Source: a virus. From it: a DNA stretch of 64,000 nt. The DNA is taken from the IMG/VR virus record IMGVR_UViG_3300036863_000086, positions 1-64,000 of that record; one strand, given 5' to 3'. Below are positions 1-64,000 of this stretch, piece after piece. How positions within the stretch are numbered: position 1 is the stretch's first letter; the number at the start of each line of letters is the position of its first letter. Under the pieces are notes generated by a model. That model was not told where the DNA came from, did no database searches, and saw only the letters and a program-made list of their open reading frames with translations. The position numbers and the translations under genes were made by a program.

Positions 1-54
1 CTGGCCTAAACTTGAAGTCAAGACCATCAAAGCATTCTCCACTGAGGAGTCAAC

Positions 55-933
55 ATGACGAACGATAGCGCCATAAAGGCCCAAGATGTAGACGGCAACG
101 AATTGGCGGTCGAATGGATTCTTGTTGACCTAGACACGGCGCAGGAGCTATTAAAGAGCGCAAATCAAGACAGGAACCGTGCCGAAGACAAAACCAGGGT
201 GGAAGTGTACAGCGGCGGCATGCTTCGCAATGAATGGTCCTGGTTGGGAATGCTGATTTTCGACCTCAACAACCAGCGAATTGACGGGTATCACCGCCTC
301 ACTGCGTTTGTCCGAGCAGCAACGGATAAGCCAGAATTAACATTGCAAGCGCTGATTGTGCGTGGATTGCCAGAGCGCGCAATCAAGTATATCGATGTTG
401 GTAAAACACGAACTCTCAAGGACTGGTTGGAAATACGCGGTGAGCCCAAGGCAGTCGCCGGGACGCTAGGAGCTGCCTTAACAACGCTTTGGGCACTCAA
501 ATCAACCGTCGAGCAGAATGGTAACTTCCGTTCACTGCGCCCGACAAGAGACCAAACCGATCATCTGCTGGATGAAAACCCGGAAATTCGCGATAGTATT
601 TTGGTCGCGAAGAGCATCCGAAAGCGCGTTCCACTTATGCCAGGGCCAGGAGCAGCACTACATTACTACCTGGGGACACTCGACAGGCATAGGACAAACG
701 AATTCTTTGATCAATTGGCAAACGGCGTCGAAGACGATGCAGCACCATCTGAAGTTCTTGCACAGTATCTTCAAAAACTTCGTGGTAAGAAAACCACGAG
801 AGAAGAGGTCTGCGCATCTGTCATCAACGCCTGGAATCTTGCTGTCCGTGGTGTAGACGGAACCAAGAGAAGCATTGAGTGGTCGGCCACAGGCGGGAAG
901 CCATTCCCAAAGCCAACACTTCCACAACAATAA
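55..933 (+). CDS. ParB/Srx-like N-terminal domain protein (DGxHR family)
   Basis: Pattern N..NR...Y...M....W...G.LIFD....IDGYHRL.A...IVRG......ID.G..R; GAGGAG RBS upstream. Confidence 0.65.
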   Translation: MTNDSAIKAQDVDGNELAVEWILVDLDTAQELLKSANQDRNRAEDKTRVEVYSGGMLRNEWSWLGMLIFDLNNQRIDGYHRLTAFVRAATDKPELTLQALIVRGLPERAIKYIDVGKTRTLKDWLEIRGEPKAVAGTLGAALTTLWALKSTVEQNGNFRSLRPTRDQTDHLLDENPEIRDSILVAKSIRKRVPLMPGPGAALHYYLGTLDRHRTNEFFDQLANGVEDDAAPSEVLAQYLQKLRGKKTTREEVCASVINAWNLAVRGVDGTKRSIEWSATGGKPFPKPTLPQQ

Positions 934-956
934 GGCCAAATCGCGGGGGCATTGTG

Positions 957-1439
957 ATGGCAGTGCCCCCGCGCCTTAAGGAAAATGAAGGAGAAAGCTC
1001 ATTGGGAATAAGCAACCAAGATAGGGAAGCAGTGACCCAGCGAGTTAATGAATTGATCGTTCAGATCGAGTCCGTAAAATCATTTGCTGAGTCCATCCGT
1101 TCTTCTATTGCACAACTTCCACAACACCGAGCAGCTCATCAACCAAACGATTCTCCAAGACAGGAGAAAGGCAACGGCAACGTAAGAAACGAAGCACGAG
1201 GAAAAAAGTTCAAGTTCGAACTTACAAGCGCACCACGGTATGGACTTGCCCGCAAGGCAACACAATCATGTATTTATTGTGAAACAACCGGAGATGCCAC
1301 GCAAATCGTCCAAGGGACGCAATGCGTGTTCATTGACGTTAGGAAAATAATTGGTGATTGGGATTTCGTAGGTGCTGCCTGCGAAGAGCACCATGACGAT
1401 CTAGCAAAGATATTCGCAAGCTCAGAACGATTCATTTAA
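957..1439 (+). CDS. hypothetical protein, C-terminal CxxC...CxxH possible Zn finger
   Basis: ORF between ParB-like gene and polymerase; start chosen at ATG 957. Confidence 0.5.
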   Translation: MAVPPRLKENEGESSLGISNQDREAVTQRVNELIVQIESVKSFAESIRSSIAQLPQHRAAHQPNDSPRQEKGNGNVRNEARGKKFKFELTSAPRYGLARKATQSCIYCETTGDATQIVQGTQCVFIDVRKIIGDWDFVGAACEEHHDDLAKIFASSERFI

Positions 1440-1518
1440 ATGACAACGTACTGACTTACTATACACGGCCCACGAGCCCACGATAGTAAATCTGTAGGTT
1501 GCCATTGAAGGGACAACC

Positions 1519-3804
1519 ATGCAGAAGGCTCCCGGCGCGCAATGTGACGAGTGTCCATTGCGCGCCGAACCTTTCGTAGGAACATACGGCCCACTAGACG
1601 CCAAAATCGCTGCAATTGGCGAAGGCCCTGGGCTCCAAGAAGTCGTGTACAAAAAGCCATTCGTCGGAAATTCTGGTAAGCTACTGAAATCAGTCCTGAA
1701 GCACGCTGGGATCGATCCAGAAAAAGAGGTATGGTACACGAATGTCGTCCTCTGCCGACCGCCCGACAATGCAACCCCAACAAAAGAGGCGATTTATTGT
1801 TGCTCGGGGCGGCTTGAAAACGAACTGCAACAAAGGGCACCAGAGAAAATTCTCGCTCTGGGTGGCACTGCCGCAAAAGCGCTGCTTAACACTTCGACTG
1901 GAATCATGGCGCTCCGGCCTGGCCCACCAAGACCGCTGGCTGCGCACAACTGTGAAATTATCCCGACAGTTCACCCGGCAGCATGCCTTCGGAGTGGAGA
2001 CTACTTTCCATTTCTTGTTACCGACATCGGCAAAATCAATTTCGAACCATCAAGCTGGACGCCACCTCGATACCTCGTACCCCACTCGGAAAGGACGGCT
2101 TTATTCGCCATCCGATGGCTCAGCAAATTCAACGAACTCTCAGTAGACATCGAGGTAGCAGTTGAGAAAGACCTGGCATTCGAACACCCATCCAAATACA
2201 GCATTCTCTGCATTGGGATCGCTCCATCAGAGTCTGCTGCGATTGTTCTTCCGAGCAGCGTTCTTTGGTTTCAAACTGTTATTCAAGCTCTTCGAGGGCT
2301 CCTCAAGAAATCGAAGATAATTGCGCAGAACGGGAAGTTCGATATCCCTGGTCTCTCAAGGATCGGGGATTTTGAACTTTACGCAGATACTATGTTAATG
2401 CACTACGCTTCGGATGAGCGTGGTGGAATCCACGGCTTGAAAGTGATGGCTCGTGAGTATCTCGGAGCACCCGACTACAGTGCAAGAATTAAACAATACA
2501 CAAAAGGTTTGGACGGTTTCGCGGGTATACCGCGTGACCTCCTGCATGAATATAATGCCTACGATGCCACACTCACGTTCGGACTATACAGAATTTTTGA
2601 ACGGCAACTACATCATTCAGGTCTGTCCAGTCTGCATGCATTCTTGGTTCAAGCAAGCAATGCCCTAATCCAAGTAGAAACCGAGGGGGTGCTTGTCAAT
2701 GAGGACTATCTGCAAGAACTTGATCGGGACTATCAGGATCGACTTTCGTCACAGGAGAGCGCACTTCAGAAATGGGTACAGAACCCTCGGTCCACTCTTC
2801 AAGTTCGATCCGCTCTCGCTGAACTTGGAGTTGAAACGGCATCAACAGATGTGTCCCATTTGCAGGCTATACACGCATCCATGGGACAATACGAGGGTTC
2901 ACCCGAAGCAGCAGCAGTCAGCGAATTTGTTTCGGCTTTATTAAAATATCGAAAGGACCAGAAGGTACATGGAACCTACATCAAGGGCATCGCCAAAAGG
3001 CTCTACAACGGACGTTGCTATCCTACGTATCTTCTACATGGAACTACCACAGGGCGCCTCTCGTGTAGAAATCCAAACCTTCAGAACATTCCGCGCGGAT
3101 CGGCGATACGCAGACTTTTTGTTGCAAGTCCTGAAAATAGTCTGGTTCAAGCCGATTATAAGCAGGGAGAGCTGCGAGTCATTGCTTGCCTTAGTCGGGA
3201 GCAGTTTCTCGCTGATATTTTCAACGAAAAGCGTGACCTACTCAGCGAAATTGCTCGACGATTCTATGGTCCTAACTTTACAAAAGAGCAGCGAGTAAGA
3301 GCAAAGAACCTCGCGTACGGAAGCTGCTACGGGGCAGAGCCTCTTCGGCTCACAGCATATGAGGGCGTTACCCTTCAAGAAGCTGCTAAGTTTCAATATG
3401 AATTCTTTGAATTCATGCCAAACGTACGACGTTGGCAAGTTGATACACGAGAGCAAGTCTTGAAAGGCAACGACCTCATCACGGCATTCGGGCGCCACCG
3501 ACGGTACACGCTGATCACGAGAGAGAATAAAAAGGATATACTGAATGAATGCCTTGCTTTTGTCCCGCAGAGTACGCTTAGTGATATCTGTTTGTCTAGT
3601 CTTATCCGTCTGGTACATGAGGGGTTTCACCCCCGCATTACTGTCCATGATAGTATTGTGGTTGAGTGCCACAATAGCCAGGTTGCACATACAAGTGAAG
3701 CTCTTTCGCAGATTCTCCCGCAAGTAGCCAAAGAAACTTTCGACGACTATGTTCCATTCCCTGTCGACGTAAAAGCTGGAAGGAGTTGGGGTGACCTTGA
3801 GTGA
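1519..3804 (+). CDS. polA: DNA polymerase family A with N-terminal family-4 uracil-DNA glycosylase domain and 3'-5' exonuclease
   Basis: UDG4 motifs CDECPL, GEGPG, PFVG.SG, TNVVLCRPP, HPA; exo DIE/NGKFD/YNAYD; pol motifs TGRLS..PNLQNIPR, QADYKQGELR, RAKNLAYG..YG, VHDS. Confidence 0.95.
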   Translation: MQKAPGAQCDECPLRAEPFVGTYGPLDAKIAAIGEGPGLQEVVYKKPFVGNSGKLLKSVLKHAGIDPEKEVWYTNVVLCRPPDNATPTKEAIYCCSGRLENELQQRAPEKILALGGTAAKALLNTSTGIMALRPGPPRPLAAHNCEIIPTVHPAACLRSGDYFPFLVTDIGKINFEPSSWTPPRYLVPHSERTALFAIRWLSKFNELSVDIEVAVEKDLAFEHPSKYSILCIGIAPSESAAIVLPSSVLWFQTVIQALRGLLKKSKIIAQNGKFDIPGLSRIGDFELYADTMLMHYASDERGGIHGLKVMAREYLGAPDYSARIKQYTKGLDGFAGIPRDLLHEYNAYDATLTFGLYRIFERQLHHSGLSSLHAFLVQASNALIQVETEGVLVNEDYLQELDRDYQDRLSSQESALQKWVQNPRSTLQVRSALAELGVETASTDVSHLQAIHASMGQYEGSPEAAAVSEFVSALLKYRKDQKVHGTYIKGIAKRLYNGRCYPTYLLHGTTTGRLSCRNPNLQNIPRGSAIRRLFVASPENSLVQADYKQGELRVIACLSREQFLADIFNEKRDLLSEIARRFYGPNFTKEQRVRAKNLAYGSCYGAEPLRLTAYEGVTLQEAAKFQYEFFEFMPNVRRWQVDTREQVLKGNDLITAFGRHRRYTLITRENKKDILNECLAFVPQSTLSDICLSSLIRLVHEGFHPRITVHDSIVVECHNSQVAHTSEALSQILPQVAKETFDDYVPFPVDVKAGRSWGDLE

Positions 3805-4144
3805 CAACGACGCCACGACAGAGTTCCCGCACAATGACAAGACAGAAGTCATCCCACCAGTCGAGGCAATCACGGAAGAAAGCCTAGAACGAATCAGAAG
3901 CTCAGAAGGCTACAAGTACGCACACACCATCGCTGACGACACCGAGATTGTCTTCAAAGGCCGTGCCAGAGAAGACCCTGTGGTCGTAGTGTTTCATGAA
4001 ATTCAAAAAGCAATCACTTCAGCGGACAGGCTCTTCCCACAGGACTTCCCGCATGAGCACCAAATTCATGTGCTCTCGGCGCTCATGATCGCGCGTGCTG
4101 AGATCAGAAACTTTCTGGAACAACAGCACGAAGAGGAAGAATGA
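3791..4144 (+). CDS. hypothetical protein
   Basis: AGGAG RBS, coupled to neighbours. Confidence 0.6.
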   Translation: MTLSDNDATTEFPHNDKTEVIPPVEAITEESLERIRSSEGYKYAHTIADDTEIVFKGRAREDPVVVVFHEIQKAITSADRLFPQDFPHEHQIHVLSALMIARAEIRNFLEQQHEEEE

Positions 4145-4419
4145 GTCGACTTCGAATTCTCCAAGATATTAACCGAGAACGACAGCGGCAGATCGAGCTT
4201 GGAAAATCCGATAATCATCCTGATATCTGGTGGTTTCCAATTCTCAGTTATCAGCTCGGCTTGATCTCTCAACTGATTTCGCAATCCGTCCTCGTACAAG
4301 AGAGCCTAGCAACAATTCCTGGCGGCGACGACGTTGAGATCGACCACGACGCCCTTCGCGTAGGACTTATTCGTCTCTGCGCTGTTGCAATAGCATGGGT
4401 AGAACAGATCGATGAGTGA
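4141..4419 (+). CDS. MazG-like NTP pyrophosphohydrolase fold protein, acidic motifs lost
   Basis: ERQRQ...H...W..IL....G...LR..LI...AVAIAW.E.ID pattern. Confidence 0.5.
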   Translation: MSRLRILQDINRERQRQIELGKSDNHPDIWWFPILSYQLGLISQLISQSVLVQESLATIPGGDDVEIDHDALRVGLIRLCAVAIAWVEQIDE

Positions 4420-4579
4420 CCGGCATCCGACGTGGATGGTTATCGTCCCACAGTGGCACTCGGTCACAACTGGAAAAATAGTTCTCACAAAGAGAATCTT
4501 CAGTAGCCTCAACAACGCACAACGATACATTGCGCACCTCGGACTCGACGACGAATATATACTTGTCGGACTCGATTAA
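4412..4579 (+). CDS. small hypothetical protein (55 aa, MSDRHPTW...)
   Basis: Read manually; fills the gap and overlaps the upstream stop; below the ORF track cutoff. Confidence 0.5.
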   Translation: MSDRHPTWMVIVPQWHSVTTGKIVLTKRIFSSLNNAQRYIAHLGLDDEYILVGLD

Positions 4580-4592
4580 ACGAGGTGCGCAA

Positions 4593-4961
4593 GTGGGAAA
4601 TCGGCCAGGGCTCCCAGAAGGGACGATTAGGGAATGGAACGGGTATAGCACTATCAAGCAAAACGGTGGATGGCGCTATACTCATCACGTGATCGCCGAG
4701 GAACAGATCCTGCATCGGCCACTGAATCATAACGAGCTGGTGTGCTTTCGGGATAATGATCGAACAAACCTCAACCCGTCGAACTTAGAGATAAAGATCA
4801 AGCGTCCAAACCGCATCATGAAGAAGCGTCTTCGACTTCGGCAGCAGATCCGCGAAGCTAAACTAAAACTTGAGAATCTCGAAGCCGAACTTCGGACAAT
4901 CGACGCAATCACCGATCAGTCTCGTAAAGTGCCAACTCAAAGTGCAGAAGTGACTGAGTAG
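4593..4961 (+). CDS. HNH-like (degenerate) domain plus coiled coil
   Basis: NGY...W...H.VIAE...L.RPL...E.V.F.DNDRTNL.PSNL; GAGG RBS before GTG 4593. Confidence 0.6.
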   Translation: MGNRPGLPEGTIREWNGYSTIKQNGGWRYTHHVIAEEQILHRPLNHNELVCFRDNDRTNLNPSNLEIKIKRPNRIMKKRLRLRQQIREAKLKLENLEAELRTIDAITDQSRKVPTQSAEVTE

Positions 4962-5066
4962 ATCCTAGTAAGAGATGCCATCCAAGGGGCAAGCCGTACC
5001 CAGCAAGCTCGACGAAGCGACGACTCGACGATATCCGGTCCCAGCCAGACGGAGGGCATATGGTAA

Positions 5067-5555
5067 TTGAATCAATTTGTGCGACATCGGCCGAAACAAG
5101 CGAGTGACCAAACAAGTGAAATTTCACAACGTTTGATCCTTGGAATCGATCCTGGTAACACCTGCGGTATTGCAGCACGAGAGCCCATGGGCTGGTGGAC
5201 AATCGGGCAAGTGACAACACTAAGTGCCCTGTGGGACGTGTTACAGCGGACAACGCCTGAGATCATTGTTTGCGAACGATTTACCCCACAGCCTAGGCAA
5301 AAGATTGTCGCTACCGCGATAGAATTCATTGGCGTCGCAAAGTTATACAGCGAGCTAAACGACGTGCCCTTTGAACCGCAGACGCCGTCACAAGCAAAAA
5401 ATTTTGTAGGAGACAGGTTGCTTCGTCATAGCGATCTTTGGATCAAAGGAATGCAACACGGCCGAGACGCCATCCGCCACGTGCTTTATTACCAGATAAA
5501 GCACGGCGAAAGTTCCTATATTGAACACCTCAAACCTCAAGGTGAAACCCATTGA
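5067..5555 (+). CDS. RuvC-like Holliday junction resolvase
   Basis: ILGIDPG..CG, IVCERF, QTPSQAK, HGRDAIRH; start uncertain. Confidence 0.8.
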   Translation: MNQFVRHRPKQASDQTSEISQRLILGIDPGNTCGIAAREPMGWWTIGQVTTLSALWDVLQRTTPEIIVCERFTPQPRQKIVATAIEFIGVAKLYSELNDVPFEPQTPSQAKNFVGDRLLRHSDLWIKGMQHGRDAIRHVLYYQIKHGESSYIEHLKPQGETH

Positions 5556-5788
5556 AAGCAATTGTTCGCTGTATTAGCCGCAACGAGTTTATTGAAGAGA
5601 GCGGCAAGGTTAAGCGCACCATCGAGCTTGTCGTGCTCACTGATGCACAAATCGAGATCATCAACGATGAGTCGTTGGAGAACTCGCATTTCGAGCACGA
5701 CTACGACGCACGCTTTCATGTTCTGTGTGACCCGTCACAGTTCGCGTCTGTTGAGCTGACCAAGACATACTCGCTGATTATCGAATGA
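5552..5788 (+). CDS. hypothetical protein
   Basis: Overlapping ORF with AAGG RBS. Confidence 0.55.
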   Translation: MKAIVRCISRNEFIEESGKVKRTIELVVLTDAQIEIINDESLENSHFEHDYDARFHVLCDPSQFASVELTKTYSLIIE

Positions 5789-5919
5789 ACTTCACCGTGG
5801 TTCACGTCGCCTGGCCACCAGCCAGTGCTGAACGGTTTGCCGTAAAATATGTTCGGGCCTCGCCCTGAAGGGACACCACACATGACGGCCATGTGGAAGG
5901 GCAAGGCCCGAACTCATAC

Positions 5920-5992
5920 GCCCGCATAGCTCAGTCGGCAGAGCCCAACTATGGTAAAGTTGAGGTCGTCGGTTCGATTCCGACTGCGGGCT
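5920..5992 (+). tRNA. tRNA-Thr(GGT)
   Basis: Acceptor GCCCGCA/TGCGGGC, anticodon arm CAACT-ATGGTAA-AGTTG, T loop GTTCGATTC. Confidence 0.9.
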
Positions 5993-5996
5993 CAAA

Positions 5997-6194
5997 ATGA
6001 AAACTAACAAATGCTGGTGCTGCAATCGCCCTGACCATATCATTGACTACGATAAATATAACATACGAGTGTTTCTCTGTAAGCAATGTAACGTTGCTTG
6101 GGCACAGCCATCGCCCTTGGCATTCAGCGACCAACTCATTAATGAGTTACTAACATTAAATGCAATTTATACGCTTGATCGTATGCCGGCGTAG
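5997..6194 (+). CDS. small Zn-ribbon protein
   Basis: CWCC...CKQC; 3' end overlaps the next tRNA. Confidence 0.45.
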   Translation: MKTNKCWCCNRPDHIIDYDKYNIRVFLCKQCNVAWAQPSPLAFSDQLINELLTLNAIYTLDRMPA

Positions 6195-6259
6195 CACAAT
6201 CTGGTTACTGCCACCGCCTTGTAAGCGGAAGATTCCCAGTTCGAATCTGGGCGCCGGCT
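6185..6259 (+). tRNA. tRNA-Thr(TGT)
   Basis: Acceptor GCCGGCG/CGCCGGC, loop CTTGTAA, T loop GTTCGAATC. Confidence 0.85.
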
Positions 6260-6481
6260 CTATTTCTTTGCTGGTACAAGCGGCGTGCCATCATTCGCCT
6301 TGGGGTTATTTACTGGTGTGGTAAAGAACCTGTGGACAACAGCGCTAGAGACAACCAGAACGCCAGTTGCAATTTCTGCTGACGTTGTTGGCGAAAGGTC
6401 AAACCCAAAGCGAGTAGCAAGCCCAGTCACAAGAACGAGCACCAGTTGTGTAAGAACTGGGTTATTCTTTACTGTGTTCAT
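6260..6481 (-). CDS. holin-like membrane protein
   Basis: 73 aa, two hydrophobic helices, C-terminal TPV.NP motif. Confidence 0.65.
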   Translation of the reverse strand: MNTVKNNPVLTQLVLVLVTGLATRFGFDLSPTTSAEIATGVLVVSSAVVHRFFTTPVNNPKANDGTPLVPAKK

Positions 6482-6490
6482 TCTAGCCTC

Positions 6491-6829
6491 CTAGACCATA
6501 TACACAACTGCGTTGTTGCTCTCGACAAGTGCAATGTTGAGCGAGTCACCAGTGCCATCCAGCTTATAAATGTCCGCAAGGTACCGACCATACTTCTCGG
6601 TCTTGTCCTTGTATGTACGAATACGAACGGTGTTCGCAAGTGTGTTTGCTGCAAGCCAGTCAATCGTGAATTGCTTTGCGACCTTTCCTGCATCGGTTGA
6701 TAGCTCTGGGCTGTTGATTCCATACAGACGCAGGATCGTTTTGAAGTGAACGCGCATGCCGAGGTCAACGTCGGCATGCACCGTGTCACCGTCGATAACT
6801 GCGGTGACAATTGCTTGATACTCATACAT
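6491..6829 (-). CDS. thermonuclease (SNase-like) family nuclease
   Basis: VIDGDTV, RLYGINSPE, KYGRYLA, SLN..LV. Confidence 0.85.
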   Translation of the reverse strand: MYEYQAIVTAVIDGDTVHADVDLGMRVHFKTILRLYGINSPELSTDAGKVAKQFTIDWLAANTLANTVRIRTYKDKTEKYGRYLADIYKLDGTGDSLNIALVESNNAVVYMV

Positions 6830-6838
6830 GGCAAGCCC

Positions 6839-9163
6839 TTAACTTGGTTGATGTAATTGTCCAAGGTGTTGACCACCAGCGCTAGTACCACTCGACTTGA
6901 GCGCGACGGTCCAGCCAATGCCCAAATAACTCTGCTGATCGGCAGTAGCGACTTGTGTTCCATATGTGCCAATGGCATGCTGAGTTCCATCATCAGTTAC
7001 CGCACCAGAAACGCGGCCGTCTGTGCCAGTACCAAAGCTGCTTGCACGAATAGTATCGCCGGCTGGTGGCGTCCATGAAGCTGTTGCAGCAGTGCCAGGA
7101 TTTGTACGATCAAAGAATGCAGAGACAATGACATCATTAGCGGCAGTTGTCGTAACGTTCGGACTCGTCACGGTTGCTGAATTACTTGTCTTTGTCGAAG
7201 AGTCAAAGATATCGACAATAGCAGGATCGATACCAGAATATGCAACAAGATCAATTGACCCGTGTCCATTAACATCGGTATTCAAATTGACCACTGAGCC
7301 TGGATCTCCAGATGCAGCAGCTTTCTTATAAAGGCGACTTGCAAGCTCACCAGCGCCAGAAGAAAGTAGCCGTGGCGTAAGCGCAATCCATCCTGCTGGA
7401 GCAGTCAATACTGGAGAAACCTGTGCAGGCCCAAGCCATGTATTTCTATCGACCGCTGCGTGAACGATAAAAAGATCAAACGTCTGCGCACTGGTAGCCG
7501 TGATACCAAAAATATAGTTCACTCCAGCGCCAGCGGTCTGTGCAAATGAGGTTGAAGTACCAGAGTCAGTAAGTGTCAATCCATCGAGGTTTGCACCAGA
7601 GTAAAGTCTAACGTCAACGACGTTATTCGTTCCGTCCCAAAGCGTTTTGAACTCCACACGGTGCCAAACGTTTGCTGCTGGCACGCCGCCACCAAGCGTT
7701 AATCTTGTTGCACCACCAGAAACATCACGAACAATAATGTTCCCTGTAGTATCAATGCCTACCCCAAACGTATTCCCGGTTGTTGGGTTTTGCTGAAAGA
7801 TCCTAGTAATTTGCGTCGGCAGTGCGGTTCGATAGAAATAGAACCGACCGTAGTACGGTTGATTTGCAACCTGCGTGCCAAAGCTACTGGTCCAGCTCGT
7901 GCTTGACGATGTCCCTGCTGTCACAGCGTAATGAATGGCTGAGGTTCCGAGATGCGACTGTGCTGTTGAATACGTCGGCGGCTGTGAAACACTCACAGAG
8001 TCCCATGGATTTGAACCAACGGTATTTGAGTTTGCGACAGTAACAGTTGCAGCGTTGGTGCCTTCTCCAGCATTCTTGAGCCCAGTTCGCGTACTCGTGT
8101 GCCACAACAGCATGCCGTCACCAGCTTGTATCGCACTGGGGACCGTGATGGACTGAGCCGCTGAATTGTTAAATCCCTTCGACGTTCCAGCACGAAACAA
8201 TCCCGTCCCCACAGGGGCCGGAACGTCAGACATATCTGGGTTGTAAAACGCATCGGCTGCGAGCGCCTTGTATGCAGTGAGAGCGCTTGCCGAGGTATTG
8301 ATACACTCACCAGTACCAGCGGTTGAACCGAACCACGCAATACCCTTGATTTGCGGGTATGTTGATTTCAGTAACGTCTGCACACGGCTGATATATGTTG
8401 CCTTATTCGTATTAGTACTAACATCTACCTTGCCCCATTCGCCCCAGATCATCGGCATATCGTGGCGGCCAGGTTTCGTGTTTAGCATCCAATCGAGCAT
8501 TGGATACTTCGTGGTGATCACATAGTCTGCTGTATCAGTACTCGACGCATTTCCGTACGGGTCATAGCCGATCCAGTCGATGTAGGCGTCACCAGGGTAC
8601 AGCGTATTCATTCGGCCAATCGTAGTGGTATATCCACTCGGCTTGAATACCCACACCACATTAGTTGCACCTTGTGCCACAAAAACGTCATGCACGTGCC
8701 GCGCAGCAGATGCATACTCAGCGTCGGTGCCATAGGTGCCACCCTGGGCCGTCGAGCTGGCGTTCATCTCATTGTGGAAAACCATTAAGAACTTCTTGCC
8801 AAAGTCACGCATATTCTGCGCAGTAGGAATAACATACGTATTGTCATAGGTTCCTGCTGCAATATCGGCCCATTTGAATTGTGTTGTTGTGCCATAAATT
8901 CTTGGTACCCAATGGATCATTAAGATTCGGCCTTCATTTGCTAAGACTATCTCATCGGCGTTCGGGAACGTGCCAGTGAAATCATTCCAGTCATGGTAAG
9001 AAACGACGTAATTAAGAATGCTATTAGTGCTTGCGGTTCGGCCAACTTGCGTCTCATGATTGCGCAGTCGAGTCAGAAACGACGTGGAGGTATCACAGGT
9101 ATTACCAGGGTAGTATCCGAATAGACACCCAGAGCTTGGAACGAGCTTGTCTGATAGTGTCAT
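6839..9163 (-). CDS. virion/tail protein with N-terminal GH26-like glycoside hydrolase domain and beta-sandwich domains
   Basis: FHNEMN, GATNVVWV, YPGDAYIDWIGYDPY, MIWGEWG. Confidence 0.75.
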   Translation of the reverse strand: MTLSDKLVPSSGCLFGYYPGNTCDTSTSFLTRLRNHETQVGRTASTNSILNYVVSYHDWNDFTGTFPNADEIVLANEGRILMIHWVPRIYGTTTQFKWADIAAGTYDNTYVIPTAQNMRDFGKKFLMVFHNEMNASSTAQGGTYGTDAEYASAARHVHDVFVAQGATNVVWVFKPSGYTTTIGRMNTLYPGDAYIDWIGYDPYGNASSTDTADYVITTKYPMLDWMLNTKPGRHDMPMIWGEWGKVDVSTNTNKATYISRVQTLLKSTYPQIKGIAWFGSTAGTGECINTSASALTAYKALAADAFYNPDMSDVPAPVGTGLFRAGTSKGFNNSAAQSITVPSAIQAGDGMLLWHTSTRTGLKNAGEGTNAATVTVANSNTVGSNPWDSVSVSQPPTYSTAQSHLGTSAIHYAVTAGTSSSTSWTSSFGTQVANQPYYGRFYFYRTALPTQITRIFQQNPTTGNTFGVGIDTTGNIIVRDVSGGATRLTLGGGVPAANVWHRVEFKTLWDGTNNVVDVRLYSGANLDGLTLTDSGTSTSFAQTAGAGVNYIFGITATSAQTFDLFIVHAAVDRNTWLGPAQVSPVLTAPAGWIALTPRLLSSGAGELASRLYKKAAASGDPGSVVNLNTDVNGHGSIDLVAYSGIDPAIVDIFDSSTKTSNSATVTSPNVTTTAANDVIVSAFFDRTNPGTAATASWTPPAGDTIRASSFGTGTDGRVSGAVTDDGTQHAIGTYGTQVATADQQSYLGIGWTVALKSSGTSAGGQHLGQLHQPS

Positions 9164-9342
9164 CCGACGATCTCACTTCCTTGGTTCGGATCACGAAATG
9201 TATCGTCTGTGCGCACCAGAGTAATGCTAGCCAGAAGCGTATCCAAAATCGCCTCACGGTCATTACGGCTCGCTTCAAAACCACCAAGCTGCGAGAACTG
9301 TCGAAGCAGCCGCACGAAGTCCGTTTCAGTCATGGCAGCCAT
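9160..9342 (-). CDS. hypothetical protein
   Basis: Translationally coupled in the tail operon. Confidence 0.5.
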   Translation of the reverse strand: MAAMTETDFVRLLRQFSQLGGFEASRNDREAILDTLLASITLVRTDDTFRDPNQGSEIVG

Positions 9343-10043
9343 TACGGAACCTTGTCTTCCAATTCAACAATAACCGAAAGCTGCGCGCCACTTGATCCTT
9401 GGTCAATATTCATCGAGAGCAGGTCATCAGCAATAAGGTCAAGCGTTGAAAACGTCGTGACATTCGTGTTGATCGCCTGGCCAACAGTAATTGTTGGTTT
9501 GCTGCTGCTAATCATTGTCACGCCATTTTTACGCAGGTCAACCTGTATGGACAGTCCAGTTGATCCAACCGTGCCAAGACAACAGCGGATGCCAATCAGC
9601 GTTGCTGAGCGCTTGACACGATACTTATATGTTCCGACCGTTGGGCTTGAAACCGTATCAAACGTAAAGTTCGCTTCTCGAAATCTGCCTGGCATACCGT
9701 GGTCGTGATCGAGCCCCGAAACTTGTGGCCCAATGCCTATTATTGGAGAACGACTATATGTGCTGTTCGTGACAACTGTTATCCCAATTGATGGGCCATC
9801 TAACCAGGCACTACCACCAGCGGTCGTCGTCCCTTTGAGGAATTTGCCAATTGTTGCAGTTTGCGGCTGCCCGTCGAGGTCGTAGCCGACTTTATCTTCA
9901 AGTCCAACAGTTGCTTGCGACGTGCGATCATGAACATTCGAGTGATCAGCGTTTGGATCGGTATTCCCACCAAGCGGTTTCCCTGTAACGTCAGGGATAA
10001 TGTCCCTTTCTTGTGGATAACTTGTCTGGCCTAATGTGGCCAT
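9342..10043 (-). CDS. minor tail protein
   Basis: Position in tail operon; GGAGG RBS; beta-rich C-terminus. Confidence 0.6.
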   Translation of the reverse strand: MATLGQTSYPQERDIIPDVTGKPLGGNTDPNADHSNVHDRTSQATVGLEDKVGYDLDGQPQTATIGKFLKGTTTAGGSAWLDGPSIGITVVTNSTYSRSPIIGIGPQVSGLDHDHGMPGRFREANFTFDTVSSPTVGTYKYRVKRSATLIGIRCCLGTVGSTGLSIQVDLRKNGVTMISSSKPTITVGQAINTNVTTFSTLDLIADDLLSMNIDQGSSGAQLSVIVELEDKVP

Positions 10044-10052
10044 GGCACCCTC

Positions 10053-10301
10053 CTACGCCGGCGCAATTTGCGTGACCGTGCCAGCTCCACCACGGAACCA
10101 CAGGGCGCCGCCCTGGACGTAAAGAAACCCGCCTCCGGTTGTCGGCGAGCTACCAGGAACTTCAATTGCTTCGCCGATGTGCGCAACGCCGGTTGTCGCC
10201 GCGCCGGTACCACCCTTTTCAATATTTTTCAATCGCCTCTGGATATCCCAGGCCCATGCGCGGAAATCGTGGTACTGATCAAGTGGGCTATTAATACTCA
10301 T
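10053..10301 (-). CDS. small tail-associated protein
   Basis: RRL..IE coil followed by GGGFLYVQGGALWFRG. Confidence 0.55.
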   Translation of the reverse strand: MSINSPLDQYHDFRAWAWDIQRRLKNIEKGGTGAATTGVAHIGEAIEVPGSSPTTGGGFLYVQGGALWFRGGAGTVTQIAPA

Positions 10302-11845
10302 ACCAACTCACCTCCCTCAACATAAATGTTCACGGATTCTTCGTCATTGGTACCGACTGTTAGCTGATAACCAGTCGTCCTGAGAACTTTATCAAACTGG
10401 TCATACCCATTATCGATTCGAATTCGCGCACTGTCCCCAGGACTAAACGTTCCAATGAATGGAAGGTCACGGCCCTTCATCGTGAGCGTCGGGATCGTCG
10501 AAGACGCTTTACGCAAATTCAAATCTTTTCTCGCCTGAGTCTCGACCTGTGTACCACTTTTCGCATTTTTTGTTTCAACTTCGCCTTCCATAAGACCATA
10601 CTTAGTCATCGATTGCGCGTCGGAAACAACGCGGACAATCATCGCTTCGCCGTCGCCTGGCCCAAGACCGGCGTCGTTGTTAACAATCGTTGACGCAGCC
10701 CGTGGTAAGCTATAATCAGTGAGATTTGACTTGTACTCAAGAACTGTCGGAATAGTGTTCCCCCGTCGTGGGACGTACGTACGAAACTGGCGCGTCGTGG
10801 CGTCAATACTATAGTCAAATCCTGTCACGACATTATTCGCCAAGTTCTGAATTTCATTAAGTAGATTTGGGCGCTCCCAAAAGTTGTACGTCACAGTAAA
10901 CCCGAGTGCTGGACCATTCGTATGCTTATCAATAATGTGAAGATTGCCGAATGACTTCGCCTGTGACATTGTGATGAGTGTTCCAGCAATCGCTGGCCCA
11001 TTGGATGTAGTAGGAAACGTCATCGTCTTATCAATTCGACGAAAGTTAAAATAAGAAAGCAAGCCGTTGGCCGTCAGGTGAATAACCTTCTCAGAGGCAT
11101 TGCCACTGATTTGCCACAGGGGGCCAGCAAAGATCAGTGAGCCCTTACGCCACAACCACAGCTCATGAACACCTTCTTCAACCGTCAAACGGGAGACATT
11201 TGGATGAAAAACTGGAAGATCAACTCGTAGCTCTCCAGCATCATTCAACATGTCTTCCATTTGAATGTTGAAGTATGGAAGCTGTGCAACACGCTTTCCA
11301 AACTTTGTTCTTGTTTCAAGCACATAGACTGCCGACTGGCCAAATGGCGCACTTGTAACGAGCGTGATTTGCGTTGGAGGAGGCGGTGGCGGCGGAGCTG
11401 GGACGAATTCACCGTCGTAACCAATTGTTCCGTCATACGACGTATTGTGATCGTCATAGGAAAGTCCAGTAATAACATCAGAAGGTACAGAGGCGACCAG
11501 TCCATTAATAGTAATCTGTGCAGTAACGGCGAAAACAGTTGCACTGTTAATTGCCGCAAATGTACCAGGAAGACCATCAATTGTAATCTGAGCTGTAACA
11601 GCTACAACAGGCGTATCAGCTATTGCTTCGAGTGCATCAATCGAGATAACGGCAACAGCAGCGAGGACTGTCGCGTCACCTGCTGCAAGACCATCAATGG
11701 TAATGAGGCCAACATCAGCAGCGACCGGCGTATCTGTAACTGCGATTTGGCCATCAATAGTGATTTGGGCAACGGCAGCGTTAACAGTGGCGTCACCAGC
11801 AGATTGACGCCCTAGAAGATCGTTAACATGCTGCCAACCTGGCAC
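10298..11845 (-). CDS. minor tail/baseplate hub protein with repetitive N-terminus and poly-Pro linker
   Basis: LNDAGEL...LWLWR.G.LIFAGPLW...A.GLLSYF..R, PGD motif; ITIDG repeats. Confidence 0.7.
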   Translation of the reverse strand: MPGWQHVNDLLGRQSAGDATVNAAVAQITIDGQIAVTDTPVAADVGLITIDGLAAGDATVLAAVAVISIDALEAIADTPVVAVTAQITIDGLPGTFAAINSATVFAVTAQITINGLVASVPSDVITGLSYDDHNTSYDGTIGYDGEFVPAPPPPPPPTQITLVTSAPFGQSAVYVLETRTKFGKRVAQLPYFNIQMEDMLNDAGELRVDLPVFHPNVSRLTVEEGVHELWLWRKGSLIFAGPLWQISGNASEKVIHLTANGLLSYFNFRRIDKTMTFPTTSNGPAIAGTLITMSQAKSFGNLHIIDKHTNGPALGFTVTYNFWERPNLLNEIQNLANNVVTGFDYSIDATTRQFRTYVPRRGNTIPTVLEYKSNLTDYSLPRAASTIVNNDAGLGPGDGEAMIVRVVSDAQSMTKYGLMEGEVETKNAKSGTQVETQARKDLNLRKASSTIPTLTMKGRDLPFIGTFSPGDSARIRIDNGYDQFDKVLRTTGYQLTVGTNDEESVNIYVEGGELV

Positions 11846-12466
11846 TTACGAAAGCACCTTTCCTTTTGGAACACACATTGAAGCACTTTGCTTTTCCCTA
11901 TACTCAGGATTAGCCCAATCTTGTAGTCGGCGCCGGCTAAGCTTTTCATTCCTCTGGCTCCATGCATCACTACTACGATCCGCAACTAATCCAGCTTCGC
12001 TGAGTGTGCGTGACCTGATATTGTGCTTTCGCATAAACCTGCGAACAGCAGCGGGACTGACGCCGACCAACTCCGCAATCGCCATCTGCGTCTTATTTTC
12101 AACTAGATAGAGCCTGCGGACTTCCTCGGCCCCCAGTTTCTCCAAAGCACCAAAACCAGTTACTATTCTTATGGCTTCTACGTGTGGTAGAAGCTCAATA
12201 AGTGCTTCCCGCTTTACTAAGCAATACGGTATCAGATTGTTAATGACATAAAGGAGATCCTCTCTACGTTCAATAAGCAAGTTATGCACAGGTTTGGAAT
12301 TGGTATTGACATTTTGTTTTGTACGAATTTTCCCACACCTCATAAACTGTTGCATGGCAATTAAACTATCCAAGTGAGTATTACTCCAGGATAATGACGC
12401 TTTTCTGGCATGCCAACCTACATGACCTTCGCCATCGAAATAACCAGCAACGTAGCTCCAGTTCAT
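11846..12466 (-). CDS. free-standing LAGLIDADG homing endonuclease with HTH
   Basis: SYVAGYFDGEG motif, PY..VKR; TQMAIAELVGVSPAAV HTH; GAGG RBS. Confidence 0.8.
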   Translation of the reverse strand: MNWSYVAGYFDGEGHVGWHARKASLSWSNTHLDSLIAMQQFMRCGKIRTKQNVNTNSKPVHNLLIERREDLLYVINNLIPYCLVKREALIELLPHVEAIRIVTGFGALEKLGAEEVRRLYLVENKTQMAIAELVGVSPAAVRRFMRKHNIRSRTLSEAGLVADRSSDAWSQRNEKLSRRRLQDWANPEYREKQSASMCVPKGKVLS

Positions 12467-12473
12467 AATTACC

Positions 12474-12914
12474 TCACGATAAGATTTTCCAAGCATAACT
12501 GCGTCCCGTGCCGGACGTTTGCTTCAGCGTAAATTTGCACGAAATATCGCTGGGAACTGGCAGTGACTGCTTGATCATTGAGGACTGTGCGTTACGAATC
12601 ACCAATGGTGGATACATGAGTCGCTCAGCTCCAGCGGTCAACACGGTGTAGTACACACGAAGCTCAGTTTCATCGCCATCTGCCATGTTGGCGCAGTCAA
12701 CAAAAAGCGTGTACACCTTTGCGCCCGTCAAAGTTGCAAGGGTATGCTCGGTGCTAATTGTAGCGGCTTGCGTGCCAGATGCTTCCAGAACGACTGCTGA
12801 CATCGGCTCACCTCCTAACGCGCTGTAGAATTTTGGAAAGCTCTTGGGATACGTGCGGCCATAATTTATTGGTACTGTGTACGCTCGCGGATATCGTAGG
12901 GGATATCGAGGCAA
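12474..12914 (-). CDS. virion-associated hypothetical protein (alternative start 12803)
   Basis: YPxxYP-rich N-terminus; internal GGAGG RBS before MSAVV. Confidence 0.55.
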   Translation of the reverse strand: MPRYPLRYPRAYTVPINYGRTYPKSFPKFYSALGGEPMSAVVLEASGTQAATISTEHTLATLTGAKVYTLFVDCANMADGDETELRVYYTVLTAGAERLMYPPLVIRNAQSSMIKQSLPVPSDISCKFTLKQTSGTGRSYAWKILS

Positions 12915-13730
12915 TCATCGTAGTCCTAAAATGGCAATGTCAACAATGCGCTCGACTGCATCAGTTGTCGTTGATGATGACCTTGCAGAAAGTCGCACAC
13001 CAGATGGGATGTTGAAAAAGAATGGTCCCCAAACCTGTGGCGTCACTTGGTCTTGGCCATTGCTCTTCAATTCTAAATCTGGAATAATGATTTTCTCAGA
13101 TGCCGCCGCGCCAACGGCAACGTCCACTGCGTAGTCAGCGACCAAACTTCTGTTGGTCGCATTGTTACCAAACATTACAATAACACCGCGATAGGCAGCG
13201 GTCGTTGAAGCAATAAGTTGTGCGTACGAGCCCTTTGTGTTGGCAACGGCTCCAGCATCAATAGCAGTTCCACCAGAGTTTGCAGTACTTGTGCCAAGTG
13301 AATCAATAATTTGAAATCCAAATTCACCAAACATCGATGCGGAAAGTGCATAACACGTGGCATAAAAGCTGACAAGCGTATCTGAACCTTGCATTCGTGC
13401 GGAGATCCGCTTGCCAGATGGAATCCATACTGGAATCCAGAAATGAAACGAGAGCCCGTTCCCTCCGCCATAGATATAGATATTTGGAATAATGATTGTT
13501 TCAGAGCCAGCAGCACCAACAGCAATATCAACGAGCATATCTTGAATATTCGAACTTGCACGGAAACAAAGAATGAGTACAGATGTCTCATACGTCGTTG
13601 ACGCGATGAGCTGTGTGTACGCAGTCTTTGTATTTGCCGTTGAGCTGGGGCCAATTTGGACGCCATGCGAACTCGATGGAGCTGGCCCACGCTCCATCGA
13701 TCCGTTTTCGAGTAATGCCCAGCTCGTCAT
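12915..13730 (-). CDS. virion protein with internal duplication
   Basis: Two copies of NTK..Y.QLIASTT...VD.AVGAA.SE.IIIP...IPSG.R.SAR. Confidence 0.65.
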   Translation of the reverse strand: MTSWALLENGSMERGPAPSSSHGVQIGPSSTANTKTAYTQLIASTTYETSVLILCFRASSNIQDMLVDIAVGAAGSETIIIPNIYIYGGGNGLSFHFWIPVWIPSGKRISARMQGSDTLVSFYATCYALSASMFGEFGFQIIDSLGTSTANSGGTAIDAGAVANTKGSYAQLIASTTAAYRGVIVMFGNNATNRSLVADYAVDVAVGAAASEKIIIPDLELKSNGQDQVTPQVWGPFFFNIPSGVRLSARSSSTTTDAVERIVDIAILGLR

Positions 13731-14167
13731 GAGAATGTCGCTTGGAAGAGTCCAGCGGTTGCCCAGGTAATCGTGAAGTTCCCACCAGTTGAGCTAACGT
13801 CAACGCCAAAGTCCTGCCACATAATGAGGCGACGAGCGGTATCAACACCACCAGATAGATTGTCATATACGACAGCAAACCTTGCAGTAATCGTTGATGC
13901 TGGCCAAACAGCATCGCCACCATCGAATGCCCAAATAAAGTTTGTTGTAGTAATCTGAACTGGGGTCGGCAGCACTATGCCACCAGCCACGTAGCCAGTT
14001 CCAGTAACTTCATTCGTCACGTCAGATTTGAATTCATGAGTGTTTTGATTCGGCACATACAATGATGTGCAAAGCATCACCTTCACTTCGTTAGCTACGT
14101 CAAGATCAACATCTTTCGCAAGCAAAGTCCTCAAAAAGTTTCTATAAACATGCGCTGTAACAGCCAA
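13727..14167 (-). CDS. minor tail protein
   Basis: NEVTGTGYVAGG...STITAR.AVVY...DFG.D.SST.G.FTITW pattern of phage tail proteins. Confidence 0.65.
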   Translation of the reverse strand: MAVTAHVYRNFLRTLLAKDVDLDVANEVKVMLCTSLYVPNQNTHEFKSDVTNEVTGTGYVAGGIVLPTPVQITTTNFIWAFDGGDAVWPASTITARFAVVYDNLSGGVDTARRLIMWQDFGVDVSSTGGNFTITWATAGLFQATFS

Positions 14168-14178
14168 TGTTCACCTCC

Positions 14179-14670
14179 TCACGTGGCAACTGTAGCGCAA
14201 ATAGCCCACATATCAAACGAACTAAAAGAAGCTAATGGTATAAGCTCTGAGAACCATCCAGCGTCGTTATTCGTGCCGCCCCCAGGGCGGTCCCAAATAA
14301 CCTTCACGCTCTCATTTCCCTCATAGCCCCCTCCCAATACCTTCTTTCCAGCGGGACAGGTTGCACTAACAAGATACGACGCGCCAGGATGAAAGTCGGT
14401 AATAATGTGATTATTAACAACTTCATAGTTAGAAATACCTGGAGCGCCAGCAGGCCCCTGCGGGCCAGTCTGATTCCAATTCAACGCTGCAAAGCCGCTA
14501 GGGCACGTTGCAGCAGAGTCGATTGCAATTAGCGAGCCTTGCGCTGGATTGGTGGTTTTATAGCAACCATGGATAACACCATCAGGCCCAGGAATCGATG
14601 CATACGCAATAGCTCCAACAGTAACCACAAACGCTGCAACAATTCCTATAATTAAAGCTTTCTTAAGCAT
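14179..14670 (-). CDS. secreted/membrane protein with short collagen-like motif
   Basis: N-terminal signal peptide, GPQGPAGAPG. Confidence 0.6.
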   Translation of the reverse strand: MLKKALIIGIVAAFVVTVGAIAYASIPGPDGVIHGCYKTTNPAQGSLIAIDSAATCPSGFAALNWNQTGPQGPAGAPGISNYEVVNNHIITDFHPGASYLVSATCPAGKKVLGGGYEGNESVKVIWDRPGGGTNNDAGWFSELIPLASFSSFDMWAICATVAT

Positions 14671-14679
14671 GGCACTCCT

Positions 14680-15519
14680 TTAACCAAGAGCAAACCAACG
14701 CATAGTCATGGTCTGTGCGCTTGCAACGGTGTTACGGAATCGAAATGTTGTTGACGTATAGCTATCAGTGCCAGCGACACCGCCAGGCCCACCACCAATG
14801 CCCTGCCCTGACCATAGCGCATGGACATAAACAGGCGTGAAACCAGCACCATGCGTGACAGTCTGGTAACCGCCTGAGTCAGTGGTGAACGTTTGTGGGC
14901 CGCCAAAGTGGAATCGCAGGGTAAAGTCACCGGATTGGCTCCCAGCCAAATATTTGCTAAACGAACCGTCATTGTCGACAATTCCACCACGACGCATTGG
15001 TGCAATCGTTGGCTTGAGACTTGTGATATTGGCGTTGACAATCGTTGTCACAGCAGCGCCAACAAAGACTCGTGCAAGTTTGAGTGTCGAAATTGGCGGC
15101 GTTGGGTCAACCGGCGAGCTAGAAGGCGTACCAGTCACGACTTCCAATGCCCACAGATTGCTACCACTTGAGTCGTAGATATTGTCATAGGCGTGTGCAA
15201 CAACGAGGTCGTTTCGACCAAGTGTTGCATGAGCAGCAGCAATTCCCTTGTTCACTGTGGCGTCGTTGTAACAACGATACATTCCTTGGGTAGCAGGCGT
15301 CGTGTCGCCACGAACATACGCAACACCAGAGGCGACATTGACGGTCATGTTCGGCGTGCCATTTTGCGTCACGTTCATATCCGTGCTTGTGACAACGCCA
15401 CCGTCTGTTGCAGTACCCTCCAATCCATTGGAGTCACGCATAAAGTCGTGCCAGAACGCACGATCAGCAGTTGCGTTATAGCTGAGCGCGTCGAGAAACT
15501 GTGGCGATTGCTCTGCCAT
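14680..15519 (-). CDS. minor tail / baseplate protein
   Basis: MTVNVASGVAYVRG...R.DLVV...V.GTPS..P motif. Confidence 0.7.
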   Translation of the reverse strand: MAEQSPQFLDALSYNATADRAFWHDFMRDSNGLEGTATDGGVVTSTDMNVTQNGTPNMTVNVASGVAYVRGDTTPATQGMYRCYNDATVNKGIAAAHATLGRNDLVVAHAYDNIYDSSGSNLWALEVVTGTPSSSPVDPTPPISTLKLARVFVGAAVTTIVNANITSLKPTIAPMRRGGIVDNDGSFSKYLAGSQSGDFTLRFHFGGPQTFTTDSGGYQTVTHGAGFTPVYVHALWSGQGIGGGPGGVAGTDSYTSTTFRFRNTVASAQTMTMRWFALG

Positions 15520-15527
15520 GTCACCTC

Positions 15528-16382
15528 CTAACTATACGCATTGCGAAACAGCACTGTGACTTGTCCACCAGATGTAAAGTTTTGCGCAGTGAACACGAAA
15601 TCGTTGGCGCCAGCAGCGAGCTTGATAAAGTCAACACCCTGCAAAATGTCAATACGATCAGCGCCATTAAATTTCACAGTTCGCAATGCGGTATCAATGA
15701 CGAGCTGATCAGTTGATCCAAGTACAATGTTAAACCGCATTGTTGTGCTCAGTGTGACATTCTGCAAAATCGGAGTGGTCGCTGGGCCATCGATGAGAAT
15801 GGTTGGGAACGAATACGTATTGCCTTGGTTGGTAACGGTAAGCGTTCCTCCAGTAGAAACTGTGCCATAAGCGTGTGGATAAATCTTCGGATATGACCGC
15901 CCACCAATCGTCGAAGGCAACCCCACAGGACCGATTTTCAATGCTGATGAATCATAAATTCTCGGGTCTTCACAAAGCATCTGTGCCTGAAACGAAACAT
16001 AGCCAGCGTTAAAATCAGCGTTCAGTGGATAACGAACGCCAAGTGGATAGCCAAAGACTACACGCTGTGGTCGACCTCGTGGGCGAAAATACAGTGGAAG
16101 CGCAGTTGTGCTTGGTTGCCAATTCGCTTTGAGTGCATCGATCGTTGTAAATGGATCGCTGGGGTCAAAACGAATAAAGCCACTAATAGCAACTGATCGA
16201 GATTTCGTAAAGCCAGCGAACACATAGGAACCGTCGCTACCATCTCGGTCATTCTCAATGACGCGAAACTCGGGCATGTCAAGCCCGTCGACAGATTCAA
16301 TGTCGTACGTCAGGCCGCCGCCCATGAGCTGGCCAGTATCGCCAAGCTGAAACGTCCATTCATCCAAAGTTGGCGCGACCAT
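15528..16382 (-). CDS. distal tail protein (Dit)
   Basis: Directly after tape measure; C.DPRIY, N.G....P.I.I.GP. Confidence 0.75.
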   Translation of the reverse strand: MVAPTLDEWTFQLGDTGQLMGGGLTYDIESVDGLDMPEFRVIENDRDGSDGSYVFAGFTKSRSVAISGFIRFDPSDPFTTIDALKANWQPSTTALPLYFRPRGRPQRVVFGYPLGVRYPLNADFNAGYVSFQAQMLCEDPRIYDSSALKIGPVGLPSTIGGRSYPKIYPHAYGTVSTGGTLTVTNQGNTYSFPTILIDGPATTPILQNVTLSTTMRFNIVLGSTDQLVIDTALRTVKFNGADRIDILQGVDFIKLAAGANDFVFTAQNFTSGGQVTVLFRNAYS

Positions 16383-16384
16383 GA

Positions 16385-19300
16385 TTAACCTCTATTAGCG
16401 ATTTCCCAACCCAGCCGCTGTGCGTGGTACACAGGATTGATCTCCTGCGTCTGAATGTTAAAAATTTGCGTGACGCCACTCTTGTCGGGCGGCAGCACGC
16501 GCTCTGGTTTTCCAGTACGATTCACGGCAATGGAAACGCCAGGTGGCAAGTAGCCGCCCCGGTCGTACCAGTTATGTGCAACCTCGTGCGCCCATGCGCC
16601 CGCAGGAGTGCCATACCGCCCACGGATATATTGAATCATCCAAGCAAGTTGCGCGAATGCGGCGGTCATGACATCGGAGCTAAACGCTGCCCTCGGAAGT
16701 TTCGATGCAGGAAGCGCTTGAGGAATGCCGTAAGCGCCGGAGCTTGGGTTGGTCGCATGAACGTTATAACCAGCTTCACGCATTTCTAGAAGATCAAATG
16801 GTCGCCACTGACTAATACCAAATGCCTGGACGATCATTTGATATGCTAGATCCTTGACTGACTTAAACTTCTGATTAATACCAAAGGCAATACCAACTCC
16901 CTGCGTGATACTGCCAAGTTTTTGCTCTGCCGCGCCTGCTATCGCAGAAATAAACTTGTGCGCAAGCCACGATATTAGTCGATGAACAACATCTCCGCCA
17001 GGAAGACGATGCAACGCGACATTAACTGCGGTCCCAATTGGGTCAGTAACTGCCCCAACAATGCCACCACTAGCAAACTGATTCGCGTTAATAGCTTCAA
17101 GTAGTTGTCGATGTCGTGATGTTGCCGCTGCGTTGACAACGAACTCTCCGTTCGAAAGCCAGGCGTTAATGAGGTCAGCTCGCGGCCCGCCTAGTCCTCG
17201 GACCATGCCGCCAGCAGCAACTCTCCTGCCAGAACCTGACGTTCCCCGTTGTGTGCCGCCGCCACCAAGAAGTGGAATCTCTGGAATGTTGAGGCCAACG
17301 CCAAGTTTTTTGGAGATACGGTCGAGCGTTCGGATAAACGGGTTCAAGACATGGCTAATAACCCAGTTCACTGGGCCTGAGAATATGCCCTTAATGCTAT
17401 TCCAAATAATTCGAAATGATTCAACTAGATTCTTCCAGATCGTCTTGAATGGTGTAAGCTGATTCTTAAAGAAGTCCATAATGAGCTTCCAGGCGCCCTT
17501 CACAAGACGAGAAATGGTACCCCAGCCTTGCTTAGCCAAAATCCTGAAAGACTCCCAAAGGTTCTTCCACAGCGTCTTAATAATGTCCCATTGAGATGTA
17601 AAGAATGTCTTGATCTGGCCCCAAACGAAGCGGAACGCGGTGTTGATCGCACGCCAAAACGCCATGCCAACGATCCTAAACGATTCCCAAAGGTTCTTCC
17701 AAAGCACGACAAACACAGCCCACTGGTCAAGGAAGAACCTCTTGATTTGTAGCCAGACGAATCTGAATGAAGTATTGATCGCACGCCAGAACGCCGCGCC
17801 GATGATCTTGAACGATTCCCACAGGTTCCTCCACAGCACCACGGCGACTGCCCACTGGGCCTTAAAGAAGTCTGCAATAATCTTCCAAACCAGTTTGAGC
17901 GTTGCAACGAAACTATGCCAAGCGGCCGTCAATTGCTTCCCGAAAACTGACCAAAGCGTCGTCCATGGGAGAAGCAGCAACGCGAGGAACACCGCGAACG
18001 CAATACGAATGATCTTCCAAACGGCTTTTAGAAATCCAAGAACCGCGTTCCAAGCATCGACAGTTGTCTTCTTTGCAAATTCCCAGCGGTCCTTCAAGAA
18101 GCTAACAATAGAGTTCCAAACGCCCTCGGCGATGTCCTGTGCCGAGTGCCAGAGGTCCGTAAAGAACTTCGCAACGTCATCCCAAATTCGAACGGCAAAC
18201 GTTGCGATATCGTTCCAGATGCGAATGAAGAATGTCTTGATATCGTTCCAGATGCGAATGACAAACGTCACGATGTCACGCCAGATTCGGACCATGAACG
18301 CCCAAATCGCTTTGTGATATTTAATGATCACAATTGTCAAGGCGATAATGGCAATAATGACGACAACAGTCAAACCAGCGACAATGGCAATCGCGCCAGC
18401 AAGCCCAGCGCCGATAGAACCAATAACGACCGCAATCGAGCCAACGAGCATCGCAAAGACACCAATGATCGTTAGCATGATCCCGCCGACAATAGCCATA
18501 ACCGACGCGAACAACAGGAAGTAGCCAATAAGCTTCTTCGTGTGTGGTGAGAGGTTCACAAACCACTGCACAACTTTGGTCAGTTGGGTAATAAATCTAG
18601 AAAGAATTGGAATCAGCTCGTTGCCAAGCTCAATCTTAAGAATTTGCCAGTTGTTCTTTAAGAGTTGCGACTTTGCAGCAAACGTTTGCGCCATTGTGGT
18701 ATAGGCTTTTTTCGTCGCTCCAGCAGAATTACCAACATCCCTGATGAATTGGTTAAGCTGCTTGGTGTGGTCAATCGCAAGGTCGAAGAATCGGCGTGCT
18801 TGAATCGTTCCTTGCGCCCCAAAGACGTCCTTGAACAGTCCAGCTCGCGCAGGCGCTTGCAGTTTCGCAAATGCCGGCGCCATTTCTGTGAGCAGTGTGT
18901 TGATTGGCCTCATCTTGCCGTGTGCATCGAGCAAGTTAATACTAAAGCCCTTGAGCCACTTTATCGTGTCTGGAGCTAGTTTTTGCCCAATAAACTTCGC
19001 TGCCTTAATGGCTTCCTTGCCGATATCTTTAAGTCCTTGCACAGTATCAGCTCTTCGGAACATATCGGAAAGTCGAGCAATACCAACGGCAGCCATCGCA
19101 ACAGATTGGCCGCGCCGTGTGAGGAACGCCATGGTGCCAGCAAGAAATTCGAAGCTCTGGCCAGTCGCACGCACCGATGGAATTGCACGGCCAAGGACGC
19201 CAGCAAACTGCTTGTATGTTCCGACACCCAACTGCACCATCTTGAACTGTACGTCGAAGATATGTGTCAAACTCGATAGTGGCAAGTCCCATGAGTTCAA

Positions 19301-19810
19301 AATAGCAATTGCAGTTCGACCAACACTAATGATGTCATCTTGGCCAGCAACAGCCGCGCGCGAGAATTGCAACAGAACTTTCGCGGAGTCCTTGACCTTA
19401 ATGTCAGTCGAAGAGAAGATGTCGAACAGCGCGGCGTTCAGCGACTCAATTGGAACAGGGATCACTTTGGCAACGTTGATGGAGATTTGTTCAAGCTGCT
19501 TGACAGATACCTGGCCATTGTGAACCTGTGTCGCAGCAAGCGCAGCGCTCTTCTCAAATTCCATCGAAGCATCGGCCAGCTTCTTGATACCAATAAGACC
19601 GCCGATACCAAGTGCAGTAATACCAATACCTGCGGTGGTAGCAATTCGTCCGACCTGTTCAAGCCGCTGCCCAACTGCGTAAAATTGCCTGTCAAGTCTT
19701 GTGGCATGCCTGCCTAGTCCGCCAAACTGCTTCCCAACGCCAATGAGCGTTTGAGAAGTCAGGTCTCGCGCACGAAGGATAATCCACAGGTCACGCGAAT
19801 TAAACGGCAT
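16385..19810 (-). CDS. tape measure protein with C-terminal lytic transglycosylase domain
   Basis: About 1140 aa with W/F-periodic repeats; REAGYN..ATNPSSGAYGIPQALP...YIRGRYG. Confidence 0.92.
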   Translation of the reverse strand: MPFNSRDLWIILRARDLTSQTLIGVGKQFGGLGRHATRLDRQFYAVGQRLEQVGRIATTAGIGITALGIGGLIGIKKLADASMEFEKSAALAATQVHNGQVSVKQLEQISINVAKVIPVPIESLNAALFDIFSSTDIKVKDSAKVLLQFSRAAVAGQDDIISVGRTAIAILNSWDLPLSSLTHIFDVQFKMVQLGVGTYKQFAGVLGRAIPSVRATGQSFEFLAGTMAFLTRRGQSVAMAAVGIARLSDMFRRADTVQGLKDIGKEAIKAAKFIGQKLAPDTIKWLKGFSINLLDAHGKMRPINTLLTEMAPAFAKLQAPARAGLFKDVFGAQGTIQARRFFDLAIDHTKQLNQFIRDVGNSAGATKKAYTTMAQTFAAKSQLLKNNWQILKIELGNELIPILSRFITQLTKVVQWFVNLSPHTKKLIGYFLLFASVMAIVGGIMLTIIGVFAMLVGSIAVVIGSIGAGLAGAIAIVAGLTVVVIIAIIALTIVIIKYHKAIWAFMVRIWRDIVTFVIRIWNDIKTFFIRIWNDIATFAVRIWDDVAKFFTDLWHSAQDIAEGVWNSIVSFLKDRWEFAKKTTVDAWNAVLGFLKAVWKIIRIAFAVFLALLLLPWTTLWSVFGKQLTAAWHSFVATLKLVWKIIADFFKAQWAVAVVLWRNLWESFKIIGAAFWRAINTSFRFVWLQIKRFFLDQWAVFVVLWKNLWESFRIVGMAFWRAINTAFRFVWGQIKTFFTSQWDIIKTLWKNLWESFRILAKQGWGTISRLVKGAWKLIMDFFKNQLTPFKTIWKNLVESFRIIWNSIKGIFSGPVNWVISHVLNPFIRTLDRISKKLGVGLNIPEIPLLGGGGTQRGTSGSGRRVAAGGMVRGLGGPRADLINAWLSNGEFVVNAAATSRHRQLLEAINANQFASGGIVGAVTDPIGTAVNVALHRLPGGDVVHRLISWLAHKFISAIAGAAEQKLGSITQGVGIAFGINQKFKSVKDLAYQMIVQAFGISQWRPFDLLEMREAGYNVHATNPSSGAYGIPQALPASKLPRAAFSSDVMTAAFAQLAWMIQYIRGRYGTPAGAWAHEVAHNWYDRGGYLPPGVSIAVNRTGKPERVLPPDKSGVTQIFNIQTQEINPVYHAQRLGWEIANRG

Positions 19811-19811
19811 G

Positions 19812-20431
19812 CTACCTCGACTGGCGCTTCGCCTTCGCTTCCATTTCAGCAGCTTCTTTTTCTTGGCGCTTCTGGTCAAGCTCGATAATTATTGCGAGTT
19901 GATTGACATATTTCCAGTCTTGATCGAGAAGCCCACCATCACGTGGAAGGCAGCGCATTGCTTGGCACATGCGCGTTAGCTTGACAGTTACAAGAACCTC
20001 ATCATCGAATTTCGATGTATCAGGTGCGCTCTTGACAATTAGCTGTTCTGCTTGGCGGAAAAATTTTCCTGCTCATCTTCCTGCCACTCATGCCGCTTGT
20101 TGATCAGCTCGCCAAGCTCATTGCCGACCTTCGGATGCAAGTCAGCAAGATCCTTGGGATTCGAAAAGTTATACTTACGGCCAGTCGCGTCTTCCAAGTT
20201 ATGGTCGATAATGCAATGCTCAAACTCAAACTTAGCAAGATCCTGGTTGTTCATCGTCAGGCTTGCCATGTTCTGCCTGCCACGCCCAGCCATTTCAAGT
20301 TGTACGGACATGACAATGTCCTGACGCTTCTGCCATTCACCAAAGGTCATGGTGCGCAGCTCGACGAATGCGCCAGGACAAGATTTCAGCTCAATGCGCT
20401 CGGTGTCCCGAGATGCTGATGCATTTGGCAT
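19812..20431 (-). CDS. tail assembly chaperone G/GT with programmed -1 frameshift (G = 20039..20431)
   Basis: In-frame slippery heptamer A AAT TTT at 20066-20060; -1 frame open to TAG 19812 encoding LPRDGGLLDQ. Confidence 0.85.
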
Positions 20432-20458
20432 GTTAGCTCCCTTCTAGCCTGCCAAATT

Positions 20459-21793
20459 TTATGGGTACAAAACCTCTTGTGTTTTCACCACCACGTTGTA
20501 GGAAGTTCCTGATCCCTGACTGAACATGACCATAAGTTCTTGGCTTGCGCGAACAAGATCGCCCTGGCTGCCAAGGCTGACTTCGTAGGTGTCGCGCACG
20601 TTGCTTGGCATCACAAATGAGAATCCGTTGATTGTACTGGAGAATGGGAATGTCCTGGCCGCAGTAATCGTCGTGCTTGTTGCTGTCACACTCTTGAAGT
20701 TGTCGTACTCTGTGCGATCTGGGAAGTCACGCTCGAAGCTAAGTTTTGCATCGCGCTGGCCGAACTTAATGTACTGCGCGCCACGTCCTGTGTTCTTCAA
20801 ACGGAACTGCGGTTCAGCGTTGTCTTCCACAGAGAAGTCAAAACCGTCAACATCGAAAATCTGTGTCGCTGTAGGAATTTCAAAGCTCCACGTTCCAGCG
20901 CCATAGGGAACCGAGGTTGTCGAGTAGGTTGGCGTTGGCAAGGTCTGCACTGCCTCGTCACTACCAACAACTGAGGCTTTGAACATCAGTTGTCCATCAG
21001 TAACGGTAAACGACCAGGAGCCGGTCACACAACCAACGTACCCAAAGACCACGTTATTTCGAACCACCGTGATGCTGAGTGTTCGGCCAGAAGATCCTGT
21101 GGCAGTTGGCGTTCCAGTATAGACCAAGTTCGGCGCAGTTCCAGACTTCACAAGCGTCATACGGCCACACATTAGGAAGTACGGCACCACATCGTCAAGT
21201 GCCTCAATTTCGAGGTCGCCTTCAACGAAGGTGTTTCCTGCCACAGCACCAAAGATGTCAACGAGCTGGCGAAGACCGCGACGATAAACGGTTGCTTGCG
21301 TGGTCTTCATATTCTCGCTCTGGAGTGGGAAAAACTTCGTTGGTGCAGTATAGACATTCGGCGTGCTTGCAGTATTCGATGTTGGAAACGCGCCTGATGG
21401 GGTACCAGGAGTCGTGTCAATGTCGGTGGTCACGGCGCCAACTGTTTTATACAGCAGCTCAGTTCCCGAGGCACCGCCAGCCGCCGTTTTGTAAAGTTTG
21501 TAGCCAGTCGCGCCAACCACCGCAGTCCAAGTGACCGTGACGGTCGATGTCGAGCCGGTCGTAACAATTGACCGCTCGTAGAAGGTACCACCAGACGTGC
21601 CGCCGTTATCGGCAATACCATGCGATTCGCCATTCGCGTTAATTGCCGTGATGAGATACCGATAGGTACCAGCAGCAATGGTACCACCAGTGCTAGCAGT
21701 AGCAATTGTTGATTGCAGTGGTGGGCTAAGCTGCTCAACAGCAATGCCAACGATACCGCCGCCGCCAATGCCATACGTAACGATTAGGACCAC
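20459..21793 (-). CDS. major tail (tube) protein with FN3/Ig-like insertion
   Basis: GIGGGGIVGIAVE start, SITVVRN..VFGYVGC; position before the chaperones; start codon uncertain. Confidence 0.8.
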   Translation of the reverse strand: MVLIVTYGIGGGGIVGIAVEQLSPPLQSTIATASTGGTIAAGTYRYLITAINANGESHGIADNGGTSGGTFYERSIVTTGSTSTVTVTWTAVVGATGYKLYKTAAGGASGTELLYKTVGAVTTDIDTTPGTPSGAFPTSNTASTPNVYTAPTKFFPLQSENMKTTQATVYRRGLRQLVDIFGAVAGNTFVEGDLEIEALDDVVPYFLMCGRMTLVKSGTAPNLVYTGTPTATGSSGRTLSITVVRNNVVFGYVGCVTGSWSFTVTDGQLMFKASVVGSDEAVQTLPTPTYSTTSVPYGAGTWSFEIPTATQIFDVDGFDFSVEDNAEPQFRLKNTGRGAQYIKFGQRDAKLSFERDFPDRTEYDNFKSVTATSTTITAARTFPFSSTINGFSFVMPSNVRDTYEVSLGSQGDLVRASQELMVMFSQGSGTSYNVVVKTQEVLYP

Positions 21794-22242
21794 CTCCTAA
21801 CACGAGTCTTCTCAAATTCCTTTGAGGTGGCTGCCCGACACGTTTTGCATCCACGGCGCCCATCTGGACGCCAATATGTATTTGCATCGTCAAACGGATG
21901 CTCACGCTTGCATGACGTGTCGTTCCGCTTGTTAATCCAAGTACCAACGCCACGCTTGAGATTTTCTTCCCAAGTCACAGGCTCAAGATGGTCGGGGCGA
22001 ACACAAAGCCGATTTCGGCAAAGGTGATCGAGTTCCATGCCATTCGGAATCGGCCCAGTCCAAAGTTCATATGCATAACGATGGGCCATATATTTCGTAG
22101 CGGAGTTAACAGCAAAGCGCCCATAACCGCCACGAGCCTGCCCACCTCGCCATTCCCAGCATTCATTACCAGCAGTCGGAAACGGCACGTAGTTCATAAA
22201 CCGGCGATCAACATCAGTGTATCCGCCGGTGGCCATAGGCAT
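21784..22242 (-). CDS. HNH homing endonuclease
   Basis: CWEWRG..GYGRF..AHR.AY...DHLCRNRLCVRPDHLEPVT..EN; C-terminal CKREH..CKTC. Confidence 0.9.
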   Translation of the reverse strand: MPMATGGYTDVDRRFMNYVPFPTAGNECWEWRGGQARGGYGRFAVNSATKYMAHRYAYELWTGPIPNGMELDHLCRNRLCVRPDHLEPVTWEENLKRGVGTWINKRNDTSCKREHPFDDANTYWRPDGRRGCKTCRAATSKEFEKTRVRRWS

Positions 22243-22515
22243 CTACTCTTTCACCTCCTTCGCTGGCTCGGTGGCGTCAGCCTTCGCTTTTGCCTTGAGC
22301 TTCGGAGCTTCAACTTTTTTCTCAGCAACCGTGATGAGCGAATCATGCTCGAACGCATCAAGCAGCGACCGTCCGTGGAATGCTTGGAATACGATCTGCG
22401 CATCATCACTGACATCAATTGACCCGCCGTTTTTCACAACGCCGAGCCCAGAGATTTCGACCTCCTCGCCGAGAGGGCGGCCTGGAAGATTCAGACTCAC
22501 AACCAAATCGGGCAC
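22243..22515 (-). CDS. hypothetical virion morphogenesis protein
   Basis: ORF in neck/tail region with RBS. Confidence 0.55.
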   Translation of the reverse strand: MPDLVVSLNLPGRPLGEEVEISGLGVVKNGGSIDVSDDAQIVFQAFHGRSLLDAFEHDSLITVAEKKVEAPKLKAKAKADATEPAKEVKE

Positions 22516-22531
22516 GTTCCCTCACCGCCCT

Positions 22532-22960
22532 TCATATCATTGCCTTCGACAAGCCTTCCCACGTCAGCCTATGCGCACGAAGTTTGGCTCCAGACCGACG
22601 AGCAACGCCTGGCTCCATTCGCGTCACATTGCCATGAATAATAATGCCGTTCAACGTTTTGTTTTGATGAATAGCATCACGTACCTGCTGCGCGTAAAGA
22701 TCGGAATCCTTCTTGAGCTGTGACTGATCGACGATCTGCGCGTAGTAGACCATGATGGCGATATTGAATCGGTGTTCAAGGTAGAAGTTTGAAACTGGGT
22801 TCTGAATGTCAGTGGGAGCTGCCTCGACTGTTGTACATGGTGTGAATGGAATCCGATCCTGGTCGCCGTAGTAGACTTCTTTAAGGTTCAACGACACGTC
22901 TGCCTTGAGCAGGTCGATAATCGCCTGGCAAACTTCGGATGGATCTTTTGTTAACGCCAT
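22532..22960 (-). CDS. tail terminator
   Basis: Size, position, VYYGDQ..IP..P. Confidence 0.6.
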   Translation of the reverse strand: MALTKDPSEVCQAIIDLLKADVSLNLKEVYYGDQDRIPFTPCTTVEAAPTDIQNPVSNFYLEHRFNIAIMVYYAQIVDQSQLKKDSDLYAQQVRDAIHQNKTLNGIIIHGNVTRMEPGVARRSGAKLRAHRLTWEGLSKAMI

Positions 22961-23478
22961 CAGATCCCTGCGCTCCGTTTGTTCCAGTTCACAATAATAA
23001 TGCCTTCAACCCATGCAGAGAAAATCGCTTCAATCCGCACTTGATCGTCGCGTTGCATGACAGCAAACGGACGCGCGGGGAAGTCGACATTGAAGAAATC
23101 CCTGCCGCCCTGATGAAGCATTCCGTACCATGCTGCGTTTGGTAGATTTGAAATAGATGCCTCATGGCCAGTGATCGTCCATCGAGCACGATGGCTCATC
23201 GCACCGAACAGTTGGCCAGATTCGACAAGAATGTCGCTCCCAAAGAGCCCACCCATCGTGCCCTGGCGCTCGCGTCGTGCGATCGTTTCCTCAGAAAGCG
23301 GCTGCCACGGAGGCCGGCCGCCTTCTTCAAAATTCTGTAAAATTGATGGAATAAGAACTCGGTCAACTGCCTTCGTCAGTGGCACTCTAAAGGTTCGAAA
23401 GCCTGCCGCGAGTTTCGCAAGATCAAACTCAAGCACCGCAAGCGGTGGAACGTAGTCGATCTTGAACTCAGTTGGCAT
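22960..23478 (-). CDS. virion morphogenesis (Mu gpG-like neck) protein
   Basis: NF..GGRP.W.PLS..T...IL..SG.L...Y...HQ.G...PARPF. Confidence 0.8.
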   Translation of the reverse strand: MPTEFKIDYVPPLAVLEFDLAKLAAGFRTFRVPLTKAVDRVLIPSILQNFEEGGRPPWQPLSEETIARRERQGTMGGLFGSDILVESGQLFGAMSHRARWTITGHEASISNLPNAAWYGMLHQGGRDFFNVDFPARPFAVMQRDDQVRIEAIFSAWVEGIIIVNWNKRSAGI

Positions 23479-23490
23479 ACAGGCTCCGTT

Positions 23491-23910
23491 TCAGAATGTT
23501 CCTGTCAGAGTTTCTGTCACGCCGTTCGTCGTATCAGTGATGGTCACGTCAGAGAAGACAACTGTCATTGGCGGCGAGCAGGATGGCTGGAAGACTGCTG
23601 TCACCGACAGCTCGAAGTCAGCCTTGCCGTTCTGGACAGGAAAATCACCAGCAGCATTCAATGACTCTTTGTTTGCTGCCTGTGGGTGGTTGTCACCAGG
23701 ATTGATACAACTTGCAGTTGCGCTGAGAACAATGTGAACCTGCGCTTCGTCGCCAAGGCCAGCTTCTTTGCCACTTACTGTCAACGTATTATCTGAACGA
23801 GCAACGCTGAGCTGGTCATCAACAAAATGCGGACTTCCTGCCAATGCGGCAGTCGTCGAACCGATTACCATAACTGCTGCCAATGCAAGTGCTGTAAAGA
23901 AACGTTTCAC
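23491..23910 (-). CDS. secreted protein (signal peptide) inserted in neck region
   Basis: MKRFFTALALAAV...ALA signal; two Cys. Confidence 0.6.
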   Translation of the reverse strand: MKRFFTALALAAVMVIGSTTAALAGSPHFVDDQLSVARSDNTLTVSGKEAGLGDEAQVHIVLSATASCINPGDNHPQAANKESLNAAGDFPVQNGKADFELSVTAVFQPSCSPPMTVVFSDVTITDTTNGVTETLTGTF

Positions 23911-23919
23911 AAACTCTCC

Positions 23920-24399
23920 CTAATAACGGTCGCCCATGCGGAACTTGATATCTTCCGAACCTGCACCAGCTCCAACAATAAAACCAAGCGCGTCGACAAT
24001 TGTATCGCTGCCAGTTAAATCGTTCGGATAGTATGCAGGGTCATTCGCTGTGATCGGCGTTGGATAATCAACAAGAACAATCGTGCCGTTCAGTAGCGCC
24101 GTAATAATGCTCTCTGCCCATACTTCGAGCTTGTTGGCGTATTTATTTCCAGCATCGTCCTCTTCGGAGTACAGCTTGTTGTAGCGGTTCGCTGCAACCT
24201 TCGCGGAAATAACTACGCGAACAAGATTCGGCGTCGTGGCGTTATCAACCCAAGTTGCGACATTGTAGATTTGGCCCAGTTTCGCCAGGACATATGTCGA
24301 GACGTTGAATTCCTCTGGCAGCGTATCAGTTGCAGGCAGCTCAAGTTTCCCGGCGTCAAGCCAGGATTGAACTTCCGCAATCGTGACATGCAGCGCCAC
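23920..24399 (-). CDS. head-to-tail adaptor
   Basis: Position after capsid; size and helical pattern. Confidence 0.6.
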   Translation of the reverse strand: MALHVTIAEVQSWLDAGKLELPATDTLPEEFNVSTYVLAKLGQIYNVATWVDNATTPNLVRVVISAKVAANRYNKLYSEEDDAGNKYANKLEVWAESIITALLNGTIVLVDYPTPITANDPAYYPNDLTGSDTIVDALGFIVGAGAGSEDIKFRMGDRY

Positions 24400-24402
24400 G
24401 AA

Positions 24403-24918
24403 TTATTCCTTTGTACCAGAGGTCTTCGCTCGAACTTGTGGTCCTGACTTTGGCTCAGCTTTTGGTGGTTCAGTTTTTGGTGGTTCTGCCTTCGGTGGTT
24501 CTGCCTTCGGTGGCTCAGTTTTTGGCGCAGCAGGTGTTTCAACCACAGGCTCTGGTTCGGTCTGCCCGACTTCCTGTGGCAGCAGCGCTGTCTGCGACTT
24601 GGGTGGTGCCGCATTCAGCGCCTTCTGCTGTGCTTCAAGAACGGCGCGCTGCGGGGATGACGCAAGTCGGACCTGCTGTTGCTGTGCTTCCACAGTTGCA
24701 GCTTCTTGAGCTGCTTGTGCTTCAGCAAGCGCAGTTTCTGCGCCATTTAGCGCATCCCAAACGTTCTTCGGAACCGCTGAGCCAATCTGGCGAAGAGTAA
24801 GAACCTCGTCATCGCTCATTTCAGATGGAAGCTCATCGCCTGACTCAAGCCAAAACTTACTCCCGTCCTTCGCTCCATAGCTAATGGGGAATCTGGCAAC
24901 AAACAGCTCCTTGGCCAT
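24403..24918 (-). CDS. head-associated protein with EPPK(A/T) repeats
   Basis: ORF after major capsid gene. Confidence 0.6.
   Translation of the reverse strand: MAKELFVARFPISYGAKDGSKFWLESGDELPSEMSDDEVLTLRQIGSAVPKNVWDALNGAETALAEAQAAQEAATVEAQQQQVRLASSPQRAVLEAQQKALNAAPPKSQTALLPQEVGQTEPEPVVETPAAPKTEPPKAEPPKAEPPKTEPPKAEPKSGPQVRAKTSGTKE
24452..24526 (-). repeat. 15-bp coding tandem repeat (K[T/A]EPP, about 5 copies)
   Basis: Visible GGTGGTTCTGCCTTC-type units. Confidence 0.7.
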
Positions 24919-24935
24919 AGCCCAATCCCTTCTTA

Positions 24936-25919
24936 TTAGGCGACGGCAGCTTTGATCAGGTAACCAGCAATAATTTTTCCAGATGCGTCCTGTGCAGGGG
25001 TTTTCAAGTCATAGCGCCGAGAAACACGAATAATGTCTGACTTACGGTTATTCTCGCGCCAGCGGTCTGCAACCTGTGGTGTTCCACCGCCGTAGCCCCA
25101 GACAATTTCGTAGGCGAATGCCGGGATTTTCAGCCCAGGGTTTGGTGGCACCCAAGCAACCACAACGTCCTTACCCCACAGGTAGCCGAGAACTGGGGTT
25201 TGGCCCATTGCTGCGGTGTTCTGCCCTGCCATCGGGATGATGATGTTGGGAATTCCCAAAATCGAACCAATGATGTCAGGCGTCATCACGCCACGCTCGG
25301 AATACTTGATGCGCTCGATGAAGTCAGGGTGGTCTTCGAGAATCGAGATGACCTGATAGGGAACGACAGCGGTGTTTGGGTCAGAGAAAAGGTTCGAGTT
25401 AATCGCACGAATTGCCGTGCGGAAGTCAGAAATCGGGTTGGAGTTCACGTAGTCCGACCACTGGCTTGTACCAGACAGTGTGACCGTCATCGTTGTACCA
25501 GTTGTTGAATAGTTTGCCGCAGTCGTGACGAGGTTCTTCATGAGCACTTCGCGGCCCAAAAGGACTTTCTGGGTCACAAGGTAGGTGCCGTCCTCGTCTG
25601 GCGAGAATGGCGAATCGGCGTTGTCGCGCTCCTCGTCAGTCACGGCAATTTGCAGCGAGTGCTCGACCGCAAAGTAGCTGTCGGTCGAGACGACGTAACC
25701 GGGAATTTCGTTCGCCTCGGTGCCAGGCGCACGAACGTCGAGGTGGGTGGACCATGCTTCGCGGCCGAAGATGTAGTACTTGTTCGACTGCTTCTGGACG
25801 GTCACCTGTGGAAAGAGGCGGTTCCCAACGAATTCGTTGTTTGGGAAGCCGACTGAAATCTTGGTAAGCGCAACATCGATGTGGATGTTGCCGCCACCCC
25901 TTGGGTCATAAACGGCCAT
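24936..25919 (-). CDS. major capsid protein
   Basis: HIDVALT.ISV...LFP.V.V...RAPG, WSDY.NSNP; 327 aa after scaffold/decoration genes. Confidence 0.88.
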   Translation of the reverse strand: MAVYDPRGGGNIHIDVALTKISVGFPNNEFVGNRLFPQVTVQKQSNKYYIFGREAWSTHLDVRAPGTEANEIPGYVVSTDSYFAVEHSLQIAVTDEERDNADSPFSPDEDGTYLVTQKVLLGREVLMKNLVTTAANYSTTGTTMTVTLSGTSQWSDYVNSNPISDFRTAIRAINSNLFSDPNTAVVPYQVISILEDHPDFIERIKYSERGVMTPDIIGSILGIPNIIIPMAGQNTAAMGQTPVLGYLWGKDVVVAWVPPNPGLKIPAFAYEIVWGYGGGTPQVADRWRENNRKSDIIRVSRRYDLKTPAQDASGKIIAGYLIKAAVA

Positions 25920-25941
25920 TTAGTTGCTTTCGCCTCCTTCC

Positions 25942-26325
25942 TTAGATCGTTGCGCCAGGTGTCAGCAGCACGTCGATGATGTCGTTGACAACGCCACCAG
26001 AAACTGCAATGCCAACGACCTTGTCAAGCGCTGTGGTGGTTGTTATCACTTTGCCTGTAGCATCGACTTTGACCTTGTCACCGACAGCAACAGTTCCACC
26101 GCAAACCGCTTTGCTGATGCCAAGGATGCGAACATCCGCAACCTGCTTTGCGAGGTCAGCCGTTGCAACTGGCTGCTGAATAATGCCGATGGCAAGATCA
26201 GTCAGGCCAGTAACCGGTGTTACCTGCTCTGGCTGGCCAGCAACCTGCTTCACAGCTTGAAACTGTGTTGCCGCAGTTGTGACGACAGTAAAACCTTTGT
26301 CGAGCACATAGTTTGGCCCGGGCAA
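25942..26325 (-). CDS. capsid decoration/cement protein (DUF2190-like)
   Basis: G.V.VGD.V..DATGK...VG.A....DII.VLL. Confidence 0.75.
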   Translation of the reverse strand: MPGPNYVLDKGFTVVTTAATQFQAVKQVAGQPEQVTPVTGLTDLAIGIIQQPVATADLAKQVADVRILGISKAVCGGTVAVGDKVKVDATGKVITTTTALDKVVGIAVSGGVVNDIIDVLLTPGATI

Positions 26326-26961
26326 TTACTTCACCTCGCCTTCAATGAACGTGGCGTTCCTGTAGGCGGTGTAAAGCGACGGGTTGTCGCGCGAAAGCTG
26401 CCGAACAGCATCGGCGTAGGAAAGCTGGTTTTCTGCCATCCGACGCTGCACACCAATGTTGAACTGCTGCACCGGGTCGTCAATGTGCTGCAACTCGAAA
26501 TCAGTGTCGGTACGGCCGCGCTCGCCAAGCTCGACGAGGCCCTTTTCCTTCACCTCAGCAAACAGCTTGATGATGTCATCAGCAAGCGGCTTCGGCGACT
26601 TAATGAGAAGCTGAAGCAGCTTTTCCTGAGCTGGCACCGGCAGTACATAGCCCTTGCCCTCGGAAAGTTGCTGCACCGCAGCATTTGCCTCGGACAGACG
26701 AAGCGATGCTTCGAGCTTGTCGTTGTGCTCACGAAGCGTCTTCACGACATCGTTCATCTTTTCGAGCTGCGCAGCCTCGTCCTGCTCGCGCAGGCCCTTA
26801 ATGACGGCGTCCAGCCCTTCAAGCGTTGGGTCGCCGCCATTATTGCCGTTGTTGCCATTGCCTGGCGGAGTAATTCGCTCCGACAGCTTCTGTGCAACGT
26901 CGTCTTCAGTCGCGTCGTCAGAAAGTCCAAAGGACTTCTTCAGAACGTCAACAAGCGACAT
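26326..26961 (-). CDS. scaffold protein
   Basis: GLSDDATEDDV, coiled coil, SYADA. Confidence 0.7.
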   Translation of the reverse strand: MSLVDVLKKSFGLSDDATEDDVAQKLSERITPPGNGNNGNNGGDPTLEGLDAVIKGLREQDEAAQLEKMNDVVKTLREHNDKLEASLRLSEANAAVQQLSEGKGYVLPVPAQEKLLQLLIKSPKPLADDIIKLFAEVKEKGLVELGERGRTDTDFELQHIDDPVQQFNIGVQRRMAENQLSYADAVRQLSRDNPSLYTAYRNATFIEGEVK

Positions 26962-27600
26962 CTATTTCCTCCCCTCAAGTTGAGAAGTGAAAAGCCGGCC
27001 GATCCATTGCTCGTCCTTAGCGAGGCGTTCGACCAGCAGTTTGTGTTCCTCACGTAGCACTTTCACTTCGTCGCTGAGGGTTATAAGAGCGTCGTCTGGT
27101 TCATGATCTAAAGGTGCCACCAGTAGCGGCGTGATTTCTGCCATCGTGATCGGGAGGAGATCCTTCAGAAATGGACGGTTTGTGAGTGCTGCGCCAAAGA
27201 GCACGTCCTTATGCGTCTCACCTGTCCTTTCGTGGGTCCACTCATCCCGATATTCAGGCGAGAGATATTTGTACTCGCCATCTTTAACGGCTTTCTCGCC
27301 TTCTGGCGTGAACTCCACAGCAATCCACAGGCCATTAGAGCGTAGGTCAGCATCCTTGATCCAGCCCGCAGCCTTGCTGCCCTTGGCCGGGTCATTCTTG
27401 TGCTCGTAGTCAATATCCAGCTCAACGCCACGCACCTTACTCTTAATATTCTGGGCGAATTGGCGGAGCCGATCAAACGTAAAGTCGATCTTTCCCCACG
27501 TCGGATGGTTGTACGTGCCGACCGTCATCGCGTGCAACCAAGTTCGCCCGCCATCGGCGAGCTGAGTAGAAGAAAGATCGATAGTGTAGGAGAAATCCAC
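26962..27600 (-). CDS. Mu-like prohead protease (protein I)
   Basis: IDYEH, AAGWI, EYKYLSPE, GAALTNRPF. Confidence 0.9.
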   Translation of the reverse strand: MDFSYTIDLSSTQLADGGRTWLHAMTVGTYNHPTWGKIDFTFDRLRQFAQNIKSKVRGVELDIDYEHKNDPAKGSKAAGWIKDADLRSNGLWIAVEFTPEGEKAVKDGEYKYLSPEYRDEWTHERTGETHKDVLFGAALTNRPFLKDLLPITMAEITPLLVAPLDHEPDDALITLSDEVKVLREEHKLLVERLAKDEQWIGRLFTSQLEGRK

Positions 27601-27623
27601 GCGCGAATTCCTTTCTGATTGAC

Positions 27624-27653
27624 AGTGTGTCAGATTGCGCGTCGGCTTTGCAA
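27624..27653 (-). promoter_or_regulatory. possible promoter for head genes
   Basis: TTGCAA-N18-(TGA)CACACT in the only gap upstream of the protease. Confidence 0.3.
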
Positions 27654-27672
27654 GTTAGAGCTAATGATATAG

Positions 27673-28302
27673 CTAAACGCCAACCGAATGAATCACCCAG
27701 CCGTTTGGCGTCACGGTAATTAAGCTGTATGCCAATTCTGGTGCAGCGCCACCTCGGCCATCAACAATGAGTGGACCCCAAGGTGCGAACTGAACCGTAA
27801 AGCCATGATAATGACCAGCAAACATTGCATCCGCACGGTCTTTTAATGTTTCAACTAGCCAATCCGCGTCAGGGTTTTCGCCGCCTTCGACCATACCATG
27901 ACGGTTTTCATTGCCATCTGGTAGCACAATTGGACACGGAGGCATGTGAGCAAAGACGAATTCATATGGCGTTGTCTTTGGCACACCAAGATAGGACTTT
28001 CCCGTCTCTGTCAATCTGCCCGTAGAGTTATCTAACCCAATCAGCATCGTAAGCCCATCCGATGTCTGGTATTTCCACTCTCTCGCGCAGCCAATCGAGT
28101 CATACTCAGCATCGTGGTTGCCAGGAACGGGAAAAAACTTGTACCCAGAGGTAAGCACTCGTGAGCGAACTTGCTCATACGCTGGCATGAGATCGCCCAC
28201 CTGGACAACATAATCACAGGCAATAAGCGCGCTATCAAGGACGGCGGAGAGCCGTGCAGGATCTCCACCAGAAAGATCGCCAACTACGCCGATTTTTGTC
28301 AT
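27673..28302 (-). CDS. calcineurin-like metallophosphoesterase
   Basis: VGD, QVGDL, PGNHD, HMPP, GHYH. Confidence 0.85.
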   Translation of the reverse strand: MTKIGVVGDLSGGDPARLSAVLDSALIACDYVVQVGDLMPAYEQVRSRVLTSGYKFFPVPGNHDAEYDSIGCAREWKYQTSDGLTMLIGLDNSTGRLTETGKSYLGVPKTTPYEFVFAHMPPCPIVLPDGNENRHGMVEGGENPDADWLVETLKDRADAMFAGHYHGFTVQFAPWGPLIVDGRGGAAPELAYSLITVTPNGWVIHSVGV

Positions 28303-28303
28303 T

Positions 28304-28636
28304 TCACACATTCTCCACAATGAAATCGCCGTGCTGCAATGTTTGCGGATGTGCTGCAATGACGGAATTGATCTTGTACCAATAGACGCCAGGATTTGCT
28401 GTCGCGGCAGTTGTGACCTGGACGGTAAACTTCCCATTTGGTGCATCGGTGATCGTCGCTGTGATCGTTGCCATCGCTGAGCCATCAGCGGTATTTTTCG
28501 TCGCCTTGACGTACATGGTCACGGCTGACCCAGTAAGATCGAAGGGACTTGTACTGCCATCTGGATTCCGCTTTTGCGCGGTAATCGTCAGGAGTGGCTC
28601 GTTCCCCTCTTGGACCTTTAGTGGTATAAGGCTCAC
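28304..28636 (-). CDS. BppU-like beta-sandwich virion protein
   Basis: PFDLTG..V...ITDA.NGKF...PG.Y.Y...G.F.V. Confidence 0.55.
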   Translation of the reverse strand: MSLIPLKVQEGNEPLLTITAQKRNPDGSTSPFDLTGSAVTMYVKATKNTADGSAMATITATITDAPNGKFTVQVTTAATANPGVYWYKINSVIAAHPQTLQHGDFIVENV

Positions 28637-29835
28637 ACGCCCACTCCCGTCAAGAATTGCTCGGCTGAGATATCGGCAATATCGCCGTCTTCTGCAACAG
28701 TCGTGAAGTTGTACGATAGCATTGATGCCATGAAGCCGTTTTCAACAATCGCTGTGAACACGTTGGCAGAGACGTAAGTCGTGAGTCGAATCTCAATACC
28801 AGCAGCAACAACGATGGTGAAGACGGGAAGCCCAAAACCTTCTTCTGTACGAATCCCCGTCGCTGAAATCGTCTGTGCTGATGGAATCGAGACACTCGCA
28901 AAACCAAATCGTTCTTCGCTTCGAACGCCGGTGGGCGTGACGAACAGCGTCGATGTGTTGGCACCGAATGTTTCGCTGCTCGGAATTCCTGTCGGTGCAA
29001 TCGTAGCACTTGCTGACGTTGTCGTGGCACCAAAGCGTTCTGCCGATTGAATGCCAGTTGGATTAATCGCCACAACGACAGTCGCCGTGACAGAGTTGTT
29101 AACCTGTTCTGATGGAATTCCTGTTGGCGTAATGAAAAGTGTTGTAGTAGTTGCGCCCTCGCGCTCAGCAGATTGGATGCCAGTTGCTGCAATCGTCGCA
29201 GTTGAAGAAACTGTTACTGCACCAAACCGTTCTTCGCTTTGAATGCTTGCTGGATTAATTGCGGTAACGACTGTTGCAGTAATGGAGTTGTTGATTTGCT
29301 CCGATGGAATTCCGGTCGGCGCAATGAAGACCGTAGTCGTCGTCGCGCCAAACGTTTGTGCCGACTGGATGCCTGTTGCAGAAATCGTCGCTGTCGAACT
29401 AATTGCTGCTGCACCAGAGCGTTCTTCTGACTGAATTCCTGTCGGGTTGATTGCCGTAACGACAGTTGCGACAATCGTACCTTCGAGTTCCGCTGACTGA
29501 ATACCAGTCGTAGAAATTACTGACGTGACAGACGGTTCACCAGATCGTTCTGCTGATTGAATACCTGTCGTGAAAATCGTTGTCGTCGACGTAAGAACTG
29601 AAGCGCCAAGGCGTTCTTCAGACTGGATACCAGTCGCGGAGATTGCCTGGTTGAGCTGCGATGCACCAGATCGTTCCTCTGACAGAATACCAATCGCAGT
29701 AATGAAGACCGTCGAAGTTGTTACGCCAAGGCGCTCTTCGGATTGAATGCCTGTTGCGTTAACTGTCTGGTCAGCAGCAGCAGTAATAACCGGGACGAAC
29801 TCCCGGTAAACGTTTCCGCTGCCGCGTAGTGGCAT
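28633..29835 (-). CDS. repeat-rich virion protein (about 15 copies of I.xTGIQSxExxG)
   Basis: About 21-22 aa tandem repeats. Confidence 0.7.
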   Translation of the reverse strand: MPLRGSGNVYREFVPVITAAADQTVNATGIQSEERLGVTTSTVFITAIGILSEERSGASQLNQAISATGIQSEERLGASVLTSTTTIFTTGIQSAERSGEPSVTSVISTTGIQSAELEGTIVATVVTAINPTGIQSEERSGAAAISSTATISATGIQSAQTFGATTTTVFIAPTGIPSEQINNSITATVVTAINPASIQSEERFGAVTVSSTATIAATGIQSAEREGATTTTLFITPTGIPSEQVNNSVTATVVVAINPTGIQSAERFGATTTSASATIAPTGIPSSETFGANTSTLFVTPTGVRSEERFGFASVSIPSAQTISATGIRTEEGFGLPVFTIVVAAGIEIRLTTYVSANVFTAIVENGFMASMLSYNFTTVAEDGDIADISAEQFLTGVGV

Positions 29836-29843
29836 TCGTTACC

Positions 29844-30353
29844 TCAAATAGACGGCTCAGCCCAAACGATCCAAGGGAGCACGTTAACGCCCGCTGGAGC
29901 CTTGCAGCGAATGCGTAATATCGTATTGACGGGCACTCTTGGTTGAATTCGCACCTCTGGAAACCACACACCATAACCAGATTGTGGATGCACGTGCTGT
30001 GAGTCCAACAGGCGAGCTGCTGTAATGGTACCCTCAACACTCGCATTGTAGCCAGTCGCACTCACGCCACCAACACAAAGACTTAGTGGCGCAAGTGGGT
30101 TTCCCCAATTATCGGGTGTCAACGACGTAACCGTTGCAGCAACGGTTCCGGTATCAATTAAATGTGCAATAACTGGCACACCAGTTCCTGATGTTCCATC
30201 AAATGAGACGCCCCAACCAAGTATTCGAATATCCATTGTCGTTGTTGGTGTTGCTACTTGTAACACCGTTTTTGTTGTTGCTGCGGTGAGCGCAACAACA
30301 ATCGGCTCGAATGGAGCTGCAACCGCACGAGGACTGGCAATATATTCAGACAC
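29844..30353 (-). CDS. virion-associated hypothetical protein
   Basis: GGAGG RBS, beta-rich. Confidence 0.6.
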   Translation of the reverse strand: MSEYIASPRAVAAPFEPIVVALTAATTKTVLQVATPTTTMDIRILGWGVSFDGTSGTGVPVIAHLIDTGTVAATVTSLTPDNWGNPLAPLSLCVGGVSATGYNASVEGTITAARLLDSQHVHPQSGYGVWFPEVRIQPRVPVNTILRIRCKAPAGVNVLPWIVWAEPSI

Positions 30354-30356
30354 AAA

Positions 30357-31259
30357 TCACCTCCCATACATTCCTGTCGTTGCTTGCACGACCGGCCGCA
30401 CTAATTGCTGCCGTCGTAACTGAGGTACTCCCAAACCAGTAGGTTGACTTGTAGTTTCCCGAATCCGCAGCACCGCGCCGACCCCGGTTTGTGTGGCGGC
30501 GGCGGTGGTGGCAGTCAGCACTGGCGCGGCCGAGGACGTTCCCGCTGTACACGCCATCGTGGCGACAATTCGGCGAGCACCAAACCCGCTACTGGTTGAA
30601 GCGTCCTCCTGTTCGGTCATCGTGCCGAAGGTGCAACCGGTGGCGGTGATCGCTTCGACCGAAAATGTGGAGGTAGGGCTAACGGAGCCGCCAGCCAGCC
30701 ACAGCAGCAAATCGTTGGCCTGAATACCCGGGTCGCTCCCACAAGTGACTGACCAGGCTGTATCTGCGATAACGTCCGAGCCGCTGGCAAACCCGGTAAC
30801 CACGGTAGAGCCCGAGGTGGCGCGTTGGACCCCGTGGATGTTGCCGTACACCATCGACGAGTTGGCCGGGTTAACCACGCTGACGGACGTGCCATTTTCC
30901 GAACCGTCCGCATCGGTGGTTTTCCGCCAAACGGAGAGCTTGACGGGGCCAGTGTCAATTCCGGCAGTGCCGGTGCCTCCCCACGCCTCAAACAGTTTCG
31001 TGAACCCGGTCGGGTCGGCAATTGTCGGCGGCTCACCAGTCCCGCTGGATGCTTTGCTGACAACGATCAAGATCGGGATGTCGCCGGCCAGCACACCGGA
31101 CGCCGGATAAGGAATTACAGCGGTGCTGGTGCTGGCAGTCGAGGTGCCCTTCCACACCCAGATAGGCGGTCCAACGGCGAGGATTGGACGAATAATTCGT
31201 GATCCACGAATGATCCGCCTGGCAGGTGGCTTAAGGACATTACGAATTGCCGCTGGCAT
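30357..31259 (-). CDS. T/A/G-rich virion-associated protein
   Basis: Long ORF; domain resembles the C-terminus of 6839..9163 and 31749..32477. Confidence 0.6.
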   Translation of the reverse strand: MPAAIRNVLKPPARRIIRGSRIIRPILAVGPPIWVWKGTSTASTSTAVIPYPASGVLAGDIPILIVVSKASSGTGEPPTIADPTGFTKLFEAWGGTGTAGIDTGPVKLSVWRKTTDADGSENGTSVSVVNPANSSMVYGNIHGVQRATSGSTVVTGFASGSDVIADTAWSVTCGSDPGIQANDLLLWLAGGSVSPTSTFSVEAITATGCTFGTMTEQEDASTSSGFGARRIVATMACTAGTSSAAPVLTATTAAATQTGVGAVLRIRETTSQPTGLGVPQLRRQQLVRPVVQATTGMYGR

Positions 31260-31278
31260 TTATGCGCCCCAATACCAC

Positions 31279-31728
31279 TTACGAGTCCCAGCTAAAATAC
31301 ACGTCGCAAATCTGGCCAGTACCGGTAATTGGGATCAGTCCAACCCCATTGGCGGTCCCCGATGGGATATACAGACCACGCCCACCGAACGTCCAAATAA
31401 CTCCTGATCCAATTGACGCACCAATGCTCGCGCGTCGCAATTCACCGGCGACTGCGGTTGGAGCGGTGCCGGTGTGGGTGTCGGCGGCGATACCCTTGGT
31501 GGTGACGTTAACTTCCTGCTCCTCATAACCCACGCCGGGGACGACCGCGCCAACAGTTCCCAAAGATGAGAACCGCTTGAGGGAAATCGCAAGTGCGAGC
31601 GCAGTGGTATTGAATACACCAACTTCAACAAGCCACAACGCACCGGTCGCCTGCGCGTACACCGACGCCATCGGCAGGGTGGCAGAACCTGCCCCGGCGG
31701 TGCGCCATGCGGCAGCGTAGCGTGCCAT
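31279..31728 (-). CDS. virion-associated hypothetical protein
   Basis: GGAGG RBS. Confidence 0.6.
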   Translation of the reverse strand: MARYAAAWRTAGAGSATLPMASVYAQATGALWLVEVGVFNTTALALAISLKRFSSLGTVGAVVPGVGYEEQEVNVTTKGIAADTHTGTAPTAVAGELRRASIGASIGSGVIWTFGGRGLYIPSGTANGVGLIPITGTGQICDVYFSWDS

Positions 31729-31748
31729 CTATAAATTCACCTCCATCC

Positions 31749-32477
31749 CTAATTTATAGGGCGATAAACGAGACGCTCAGAAGTCACCTGGCGTCCAGCA
31801 ATAAGTACCTGCGGTGCGCCGGCGGTGGCGAGTTTGAATGCCACGGTCATTAGCGCCTTACTGCTCGCGTTCGTTAAAGTCGCGGCGGACTGGCCAGTCG
31901 CCCCAGCGGTCGCCTTCGTCGCCGTGACCATCCCGATCCCACCACCGTTCCCGGCGATTACCCAGTTGTCCATTTGCTCGACAATGTTGGAATACGTAGC
32001 ATTGGTGAGCGCGCCGAGGTTTGCGGTGGAAGCCACATCGGTACCAGTGGCGATGATCTCTAAAATCAGTGTGTCTGCAATGGTGGTGGTCACCCCCGGC
32101 CACGTCGCCGATGTGTCCGAGGTTGCTTCGACCGCGCTCGCGGCGACATCCCACGGGTTGGCGGTGGTCGGGCAGCCACGAATGGCAATCATCCGGCCGA
32201 TGTTATGGTCCCCTGAGTCGCCCAGCGACGGGGCGGTGAACACGCCGTCGTAGCGCGCCCAGATTACCCACAACCTCGTGTTGGTGCCCTCCTGAATTGG
32301 CGACCCAGTGATATGCGCCCACCCGCTTGGCAGCGTGTAGGCGCCGGGGGCGGTGACCCCCTCACATTCCGCAACGGTGACCAGAATGTCGCTGGCGACG
32401 ATGCTGGCCGGAAACGCAGGGGTGATCGCGGCGGTTCCCGACGCAACCGCGCCGACGTTCACAACGGTGGGGGGCAT
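31749..32477 (-). CDS. T/A/G-rich virion-associated protein
   Basis: Coupled ORF; PASIVASDIL, PSGW motifs. Confidence 0.6.
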   Translation of the reverse strand: MPPTVVNVGAVASGTAAITPAFPASIVASDILVTVAECEGVTAPGAYTLPSGWAHITGSPIQEGTNTRLWVIWARYDGVFTAPSLGDSGDHNIGRMIAIRGCPTTANPWDVAASAVEATSDTSATWPGVTTTIADTLILEIIATGTDVASTANLGALTNATYSNIVEQMDNWVIAGNGGGIGMVTATKATAGATGQSAATLTNASSKALMTVAFKLATAGAPQVLIAGRQVTSERLVYRPIN

Positions 32478-34588
32478 CAGGTATCCGCGACACCTTCAGG
32501 GTCAGAATAAATTGCCACATAGTTGGTGGTCGGCGCGTCGGCCGCGTCGAGGATCTGTGTATCGGTGCTGGCCTGCGGGACAGCCACATCGGTCGGGATG
32601 CCGGAAAGCTCGTAATGCAATGTCGCAGACTTCCCCTCGACCGTGGTGGTGGCCAGGCTGCGGGTCCCGAGCGTGTTGGGGTTGACGGCGGCAGTCACGG
32701 TCACGTCCCCAACGGTGCCCAACATCGGCTGTGTGGTGGCCTTGCGGACCGCGTATTCCAGGTACACCGCGTGGACGCCCATGTCGGGGGCCGCGTCGGT
32801 GGAGAAACCGACCCGGATCGCAGCGGCGCCCAGCTTGGCGACTGTCCACCCATTGGCGGATGGCCAGGTCGCGCACTGCCAGCGCGGCTCAGTGGAGGAG
32901 ACCGCTGTCGGGCTGGCCGCATCGTAGGAAACACTGGTGTCGACCAGGACCGTTTCAGCGGTCCCGTCAAAGCCACGAATTCCCAATGTGCCGGTGCCCG
33001 CCCCGGTGCCACCCCAGGCGGGCACCAACATCCGCACTCCGGTCACCACCTCGCCGGCGGCCACCGTCGGAGCGGCCATGGGGAACTCCATGTAATCGGA
33101 ACTGGCGGTGGCGGTTTGGACCACCCCATCGGCGCTGGCGGAGATGGTCGGGGGGACCTCATCCAACGCGTTGCGCGCGTTGGTGGCATTCCACGCGCCC
33201 AAGGTTCCGTTAGCAGTAAATACGCTGAAGTTACTGCTGGTGCCAAACACGGTGGGAGTGCCAGCCAAATCCACCGTGAGCAGCCGGATCTCATGGGGGC
33301 CGAGCGGGTAGGCGGAATAGTTTTGGGACAGCACCGCATCATCATAATCAGCCGTCATCGTTTGCGAGCCCGAGGCGCCAAGTTCCAGCATGACCATGGA
33401 AGTCGCAGACTGCCCTGTCAGGTCCGCGCCGGTCTGGTCGGTATAAGTGCCAGCGGCAGTTTCAAGCCGCCAGTCAACATGCCACGTCGAGGTAGTTGTC
33501 TTGGCGCGCAGGTCAACCCACACCCAGGTATTCGTAGCGGTAGTGCCAGGCTGCCAGGAAACGGTGCCAGTAGTGCCGCAGCGTGCTCCAAATTTGGCAT
33601 TGGTCGCGTCATACAGCAGCTCGGTAAGATGAGTGCCGGTGTTAGCAGTCAACGATGCGACCACGACCGTGCCGGTGGCGGAAACAATTCGGACGTTGAA
33701 TCCAGCCGCTGCGGCCTTGGTGTTCATGTTTCCCGTTCGGACATACCCAGCGGCGGCAGACTGCACCACTTGCAGCCCATAGACGGAGGTACGGGCAGAA
33801 CCAGCCTGAATAAAATAGCTGGTCCCCCAAGTCCCGCCGGTGGTGGCAAACGGCGCGCCCAGCAGAGATGAGGAGCCGGTGTGGGAGTTAATCCCGCCGT
33901 GGGTGCCCTGCTCGAATCCAGCGAGGATATGGAGCGGCGCGACGATCACGGAGTCGGCAGCGGCGTAGGCGATCGTAATCGCGTCAACGCTGGCCGGGCT
34001 GCCAGAGGTAGCAAATACCGCCGTGGTGTTGAACTGGCCGGTCTGACCGGTGACGAACCGTCTGGCCACCGCGAGCGTCCTCGCCGTGTTCGGGTCGCTT
34101 ATGTCGGCGACCTCGGCGAAGTTGTCGGTCCAGCCGCTCCACGACTGCACATCGCCGGCTGTAACCGTCGCGCTGACCACACCAAACACGACCGTATCCA
34201 GCGCGGCGGTTAGTGGGGTTGTCGGCAAGGTGGCTGTGTTGCCGTTCGAGACCAGACCAGTGGAACCGGCCGAGGCGTCCACGGCGACGGCAGGTTCAAT
34301 GTTGGTCATCTCGCAGACATACCAGGAAAACAGCGTGGCAGTTGCAGTCGTGAACGTCCAAGACGACTCGCCGGCAGTGACCTCGGACTTGTGCGAGGCG
34401 ATCACCGTGCCAACGGCGCGGTCGGTGACGAACCCGGCCGGGCCGACGGCCTCAAGCCCACCAGTGATGATGACCACCACGGTATTGCCAGCGGTGGTCC
34501 CTAACGGCAGGGTCACGCTGACGCTGGTGCTGGTCGTGGTCGTGAACCCGGTGTTCTCCTGGATCACGTTCACGTCGCTCAACGGCAT
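32477..34588 (-). CDS. large beta-rich virion/receptor-binding candidate
   Basis: 703 aa, AGGAG RBS, LamG-like central region. Confidence 0.6.
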   Translation of the reverse strand: MPLSDVNVIQENTGFTTTTSTSVSVTLPLGTTAGNTVVVIITGGLEAVGPAGFVTDRAVGTVIASHKSEVTAGESSWTFTTATATLFSWYVCEMTNIEPAVAVDASAGSTGLVSNGNTATLPTTPLTAALDTVVFGVVSATVTAGDVQSWSGWTDNFAEVADISDPNTARTLAVARRFVTGQTGQFNTTAVFATSGSPASVDAITIAYAAADSVIVAPLHILAGFEQGTHGGINSHTGSSSLLGAPFATTGGTWGTSYFIQAGSARTSVYGLQVVQSAAAGYVRTGNMNTKAAAAGFNVRIVSATGTVVVASLTANTGTHLTELLYDATNAKFGARCGTTGTVSWQPGTTATNTWVWVDLRAKTTTSTWHVDWRLETAAGTYTDQTGADLTGQSATSMVMLELGASGSQTMTADYDDAVLSQNYSAYPLGPHEIRLLTVDLAGTPTVFGTSSNFSVFTANGTLGAWNATNARNALDEVPPTISASADGVVQTATASSDYMEFPMAAPTVAAGEVVTGVRMLVPAWGGTGAGTGTLGIRGFDGTAETVLVDTSVSYDAASPTAVSSTEPRWQCATWPSANGWTVAKLGAAAIRVGFSTDAAPDMGVHAVYLEYAVRKATTQPMLGTVGDVTVTAAVNPNTLGTRSLATTTVEGKSATLHYELSGIPTDVAVPQASTDTQILDAADAPTTNYVAIYSDPEGVADT

Positions 34589-34606
34589 GACTGCTCCTTT
34601 TGGTTG

Positions 34607-35485
34607 CTAAAGCTTAAAAATCCTGTTCGTACCAGAGTCAAATGCAATGACGATGTTGCCGCCGTTTGGCGTCACTGGAAGCCCAGAGCCAGCAAGTACA
34701 ATAAGTCCTTGATTACCGGCAGCAATTGCGCCAGGCAGTGCTGTGCAGGTAAGGTTGCGGTTTCCTGCTGTTCCAGCAACTGTTGATGCCGTAACGCCAT
34801 TCGAGAAAACAACTGTCTGTGACGACACAGTTGCCGGAAGTGGCTTGTCCACCCAAATGGTTGTTGCTGAAGATGCCGCATCGGCAGCAACAACACCAAG
34901 GAATTTTCCAGTAATCAATGCGACCAATTCCGAAGTTGATGCAACAGCGGTGTCACGAATAATCACGACAGCTTCCACAGAGGAGCCAGAAACAGCCGTA
35001 AACGTCACGTCGTCAGCATCCGCGACACCGGCTGCCTTCGTCTTGTTGGCAAGTGCTGGTGATAGCGCACCGACAATGCCACCATCAAGGTCATCCCAAA
35101 AGTCACCAACCGTGCCAGCAGTCTGCCCAAGATCGACGCAATAGCCAGTTGCACCGCCAACACCACTGCCAACGGAGTTCGTACCGTCATAATATCGCGT
35201 TAGCGAAAACACCGAACCCGATGCAGCAGTAATCTTCCACAGGCCATTTGCTGCGACGTTCGTCGTATGGTCGCTAATATACACGGTATCGCCAGTTGCA
35301 AATCCGTGTGCCACTGCGGTTGTTACGACAATTGGCGTTGCGTTTGTGGAGCTGGAAATTTGGCGAACGCCAACATCGCTCGTGCCTGTCAAGTGAACAA
35401 GCGCAGCCTTAAAGGTCTGCGCATCCCAGTCCAAGTCCGCACCAAGGAATTTCTCCCTGGCCAGCTCAAATAGAGCATTTACCAT
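34607..35485 (-). CDS. virion protein with FCCH-like beta domain insertion
   Basis: ISSSTNATPIVVTT..AHGF.TGD.V.I; GLPVTPNGG.I...D.G.N.IF.L. Confidence 0.65.
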   Translation of the reverse strand: MVNALFELAREKFLGADLDWDAQTFKAALVHLTGTSDVGVRQISSSTNATPIVVTTAVAHGFATGDTVYISDHTTNVAANGLWKITAASGSVFSLTRYYDGTNSVGSGVGGATGYCVDLGQTAGTVGDFWDDLDGGIVGALSPALANKTKAAGVADADDVTFTAVSGSSVEAVVIIRDTAVASTSELVALITGKFLGVVAADAASSATTIWVDKPLPATVSSQTVVFSNGVTASTVAGTAGNRNLTCTALPGAIAAGNQGLIVLAGSGLPVTPNGGNIVIAFDSGTNRIFKL

Positions 35486-35494
35486 TGATCCCCC

Positions 35495-35686
35495 TTACTT
35501 TTCCTTCGGATTGGCCTCACGGCCACGCTGCGTAATCCAGCCAAACCGTGAGGATGTTTCTCCCTTGTTTTCCTGTTGCAGCGTCGAGGAGGCTCGTGTG
35601 CCACCGCGCTCAACTTGGTCACGCATGCGTTCTTCTCGCGCTGGGTTATCATCCTTATGACCAAACAAATTACCAAAAAATCCCAA
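35495..35686 (-). CDS. hypothetical protein
   Basis: GGAGG RBS before TTG. Confidence 0.5.
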   Translation of the reverse strand: MGFFGNLFGHKDDNPAREERMRDQVERGGTRASSTLQQENKGETSSRFGWITQRGREANPKEK

Positions 35687-35697
35687 GTTAGTCCCTC

Positions 35698-35865
35698 CTA
35701 TCCATGACGGTTATTCCTCCAGCTTGGAAGTCCAAGCACAAAGCTGACGGCCATGCCAAGCGCCCAGAATCCAAGTCCAAGCGCCAGCATGTTCACGTTG
35801 CCAAGATGCCCACCGAGCGACCACACAAAGAAGATAATCGCAGCGACCAGAATGAAAATGTTCAC
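35698..35865 (-). CDS. small membrane protein (55 aa, MNIFILVAAII...)
   Basis: Read manually; two hydrophobic segments; GGAGG RBS; GTGA overlap. Confidence 0.55.
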   Translation of the reverse strand: MNIFILVAAIIFFVWSLGGHLGNVNMLALGLGFWALGMAVSFVLGLPSWRNNRHG

Positions 35866-36296
35866 GGACTCCCTCCTGCCTGGAGTTTCTTTAACACATC
35901 GAGAATCTCCTGCGTATCAACCTTTCCATTGCCATTACCGTCGATGATCTTTTTGAGAATGTCATTCGTCTGCGCCTGCTGCCGCTTATGACATTTGCCA
36001 TCAGGGCGAATACAGTCGTCGATCTCAAAAATCGCCGCTCTGGCACTAGTACCCTGTGAGAGAAACTCATTATTTCTGCTTACCTGCTTGAAGAGCAATG
36101 TGCCAATAACGAGCCCACTAATAACAAGTACCACAATAATGCCTGTCAGCGTCGCTGCCATGCGCCGCAAAAGTCGAACCTGTTGAGACGCAATATCAAA
36201 GCGCTTAGCAAGTTCAGCAACAACGCTCGTTAGATCAGCAGCCTCCTCTCGGAGGTCCTTAACATCTTTTTGAGCCTGGGGATCTACCGGCATCAT
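35862..36296 (-). CDS. membrane protein of lysis cassette (EF-hand-like DGNGNGKVD)
   Basis: One TM helix; downstream of lysin. Confidence 0.6.
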   Translation of the reverse strand: MMPVDPQAQKDVKDLREEAADLTSVVAELAKRFDIASQQVRLLRRMAATLTGIIVVLVISGLVIGTLLFKQVSRNNEFLSQGTSARAAIFEIDDCIRPDGKCHKRQQAQTNDILKKIIDGNGNGKVDTQEILDVLKKLQAGGSP

Positions 36297-36483
36297 TCCC
36301 CCGTTCAATATGCCGTTCAATCATTGGCAAAATCTCATCTGCCGCCTGCTCAAAGCGAGTCGCAACCTCTTCCAATCTCCCAATCATCTTACCGATTTTT
36401 ACAAAATCATTCTCAGTCTTTTTTTCAACCTTGTCTGTAATACTCTCACGCTCACTTCCCCTACCCAAAAACGTGAAGCGCAT
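36259..36483 (-). CDS. hypothetical protein of lysis cassette
   Basis: ATG 36483, coiled-coil-like. Confidence 0.5.
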   Translation of the reverse strand: MRFTFLGRGSERESITDKVEKKTENDFVKIGKMIGRLEEVATRFEQAADEILPMIERHIERGNDAGRSPGSKRC

Positions 36484-36490
36484 AACAGCA

Positions 36491-36814
36491 TCACAGCTTC
36501 CTATCGATGAGCGGAGCAAGTTGTTCGAGAATTTGCGTGCTTCTGACAAGTGCGGGAATTGCCTTTTCCACAAGTCCTGCCTGCAAGGAAGATATCTGCC
36601 CATCCTTTTGCTCGATGATCTTATCTTTCATGGCTAAACGAACTTCGAGACTTGCAACTTCCTTCTCAGTACGCACTTTGCCAATGATGAACATGATTAG
36701 CCAAATACCTGCGACCCCAATGTTCGTAAGCCAGGTGATAGGGTCATTTAGTGGCTCTGTTGCAGCAATAACAATAATTGTTGCTGTTGCTGCAATTGGC
36801 AAGGTAAACGTCAA
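36491..36814 (-). CDS. holin-like membrane protein
   Basis: TM helix plus coil directly after endolysin; start uncertain. Confidence 0.5.
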   Translation of the reverse strand: MTFTLPIAATATIIVIAATEPLNDPITWLTNIGVAGIWLIMFIIGKVRTEKEVASLEVRLAMKDKIIEQKDGQISSLQAGLVEKAIPALVRSTQILEQLAPLIDRKL

Positions 36815-36815
36815 A

Positions 36816-37904
36816 TTACTGTGCCTTAAAGACAAGTCCCTGCAAAACTGCAAGGAAATCTGTTTTTAGCTGTTCATGGTCGATGGTCACATCAATAGGT
36901 ACGCCCTGATTCTCTAGCGCAGTCACAACCGCCTGCGCGAGAATTGCCGGGTCAGTTGTCGATGCAGTCAAAGCTGCCAAAATCTTTGACTCATCGTCAG
37001 ACAACGTACTTGTTAGGCCATTAATCTTTGCCTCAATGCTCTGTAGTCGGCTAGCAAGGATCGAGAACGCTCGAACATTATTACTCTGGCCAAACTGAAT
37101 GATGTCCATAGCGCCGCTGATACGAAACAGCTCACTAACACCAGCTTTAACCTGAGCCTTGACATTATCCAAGTCAGTTGTATCGAGTGGCATATCTCCT
37201 CCTACAGGCCACTGACCGTAATCAGCTTTAACCGATCGATCGATATCACACTGTATACCGTCGATTGTCACGTGAAACTTGCCGCTCGCACCATCTGGGA
37301 ACTGCTGAATGTGTGTTGCTGAATGCCATTGTTTGTCTGACCAGGCATACGTCTGCCAAAACCACTTTGCTACTCCATCACCAACTGCCCAATCAACGAC
37401 ATAATACGAGCCGTACACACCAACTCGATCTACTCCCAAAACGCTAACAGCACCCTGAAGGAAACTACGAGCCAGCTTATAAGTATCGAAAGTATTAAAG
37501 TCCACAGAGTCAGCACTAAAGTAAATCGGCCGATCGTCTGGTAACCCGCAGAGCTTTGCCATTGTAAGCGAGTTCCTAGCCGCTTCCACACCGCGTGAAT
37601 ACCCACTCGTCATCGCCGTCGCACTAGTTTCCCAATTTGTAAACATCTGAATGCCAGCATCGATGTACGCTTGGACCTCCTTTGGCCGTAAGCACTTTGT
37701 TGGCCATGTTGATGGATCAGTTAATGTAACTGGACTTGTCCATCTATCAGCAATGTAATGACTACAAAATTTCACTCCCGCCGCTACTAAGGCAGATGCC
37801 GAAGGCGGCGGTCGTGATGACTGGTCAATCCCAAACATAAACATTGCTCCATCATAGTTGAGGACAGTGTCGTCGTATATTATAGGAGCATCGTAAACAG
37901 TCAT
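36816..37904 (-). CDS. endolysin, DUF1906/GH25-like glycoside hydrolase
   Basis: G..A...A...G.P.DRPIYFS.D, GVYG.Y, WQTYAWS, D.D....DYGQW. Confidence 0.85.
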   Translation of the reverse strand: MTVYDAPIIYDDTVLNYDGAMFMFGIDQSSRPPPSASALVAAGVKFCSHYIADRWTSPVTLTDPSTWPTKCLRPKEVQAYIDAGIQMFTNWETSATAMTSGYSRGVEAARNSLTMAKLCGLPDDRPIYFSADSVDFNTFDTYKLARSFLQGAVSVLGVDRVGVYGSYYVVDWAVGDGVAKWFWQTYAWSDKQWHSATHIQQFPDGASGKFHVTIDGIQCDIDRSVKADYGQWPVGGDMPLDTTDLDNVKAQVKAGVSELFRISGAMDIIQFGQSNNVRAFSILASRLQSIEAKINGLTSTLSDDESKILAALTASTTDPAILAQAVVTALENQGVPIDVTIDHEQLKTDFLAVLQGLVFKAQ

Positions 37905-38677
37905 CGGACAATAAACTGTTTGAGGTCGACACCAGTTAACTGCTCGTATGTCCGCATGCGCATACGGAAGTAGCCACTCTCGCCCCAACCCGTTCCCCAT
38001 GAGTTCGCAAAAACAATCGTCGATGAGTAGAAGTTAACCTCATCGACTTCGATCGCAAGTGCCTCAACTTCATGGCCACCAGCAATGCCAGAAGATTGCC
38101 ATTTCGGATCGGCGTCAATGTAGCTGTTTCGCTCTAGGTAAAAGAATGCGTTATACCAAGGCATGCCAACAAGCACTGGGCCATCTTGCAGAAGCCTCGC
38201 AAAGCCATGTGGCGTTCTCGCCCAACGATAGCCAGTAATTGTTTTGCGCGTCTTTAGTACCTTGCAAACGGCAAGGCCAGAACTACCAGTATCATCGGGC
38301 GGATAGTAGCCAGCATACGGATCTCGATTTGTTGCGTCTGAATAGAGCCGCACCGCAAAATCCTCAGTCAGCTCGTCAAGGCCAAACTGCCCAAGTGTAT
38401 TTTCGGCAAGCAGCTTTGTCGCAAATGGCTCCGTTCCTAATGTGCCAGTGCCCGCGTTACCAGTGCATGAGCCAAGATTGCCTTGATCGAGAATCGAAAC
38501 TTTGCGCTCCCAATGAATCGACTTCAACGGCTGTCCGAACATCGCTTCAGTGTCGTTCTCAACCATGTACGCAAGTGAGCGTGCATCGAGCCAAAGATTT
38601 CGACCAAGCCGACGTGTTGTTGTCTCAATGCCTCGATCGAAAATCTGGTAGAGCATTCCCTGACTGAGCAGCGACAT
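37901..38677 (-). CDS. papain-like (C1) cysteine peptidase
   Basis: DQGNLGSCTG, GGHEV, NSWGTGWGESGYF. Confidence 0.9.
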   Translation of the reverse strand: MSLLSQGMLYQIFDRGIETTTRRLGRNLWLDARSLAYMVENDTEAMFGQPLKSIHWERKVSILDQGNLGSCTGNAGTGTLGTEPFATKLLAENTLGQFGLDELTEDFAVRLYSDATNRDPYAGYYPPDDTGSSGLAVCKVLKTRKTITGYRWARTPHGFARLLQDGPVLVGMPWYNAFFYLERNSYIDADPKWQSSGIAGGHEVEALAIEVDEVNFYSSTIVFANSWGTGWGESGYFRMRMRTYEQLTGVDLKQFIVR

Positions 38678-38687
38678 TCGCTATCCT

Positions 38688-40208
38688 TTATGCGCTGTTG
38701 TTCGTTGGTCCACCAACCCGCTTTCCGCCAGGTCCAATCGGCGGGCTTGGTGACTGTCGTGGCAAGCCAGGTTGCGCACCACTTGATTTTGTCGTTGCTG
38801 GAACGTTCGGCATTTGACCAGGCGTTTGCTGTTGCTGCATCTTCTGCGCTTCACGCTTCGCTTCCTCGACCCTGTCGGTCTTCTCATCTTTCGTCGGCAA
38901 GTCCATTTCATCACGGACCCAATCTTCCAGCTTGTCATCAGGATGGAGGACATTCGCACCAATGAAGTTGCGGATCGCAAAGCTCATCGTGCGCCAGTCA
39001 GTTGTTTCGCCAACGCGACGAACCTTGAGCTGCGGGTAGCCGTTCGCGGTATACGTGAAGTTGAAATCCACAAGCTGTGGAACGGCGTACTTGTTGATCG
39101 TGTCACGAACCACATCAGCAATGTAACGACTGCTCTTCAAGAAAAGGTCAGCATCCGTTTCGACATTCCCAGCCCTTTTATCGAGGAACTGGCCAAGAAT
39201 GTTCGACATAATCATCAAGTTGTGATGCTGAATCGAGACAATTGCATCAACTGGTTGTCCTTCCAGCTTTGCAAACGCAATATCCCACATTGGAGGCAGC
39301 ACAACGTGGGCCTTTTCGTTTACACGCAAGTTGCGACCAATCTCATCAGCGAGCCGTCGGTCAGTTTCGCTGAAGTTTGGCGGCAACTTGATGATCGGGA
39401 TGCCAATCCCATGCCGTTCCTTCTGAATGGCATCAATCTTGTAAAGGTTATCCTTGAAATACCAGTGCTTGTAGGCTGAGCGCAGCGCAGAAATGCCAGT
39501 AATGACACCAGCTTCCTTGTCGTTCGTAAAGACAAGGAGCTTGTCGATTGGAATGAACACCGAGTTTGTCTGCGTGAAGCTGTAGTCATACATCGTGACG
39601 CCACGTGGTCCGCCGTTTTCGTCCCACCACCACTGCGTCACATCGAGCGGGTGGCGCGGCGCAAGTTTTTTCCACACCACACGCTGTTCGCCGTCGACCA
39701 CTCGGTTGTCAAAGACCTTTTCAAACATAAAGTAGCCAAAGTCGAGCATCAACAGCGCTTGCGTAAGTAGGTCCATCCAAGAAATCGACATGTACTCCGT
39801 CAAGCACTTCCAAACGAAGTTTGCGATTTTCTCGTCGCGTGCAGAGCTTGACGCTGGCTGCACAAACCAGCGACCAGCAAGCACCGGAGTTTTCAGTAGG
39901 CGAAGGCTTGAGCGAATCGCAGCATCGCTGCGGCGCATCTCGTCAAATCGCCGAAGACCAGCTTGTCCTCGCAGCGCTGGGTTATACTCATCCCGAAGAA
40001 AATGGCCATACATCGTCGAGCCAGTTGACCCAAGTTCATAACCAGGGTCGGGTGGCGGTTCTTTGAACATACGCTGCTGCACAATAATGTAGCCGTCATT
40101 CGAAACAGAGATCGGCTCATATTGCTCGAACAATGCTTCGAGCGTTGTCGTCTCCACAGGAGACTGTGGAGTGCTTGGGCGAAACTCTTGCAGCGGTGTG
40201 CCCATCAA
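38688..40208 (-). CDS. portal protein (DUF935/Mu gp29-like)
   Basis: EMRRSD, GYFMFEKV, G.S.LR.AY..WYFK, ER.G.GIP; follows TerL. Confidence 0.9.
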   Translation of the reverse strand: MMGTPLQEFRPSTPQSPVETTTLEALFEQYEPISVSNDGYIIVQQRMFKEPPPDPGYELGSTGSTMYGHFLRDEYNPALRGQAGLRRFDEMRRSDAAIRSSLRLLKTPVLAGRWFVQPASSSARDEKIANFVWKCLTEYMSISWMDLLTQALLMLDFGYFMFEKVFDNRVVDGEQRVVWKKLAPRHPLDVTQWWWDENGGPRGVTMYDYSFTQTNSVFIPIDKLLVFTNDKEAGVITGISALRSAYKHWYFKDNLYKIDAIQKERHGIGIPIIKLPPNFSETDRRLADEIGRNLRVNEKAHVVLPPMWDIAFAKLEGQPVDAIVSIQHHNLMIMSNILGQFLDKRAGNVETDADLFLKSSRYIADVVRDTINKYAVPQLVDFNFTYTANGYPQLKVRRVGETTDWRTMSFAIRNFIGANVLHPDDKLEDWVRDEMDLPTKDEKTDRVEEAKREAQKMQQQQTPGQMPNVPATTKSSGAQPGLPRQSPSPPIGPGGKRVGGPTNNSA

Positions 40209-41653
40209 AACACTGGCTCCTTACTGAAATCGAAAATCGTTCCACCAGTGCTGCCAGTAAATATATCTGGGTCTTCACTCTTCGTATGACTCGGCGAAAG
40301 CAAGCTGTGGTAGCTGTTCACCGAAATGACCTCGTCGAGGTGACGCCCGCAGCCCAGGTCATAAAGGTGAACAAGCGCGTACCGCAGCGCATCCAATCCG
40401 TGGTCATCGCGCTTAAACGGTTTATCGGCAGGATCAGCACCAGAGCTTGGCATCGCCATCGACCGATAATTCGAGAATTCCTTGATGAGGTTCTTGCAGG
40501 AATGATCGATGAGCAGCTTTGGCCGAAGAATTGGCCTGCCATACTCATCGTAGAGCCCAGTATCAACCTTCGTGAGGAAACTCTTCACGCGGTCAATGCC
40601 TTGGCGAAGGTTCTTCTTGGCCTCTGGCAGTCCATACGTACCGATGAACCGTTGAGAAAGAACGTCCACAGCCTCCGGGTCGGCTGCATCACCAAAACCG
40701 ACATCAAGGTGGTAGCCGCGTGGCTGTGGACGCGCCTGGAGCACACTAATATGATCGTCAATGCTCAAGCCGGCAGCAAAATACTCACGCCAAACTCTGA
40801 TTTCATCCTGCGGCGTGACCTGAAACTCAATTGCAGCGAACGGATTCGACCAGCCAAAGTCGAAGGCGATGTAGCTTGGCAGCATTGGATCGAATTCAAC
40901 TTGCGCAACATGAGTCTCTTCTTCAAACTCCTGGTAAATTTTTCCGACAAACGCCGTGAACTCTGCTGCGTACTCCTGAAGGAACCACTCAGTTGCCGTG
41001 GTGTTCTCAACATCGACAATTTCTGGGTCGTTGCGACCTTCTGGGAACACAGCCGTATTAGACCAAGAGGGAAATCGCCAGCTTTCCCAATCAGGAAACG
41101 TTGGGTCTTGGCCCTGCTGCCACAGGCCATGGAACCAGTTGCTCGTTCCTTCTGGCGTGCTCACAAAGTCAGCAGTACCGCGCTTGTCGGAAAGCGCTGG
41201 CCGCAGGTATTTCTGCCAGATGTCAGCGCGCTGCTTGGCAGCTTCCGACATAATGACCCAATCGAGACCTTCACCAACGAGGCTGTCGGGGTGGTCAGCG
41301 GAGCGAACCTCAACTCTCGCCTGCCATGGCAGCTCGATATACATATTGCCCTGCTTAACGGCATAGCCACTCTTAATGCGCTTATCTTGGCCGAATTTCT
41401 GCGAGATGATGAGATCATCCCACAGGACGCGAAACTCCTTCTCCCCAAGGTCGTAGGTTGGACCGACAATCCAACCTCTCGTCCGTGGCGCGAGAAGTGT
41501 CGCTTCCTTATCACGCGCAGCCATGAGGCTCTTACCAAATCGGCGTCCGCAGCATGCAACGCGAAATCGAGCCGTCGAGCTGTGGTAGAGTTGCTGCGCA
41601 GGGTGTGGCTGATAGCCAAGTTCGGCAAAGAGCCTATTCCTTGAAATTGCCAC
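40205..41653 (-). CDS. terL: terminase large subunit
   Basis: Walker A GRRFGKS, Walker B VIMSEAA, STPEG.NWF, DFG, DDHGLDALRY. Confidence 0.93.
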   Translation of the reverse strand: MAISRNRLFAELGYQPHPAQQLYHSSTARFRVACCGRRFGKSLMAARDKEATLLAPRTRGWIVGPTYDLGEKEFRVLWDDLIISQKFGQDKRIKSGYAVKQGNMYIELPWQARVEVRSADHPDSLVGEGLDWVIMSEAAKQRADIWQKYLRPALSDKRGTADFVSTPEGTSNWFHGLWQQGQDPTFPDWESWRFPSWSNTAVFPEGRNDPEIVDVENTTATEWFLQEYAAEFTAFVGKIYQEFEEETHVAQVEFDPMLPSYIAFDFGWSNPFAAIEFQVTPQDEIRVWREYFAAGLSIDDHISVLQARPQPRGYHLDVGFGDAADPEAVDVLSQRFIGTYGLPEAKKNLRQGIDRVKSFLTKVDTGLYDEYGRPILRPKLLIDHSCKNLIKEFSNYRSMAMPSSGADPADKPFKRDDHGLDALRYALVHLYDLGCGRHLDEVISVNSYHSLLSPSHTKSEDPDIFTGSTGGTIFDFSKEPVF

Positions 41654-41663
41654 ACTGACCTAC

Positions 41664-42074
41664 TTACTTTGGGGTCCACACGTTCACATCGCTGGCATTG
41701 ACCTTTTTCGCAATAGTGGTGAACGTTGACGCTCGTCGAATTCGTAGGTTCACGCTCGTCGCTTGTAACGAAACAACGGTTCCAGAGTTGTGTGCGAACT
41801 TCATTGCTGGAACAGTGAGGGAGAAGGGGCCAGCACCACCTACTGCGGAGACGACGCGCATTTCTGAGTTGACGCCGTCGCTGACAATTATTGTCTGGTT
41901 AACTGCTGCCGTCGCAACAGTACTAAGAGTTGTCGCCCCAACAATCGAAGCGCTTGAGAGTGTTGTTGACCCTGCGCCGTTGAGTGCCGTGACAACCGCT
42001 GGCCTCGGCTTTTGGCCAGTAGTCGCCAAATACGTGACGACGCGATTGACCTTGACGGGAAAGGGCCTCGACAT
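41664..42074 (-). CDS. hypothetical protein
   Basis: AGGAG RBS. Confidence 0.6.
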   Translation of the reverse strand: MSRPFPVKVNRVVTYLATTGQKPRPAVVTALNGAGSTTLSSASIVGATTLSTVATAAVNQTIIVSDGVNSEMRVVSAVGGAGPFSLTVPAMKFAHNSGTVVSLQATSVNLRIRRASTFTTIAKKVNASDVNVWTPK

Positions 42075-42082
42075 CAGGGCTC

Positions 42083-42319
42083 CTAGGCTTCTGCATTGAC
42101 AGGAAGCTCATGGCGAGCAATTGCTGCATTTGCCCACATCATCGCGTCTTCAAGACTGGTCACAGCGAGACTCTTCTCACGGCAATCACCAATTTCTTCG
42201 TTCAGCCATAGTGCGAATTCTAAAAGTTTTGCGCGCACGTGTTCATGGACTATCTTCTTTTGGTCATCTGGCACATGGTACTTAAACCGATTTTTCAAGT
42301 CGACAAGTTCCATCGCCAC
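42083..42319 (-). CDS. Acb2/Tad1-like helical hairpin protein (candidate anti-defence sponge)
   Basis: RF.YH.P...R......A........REKSLA.T.LE.AMMWANAAIAR. Confidence 0.6.
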   Translation of the reverse strand: MAMELVDLKNRFKYHVPDDQKKIVHEHVRAKLLEFALWLNEEIGDCREKSLAVTSLEDAMMWANAAIARHELPVNAEA

Positions 42320-42865
42320 TTACTCCGATGCAGAAATCTGCGCCCCATACCGCTTCAGCGCAGCACGAATACGACCCTTAATAGCTCCAAGCTGGCTGGA
42401 GCTGTACTTGCTGGCGTTTTTCGGCATGTTAATGTAGCTCCATGCCGAGCGGCAGTGGTCCTCGCTGTCAAGCGGATAGCGAGCTTTGCCATCCGACTGA
42501 TAGCCAGGATCGGCATACGTCACATTGCCATATGGCTTTTTCGGTGTTGACGATGAAAGCCACTTTGAATACGGGAAATCAGCCCAGCGCTGTGTACCCA
42601 GCTCATTTGCCATTTCGCTCATTTGTGCCTCCGGCACGTTCGCATACAATGCGCGAAGGTGTGCCACTGCTTCAGCTCGCGTGCCATGGCACTTCACCAC
42701 TGCGCCAACGGTTCCATCTGAATTTTTCTTATGCACACAGTTGCCGTTCAACATATATGGCATCTTGTTGTAATCACCCCAATTCCTTGGCGCCGCCTGG
42801 TTCTCCTGGCGGTTGCCAGAAATTGCGACAAGTGGTGCATTTCCAATGGGGTCCCAAACGGCCAT
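42320..42865 (-). CDS. DUF6582-like domain protein
   Basis: YADPG...RYPLD...R.AWSYI.......Y.......I..RI..A...G. Confidence 0.6.
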   Translation of the reverse strand: MAVWDPIGNAPLVAISGNRQENQAAPRNWGDYNKMPYMLNGNCVHKKNSDGTVGAVVKCHGTRAEAVAHLRALYANVPEAQMSEMANELGTQRWADFPYSKWLSSSTPKKPYGNVTYADPGYQSDGKARYPLDSEDHCRSAWSYINMPKNASKYSSSQLGAIKGRIRAALKRYGAQISASE

Positions 42866-43128
42866 TATTGCGCTCGCTTCTTCGCCTTCTTCTGTTCATC
42901 GAGCAATTCTACAACACGACGAGCAACTGCCTCAGAGTGATCATGGCAGCAATGATGTTGCTCGATTGGCGGGCTGTGACAGATATGTGTCTGCCATGCG
43001 AAGTAGTAGGAATTGCAGCGTGAGCAATAATAGGTCCAACCCGGGTAGGTCGACGTTGTTGCTCCAGTATTGACTGAACCAGTTGTGAATTCCCAGTTCC
43101 CATTAATGTCAGCCATCATTAACCCCAC
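42865..43128 (-). CDS. small Cys/His-rich protein
   Basis: CSRC...HIC; coupled ORF. Confidence 0.45.
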   Translation of the reverse strand: MGLMMADINGNWEFTTGSVNTGATTSTYPGWTYYCSRCNSYYFAWQTHICHSPPIEQHHCCHDHSEAVARRVVELLDEQKKAKKRAQ

Positions 43129-43682
43129 GGGAGCAAAATATTCGTTCCAGGCTTTGGCAGCATTCCAACAGCCAAGTTGGTCTTCACGGAGTTTGCCCCA
43201 CCAGATGGTCCCTGCCGTAGCGACGGAATGATCACATTAAACGACGCTCCAGTTGCAGCAGCCGGAGCTGTTGCTCCAGTCGGCGCCACGATGTTTTTGT
43301 CGTCATACGTTGTCGTCGTGGTTGAGCCGAGGAATTTATACGCATCCCCTGCCAAGCGCCCATACACGTTGTACTGCACTGCCCCAGTCACTGCGGTCAG
43401 CGTCAGCCGATTGAAGTTCGTGCCATCCAAAACAGCATTCCCAGTTGCGAATGCTGCATTTGCAGCAGATGCAATACTCTCACCGGTCGCATTCACCGCA
43501 GTATATTTGTAGGTATAGGTTGTGGTCCCTGCCGCACCCACAGATGCCACGGTCGGCGCCACTGGCGTTGCAAGCGCTGTTGCACCTGTAATTTTGGCCG
43601 GCAGCAACTGCCCGTCCACACTCCGATAGGTGGTATTCTGAAAACCACTCTCACCCTTCGCCCTGCGCATCTTTTGAGCCAT
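43119..43682 (-). CDS. FN3-like virion protein (domain shared with tail tube insertion)
   Basis: TY.Y..TAVNATGES...LTAVTGA..YNVYGR versus tail tube TYRY.ITAINANGES...WTAVVGATGYKLY. Confidence 0.6.
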   Translation of the reverse strand: MAQKMRRAKGESGFQNTTYRSVDGQLLPAKITGATALATPVAPTVASVGAAGTTTYTYKYTAVNATGESIASAANAAFATGNAVLDGTNFNRLTLTAVTGAVQYNVYGRLAGDAYKFLGSTTTTTYDDKNIVAPTGATAPAAATGASFNVIIPSLRQGPSGGANSVKTNLAVGMLPKPGTNILLPWG

Positions 43683-44023
43683 TACTTTCCCCCTTCCGGC
43701 TTGTAGGTGCTGTTGGTATTTGCGAAGTCGCTCACTTCAGTAATGAACTTGAGCAGTGGGTCGCCGCCCTTTGCCGATTCCATTTCATTGACCTTGTCAA
43801 TCACATACATCGCGTACTGACCGCGAACACGTTCGTTCGCGGCGTGCAGCGCAAGGTTAATCACGGAACGGCAAGCAGCAGGATACGCTTCGCGCAAATC
43901 CTTGTTACCCAATTCAATCAGTGTCTCTTCTGGCTTGAGGGTCCGTTCGACCTCCAAGTCAGCCAGCGCCACCACGCCGGACCAATCCACCGGGACTCGG
44001 TCGCTGAGCTTGTCCATCACCAC
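43682..44023 (-). CDS. first late gene, possible terminase small subunit
   Basis: Helical 113 aa at operon start, GGGAGGG RBS; function inferred from position only. Confidence 0.45.
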   Translation of the reverse strand: MVMDKLSDRVPVDWSGVVALADLEVERTLKPEETLIELGNKDLREAYPAACRSVINLALHAANERVRGQYAMYVIDKVNEMESAKGGDPLLKFITEVSDFANTNSTYKPEGGK

Positions 44024-44153
44024 GGGGTTCCCTCCCTTCTATTTGTAAAGCGCAAAACTCGCTTCTACTCTTCAACTTCCAGAGCGTCCCACCTTCCCAG
44101 TTATACTGCCATACGTCGTGCGATCTGGCGAGTTACTGTTCCTTATATAGCAA

Positions 44154-44744
44154 AGCCTGGCCGGAGATGAAATCCGTACACTGCGTGCGAGCCATCATAG
44201 AAGTGAAAACCATGGCACCGAGTGCGAGCCATTGGCTGTGTGAATTCCCATTTGCATCGTGCGAGCCATTTAGAACGTGAAATCCAAGCATATCGTGCGA
44301 GCCAAGATAATTGCGAAATCCATCCATCTCGTGCGAGCCAAGGTAATATGTGCAACCCAAATCATGCGTGCGAGTCATTGAGCGAATGCAACCCATCGCC
44401 TAGCGTACGAGCCATTGCTTACTGTGAAACCCAGGTGTAGCGTGCGAGCCAAGGTATGTATGAAACCCAAGCTAAAGGTGCGAGCCAGTATCGTTGGTGC
44501 AACCCCAAGTGTAGCGTGCGAGCCAAGGTAATGTGTGAAACCCAAGTGTAGCGTGCGTTAGCCGCAAGAACGATGAAATCCGTCCATCTCGTGCGAGCCA
44601 AACAGAGCGTGAAATCCAAGTTTACCGTGCGAGCCATTGGATCGTGTGAAGCCCTAAGCAATGGTGCGAGCCGTTATACCCGTGAAAACCAAATGGAGGT
44701 GCGAGTCAAAGATAAAGTGAAGCCCAGAATCAAGGTACGAGCCA
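44154..44744 (+). repeat. TIGR-like dual-repeat guide array 1 (about 16 units of 36-37 nt)
   Basis: Alternating TGCGAGCCA and TGAAAYCCA repeats separated by variable 9(-10) nt spacers. Confidence 0.9.
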
Positions 44745-44761
44745 AACTCCAAGGAGTTGCA

Positions 44762-45592
44762 GTGACGACAACAGAGCAAGGAATTGTCGTTCCAACGTTG
44801 CCAGAGATCGAAACGCTGGAGCGGAAAATTCGCACAACAGCAGCACAGCTTCCGCCAGAGGAAGCACGACTGCTGGTGCTGCTGTACTACCAATTGCAAG
44901 AACACCGGATCGCCACCGGTAACCAGGCAAAAAGCGGTGGTGACAACCCAATCCTGATGCACTATCACCAGCAGCTCTCTTCACTGGAACGCAGCCTACC
45001 GCCGCTGCTCGGCAAATGGGCACAGTCCCAAACTGCTGGACAGTGGTCCCTGTCACAGGTCGGCGTCGGTCCTGTTATGGCCGCAGGTCTGCTCGCGCAT
45101 ATCGACATTGTCAAATTCCCTTCGGTGTCACACCTGTGGTCATTCGCTGGCCAGAACCCACTTGCAAAATGGGGGAAAGGCCAGAAGCGGCCGTGGAACG
45201 CACAACTCAAGGTGCTGGTCTGGAAAATCGGCGACTCATTTGTCAAGCTCAACAAGCACCCTGACTGCTACTACGGTCATATCTACGCGAATCGCAAGGC
45301 GATCGAAGTCTCTCGCAATGAGCACGGTGCGTTTGCGGAGCAGGCAGCAGAGATTCTTGAGGTTCGTAAAATCAAGGACGAGCGGACGCTGTCCTTCTAC
45401 AAGGCCGGCAAGCTGCCACCGGGGCACATCGATATGCGCGCTCGGCGTTACGCTTCCAAGCGGTTCCTCTCACACTATTTCGTCGTTGCGTATGAGGCAG
45501 CGCACGGCGAGCCTGCTCCTCGTCCATATGTAGAAACAGTGCTCGGGCACACCGACATCGACGCACCGCCAAACTGGCCATTGACCAAGTAG
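44762..45592 (+). CDS. tasA: TasA-like Nop-domain / IS110 C-terminal-like RNA-binding protein, no nuclease domain (276 aa)
   Basis: YYQLQEHRIATGNQ coiled coil, GVGPVMAAGLLAHID...SHLWSFAG, WNAQLK..W.IG.SF.K, Y..IY...K, HIDMRARRY..K.FL; AAGGAG RBS before GTG 44762; flanked by dual-repeat arrays. Confidence 0.8.
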   Translation: MTTTEQGIVVPTLPEIETLERKIRTTAAQLPPEEARLLVLLYYQLQEHRIATGNQAKSGGDNPILMHYHQQLSSLERSLPPLLGKWAQSQTAGQWSLSQVGVGPVMAAGLLAHIDIVKFPSVSHLWSFAGQNPLAKWGKGQKRPWNAQLKVLVWKIGDSFVKLNKHPDCYYGHIYANRKAIEVSRNEHGAFAEQAAEILEVRKIKDERTLSFYKAGKLPPGHIDMRARRYASKRFLSHYFVVAYEAAHGEPAPRPYVETVLGHTDIDAPPNWPLTK

Positions 45593-45604
45593 CAATTAAT
45601 TACT

Positions 45605-46295
45605 TGCCAAATGGTGATCGTGAAACCCATATCCTTCGTGCGAGCCAAGAACGTAATGAAACCCAAATCGTAGGTGCGAGCCTCTATAAGGGTGAAACCC
45701 ATAATTCCTGTGCGAGCCATGTCGCGCTGAAACCCGAGCGGTATGTGCGAGCCCGTCTGATCGTGAAACCCATATCATGCGTGCGAGCCATAGCAGCTAT
45801 GAAACCCATGCCCTTTGTGCGAGCCTCTATGAGGGTGAAATCCGCAATCACTGTGCGAGCCACCAGCAAAGTGCAAATCCGTACTTCATGTGCGAGCTAC
45901 AGGTTTTAGTGCAACCCAATATAGTCGTGCGAGCCACTACAGAGGCGAAACCCATACTCCAGGTGCGAGCCATTGCAGTCATGAAACCCATGCCTCTTGT
46001 GCGAGCCACCGTGGTTCGGTGAAATCCGTACGTCGAGTGCAAGCCAAGACGTGTATGAAACCCTGATGTAGCGTGCGAGCCGGAACACAGGTGAAACCCT
46101 ATGGCTCAGTGCGAGCCATACTTTCTGTGAATCCCAATCCATGCGTGCGAGCCATTGTCTTCGTGAAGCCCAAGCATTCAGTGCGAGCCATCAACAGTAA
46201 TGAAACCCAAATTAGGCGTGCGAGTCCAAGCATAGGGTGAAGTCCGTAGCCTTGGTGCGAGCCAAATTCTCAGTGAAACCCATAATGTTCGTGCG
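45605..46295 (+). repeat. TIGR-like dual-repeat guide array 2 (about 19 units)
   Basis: Same 36-nt architecture; ends exactly at TGCG. Confidence 0.9.
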
Positions 46296-46338
46296 TTTTC
46301 ACCCAAAACATGCCCAAATTCGTCGAAACTAGGAGGAA

Positions 46339-46557
46339 ATGTCACTATTTGCTGACCTAACATACCTGCGTCGCAGCCGACATATTTTCGTCGACATGCG
46401 TGGCGGGACATCGCACACCTACTTCGGCGAGGTTTCCCAGGAGCGCGGGCTTCTTGTTATAACAACTCGAACAGGGTTCTTTGGGCTACGACGGCAAATT
46501 ACAAAAATCCCACACACCTCCATCGAATCCTGGTCCTACTGGACCACCCCGTATTGA
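46339..46557 (+). CDS. hypothetical protein (inter-array cargo)
   Basis: AGGAGG RBS. Confidence 0.65.
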   Translation: MSLFADLTYLRRSRHIFVDMRGGTSHTYFGEVSQERGLLVITTRTGFFGLRRQITKIPHTSIESWSYWTTPY

Positions 46558-46569
46558 GGAGGAGGAGAA

Positions 46570-46794
46570 GTGTTCGAAGGCCCAATCAAGAAATTGGAAA
46601 CAATACTCGACAAAACATCGAAAGAGATCAACGAGGGAAAATACTGGGAATATATCGTTGATACCATAGGGCGCCCAGAAGCTCTCCAACCACTCCTCAC
46701 CTCACGCGGTAAGGATCGTTGGGAACTTGTCAGCGCGGTCAACGACACACTGTTTTTCAAGCGCCCAATGCAAAAAGGGGCAAAGAATTCATGA
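46570..46794 (+). CDS. DUF4177-like small protein
   Basis: WEY.......L...G...WELVS......FFKRP; GGAGG RBS. Confidence 0.6.
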   Translation: MFEGPIKKLETILDKTSKEINEGKYWEYIVDTIGRPEALQPLLTSRGKDRWELVSAVNDTLFFKRPMQKGAKNS

Positions 46795-47036
46795 CCACAG
46801 GCACCATGAAGACGATGGATCAGTCTGGTGACACCGAAATCAAGTGGGACCGCAGCGATCCAGACTCAATTGCAATCGCTCGGGAAGCATTTAATGAGGC
46901 TACTCAGCGCCGTTCGGAAGGCGGCAAGGGCTATCTGGCGTATCGCGTTGAGCGTGGTGGTAAGGGTGCAGTCATTCGTGACTTCGATCCTGCCGCCGAG
47001 CGGATCATCCTTGCGCCGCCTATGGCCGGTGGTTAA
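46791..47036 (+). CDS. 81-aa protein ending in C-terminal diglycine (PPMAGG)
   Basis: ATGA overlap; MD.SGD...WD...GYLAY...FDP.A..IIL.PP.AGG. Confidence 0.7.
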   Translation: MTTGTMKTMDQSGDTEIKWDRSDPDSIAIAREAFNEATQRRSEGGKGYLAYRVERGGKGAVIRDFDPAAERIILAPPMAGG

Positions 47037-47049
47037 TTCAGAGGAATAT

Positions 47050-47610
47050 ATGCCGTACCGCGTCTATGCTTCCGAAGCGACAGCCACCACAATTAACATG
47101 AGCGCAACAACAAACACCACCACAGATCCTGGCAACTATTACATCTACTTCAATACCGGCTATCGATACCCGAGCGCCGAGGAACTACGTCGTCTGCAAC
47201 CACAAGCATACGAATTTGCCAACGCCACGCAACAGTACCGGCGTTGGCAACAGCAACAGACAGCGCATGAACGACAGGCAGCACGTGAACATGAGAAGGA
47301 AGCACAGGAAGCACAAAAGCGTGCAGAAGTGCTCCTGCTCTCCGTTCTCGACGCAAGGCAAGCTGAACAGTGGGCAACGACCCACGAAGTCGACGTGGTC
47401 GGCTCAGAAGGGCACAACTACCGTCTGACTCGCGCTCGTCAAGGTGGCGTATTCCGCCTTGGGTCACGAAACCGTCGTACGCATTCGCTGTGTATCCACC
47501 ACGACTACGCAATTCCTATTGAGGACCAAATCGCAGCGCAGAAGCTCCAGATCGAAACGGACGAAGCCGAATTCTGCCGTATCGCAAATGAGAGCCCAGT
47601 ACTCGCGTAA
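47050..47610 (+). CDS. hypothetical protein, partner of the diglycine protein
   Basis: GAGGA RBS; V.GS.G..YR...LCIH...P..D...AQKL.IETDE..F...AN. Confidence 0.7.
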   Translation: MPYRVYASEATATTINMSATTNTTTDPGNYYIYFNTGYRYPSAEELRRLQPQAYEFANATQQYRRWQQQQTAHERQAAREHEKEAQEAQKRAEVLLLSVLDARQAEQWATTHEVDVVGSEGHNYRLTRARQGGVFRLGSRNRRTHSLCIHHDYAIPIEDQIAAQKLQIETDEAEFCRIANESPVLA

Positions 47611-47616
47611 CAACTT

Positions 47617-49578
47617 AGCCATTGCTAGCGGTGAAGCCCATGCCTTTTGTGCGAGCCACTAGCCCATGTTAAGCACATACCGTGCGTGCGAGCTATAGGT
47701 AGCTGTGAAGCCCATGTCTTTTGTGCGAGCCACCATCCTAGTTAATAACAAAGTGTACGTGCGAGCCACCACGAGCGTCAAATCCCATAGGGGCCATGCG
47801 AGCCAATAATGCGTGTGAAATCCGTCGACAAAGTGCGAGCCAAGATACTTATGAAACCCGTACCATCTGTGCAAGCCTCTGAATGCGGTTGAAACCATAC
47901 CATCTGTGCGAGCCGTACCCTTAGTGAAATCCTCTTCGGCGGTGCGAGCCACACTCATTTGTGAAACCCCAGTACAACGTGCGAGCTACAAATGGTGTGA
48001 AACCCAAATTTCCCGTGCGAGCCACTCCCCGTTGTGCAAGCCCGAGATGTGAATGCGAGCCATTGAAACGGTAAAATCCAATTCCTTGGTGCGAGCCATT
48101 GAACCCGTAAAATCCGTATCTCTCGTGAAGTCCGGGTTGCATGTGCGAGCCACAAGTTCAGTGAAATCCATGTAGTACGTGCGAGCCACTCCCTGTTGTG
48201 CAACCCGGAGGTGCAGTGCGAGCCACGGCAATGCATGTAACCCAAATTTCCAGTGCGAGCCATATCGTTTGTGCAACCCAATAGAACCGTGCGAGCCATT
48301 GAATCTGAGAAACCCAATTCCTTGGTGCGAGCCATGTTCAGTGCGAAATCCAAGTGCAACGTGCGCGCCAGTCTGCGTGTGAAACCCATACCATGTGTGC
48401 GAGCCATTACAGTGAGTAAAATCCACTATCTTGGTGCGAGTCATTACAGTGAGTGAACCCCAATGGATCTGTGCGAGCCATTATTCCCGTGAAATCCAAT
48501 ATCTCAGTGCGGGCCAAGATGCTTGCGAAACCCATAAAGTCAGTGCGAGCCATTGCCGTCATGAAATCCATTGACTCAGTGCGAGCCATTACTTCCGTGA
48601 AATCCGTACGTAGCGTGCGAGCCATCCCAGTCGTGAAGTCCATAGTTGGTCTGCGAGTCAAGCTAAGCGTGCAACCCAACATGGCCGTGCGAGCCATTGT
48701 CGTCATGAAAACCAGGGTTAACGTGCGAGCCATTGAAACAGTGAAACCAGTCCTTAACGCGCATCCCATTACGTAAGCCAACAGCCGCGTGACATCCATA
48801 CTACTCGTGCGAGCCAGCTCCTAAGTGAAAACCGTACCCCTTGTGCGCACGCCTATAGTGAAACCCTGTTCGATGTGCGAGCCGTTGTTATGGTGAAATC
48901 CCTACCACATGTGCGAGCCAAAGCAATTGTGCAACCCAATGTCGGTCTGCGAGCCAAAAGCAAGGTGAAAACCGTGCCCTATAGTGCGAGCCATGTCTGA
49001 AATGAAATCCACAGGGGTCTGTGCGAGCCACAGGCAATGGTGCAAACCGAAGTCGAAGTGCGAGCCCCGCGCGACAGTGAAATCCATATAAGCGGTGCGA
49101 GCCGTACCATTAGTGAAATCCCATTCGTCCGATGCGAGCCATGCGATATGCGAAACCCATAGCAGGCATGCGAGCCAACGGCAGGGCGAAAACCGTACCC
49201 CATAGTGCGTGCATAAGCCATGTCTTCTCTGAAATCCAGGGATCTCGTGCGGGCCAAGGTGTGTGATGAAACCGACCCCAACGTGCGAGCCATTAGCAAG
49301 GTGAAACCCGTACTCCTGGTGCGAGCCATTACTTCCGTGAAATCCTCCGTCCTTGGTGCGAGCCATCGTCAAGGTGAACTCCATTCCAATTGTGCAAGCC
49401 ATTCAAGCAGTGAAAACCCACCCCAAGAGTGCGAGCCATATTGCGCGTGAAACCCGCCGCCCTTCGTGCGAGCCACATCGTCGGTGAAACCCAAGCATAT
49501 TGTGCGAGCCAACGAGCGTCTGCAATCCATATTGCGGGTGCGAGCCAGTCACAACGTTCAACCCGTGGGCATTGTGCG
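47617..49578 (+). repeat. TIGR-like dual-repeat guide array 3 (about 53 units)
   Basis: Starts AGCCA, ends TGCG; 36-nt period with a few irregular units. Confidence 0.9.
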
Positions 49579-49621
49579 TCCATCAATCCAAAAACAGCGT
49601 TCGAAAGGGCTACAAGTTAAA

Positions 49622-49981
49622 ATGGTTGACTCCACCGCCCAACACCTCCTTGCCACCGCCGTTGGCAAGCTCCCATCGTCCCAACTCTACCTCGAAGCCT
49701 TTCTCCTCGACCGTAAAGTTGTCGGTGACCAATACTCGCGCTCCCGCTGTCCCATCGCCAACTACCTTGCATCGGAACTCCGCATTTCTCCCCGAGAACG
49801 AGTTTGGGTTGGTTGGAGCACCGTTTGCATCGTCCGTCGCCGTCCCTTCCTCCCCGCAAAAACCATCGCGCTCGTGAACCTCACGCTCGGCCACAGGGTC
49901 TTCATCCGCAACTTTGATGGTGGTTTCTACCCGTCGCTCATTGCCACGTCCCGTACCGCGTACCCACGAATCCCACAGTAA
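49622..49981 (+). CDS. hypothetical protein (paralog of 50769..51110)
   Basis: FL....V.G......CPIA.YL..EL...FI..FD.G.YP.L. Confidence 0.6.
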   Translation: MVDSTAQHLLATAVGKLPSSQLYLEAFLLDRKVVGDQYSRSRCPIANYLASELRISPRERVWVGWSTVCIVRRRPFLPAKTIALVNLTLGHRVFIRNFDGGFYPSLIATSRTAYPRIPQ

Positions 49982-49996
49982 CTAAACGAAGGAACC

Positions 49997-50734
49997 ATGG
50001 TCGTTGCTGCCAGAAATTGGGAGACGAATGCTGCCTTCTGGATTCGTATCATTCGAGAAAGGCTTGATCCCTACCGCACAGAACTGACTGATGATGCCGT
50101 GCTCAACGAGGTTGGTCCTGCCGAGGGACGGAGAATTCTCGATGCAGGCTGCGGTGAGGGATATATGTCGCGGCTGCTCGCACATCGAGGTGCCAGTGTT
50201 GTAGGAATCGATTCTTGCCAAGCATTGGTTCATGCAGCCCAAGATCACACCACAGAAGGTTTGAGTATTAGCTACGAGGTGGGCGACGTTGGAGCACTGC
50301 CACTAGCTAATACTCAATTCGATATTATCGTATGCAATCACCTCATCAACGACCTTCCCGATCCAGCTATCCCGTTCCAAGAGTTTGCTCGCGTCCTAAA
50401 ACCACGCGGGCGGCTTGTTATCCTTATGCTTCACCCGTGCTTCTCTATCCCCAGATCGACGGAACAGCGATCCAATGGAGGACTGATCAGTTCGGAGTAC
50501 TTTAGGGTGCGACGGATTGAAAAGCACTTCGAAATTGGCGGGGTTACATCGCCCACAACGGTCGTTGTATGGATAAGATCCATAGAGTCTTATAGTGAGC
50601 TGTTGTTCGGTGCCGGCTTCACTATAACTGGACTGCAAGAGCCACGCCCAACAGAGCAGTTACTGCAAGACCCTTGGTGGCGTGTGAGCTTCTCCCAACC
50701 TCGTTTTTTGTTGATAACTGCCAAGAGACGTTGA
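49997..50734 (+). CDS. class I SAM-dependent methyltransferase
   Basis: ILDAGCGEG, GID, FDII, E..RVLKPRGRL; AAGGA RBS. Confidence 0.9.
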   Translation: MVVAARNWETNAAFWIRIIRERLDPYRTELTDDAVLNEVGPAEGRRILDAGCGEGYMSRLLAHRGASVVGIDSCQALVHAAQDHTTEGLSISYEVGDVGALPLANTQFDIIVCNHLINDLPDPAIPFQEFARVLKPRGRLVILMLHPCFSIPRSTEQRSNGGLISSEYFRVRRIEKHFEIGGVTSPTTVVVWIRSIESYSELLFGAGFTITGLQEPRPTEQLLQDPWWRVSFSQPRFLLITAKRR

Positions 50735-50768
50735 CCAGCCCTCGAACTTCGACCACAGGAGAACACTC

Positions 50769-51110
50769 GTGCTCCCGAATCAGGATCTTCTCGAAAAGAC
50801 CATCGGCCTTCTCCCAAAGGAGGGTGCCACCGAAATCGCCAAATTCCTTGAGGCCCAAGGAGTCAAAGGAATCAAAGAAAACGCCACCCAGTGCCCCGTC
50901 GCTCGATGGCTCCAACGCGAACTTGGCGTCGACACCGATGCGCGCGAAACAGTCATCGTCACAGGCCGCATCTCCGCAGCAGTCAACGGTCCCAAAGCAA
51001 TCAACATCGTTGACAGCGTCGCCACCCCACCGAGCGTCCAACACTTCATCCAGAAGTTCGACCTTGGGGACTTCCCCAAGCTGGAGCTTCCTAGGCCACC
51101 AAGCGAATGA
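50769..51110 (+). CDS. hypothetical protein (paralog of 49622..49981)
   Basis: FL...GV.G......CPVA.WL..EL...FI..FD.G.FP.L; AGGAG RBS. Confidence 0.65.
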   Translation: MLPNQDLLEKTIGLLPKEGATEIAKFLEAQGVKGIKENATQCPVARWLQRELGVDTDARETVIVTGRISAAVNGPKAINIVDSVATPPSVQHFIQKFDLGDFPKLELPRPPSE

Positions 51111-51408
51111 CCTTCTATCGCGTTCTCCCAGTTCCTACTCTCGCCCAGGTATCCCAGGACACTGACGAACGTCGGCCAGCAAAAAAGTTGACCGTTCAAG
51201 AACCTGCCAAACAGCAATAGGGAGAGCCCGTCCGTCACGTTTGCGCGATTTGACGGAATTTTCTAATATAGTTACTTTGAGCTATTTGACAGCTTTGCGA
51301 ACTTCGTCGAAAAAGAGAGTCTTGAAGGAATTGAGCTCTTTGGCCTGAATGTAGGACTCGAGGATCTTGCACACTTTGACAAGATTGCGAGATATCGAAG
51401 AAATTGAT

Positions 51409-51437
51409 TGGACGGTGTAGGTACACCATGATAGTCT
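51409..51437 (+). promoter_or_regulatory. sigma70-type promoter with palindromic operator in spacer
   Basis: TGGACG-N17-TAGTCT; GGTGTA-GG-TACACC at 51414-51427. Confidence 0.5.
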
Positions 51438-51488
51438 GATCACAGCTCGGACCAGGCCGAGCGGTGCAACTCGGACAAGGAGGACGGC

Positions 51489-51638
51489 ATGCGCAAGACA
51501 GCCAAGGGCTTCATTGAGGCCATAAGGGACGAGACGGGCGTAGAGGACGGATGCCCCGTGTGCACCGGACACCTCGAAGACGACGAATGTGTGGATTGTG
51601 GTACGAACTTCGCAGATGAGGCGGAGATCGACTACTGA
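51489..51638 (+). CDS. small Zn-ribbon protein (49 aa)
   Basis: Read manually; AAGGAGG RBS; CPVC...CVDC. Confidence 0.6.
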   Translation: MRKTAKGFIEAIRDETGVEDGCPVCTGHLEDDECVDCGTNFADEAEIDY

Positions 51639-51653
51639 GACAAGGAGGATGGC

Positions 51654-51764
51654 ATGGACATGTTTCCCAAACTGCTTCACATGCTCGTGACGGTCGGGTC
51701 GGGCGGATGGCTCACTCTGACCGTGTGGGGCGAGTACGCCAGACTGTGGATCTCGGCTAGGTAG
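51654..51764 (+). CDS. small hydrophobic peptide (36 aa)
   Basis: Read manually; AAGGAGG RBS. Confidence 0.45.
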   Translation: MDMFPKLLHMLVTVGSGGWLTLTVWGEYARLWISAR

Positions 51765-51780
51765 GACAAGGCGCCTATAC

Positions 51781-51814
51781 CGGGCAGGCCGGGCAGGCCG
51801 GGCAGGCCGGGCAG
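51781..51814. repeat. 9-bp tandem repeat (CGGGCAGGC) x3.8
   Basis: Directly visible. Confidence 0.85.
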
Positions 51815-51890
51815 AGGGTTCGATCCCCTCGATAGGCACGAGCAGGACCGCGACGGCCGACCCGTCGCGGAGTCGGACAAGGAGGTCGAA

Positions 51891-52028
51891 GTGGACAGTA
51901 TCGACAGGGAGGTCATTCGGCGCAGGAAGGCCAGGCGTGCCAAGCTGGCCAAGCGTGTCGAACGCACCATGCAGACCAAGCGGCCCAGAGGACGCGGAAG
52001 CGATTTCGCGGACTTCCTGAGGAAGTAG
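51891..52028 (+). CDS. small basic protein (45 aa)
   Basis: Read manually; AAGGAGG RBS before GTG. Confidence 0.55.
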   Translation: MDSIDREVIRRRKARRAKLAKRVERTMQTKRPRGRGSDFADFLRK

Positions 52029-52034
52029 GACATA

Positions 52035-52415
52035 ATGGCCAAGTCAGCTTTCGAGGACGCAATGGGCGCAACGGAAAAAGCGTACGCTCACCTCGTTGCG
52101 CCCAAGCGCCCCAAGGGTACCCCTCTTCGCAATATCCGCATCTCGGACGAGCTCTGGGCGGCGGCCGGGAAAGTGGCCAAAGCGACCGATCAGGACATAT
52201 CGAGCATGATCCGCGGACTGCTCGTCGAGTACATCGGGGAGTTCGAGGACGAAGAGGAGCTACGTCGTAACCTCGCCGAAACGGTCGAGATGATCGAGAT
52301 CGCCAAGCCGGACGAAGAGGTCGAGCCCGACGAGCGAGTCAAAGCGTGGAGAATCCGCCAAGCCGACTTTGACGCTAAGCTCCGCGAAGAGGCCAAACTG
52401 GCCAAGCGTCGCTAA
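52035..52415 (+). CDS. ribbon-helix-helix DNA-binding protein
   Basis: TPLRNIRISDELW.AA...A......S.MIR.LL..Y. Confidence 0.75.
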   Translation: MAKSAFEDAMGATEKAYAHLVAPKRPKGTPLRNIRISDELWAAAGKVAKATDQDISSMIRGLLVEYIGEFEDEEELRRNLAETVEMIEIAKPDEEVEPDERVKAWRIRQADFDAKLREEAKLAKRR

Positions 52416-52426
52416 CCTCCCAGATC

Positions 52427-52460
52427 GGAAAAAGCCCCTCCCGAGGGGGCTTTTTCCTTT
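52427..52460. terminator. bidirectional intrinsic terminator
   Basis: AAAAAGCCCCTC-CCGA-GGGGGCTTTTT between convergent genes. Confidence 0.85.
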
Positions 52461-52506
52461 TTGTCCATCTTGCGACGGCCGGCCCGTCGCAAGACCGGAT
52501 TGTCCG

Positions 52507-52965
52507 TTACGAGAGCTGATCGTGGTGTGTCTCGTATGGGCAGCTCGAGTCTTGTATGCAGTCTGTTCCTCTTGGGCAACATACGCCGTTTCGGCAACAT
52601 AGCTTGTCTCGGATACTTGCGCGGTATACACGCTCTCGTGCTGATATGTCTGATAACTTCACAATATCGTATGTGGAGAGATCGTACCAAAGGTTCAACC
52701 AGCGCTCTCTGCGCCACTTGCTCTCATTGCCTGGATGACGAAACTTTTCAGGTTCGTGCGTATCTTCCGCTAAGTTCGCATCGCGCAGCCAATCAGAAAA
52801 GACTATATAGTGCCATTTCTGAGGGCTGCTACGTTTGCTAGGATTGGGAAACATACCCCTTCTGCGCCAGTCTCGGAGGGTATAGTCGCTTATGCAAAGA
52901 GCGTCGCATATGTCATCAATTGTGAGGAATGTGTTGCCAACGCGCTCTGGCTCTTTTGCGAACAT
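52507..52965 (-). CDS. MerR/excisionase-like HTH DNA-binding protein
   Basis: LTIDDICDALCISDYTLRDWRRRGMFPNP; GAGGA RBS. Confidence 0.65.
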   Translation of the reverse strand: MFAKEPERVGNTFLTIDDICDALCISDYTLRDWRRRGMFPNPSKRSSPQKWHYIVFSDWLRDANLAEDTHEPEKFRHPGNESKWRRERWLNLWYDLSTYDIVKLSDISARERVYRASIRDKLCCRNGVCCPRGTDCIQDSSCPYETHHDQLS

Positions 52966-53079
52966 TCTGGCCGTTCCTCTCTATGAAGATTAGACGATGA
53001 GAGCGCACTTTAGACGATTACCGCTCTCTGACAGTCTACCATAGGTTCGGCGGTTCGGTTGTTTGTGATGGGCCTGTTA

Positions 53080-53205
53080 ACAACACGTATTATAACTGGT
53101 TTAGAACTACAACTACTACTTTACCACCTATAATATGCCCTGTACTATATATATACTAATAGTATAGTATAGTAGTATAGGTACATAATTGAGTAGAATA
53201 TTGGT
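53080..53205. other. AT-rich low-complexity tract (candidate origin or terminus)
   Basis: TACTATATATATACTAATAGTATAGTATAGTAGTATA in a mid-GC genome. Confidence 0.45.
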
Positions 53206-53436
53206 CAGAACATGCCATTCGCGGAAAATAAAGGACACTCATATGCTCGTATCGGCATATTGGCTTGTCAAAGGCTTGTCAAAGTGTATGCACTTGCAGA
53301 AGACGCCATGACTGGTCACAGCAGGCCATATGTGGTCACCCGTCTCCCTATTGCCACTCATCACTGTCATTAGTTGACATGAGCGGTCAATTTTCGTCAA
53401 GACGCACCTTAGATCACATATGTCTGAATAGACCCG

Positions 53437-53466
53437 TTGCGCTCTGAGCGCCAGCTCTGGGACAAT
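53437..53466 (+). promoter_or_regulatory. putative early promoter
   Basis: TTGCGC-N18-(TGG)GACAAT immediately before the structured leader. Confidence 0.45.
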
Positions 53467-53471
53467 GGACT

Positions 53472-54215
53472 CTCCGGGCGGAGTATGCCCGGAGCGGTCC
53501 TTTGAGAACTACAGAGCGAGCGAGACCGGCTCTCCCGAGGGTTCCCTTGGGGAGCTGGGCGACCACCAGTCCCTTTCAGGGGAGCAGGAGGCCGAGACCA
53601 TCCGGGGAAGAGTGCATCCCTGGCAGGCCCAGCACGACCGTCAACGACGGATCAGGGAACCGCCAGGACACGCCGGAGCCGAAAGTTTCGCGGCATGTCG
53701 GATCACGCGCCTGGATTTTCCGACCAGGGAATGCCGACCATGCGACAGGGTTTCGATTAGGTTTCTCGCTCGCAACGTTCATTGAGAACTAAATAGACGA
53801 GAAAAGAGTAGCCGGAGAAATTGGCTTTGTGGTTTGCGCTTGATGAATACGTCGCGCAAACAGAAATCGGAATCAGTTTGTAGTTCTCGGAATTCTGGAC
53901 AAAGCTAAAAGTACCCTTGAGTTTGAGGCAAAAGCGCGAGCGTAGTGAAAACTTTAAAAGACCGAATTGCGATGATGTTCCTTAGCTGATTGATGTTGTG
54001 AGTCTCAGCGAAAGATTGAAATAGGGAATGAGCGAGGGTTGTCTGCGCGAAGACCGTTCGAGAGTCAATGACGTGCAATTCGTCATTGCTAGCGCAGTAG
54101 GAATAACCCTACTGTGGCATAGGCCACGATAAACTGACAAAGGCTACTCGCCACGTTTCAATAAGCCAAAGCTACAGCCGATTCACAATAGGCCGTAAAA
54201 CTAGGCGAAAGTGGA
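53472..54215 (+). ncRNA. long structured leader / candidate large ncRNA with two boxA-like motifs
   Basis: No credible ORF; stems 53516-25/53764-73, 53806-13/54142-49, 53501-15/53877-91; TTGAGAACTA at 53502 and 53782. Confidence 0.5.
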
Positions 54216-54321
54216 AATGCACATAGGCGCGTATTGACTGGCCATTTCGAGCAGTGAAAACCAAAGCATCAATTACTTATGGTAATGGTGCAAAGCTCGA
54301 AAAAAGAAAAGAGAAACCGAA

Positions 54322-54630
54322 ATGGCTGTTGAGATCAGGTACACGGACGACGAGGGCAACCTGCTGTTCACCACGCGGGACATGACTGTGGTGGAGAACT
54401 TCCAGAAGGCCGAGAAGAAGGTCGCGGCGCTGGCGGAGGCCGAGAAGATCCTGGCGCGGCGTGAGCGCCTGGTCAGGGAAGCGCTCGACACGCTGGCCAA
54501 GCTGCGGAAGGACGTCACCGAGGGCCTGCCGGACGGCGCGCGGGTTGCCAAGTCTGGCGACACCTACGCGATCACGTTCGAGCCGGAGGACAGCGCCAGC
54601 GCGCCGAGCGAGAACGGCGCGGCCAGCTAG
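54322..54630 (+). CDS. early hypothetical protein
   Basis: High-GC codon bias; enclosed by IR pair. Confidence 0.75.
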   Translation: MAVEIRYTDDEGNLLFTTRDMTVVENFQKAEKKVAALAEAEKILARRERLVREALDTLAKLRKDVTEGLPDGARVAKSGDTYAITFEPEDSASAPSENGAAS

Positions 54631-54796
54631 AACGCCGAGATCGGCGACAACTTCATACCGGGCGGCCGGCCCCAGCACCACGTAACACCGTAGCAACCGC
54701 AACAAAGCGAAATGGCCAGCCAATTCGCGCCTATGTGCAAAGTACGCGAGTTTTTGAAACGTGGATACATGCTTCCTAAGCAGGAAAAGCGATTTT

Positions 54797-54816
54797 GCCG
54801 CGCAAGCGGCTTTTTT
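54797..54816 (+). terminator. intrinsic terminator
   Basis: GCCGC-GCAA-GCGGC-TTTTTT. Confidence 0.7.
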
Positions 54817-54903
54817 GCTTTTCCAAGGGAAAGCAGGGAATTGAGAGTTTCTCGCGTCCACTCCAACAAAAAACAACTCCAATTGGTAAGTGGAGTGATC
54901 CAG

Positions 54904-55080
54904 ATGCGAAAAACCCTGTCCGACCTGTTTCTGTGGGCTGGTTGGACACTGGCCGATAAGGCCAGCCCAACAGAAACTCCAGCTTCCATGGACTACAGGG
55001 AAATGCTGCCGTTGTCCGAGCGGCATTTCTACGTCCAGCCGGTCGGGTTCCAGCCAAGCAAAAAGCGGGTGTCGGCATGA
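54904..55080 (+). CDS. early hypothetical protein
   Basis: GGAG RBS, ATG 54904. Confidence 0.55.
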   Translation: MRKTLSDLFLWAGWTLADKASPTETPASMDYREMLPLSERHFYVQPVGFQPSKKRVSA

Positions 55081-55295
55081 GACTCGCGGTTGCTGTGGTT
55101 GTGGTCGGTTGGTTGCTCGTGTTCGGCGCGATCGCGCTGCACACGGACTGGTCGGAAACGTCGGCTCCAGCAACGCCAACGTACGTCGTCCAGAACAACG
55201 AGGTCCAGACTCCTGTGGGAATGTGCCGAACGGAAGATTCCTGTTCGGTCGATTTCCACGGTGGTCAGTACACGATCCGGCAGGTGACGCCATGA
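55077..55295 (+). CDS. small membrane/secreted protein
   Basis: N-terminal TM helix; ATGA overlap. Confidence 0.6.
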   Translation: MRLAVAVVVVGWLLVFGAIALHTDWSETSAPATPTYVVQNNEVQTPVGMCRTEDSCSVDFHGGQYTIRQVTP

Positions 55296-55390
55296 CGCCG
55301 GAACAGCAGATTTTCGGGATTTACCTGATCCTGGTGATCGTGATACTCCAGCGGAAACTCTGGCATGACTTTGGCAAGCACGACACCTAG
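55292..55390 (+). CDS. small membrane peptide (32 aa)
   Basis: ATGA overlap; hydrophobic core. Confidence 0.45.
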   Translation: MTPEQQIFGIYLILVIVILQRKLWHDFGKHDT

Positions 55391-55506
55391 AGAGACCAAC
55401 AACGTGAGGAACTTTCAATTCCCTGCTTTCCCACGCTTGGGAGCATGTTTTGGCGAGTCATTTCCAACCTCTGGAAGAAATTCCAGGGAAAAAAGGAAGT
55501 GACAAG

Positions 55507-55962
55507 ATGAAAGCCAAGTGGTTTTACGACGTGGAGGTCGTGACCAATGGTGCTGTTTCGTCGCACCAGACGTTCACCTCCGACTGCTTCGACGGGGAAA
55601 CAGACCCGATGGCGGAATTCATCGCGGACGTGGAACACTTCACGAGCGGGTCCAGCAAGCCAACGGAGGTTTTCGTCCAGTTCCACGAGCACGAGCCGTT
55701 TTCCGATGGCGAGGATGTCTGTGGTCAGTTTGAAACGGACGGGCACCCGACCTATTCGTGGAACATGGAAAACGACGTTTCCAAGGTTCCGCAGAAGGTT
55801 CATGTGGTCGACTGGACTGGCGAGGATTTCCCGCATGGCGAGGAATGGTCGCCAGGGTTCGCGCCGTACGTGTTTCGCTGGACGTTCGATGACGACGCGG
55901 ACGTGGGGTTTCCGTGGTTTCCGCCGTCCATGACGTTTCGGTGGGATCGGCGCCATGACTGA
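55507..55962 (+). CDS. early hypothetical protein
   Basis: AAGGA RBS before ATG 55507. Confidence 0.65.
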   Translation: MKAKWFYDVEVVTNGAVSSHQTFTSDCFDGETDPMAEFIADVEHFTSGSSKPTEVFVQFHEHEPFSDGEDVCGQFETDGHPTYSWNMENDVSKVPQKVHVVDWTGEDFPHGEEWSPGFAPYVFRWTFDDDADVGFPWFPPSMTFRWDRRHD

Positions 55963-56137
55963 ACTTTCCACCAACCTGGAAACCGGCGAAACCTACAAAG
56001 CGAGGTTTCGGCGTCCTGATGGCGAGCTGGAAACGAAAGAATTCTCCGGCGCCGATTGGGATGCGTGCTGGAAGATGGCTGTTGACCATGCAGCCGCTTC
56101 GAACAGCAAACTCCAGATGTTCAAGATCCAGAAGTAA
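55955..56137 (+). CDS. early hypothetical protein
   Basis: Coupled ORF inside IR pair. Confidence 0.6.
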   Translation: MTELSTNLETGETYKARFRRPDGELETKEFSGADWDACWKMAVDHAAASNSKLQMFKIQK

Positions 56138-56241
56138 CGACGACGGTAACGATGCGAAATGACCCGCCAAAACATGCTCTCAAGTTTGCTTGGAAGCCTC
56201 TTGAATGAGCTGCTGCGCGAAATTCCAAGAAGGAGAACGAC

Positions 56242-56637
56242 ATGGGAATTTCCGCAAGGATGATGCCCGACGTGTTTTCCGAGAACGGGAAAACCTACCA
56301 CGAGCACCTTGTTTCGGTGCATGCGAGCGAGCGGTCCAACTACGAAATCCGGTGTTCTTGTGGGCACTTGGGTTTCGTCGCGTCGGTGTCCGACGTGTTC
56401 GCGGCAAACTGCGCCCTTGACCACGTCAAGGAAATGCAGCCGGACTCCGGCTATCAGGAAGCCGTTCGATCTGCTGTAACCGAGTATCACGCCAGGAAAG
56501 ACTTCGAGCAGGACTTTTCGGAGAAGATGATCCTCCTGAACAGAGGACTCCACCCCTGCAAGAAAGTTGCAGATGGCCAGCACTATTTTTCGGTGGTGAC
56601 TGGCATCTGCCACGCCTGCGGCGCGCTGGAGAAGTAA
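56242..56637 (+). CDS. early hypothetical protein with Cys/His motifs
   Basis: AAGGAG RBS; CSCG..H, CHACG. Confidence 0.7.
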   Translation: MGISARMMPDVFSENGKTYHEHLVSVHASERSNYEIRCSCGHLGFVASVSDVFAANCALDHVKEMQPDSGYQEAVRSAVTEYHARKDFEQDFSEKMILLNRGLHPCKKVADGQHYFSVVTGICHACGALEK

Positions 56638-56748
56638 CTCCAAACGCGCAGTAACTCATTCATGAGGGTTCCAAGCGTTGCTTAGGAAGCTGTAGAAAGC
56701 TGGAAATGAGGGTTTCTCGCTCCAACTGGTAACGATGCAAAGGAATGC

Positions 56749-56922
56749 ATGATGGCCGAGAACCCTGAGAACCCCAAGGATGGTTTGGCGTCGATTGTCG
56801 ACGTGAAGAACTTCTTCGAGTACGAGAACATCTCGAAGTTCCGCGCCGACTGGCAGAAGTTGTCCGACGTTGACAAGGTGCAGCTCCGGCTGGGCATCGG
56901 CGAGGGTACCCTGACCTACTGA
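56749..56922 (+). CDS. early hypothetical protein (57 aa)
   Basis: Read manually; AAGGA RBS; ...DVKNFF...FRADW..LSD.DK.QLR.GI..GTLTY. Confidence 0.65.
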   Translation: MMAENPENPKDGLASIVDVKNFFEYENISKFRADWQKLSDVDKVQLRLGIGEGTLTY

Positions 56923-57054
56923 GTTTTTCCACGCGAGGAACCTTCATTTCCAGCTTTCTACTGCTCAAGTAGCAAGTTAACGGGATTGTCAGTGTGCGGG
57001 ATACATGCATTGGTTGGCTCCTCCACGAACAACGAACAACGAGGAGAACAGCCA

Positions 57055-58461
57055 ATGGCAAACCTACTATTTCCCCGCAGCAAGCCTCCGTCATTTTCTC
57101 GTGCCAACCCAACCACGATGGACCTCGAAAGGATCATCGAAGAAATCGCGGACGATCCTTTCCAGATGGACACCGGCATGCGGATCATGATGAAGCGGAA
57201 GAAGGAGTTCAACAACGAGCTGGCCGCAAAACTGACCGGGATCGCGCTCAACCCCGTTTCCAAGGCGTACCTGGAAAACCGCCTCGACGATATCTGGTCC
57301 GCGTCGTCAGGGAGGATCGTCCTTGGCAATGCCGGAACCACGACCATGCCGGAAGTCATCATCGGCAGCGGTTTCCACGCTGCCGTGTACGCCGCGATCC
57401 GGGTCCAGGCGGGATTTCCCAAGCCATTCGTGCTCGAACGAGGAAAGCGCGCTGGCGGCGTGTTTGCCGTTCCTGGGCCAGCGTTCTTCCTGAATTCGCG
57501 GAACCGCCCAGGCGGAATCGGGCTGGCAGGAGATTCCGGCGCAAACCCAAACTACCTGCCCGGCGCACCGATCCAGACCGCGAACATCTCCAGCGGCGAC
57601 TACCAGACCAACGCGGACATGGCGCTCGTGATCCGGCTGACACTCGCCAAGTACGCGAACGTGCTCACGGAGTTTCCTGTCAGCGAAGTCGATTACTTCG
57701 CCGAGCGATACACACTCCTTTCGACAGGTGGTCGGAAACTCCAAGCGTCTCGAATCATCGACGCGCGCGGACTCGGCGACCCGCTCGGCAAGACCACGGC
57801 GAACGGAACAACCATCCTGACGTTTCCGCAGTTCATGGAAAGGATGGGCAGCGAAACCTGGCCGCTGCGGGATATTCGTCGTGCGGCAGTGCTCGGCAGC
57901 GGCGATGCTGCGCGGTGTTCGCTGGAAGCGTTGCTCGGAATTGGTCCACTTCCGGCAATGTCCATTCCTGCGCTCGACATGGTCGATCGGGTCGACGCCT
58001 ACGGGGAACTTCCCGACACGATGGAATCATGGTGCGACCGGGAACGTGGCCGGTACAACAAAATCGGCCGATTCCTCCGGCCGGATCGGTTCGGCATCAA
58101 GCGGTTGAACGTGTACGCGGATGGCGAGCGGCCGTCGCCAGTTTCCATCCCGAACGAAACGGTGCTGGTGAACGGCCGCAGCTACGACCTCGTCATTCTC
58201 GCAACCGGAAATCGTGAGGAGTCCGTTCCCGGCCTGGGAACGTCCAGCGACTTCGAACGCTACAACGTTAGCGACGTTGCAGTCGCCACGCGGAGTTACT
58301 ACTCCGGTGGCGACCTTTTCCGAGTTGGACCGCACGCGCGGCTCGGGTTTTCTCGGCTGGAGCGGAATGCCGGCGTCGCGGAAATCCCCAACAACGCGGT
58401 CTCGATGTTCCGGCTGGCCAGCAAAACCGCCACGCTCGCAGCAACACTTCCCGGCATCTGA
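57055..58461 (+). CDS. FAD/NAD(P)-dependent oxidoreductase (two Rossmann motifs, monooxygenase-like)
   Basis: VIIGSGFHAA...VLER...GG; AVLGSGDAA; YDLVILATG; GAGGAG RBS. Confidence 0.7.
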   Translation: MANLLFPRSKPPSFSRANPTTMDLERIIEEIADDPFQMDTGMRIMMKRKKEFNNELAAKLTGIALNPVSKAYLENRLDDIWSASSGRIVLGNAGTTTMPEVIIGSGFHAAVYAAIRVQAGFPKPFVLERGKRAGGVFAVPGPAFFLNSRNRPGGIGLAGDSGANPNYLPGAPIQTANISSGDYQTNADMALVIRLTLAKYANVLTEFPVSEVDYFAERYTLLSTGGRKLQASRIIDARGLGDPLGKTTANGTTILTFPQFMERMGSETWPLRDIRRAAVLGSGDAARCSLEALLGIGPLPAMSIPALDMVDRVDAYGELPDTMESWCDRERGRYNKIGRFLRPDRFGIKRLNVYADGERPSPVSIPNETVLVNGRSYDLVILATGNREESVPGLGTSSDFERYNVSDVAVATRSYYSGGDLFRVGPHARLGFSRLERNAGVAEIPNNAVSMFRLASKTATLAATLPGI

Positions 58462-58740
58462 ATCACTACCGGGTAACTGGTGCCAGCCAATGCTTGCATC
58501 CTTCACAACGACAGTCCCGTTTACTTGCTACTTGAGCGCTGGACTTTTCAGATGGACCACAGAACAACGCGATATGTGCTGCGCTCTGCGTTTGAGGAAC
58601 GTCAAGGTTGGAGCAACCATAAAAGACACTCCACTTGCCAAGGTTCCCGTTCTGTGGTCCTTTTGAGAAGTCCAGCTTGTTGTTTGGCGTTTGAAAGTGG
58701 ATTGTTTCGTCCGATGGTAAGAACAACAAAGGATGGAACA

Positions 58741-58941
58741 ATGAGCGAGTACCAGCGAAAGATTTCGGTCGATGACCTGCATGTCGGGACGTTCGTGAAA
58801 GTGCGCGACAACTTCGGCGGCTTGTGGTCGGCGGAAGTCATCGGATTCACCAGGAACGGAACGATCGAGTTCATCGTTTCTGGTGACGACAAGGTTCGTC
58901 GTGGCACGCTGACCACGATTGCAGAAATCGTGCAGCCATGA
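58741..58941 (+). CDS. small SH3-like beta protein
   Basis: AAGGA RBS; DL.VG..V.V. Confidence 0.55.
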   Translation: MSEYQRKISVDDLHVGTFVKVRDNFGGLWSAEVIGFTRNGTIEFIVSGDDKVRRGTLTTIAEIVQP

Positions 58942-59180
58942 CCACCATGCTGCATCGTAGGGTCGCTATGCAGAGCGTAGCGATCAAGGCGATGTTTTCC
59001 AAGGCCGAGATGCTCGAACTTCCACGGCGCGCGTTACTGGCGATGTTGAACGAGAACCTTCCGCTCGTTGATCCGAGCGATAGCAAGAAAGTTCGACTCG
59101 CTCGGATCGCCACCATTCAGGATCGAGTGAACCTCGCGCGATACCGCGCTGGCCTGAAAAGGTGGGAGCAACCACGATGA
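58938..59180 (+). CDS. hypothetical protein (tandem paralog 1)
   Basis: MFSKAEMLELPRRALLAMLNEN...QDR...LARY. Confidence 0.6.
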   Translation: MTTMLHRRVAMQSVAIKAMFSKAEMLELPRRALLAMLNENLPLVDPSDSKKVRLARIATIQDRVNLARYRAGLKRWEQPR

Positions 59181-59425
59181 TGCTCGTCGAAGAATTCCTC
59201 AAGTTGCTCGACGAGAAGATCGCCGAGCAGGACGTGAAGATTTTTTGGATGTTTTCCAAGGCCGAGATTTTCGAGCTGAATCGGCGTGAGCTGCTGGCGC
59301 TGTTGAACGAAAACGATCCAAAAGCGGAAGTCCAGGCTGTCCTGCAAGATCGGCTGGATGACGTGGCCGGCCGGGCGGATCTCGCGCGATATCTCGCCGA
59401 GCGAAAAGAAGCTGGTGCGGCATGA
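59177..59425 (+). CDS. hypothetical protein (tandem paralog 2)
   Basis: MFSKAEIFELNRRELLALLNEN...QDR...LARY. Confidence 0.6.
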   Translation: MMLVEEFLKLLDEKIAEQDVKIFWMFSKAEIFELNRRELLALLNENDPKAEVQAVLQDRLDDVAGRADLARYLAERKEAGAA

Positions 59426-59578
59426 TGCTGCCAGTCGCAGTCATCAAGGAAATCGAGTCCACCTACGCACTGCTCTGGGCTGACTGAATCAACCTCGAAA
59501 CAATCCACTTCCACGCGCCAAACAACAATCCAAAAGTATGTTGGCGGGTTTTTCCATGTCTGGTAAGGGAAGTGCGAC

Positions 59579-60061
59579 ATGGAGTTTCGCAAGGGTCCAA
59601 CACTGGACGAATTCTGTGAAATCGTCCAGAAGATTTCCGACGAGCGCTACGACAGCAACGTGATCGTCGGCGACTCGGAAACACTGTCCAAGAACGGAAC
59701 AACCTTCCGGGCGACGTTGCGCGTCAAGGATTCCAAGAAATTCGGCGCGAGAACATCATCGCGCGGCCGGCACACGCCAGCGGCAAGCTGGGAAGCGTTC
59801 CGCGATGTTCTCCGCGAGGTGTTCGACCGCTGGCCGAACACCTACGTTTCTTCGATGCTCGTGTTCATGCTGGGACTGTACGATCCCTGCGAGCATCGCA
59901 AGGCGAGCGGCGAACCGTATCGGCGCCACAAGGAACGGCATCGCCGGCGCGGCTACAACGGAAAAGCACAATTCGAGGAAATGTACCCTGAGACGGCCGC
60001 CGTCAATTGGGGTTCCCAGATATATTGGGCATGCCTCCCTGATCTTTCCATCGAGCGGTGA
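59579..60061 (+). CDS. early hypothetical protein
   Basis: AAGGGA RBS; inside IR pair. Confidence 0.65.
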   Translation: MEFRKGPTLDEFCEIVQKISDERYDSNVIVGDSETLSKNGTTFRATLRVKDSKKFGARTSSRGRHTPAASWEAFRDVLREVFDRWPNTYVSSMLVFMLGLYDPCEHRKASGEPYRRHKERHRRRGYNGKAQFEEMYPETAAVNWGSQIYWACLPDLSIER

Positions 60062-60065
60062 CACG

Positions 60066-60398
60066 ATGCCGGCTATCGTGACCACAGTGAGGGAAATCCC
60101 AACCGCGCCGTACTACGTTCTATCCAACGACAGATTCATGAGCGGTTGGGGCCGGGCGCATACATCGGGCGCGTTTGGAAATCCGTATCCCGACAGAGGG
60201 GCGTTGACCAACACCATCATCCTGCCGTGCGAAAACTGGACGGAAGCGCTGATTGTCAAGGAAAACGCCGAACGTCGTACCGATCAGACGAGAGTTCGGA
60301 TCGTCGTGAACAAACCGCGACTCCGTTCTGAGCACGTCTATTCGCTCCTGACAAGACTAACCGCAGAGTGGTGGTTCCAGCCGGGGGCGTTCAAGTAA
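60066..60398 (+). CDS. early hypothetical protein
   Basis: YYV..D.FMSGWG.A motif; ATG 60066. Confidence 0.65.
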   Translation: MPAIVTTVREIPTAPYYVLSNDRFMSGWGRAHTSGAFGNPYPDRGALTNTIILPCENWTEALIVKENAERRTDQTRVRIVVNKPRLRSEHVYSLLTRLTAEWWFQPGAFK

Positions 60399-60440
60399 CC
60401 AACGAAAAACCCGCCAACTTACTTTTGGAAGATCCGAGTA

Positions 60441-60947
60441 TCGTGCAATTAATTGGGAACAGTAACGGCGAGAATCACGATAGCTGAGAGCCCGTAAAAG
60501 GGAATATACCAATATCGTGATTAGGGCACGATCGCCCTGGGCCGGTCGGTTCAATCCGGCTGGATCGCAACCAAACAGCGGAAGAACAGAGCCAGCTTAA
60601 CCGCTGGCATCCGGTTACTGTTCCCAATTGATTGTACGACAAATTAGAATTGAGATAGGGAACGCACCCGGACGGCATAACCCTGCTAGGTTTGCTAAGG
60701 GTCCGCCGTAGCAGCGGAAACGGGATATAGAGGGACCGCCCTATCTCAAAACCACGCGCCTAGCTGCAAAACGGCCTCGGGCCGGATCTGGTTCTCAGCG
60801 TGGGTTCTAGGGAAGCACGAATAGGAGCTGGTAATAAGGCTTCCCAGCTAACTTTCGCAGGATCTAAGGACCACAGGGATGCAGGTCTACAACCGCATTT
60901 CGACAAAACCCAAATGGTGAGGTTTCGTCGTTATCCCTGTGGTCCTT
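60441..60947 (+). ncRNA. cluster of multi-branched structured non-coding elements
   Basis: Closing stems 60441-66/60614-39, 60650-60/60739-49, 60866-80/60933-47; T-loop-like GGTTCAATCC. Confidence 0.6.
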
Positions 60948-60983
60948 TGATTCTACGACGAGACAACGAACAAGGGTAAACAG

Positions 60984-61196
60984 ATGGATTTCTACCCGAT
61001 TTGGGGAGAACGGCTTTATGAGTCGTCCGATGGACGATACCGGCTTTCCAGAGATTCTCATGGGCGCTGGTGGATTCTCCGCGTCCGGCAGTTCAACTCC
61101 GGTCCAAAGACGATGCTGGTTCCCTATTCGTTCCGAACGCTCGATAACGCAATCGAAGCGTTCGATGATGGAACCGTCAAAATTTGGGAACGATGA
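60984..61196 (+). CDS. hypothetical protein
   Basis: AAGGG RBS. Confidence 0.55.
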   Translation: MDFYPIWGERLYESSDGRYRLSRDSHGRWWILRVRQFNSGPKTMLVPYSFRTLDNAIEAFDDGTVKIWER

Positions 61197-61203
61197 CTCT
61201 GCG

Positions 61204-61275
61204 GCGCCTGTACCTTAATGGAAAGAGGGATAGTTTCCTAAACTATTTGTGCAGGTTCGATTCCTGCCAGGCGCG
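61204..61275 (+). tRNA. tRNA-Arg(CCT)
   Basis: GCGCCTG/CAGGCGC; ATAGT-TTCCTAA-ACTAT; GTTCGATTC. Confidence 0.85.
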
Positions 61276-61276
61276 C

Positions 61277-61419
61277 AAGAAACTTGGGCTAGCCGCGTAC
61301 TCCACTACGGTAATGGGAGAGCTATACGAAAGTGCCCGGCAACCTGAAAGCGCCTTACGGTGTATCCACCTTACGGTGCATCCATGTCGACGCCGGTAAG
61401 CCTTCCGCCCAAGTTTCTT
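61277..61419 (+). ncRNA. structured non-coding element between tRNAs
   Basis: 13-bp closing stem AAGAAACTTGGGC/GCCCAAGTTTCTT. Confidence 0.45.
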
Positions 61420-61425
61420 TTTCAT

Positions 61426-61503
61426 GGCGAGAGTAGCTTAATTAGGTAAAGCGCTTGCTTGTGGCGCAAGTTATTGCCGGTTCAAATCCGGTCTCTCGCC
61501 CCA
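61426..61503 (+). tRNA. tRNA-His(GTG) with G-1 and encoded CCA
   Basis: CTTGC-TTGTGGC-GCAAG; 8-bp acceptor. Confidence 0.9.
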
Positions 61504-61504
61504 A

Positions 61505-61582
61505 TGGTCGGTAGCTTAATTCACTCGGCAAAGCAGCGGTCTCCAAAACCGCGAGATGGGGGTTCGAGTCCCTTCCGACCAG
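61505..61582 (+). tRNA. tRNA-Trp(CCA)
   Basis: GCGGT-CTCCAAA-ACCGC; GTTCGAGTC. Confidence 0.9.
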
Positions 61583-61586
61583 CTAC

Positions 61587-61661
61587 GGCGTGGTAGCTCA
61601 GTTTGGTTAGAGTGCTGCCCTGTCAAGGCAGAGGTCGCGGGTCCAAATCCCGTCCACGCCG
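61587..61661 (+). tRNA. tRNA-Asp(GTC)
   Basis: CTGCC-CTGTCAA-GGCAG; variant T loop TCCAAAT. Confidence 0.88.
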
Positions 61662-61684
61662 CAATTGTGGGGAAAGGACAATCA

Positions 61685-61876
61685 GTGTCAAAGCTAAAAG
61701 TTACTGTAACTGGAATTCTAGATGTTCCAGAAGATCAGCTAGAACCGGCATACGAAGCATCCTCAATCCAAGAAGCCGCCAAAAACTTAGTCGCCTGGTA
61801 TAAAGATGGCTCAGCAGACCTTTTTGCTGACCTATCCGTGGTGGATGAGTTGAAGGTAACTGTCGAGCCGGTATAA
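61685..61876 (+). CDS. hypothetical protein (63 aa)
   Basis: GAAAGGA RBS before GTG 61685. Confidence 0.6.
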   Translation: MSKLKVTVTGILDVPEDQLEPAYEASSIQEAAKNLVAWYKDGSADLFADLSVVDELKVTVEPV

Positions 61877-61977
61877 TTCGGAGTTGCCAGACCCGAGTCT
61901 CCATACCTGCGTACGAGGATTTCTGGAGATAAGCCGAAAACCTAAAGCGCTACGGGAAAGTAGGCATCTGGCACCAA

Positions 61978-62051
61978 GCGCCATTCTGCTAAACGGATGA
62001 GGCTACCACTCTCTCACGGTGGAGGTAGGAGTTCGAATCTCCTATGGCGCG
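61978..62051 (+). tRNA. tRNA-Glu(CTC)
   Basis: CCACT-CTCTCAC-GGTGG; GTTCGAATC. Confidence 0.85.
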
Positions 62052-62082
62052 CGAAATTGTTGGACTGGAAGGAAGTTGAACA

Positions 62083-62214
62083 ATGGATAAGATAGTGCAA
62101 ATCGAGATCGAATATGACGACGGCAGTACGGCTTTCTGGACAATCAAGGAAGACGACGAACGGCTGGCAAAAGTCGAGGAAATCCTCGGAACGCCAGATC
62201 AGCAGAATCTCTAG
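62083..62214 (+). CDS. small acidic protein (43 aa)
   Basis: Read manually; AAGGA RBS. Confidence 0.55.
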   Translation: MDKIVQIEIEYDDGSTAFWTIKEDDERLAKVEEILGTPDQQNL

Positions 62215-62220
62215 CAACAT

Positions 62221-62293
62221 GCGCGGTTCGGCTAATGGTTTAGGCTATCAGACTTTCAATCTGATGATGCGGGTTCGAATCCCGTACTGCGCA
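62221..62293 (+). tRNA. tRNA-Glu(TTC)
   Basis: TCAGA-CTTTCAA-TCTGA; GTTCGAATC. Confidence 0.9.
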
Positions 62294-62650
62294 CAATGGG
62301 GCCGGACGACCGGATAAGCATAGGAACGAGCGCGCTAAAGTTTTGGGTCGGTTGGGCGCGAACGTGAGATCGTCATTCCTATCGCCCCAGATTTTTGCTG
62401 AGAACACAGGCCCGCCGGGTACGCGCAACGCCAGTGTGGTTCAACGGTTGCATTCTGGAACGATGGACGTGGTTAGGGACCGACATCGTGCCGATTGGTC
62501 GCGTACTGCGCCCCCTTTACGGAAACTTCTAGATCCATATCCGCGCGGATTTAGAAAGTCCATGAAGGACCGAGCCTTATCATGGGAGGGTTAAATCGAG
62601 ATGGCGGCATAACTCCCTCCCACCCTTTTCGGAAACCCAAGGATAGCGAA

Positions 62651-62926
62651 GTGCAGATCATGTTTCACTACATGGATAAGCGACGGAACCACGAAATCGC
62701 CGACGCTCCATGGCGAAAGTTGGACTTCGTTCCCAACAACATGCTGCGCGATCTTGACCATTGGCACGATGCAGAAACATTTCCATTCTACGACCCGGAC
62801 CTAGATGCCAGAGACATCGCCGACGTGCCACATGGTCATTGGATCGCGCACAAGCACGGCAGATACCAAGAACACGCGCATTACGTTCTCTGCACGGAAG
62901 ACCATGAAAGTGAAGGAGCTAAATGA
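62651..62926 (+). CDS. His/Asp-rich hypothetical protein
   Basis: AAGGA RBS; start 62651 or 62660. Confidence 0.55.
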   Translation: MQIMFHYMDKRRNHEIADAPWRKLDFVPNNMLRDLDHWHDAETFPFYDPDLDARDIADVPHGHWIAHKHGRYQEHAHYVLCTEDHESEGAK

Positions 62927-63014
62927 ATTACGATCCGTACGATGACGACGAGCCAATTGACAGCGGCGACGAAGTTGGTCCATAGCCATCACGAAAGTTT
63001 TTAAAAGGTGAGTG

Positions 63015-63320
63015 ATGGCGACTGTTCGAATCAGCGAAAAGGATCTCCGAGATCCAAGATTCAAGCGCCTGCGAAACATGGTCAAAGAAGCAGGCGGGCT
63101 TGATGATGAGAATGACGAGGTTGTCGACAAGGAAGAATTTGGCGATCGACTTGTCCCACGAGAACTGACACTTTCGGAGCGCATCGAAAGCATTACGTTT
63201 GTGAAGCAATTCTCGGGCTACAGCAAAGAGCAAGTTGATGCGTTTCTCGATGATGTCGGTCGGCACGTCGAAAAGATGGAAAAAGAAATCCGTCGGCTTC
63301 GTCGGCGACTCGGAAGGTAA
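63015..63320 (+). CDS. DivIVA-domain-containing protein
   Basis: ITFVKQFSGYSKEQVDAFLDDV...E...LR matches DivIVA N-terminal F....GY...EVD.FLD. Confidence 0.7.
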   Translation: MATVRISEKDLRDPRFKRLRNMVKEAGGLDDENDEVVDKEEFGDRLVPRELTLSERIESITFVKQFSGYSKEQVDAFLDDVGRHVEKMEKEIRRLRRRLGR

Positions 63321-63325
63321 CAAAA

Positions 63326-63397
63326 CCGGGTGTCATTCAACGGTTAGGATCTCTGCCTTCCAAGCAGATGATGCGGGTTCGATTCCCGTCACCCGGT
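63326..63397 (+). tRNA. tRNA-Gly(TCC)
   Basis: TCTGC-CTTCCAA-GCAGA; GTTCGATTC. Confidence 0.9.
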
Positions 63398-63430
63398 CTA
63401 CGTTTTTCCGTAACCGAAACGAGGGTAAGG

Positions 63431-63586
63431 ATGCTCAGGCTAAGTAAGAAACTCGGTACGTGGTTCGTGACCCCAAACGATTGCGAACTGTACGAACTTC
63501 CCATGGTCATCGACCGCGAGGAATTTGCCCTGGCGTTGGAACTTGGCGACCGTGCCAGCCAGGCGCTAAATCTGCGCTGGCAGTAG
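63431..63586 (+). CDS. small hypothetical protein
   Basis: GAGGG RBS, ATG 63431. Confidence 0.55.
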   Translation: MLRLSKKLGTWFVTPNDCELYELPMVIDREEFALALELGDRASQALNLRWQ

Positions 63587-63602
63587 AGAAAACGAGGTAA
63601 GG

Positions 63603-63761
63603 ATGCTCAGGCAATTTGAAGTTCTCGTGTCCAATTCTCTGTCCATGCGCCGTCGCTGGCGCAAAGTATGGGGATTCAATGCCGCCGATGCGCGGAACCA
63701 CTGCCCACTGCTCATTGGGTATGAGCGTACACTCGGCCCGGTCAGAGAAGTTGAAATCTGA
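63603..63761 (+). CDS. small hypothetical protein (52 aa)
   Basis: Read manually; translation-initiation region duplicated from the previous gene. Confidence 0.5.
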   Translation: MLRQFEVLVSNSLSMRRRWRKVWGFNAADARNHCPLLIGYERTLGPVREVEI

Positions 63762-63922
63762 TGCTAAGGTTCGCTGGTGTAGCGTTGCTGGTCATCGCGG
63801 TCCTCGACCTGCTTTTCACTAACGACCTTCACCACAATTTCACGCCGGATTGGATCGTCGGCGGTGCGGGGCTGGTCGCGCTAATTGTCGACCGACTCGC
63901 GCCACACGAAGATGGTGACTGA
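63761..63922 (+). CDS. small two-TM membrane protein (53 aa)
   Basis: Read manually; TGATG overlap. Confidence 0.5.
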   Translation: MLRFAGVALLVIAVLDLLFTNDLHHNFTPDWIVGGAGLVALIVDRLAPHEDGD

Positions 63923-64000
63923 AAGGAACCGAAACCAAATGCTGGAGTGCCAGGACAAGAACGTAAACTGCACTGGTGAAATCCATACCTACGACATCAC

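What the first reader, a model, noticed from the sequence alone, without database searches (positions are those of the whole stretch)
54218..60639. Early region tiled by back-to-back long-range stems, each closing a gene cassette (panhandle architecture)
Seen: consecutive, non-nested inverted-repeat pairs 54218-49/54708-39, 54827-57/55402-32, 55436-64/56156-84, 56188-219/56645-76, 56692-720/56933-61, 56963-57018/58482-537, 58538-65/58649-76, 58677-709/59496-528, 59529-54/60404-29 and 60441-66/60614-39. Each pair is 26-56 bp, mostly of unique sequence, and encloses 1-3 complete genes (loops up to about 1.46 kb) or a non-coding insert. From the second pair on, the next left arm starts 0-15 nt after the previous right arm. 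Many differences are G-U compatible on the + strand (all 3 in pair 2, both in pairs 5 and 10), and pairs 2 and 5 are homologous with compensatory changes, which points to RNA pairing. Known analogy: RNase III processing stems flanking rRNAs and in T7/SPO1 early transcripts. Inference: one long early transcript is cut into end-protected (possibly circularised) mRNA modules, and the stems may also define exchangeable gene cassettes. I know of no description of this tiling, but could not search for one.
Basis: partly seen in the sequence, partly recalled or inferred. Interest (0 to 1): 0.88.

Follow-up and report, generated by a model that had tools for sequence, protein, structure and literature searches.

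The report
Phage early genes enclosed by RNA stems
In this uncultured soil phage, each early gene unit lies between two flanking sequences that pair only with each other, much as bacteria bracket their ribosomal RNAs for cutting, so one long early message can probably be cut into separate messages with clamped ends.

Summary
All 10 inverted-repeat pairs are at the stated coordinates (26-59 nt, 83-96% complementary), and an 11th lies at 60855-80/60933-58. They are side by side, never nested, and found only at 54.2-61.0 kb of a 72.5-kb siphophage record. No shuffle comes close. All 11 appear in minimum-energy RNA folds.

The pairing looks like sense-strand RNA. Across 59 stems (11 here, 48 in related phages), G.U outnumbers A.C 57:23 and U.U outnumbers A.A 25:1. 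Stems 2 and 5 are paralogues with 5 compensatory double changes and one paired deletion. Four soil DNA runs showed no inverted segments.

Nine of 80 phage loci related through the terminase carry the same tiling. The stems have a perfect inner part of about 13 bp and a mid-stem weak spot. A 34-bp 16S rRNA stalk in two Dactylosporangium genomes has paired mid-stem mismatches too, and its core 9-mer occurs twice in the phage leader.

Best reading (0.6): rRNA-style processing helices around mRNAs, cut by host RNase III. Cutting, circularisation and a single transcript are not shown. In relatives, genes swap between stems rather than moving with them.

Earlier agents of this scan reported the same layout in at least five other phage genomes. 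Seven literature searches found no description.

The parts
53400..54217 (+). Non-coding leader ahead of the array. It holds two copies of TTGAGAACT (53502, 53782).
   Evidence: Sequence. In the MFE fold, 53504-53515 pairs with 53877-53888. The motif lies in the 5' strand of the 16S stalk of two Dactylosporangium genomes.
54218..54739 (+). Cassette 1: arms 54218-54249 / 54708-54739 (32 nt, 94%), enclosing ORF 54322-54630 (102 aa).
54797..54820 (+). Intrinsic-terminator-like hairpin followed by a T run, in the 87-nt gap between cassettes 1 and 2.
54827..55432 (+). Cassette 2: arms 54827-54857 / 55402-55432 (31 nt, 90%; all 3 mismatches are G.U). It encloses three overlapping small ORFs: 54904-55080, 55077-55295 and 55292-55390.
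55436..56184 (+). Cassette 3: arms 55436-55464 / 56156-56184 (29 nt, 93%), enclosing ORFs 55507-55962 and 55955-56137.
56188..56676 (+). Cassette 4: arms 56188-56219 / 56645-56676 (32 nt, 88%), enclosing ORF 56242-56637 (131 aa).
56688..56965 (+). Cassette 5: arms 56688-56720 / 56933-56965 (33 nt, 91%), enclosing ORF 56749-56922 (57 aa). Its arms are paralogous to those of cassette 2.
56963..58537 (+). Cassette 6: arms 56963-57021 / 58479-58537 (59 nt, 83%), enclosing ORF 57055-58461 (468 aa, FAD-oxidoreductase-like).
58538..58676 (+). Cassette 7: arms 58538-58565 / 58649-58676 (28 nt, 89%), enclosing an 83-nt structured non-coding insert.
   Evidence: z -7.3.
58677..59528 (+). Cassette 8: arms 58677-58709 / 59496-59528 (33 nt, 91%). 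It encloses ORFs 58741-58941, 58938-59180, about 59177-59425, and a 21-codon ORF at 59422-59487.
59529..60429 (+). Cassette 9: arms 59529-59554 / 60404-60429 (26 nt, 96%; one U.U mismatch), enclosing ORFs 59579-60061 and 60066-60398.
   Evidence: In runs X4 and X5 the SNP 60419 T>A turns the U.U mismatch into U-A.
60441..60639 (+). Cassette 10: arms 60441-60466 / 60614-60639 (26 nt, 92%), enclosing a 147-nt structured non-coding insert.
   Evidence: z -9.3.
60855..60958 (+). The inner arm GGACCACAG is shared with cassette 7.
   Evidence: and 93 (z -8.0).
61204..63398 (+). tRNA cluster on the same strand directly downstream (Arg, His, Asp, Glu, Glu, Gly).

Best explanation
The arms are the two strands of long-range RNA helices in the plus-strand early transcript(s). 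Each helix closes a loop holding one translation unit (1-4 coupled small ORFs) or a structured non-coding RNA. The transcript therefore folds into a row of abutting stem-closed modules, like the leader-trailer helices that bracket 16S and 23S rRNA.

Each helix has three parts: a variable outer half, a mid-stem weak spot, and a perfectly paired inner part of about 13 bp. The weak spot is mostly a U.U or A.C mismatch 13-19 bp from the loop side in this phage. In many relatives it is two mismatches two base pairs apart.

Most likely the host's RNase III cuts both strands at or near the weak spot. That would release each module as an mRNA or small RNA whose 5' and 3' ends stay clamped in the inner helix. 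The clamp would shield the ends from exonucleases and insulate each gene's folding and translation from its neighbours.

Shown: the helices exist in the sequence, are far beyond chance, are conserved as a layout in related phages, and carry sense-strand-specific mismatch patterns and compensatory changes.

Inferred: that they form in vivo, that RNase III cuts them, where it cuts, and what the clamp does.
For: (1) Existence and significance:.

(2) Strand-specific signature. I examined 59 stems: 11 from the window and 48 from 12 TerL-related loci. Setting aside 40 A.C pairs that belong to a conserved motif, G.U against A.C on the coding strand is 57:23 (binomial p 1.8e-4). U.U against A.A is 25:1 (p 8e-7). 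For the window alone the figures are G.U 16, A.C 7, U.U 8, A.A 0.

(3) Compensatory change inside this genome. Stems 2 and 5 align with 5 double substitutions that keep pairing, one G.U/G-C exchange and one deletion of a whole pair. No pair is broken, and two G.U pairs are conserved (my column-by-column reading).

(4) Compensatory change between phages. In L109_2352 against L112_6258, 5 of 27 aligned pairs changed on both sides and none is broken.

(5) The layout is shared. Of 80 TerL-related viral loci (993,214 nt), 9 carry two or more abutting stems of this kind (7 of them with 4-12), 7 carry a single inverted repeat passing the same filter, and 64 carry none. The genes lie on the strand that gives the asymmetry, in 46 of 48 cases by ORF cover, some only marginally.

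(6) Common anatomy. The inner 12-13 bp are Watson-Crick in nearly all stems. 28 of 48 relatives' stems have two true mismatches two pairs apart, centred 13-18 bp from the inner end; the C-W-W-A subset (20 stems) is centred at 15-16 bp in 19 of the 20. 9 of 11 window stems have a true mismatch; by my count, 8 of the 13 true mismatches in the ten shorter stems lie 13-19 bp from the inner end.

(7) Host-type parallel. In two Dactylosporangium genomes the 16S gene is enclosed by a 34-bp leader-trailer helix with mismatches G.G and A.C two pairs apart. Both genomes encode RNase III. In Enterobacteriaceae such helices are 25-40 bp and the RNase III site lies mid-helix (PMC10250234, passages).

(8) The arms hug the coding units. 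By my reading' arm to start codon is 22-72 nt and stop codon to 3' arm is 5-18 nt (77 nt for cassette 1). No sigma-70-type promoter was found inside 54.2-60.6 kb on the plus strand.

(9) Three loops hold non-coding RNAs with fold z-scores of -7 to -9. This fits a processing role better than a purely translational one.

(10) A population SNP (60419 T>A in 2 of 4 runs) converts the U.U mismatch of stem 9 into a U-A pair.
Against: - No RNA data exist for this phage, so no end has been mapped and cleavage is unproven.
- The window-only G.U excess is not significant on its own (16:7).
- In the relatives, raw counts run the other way (A.C 56, G.U 41). The G.U excess appears only after I set aside the conserved C-W-W-A motif, a step chosen after seeing the data.
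- On the antisense strand that motif would read as two G.U pairs. The motif alone therefore does not tell the strands apart; the U.U/A.A asymmetry does.
- Sense-strand single-stranded DNA would give the same mismatch statistics as RNA.
- A second SNP (60445 G>C, runs X4 and X5) would turn a G.U pair of stem 10 into a C.U mismatch unless its partner also changed. No partner change is among the 40 rows shown, and 106 rows were not shown.
- A terminator-like hairpin after cassette 1 argues against one unbroken transcript unless it is read through.
- The mid-stem clustering in the window is modest and partly forced, because the way stems are delimited keeps mismatches away from the ends.
- The host is not known. 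Its assignment rests on the gene's nearest genomic homologues (22 of 22 are Micromonosporaceae or close relatives) and on a 9-nt motif.
Confidence: 0.6

Rival explanations
1. The helices form in RNA but act without being cut. They would be insulators and clamps that keep each translation unit folding on its own, block exonucleases and Rho along the polycistronic RNA, or bring stop and start codons together so ribosomes re-initiate on the same unit.
For: The evidence for RNA-level pairing is the same. Stops lie 5-18 nt from the 3' arm and starts 22-72 nt from the 5' arm, so the two ends of each unit are close together. Known single-gene precedents of 5'/3'-UTR pairing are icaR (PMC3868564) and hbs (PMC5737220), both seen only as search listings.
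Against: By established knowledge of RNase III, near-perfect duplexes of 26-59 bp are expected substrates in any host that has the enzyme, so escaping cleavage would need a special explanation. This reading gives no function to the conserved mid-stem weak spot or to the outer half of the helix. The loops holding non-coding RNAs gain nothing from ribosome recycling.
Confidence: 0.2
2. The helices are recognised and cut, or bound, by a factor other than host RNase III. This could be a phage-encoded sequence- or structure-specific RNA-binding protein or nuclease.
For: In several relatives the inner arm carries a conserved box (..CATGTCCG / CGGACATG..) and a conserved C-W-W-A motif on both strands at a fixed 15-16 bp from the inner end. 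That pattern looks like a specific recognition site.
Against: The window's own stems share no common box; only stems 2/5 and 7/11 resemble each other. That favours a sequence-independent reader of double-stranded RNA. No RNase III or dsRBD gene was found in the 72.5-kb record, which is 82% complete. The cassette and neighbouring proteins I scanned gave no nuclease family, but many ORFs were not scanned.
Confidence: 0.1
3. The repeats act on DNA. Each segment would be invertible (inverton-like switching), or the arms would serve as recombination handles for cassette exchange.
For: Inverted repeats flanking a segment are the classic layout of invertible DNA. In the strains of runs X2 and X3, a replacement begins exactly at the inner end of the 5' arm of cassette 2 (joint 54856 to 54973). 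In relatives, ORFs are exchanged between stems.
Against: The only two joints listed in four soil DNA runs are skips, and none changes strand; contigs can hide rare forms. Each pair has its own sequence, so no single site-specific recombinase site exists. The U.U/A.A (25:1) and G.U/A.C (57:23) asymmetries tied to the coding strand are not expected for double-stranded DNA sites. The exchange breakpoints in relatives lie at short direct repeats inside the arms, not at the arms.
Confidence: 0.05
4. The hairpins form in single-stranded DNA of the coding-strand sense, for example during replication or recombination, rather than in RNA.
For: T.T and G.T mismatches are also the mildest in DNA, so the mismatch statistics do not separate single-stranded DNA from RNA.
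Against: The arms track translation units, not replication features. Non-coding structured RNAs and a tRNA cluster lie in the same series and strand. This is a tailed double-stranded-DNA phage with terminase, portal and tape-measure genes.
Confidence: 0.05

Closest known systems
Leader-trailer (processing) helices around 16S and 23S rRNA in bacterial rrn operons, cut by RNase III (PMC10250234: abstract, introduction and passages read; PMC6582327: search listing only)
   Same: Long-range complementary flanks enclose a functional RNA. The length is similar (25-40 bp there, 26-59 here). There is a mid-helix special site. The units are co-transcribed in series with tRNAs. The 34-bp 16S helix found here in two Dactylosporangium genomes also has two mid-stem mismatches two pairs apart.
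   Different: Here the loops hold protein-coding units and small non-coding RNAs, not rRNA. Eleven helices abut with 0-11 nt between most of them. Every helix has its own sequence. Cleavage has not been shown.
RNase III sites in T7 and SPO1/SP82 early polycistronic transcripts
   Same: A phage early transcript is divided into separate mRNAs by a host double-strand-specific RNase. Processed ends lie in helices that stabilise the message. Internal loops sit at the cut site.
   Different: As I recall them, those sites are local hairpins between genes. Here the two strands lie on either side of the gene, so the gene is the loop and both ends of each product would be held in one helix.
5'-UTR/3'-UTR pairing in single bacterial mRNAs: icaR of S. 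aureus (PMC3868564) and hbs of B. subtilis (PMC5737220), search listings only
   Same: The two ends of one mRNA pair with each other, with consequences for RNase action and translation.
   Different: Those are single genes with short pairings. They are not a tiled series and not near-perfect helices of 26-59 bp.
Start-associated sequences and extended SAS of Cluster K mycobacteriophages (PMC3203893, passages read)
   Same: The relatives' arrays have a conserved box directly ahead of the ribosome-binding site. The box is preceded by its complement 5-16 nt upstream, forming a local inverted repeat with a variable spacer, as in ESAS. The function of ESAS is also unknown.
   Different: SAS/ESAS are local and conserved in sequence. 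No gene-enclosing long-range helix is described in the passages I read. The window's own stems have no such box.
Correia repeat enclosed elements of Neisseria (PMC2649163, search listing only)
   Same: Inverted repeats that, once transcribed, can be bound or cut by RNase III and alter expression of adjacent genes.
   Different: Those are small multicopy mobile elements with one consensus repeat. They do not enclose genes and are not tiled.
PeSL cassettes of T4-type phages and integron attC cassette arrays (both recalled, not read)
   Same: Arrays of small promoterless or modular genes separated by structured repeats that favour gene shuffling. In the relatives here, ORFs swap at short conserved boxes.
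   Different: PeSL and attC are local stem-loops between genes and share a consensus. attC acts on single-stranded DNA with an integrase. Here the arms enclose the gene, are private to it, and no integrase lies beside the array.

Membership tests
rRNA-type leader-trailer processing helix (RNase III substrate) | Complementary sequences on both sides of the functional RNA form a long helix (25-40 bp in Enterobacteriaceae). | tested here: met
   There are 11 helices of 26-59 nt, 83-96% complementary, each enclosing a unit. All are kept in MFE folds. The size range comes from PMC10250234.
rRNA-type leader-trailer processing helix (RNase III substrate) | Pairing is maintained by covariation. | tested here: met
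   Stems 2 and 5 show 5 double changes, 1 paired deletion and 0 broken pairs. Between phages, one case shows 5 of 27 pairs changed on both sides and 0 broken. No close relatives of this phage were available for a formal test.
rRNA-type leader-trailer processing helix (RNase III substrate) | Cut by RNase III in vivo or in vitro. | not testable with these tools
   No RNA run is listed for this sequence. RNase III is present in two candidate-host-family genomes and absent from the phage record.
rRNA-type leader-trailer processing helix (RNase III substrate) | The enclosed RNA is a ribosomal RNA. | tested here: not met
   The loops hold ORFs or unknown non-coding RNAs. Rfam finds no rRNA there. 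It therefore works like the family but is not a member of it.
T7-type intercistronic RNase III site | A local hairpin between genes. | tested here: not met
   The two strands lie 83-1457 nt apart, on either side of the genes. The definition is recalled.
Invertible DNA segment (inverton) | Both orientations are present in the population. | tested here: not met
   The only joints listed in 4 soil DNA runs are two skips, none changing strand. Contigs can miss rare variants.
Invertible DNA segment (inverton) | A shared recombinase site in the repeats. | tested here: not met
   The arms are mutually unrelated except for 2/5 and 7/11.
MITE or Correia-like element | Many copies of one terminal-inverted-repeat consensus, small size, no enclosed gene. 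| tested here: not met
   Each pair is private, and most loops hold genes of up to 1.4 kb.
Integron cassette array (attC) | A local imperfect palindrome between cassettes, plus an integrase. | tested here: not met
   Adjacent arms (3' arm of one cassette, 5' arm of the next) are not complementary to each other, apart from one weak 7-pair hairpin. The flanking genes scanned include no integrase, but not all ORFs were scanned.
SAS/ESAS of Cluster K mycobacteriophages | A conserved 13-bp motif just upstream of start codons, with or without a 17-bp local inverted repeat. | tested here: not met
   No shared motif lies ahead of the window's start codons. A comparable box exists only in some relatives.

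The most novel reading that the evidence does not exclude
The early operon is built as a mimic of a host ribosomal RNA operon. It would have four features in common with one:
- a leader carrying the host's 16S-stalk core motif, which could recruit the rRNA antitermination and processing machinery;
- a private leader-trailer helix around every gene;
- structured small RNAs in some loops;
- tRNAs at the end.

The near-zero spacing between helices would let each finished helix hold the next 5' arm at the RNA exit of the polymerase until its partner emerges, as a relay. That would allow arms up to 1.46 kb apart to find each other during transcription.

RNase III would then release a set of end-clamped mRNAs and small RNAs. 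The private outer halves would act as address codes. Each stem would become a plug-in slot into which new genes can be recombined without disturbing their neighbours.
Probability: 0.25. Interest if true: 0.92.

Novelty: new variant of a known kind. Interest (0 to 1): 0.8.

Why it matters
If the helices work as proposed, a whole clade of uncultured soil phages organises its first-expressed genes by a principle so far known only for ribosomal RNA: every unit is looped out by its own long-range helix and cut free with its two ends paired.

That would be a general, sequence-independent way to give many unrelated small genes uniform stability and insulated translation from a single promoter. It would also explain how early regions can swap genes freely.

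It offers a natural counterpart to the synthetic insulators used in operon design. It also gives a concrete, testable case of a phage borrowing the host's rRNA maturation and possibly antitermination machinery.

The mid-stem weak spot at a fixed distance from the loop predicts where the cut should fall, so the hypothesis can be tested directly.

Tried and rejected
**Close relatives for formal covariation**
- DNA search of 54000-61000 against 50,697 phage records found no match.
- A protein-pattern scan of viral contigs with the 468-aa gene found no relative.
- The closest TerL in viral contigs is 63% identical and in cultured phages 36.6% (Arthrobacter and Microbacterium phages).
- An R-scape-type test on this phage's own stems was therefore not possible.

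**Pair counts across homologous cassettes**
- Totals were 223 double changes, 6 single, 40 broken and 141 unchanged.
- These counts are inflated because several pairs are out of register or sit in unrelated stems. I use only the well-registered examples.

**RNA evidence**
- No RNA holder was listed.

**Coverage in the soil runs**
- Run X3 has almost no cover at 56010-56531 and 60186-60446. No contig joins across these stretches, so I draw nothing from them.

**Outer helix around the whole array**
- None was found between 53300-54230 and 60400-64500; the best score was 14.5.

**Known RNA families**
- Rfam found nothing but tRNA at gathering scores. At E up to 1 there were only chance-level hits in 53300-61300.

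**Proteins**
- 10 cassette proteins had no Pfam family.
- Against PHROGs, 2 of 10 matched families of unknown function.
- The 468-aa protein has no relative of solved structure by sequence.
- I did not search for RNA ligase or RtcB. Circularisation therefore lacks support, but it is not excluded.

**Leader motif in relatives**
- TTGAGAAC occurs at chance level in the 80 TerL loci: 19 hits in 0.99 Mb.
- The rrn-like motif is therefore specific to this phage, not a feature of the class.

**Conserved box of relatives**
- A scan of viral contigs for it returned only the two contigs already in hand.

**The gene itself as cause of the stems**
- 0 of 22 bacterial loci holding the homologue have a flanking stem scoring 18 or more; one has a marginal 15.
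- The five metagenome loci with the closest homologue (62-63%) also have none.
- A different phage (L058; terminase and portal) encloses its 43%-identical homologue in its own 32-nt stem.

**Literature**
- Seven searches found no description of gene-enclosing tiled helices in phage mRNAs.
-, which searched for motif strings, returned only irrelevant papers.
- Subscription journals and supplementary files were not searchable, so an older description could exist there.
- Two papers on the mycobacterial rrn nut site were not held. Whether TTGAGAACT corresponds to an actinobacterial boxA or boxC rests on analogy only.

Full report
**What the window is.** The window covers bases 1-64000 of a 72,476-nt virus record estimated 82% complete. 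It encodes a tape-measure protein, portal, large terminase, minor tail proteins, an endolysin and a DNA polymerase, so it is a tailed phage. The structural genes lie on the minus strand at about 6-43 kb. From about 53.4 kb a plus-strand block begins: a non-coding leader of about 800 nt, the region of the finding (54.2-61.0 kb), and then a cluster of tRNA genes on the same strand at 61.2-63.4 kb. Earlier notes of this scan place TIGR-Tas guide arrays at 44-49.5 kb; I did not re-examine them.

**The observation.** Arms are 26-59 nt and 83-96% complementary. Loops are 83-1457 nt.
- The pairs are consecutive and never nested. Spacings between one right arm and the next left arm are 87, 3, 3, 11, -3, 0, 0, 0, 11 and 215 nt.
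- Over the whole record, nothing outside 54.2-61.0 kb scores above 20 on a G.U-tolerant stem score, while the eleven score 20-38.5.
- Thirty dinucleotide-preserving shuffles gave a best score of 15. The real region has ten stems at 18 or more.
- Minimum-energy folds of three overlapping 2.1-2.6 kb RNA pieces kept all eleven helices almost completely.
- Reading the sequence, eight loops hold one to four plus-strand ORFs with ribosome-binding sites and ATGA-type overlaps. Three loops (58566-58648, 60467-60613, 60881-60932) are non-coding but strongly structured, with z-scores of -7.3, -9.3 and -8.0.
- The arms bracket the coding units closely: 22-72 nt from 5' arm to start codon, and 5-18 nt from stop codon to 3' arm (77 nt for cassette 1).

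**RNA or DNA.** The window's mismatches are 16 G.T, 8 A.C and 15 others, 9 of which are T.T. That is suggestive but too few to decide, so I looked for relatives.

No close relative exists in the phage or viral-contig collections. Eighty viral loci with a terminase 48-63% identical were retrieved. Nine of them carry the same layout: rows of abutting arm pairs of about 30 nt, each enclosing about 200-400 nt (L109, L111, L112, L128, L130, L132, L148 with 4-12 each; L127 and L143 with 2). Seven more have one pair, and 64 have none within the 10 kb either side of the terminase that I held. In these loci the enclosed genes lie on the strand opposite to the terminase, as in the window.

I oriented all 59 stems (11 window, 48 relatives) by coding strand and counted non-Watson-Crick positions.
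- U.U against A.A is 25:1 (p 8e-7).
- G.U against A.C is 57:23 (p 1.8e-4), after setting aside 40 A.C pairs that belong to a conserved motif described below.
- Without that step the relatives show A.C 56 against G.U 41. The G.U result therefore depends on a choice made after seeing the data. The U.U/A.A result does not.

Such asymmetry tied to the coding strand is not expected for sites that act as double-stranded DNA. It does not separate RNA from single-stranded DNA of the same sense.

Four soil DNA runs holding 70-91% of the region's sampled words showed only two joints, both skips and neither changing strand. No inversion was seen, with the caveat that contigs hide rare forms.

**Compensatory change.**
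- Within the window, stems 2 and 5 are paralogous. Aligned column by column, they differ by five double substitutions that each keep a Watson-Crick pair, one G.U/G-C exchange and one deletion of a complete pair. No pair is broken, and two G.U pairs are conserved in both.
- A consequence is that the two stems can no longer cross-pair cleanly.
- Between phages, 14 cassette pairs with homologous proteins were found. Where the arms are in register, the changes are compensatory, for example 5 of 27 pairs changed on both sides and none broken in L109_2352 against L112_6258. The summed counts of that call are inflated by register shifts, so I do not use them.
- In the population data, 60419 T>A (runs X4, X5) turns the single U.U mismatch of stem 9 into U-A.
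- Against this, 60445 G>C in the same runs would turn a G.U pair of stem 10 into C.U unless its partner changed too, and I could not see whether it did.

**Anatomy of a stem.** In nearly all 59 stems the inner 12-13 bp are perfectly paired, and the defects sit in the middle.
- In 28 of 48 relatives' stems, two true mismatches lie exactly two pairs apart, centred 13-18 bp from the inner end.
- In 20 of them the motif is 5'-C-W-W-A-3' on both strands (C.A, two A-U pairs, A.C). Its centre lies 15-16 bp from the inner end in 19 of the 20 but 12-18 bp from the outer end. The distance therefore seems measured from the loop side.
- In the window, 9 of 11 stems have a true mismatch. By my count, 8 of the 13 true mismatches in the ten shorter stems lie 13-19 bp from the inner end. 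Most are U.U.

A dyad-symmetric weak spot in the middle of a helix of about 30 bp is what one would expect for the cut site of a dimeric double-strand RNase that leaves 2-nt 3' overhangs. This draws on established knowledge of RNase III and is my inference. A cut there would leave each module with its two ends held in a perfect helix of about 13 bp.

**A host-type parallel.**
- The 468-aa gene of loop 6 has no Pfam family of its own. Some of its homologues are labelled FAD-dependent oxidoreductase.
- Its 22 homologues in species-representative genomes are all in Micromonosporaceae or close relatives.
- In two complete Dactylosporangium genomes, every 16S gene listed (4 of 4) has TTGAGAACT 137-143 nt upstream.
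[quoted passage not shown] Mismatches G.G and A.C lie two pairs apart inside the motif.
- Both genomes encode RNase III. The phage record encodes neither RNase III nor a dsRNA-binding domain.
- For Enterobacteriaceae, Warner et al. [quoted passage not shown]
- They also describe a model in which boxC is held near the RNA exit channel while the rRNA loops out, until the trailer emerges.
- The phage leader contains TTGAGAACT twice (53502, 53782). These are the only forward copies in 72.5 kb. In the minimum-energy fold the first copy forms the 5' strand of a helix with 53877-53888.
- The motif is not enriched in the relatives. This link is therefore specific to this phage and presumably to its host.

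**Cassettes and exchange.** In the relatives the opposite is seen.
- L112_5919 and L132_4880 encode proteins 80% identical. Their DNA aligns from a short conserved box just ahead of the ribosome-binding site to a second copy of that box at the start of the 3' arm. The arms themselves are unrelated (a second case is).
- Cassette order also differs between these two phages.
- The stems thus behave as fixed slots and the ORFs as inserts that swap at direct repeats.
- The window has no such box.
- The 468-aa gene is stem-enclosed in the window and, with an unrelated 32-nt stem, in another phage (L058). It is not stem-enclosed in any of 22 bacterial loci or in the five metagenome loci with the closest homologue.
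- The stem is therefore a property of the phage context, not of the gene.

**Mechanism and its limits.** I conclude that the arms are RNA helices of the early transcript, with about 0.85 confidence for RNA-level pairing. I put about 0.6 on the full model: they are processing helices of the rRNA leader-trailer type, cut by host RNase III near the mid-stem weak spot to release end-clamped mRNAs and small RNAs.

Three things remain unproven: cleavage, the position of the cut, and the benefit of the clamp. A terminator-like hairpin with a T run after cassette 1 (54797) means that either cassette 1 is partly a unit of its own or the polymerase reads through. The rrn-like leader motif makes read-through by an antitermination complex an attractive guess, but it is untested. 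No sigma-70-type promoter was found inside the array, although actinobacterial promoters would escape that scan. Circularisation has no support.

**Novelty.** Seven full-text searches found no description of gene-enclosing, tiled helices in phage mRNAs. The nearest items are listed under Closest known systems. Subscription journals and supplements were not searchable. Earlier follow-up agents of this scan reported the same layout in at least five other uncultured phage genomes and also found no publication. Those are notes, not independent evidence, although I found the layout independently in nine further loci.

New in this report:
- the sense-strand U.U/A.A and G.U/A.C statistics over 59 stems;
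- the three-part stem anatomy, with a weak spot at a fixed distance from the loop;
- the parallel with a candidate-host 16S stalk, and the presence of its core motif in the phage leader;
- the finding that ORFs swap between stems.

I class it as a new variant of a known kind: rRNA-type processing helices applied, tiled, to phage mRNAs.

Noticed in passing
window 53400-54217: The non-coding leader holds TTGAGAACT at 53502 and 53782, the only forward copies in the 72.5-kb record. The same 9-mer sits mid-way in the 5' strand of the 34-bp 16S leader-trailer helix of two Dactylosporangium genomes. In the MFE fold, 53504-53515 pairs with 53877-53888 and closes a structured domain of about 360 nt.
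   Followed up: partly
window 54797-54820: A GC-rich 5-bp hairpin followed by TTTTTTGCTTTT looks like an intrinsic terminator. It lies in the only long gap (87 nt) inside the coding part of the array, between cassettes 1 and 2.
   Followed up: no
window 57055-58461; L058 9983-11359: A 468-aa protein has no Pfam family of its own, but some homologues are labelled FAD-dependent oxidoreductase. Its nearest genomic homologues (50-55% identity) are all in Micromonosporaceae or close relatives. A 43%-identical copy in another phage (L058) has its own unrelated 32-nt closing stem.
   Followed up: partly
window 58566-58648, 60467-60613, 60640-60854, 60881-60932: These non-coding inserts and one spacer have strong predicted structure (cassette fold z-scores -7 to -9) and no Rfam match. 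Cassettes 7 and 11 share the inner arm GGACCACAG. They may be small RNAs released by the same processing.
   Followed up: partly
own genome beyond the window: 65293-65439, 69106-69262, 72135-72255: Shorter stems (17-24 nt) each close about 70-120 nt in the tRNA and guide-array region.
   Followed up: no
L132 5380-8200 (minus strand), L112, L128, L109: Relatives carry a lineage-specific box. The 5' arm ends in CATGTCCG, followed 5-16 nt later by CGGACAT and AAGGAG, and CGGACATG occurs again at the start of the 3' arm. The box gives a local alternative hairpin and marks the breakpoints of ORF exchange. The same box recurs in the leader of about 450 nt downstream of an AT-rich promoter-like stretch.
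   Followed up: partly
window 53090-53200: An AT-rich block with many overlapping TATAGTA/TACTA repeats lies just upstream of the presumed early promoter region.
   Followed up: no
window 49997-50734: This ORF matches class I SAM-dependent methyltransferase domains (PF08241, E 8.5e-23).
   Followed up: no
window 61510-61576: Rfam gives a weak tRNA match (36 bits) between tRNA-His and tRNA-Asp that ARAGORN did not call. It may be a degenerate or unusual tRNA.
   Followed up: no
window 54856-54973 in runs X2 and X3: Strain variants replace 116 nt starting exactly at the inner end of the 5' arm of cassette 2. The arm is kept while the start of the loop differs.
   Followed up: no
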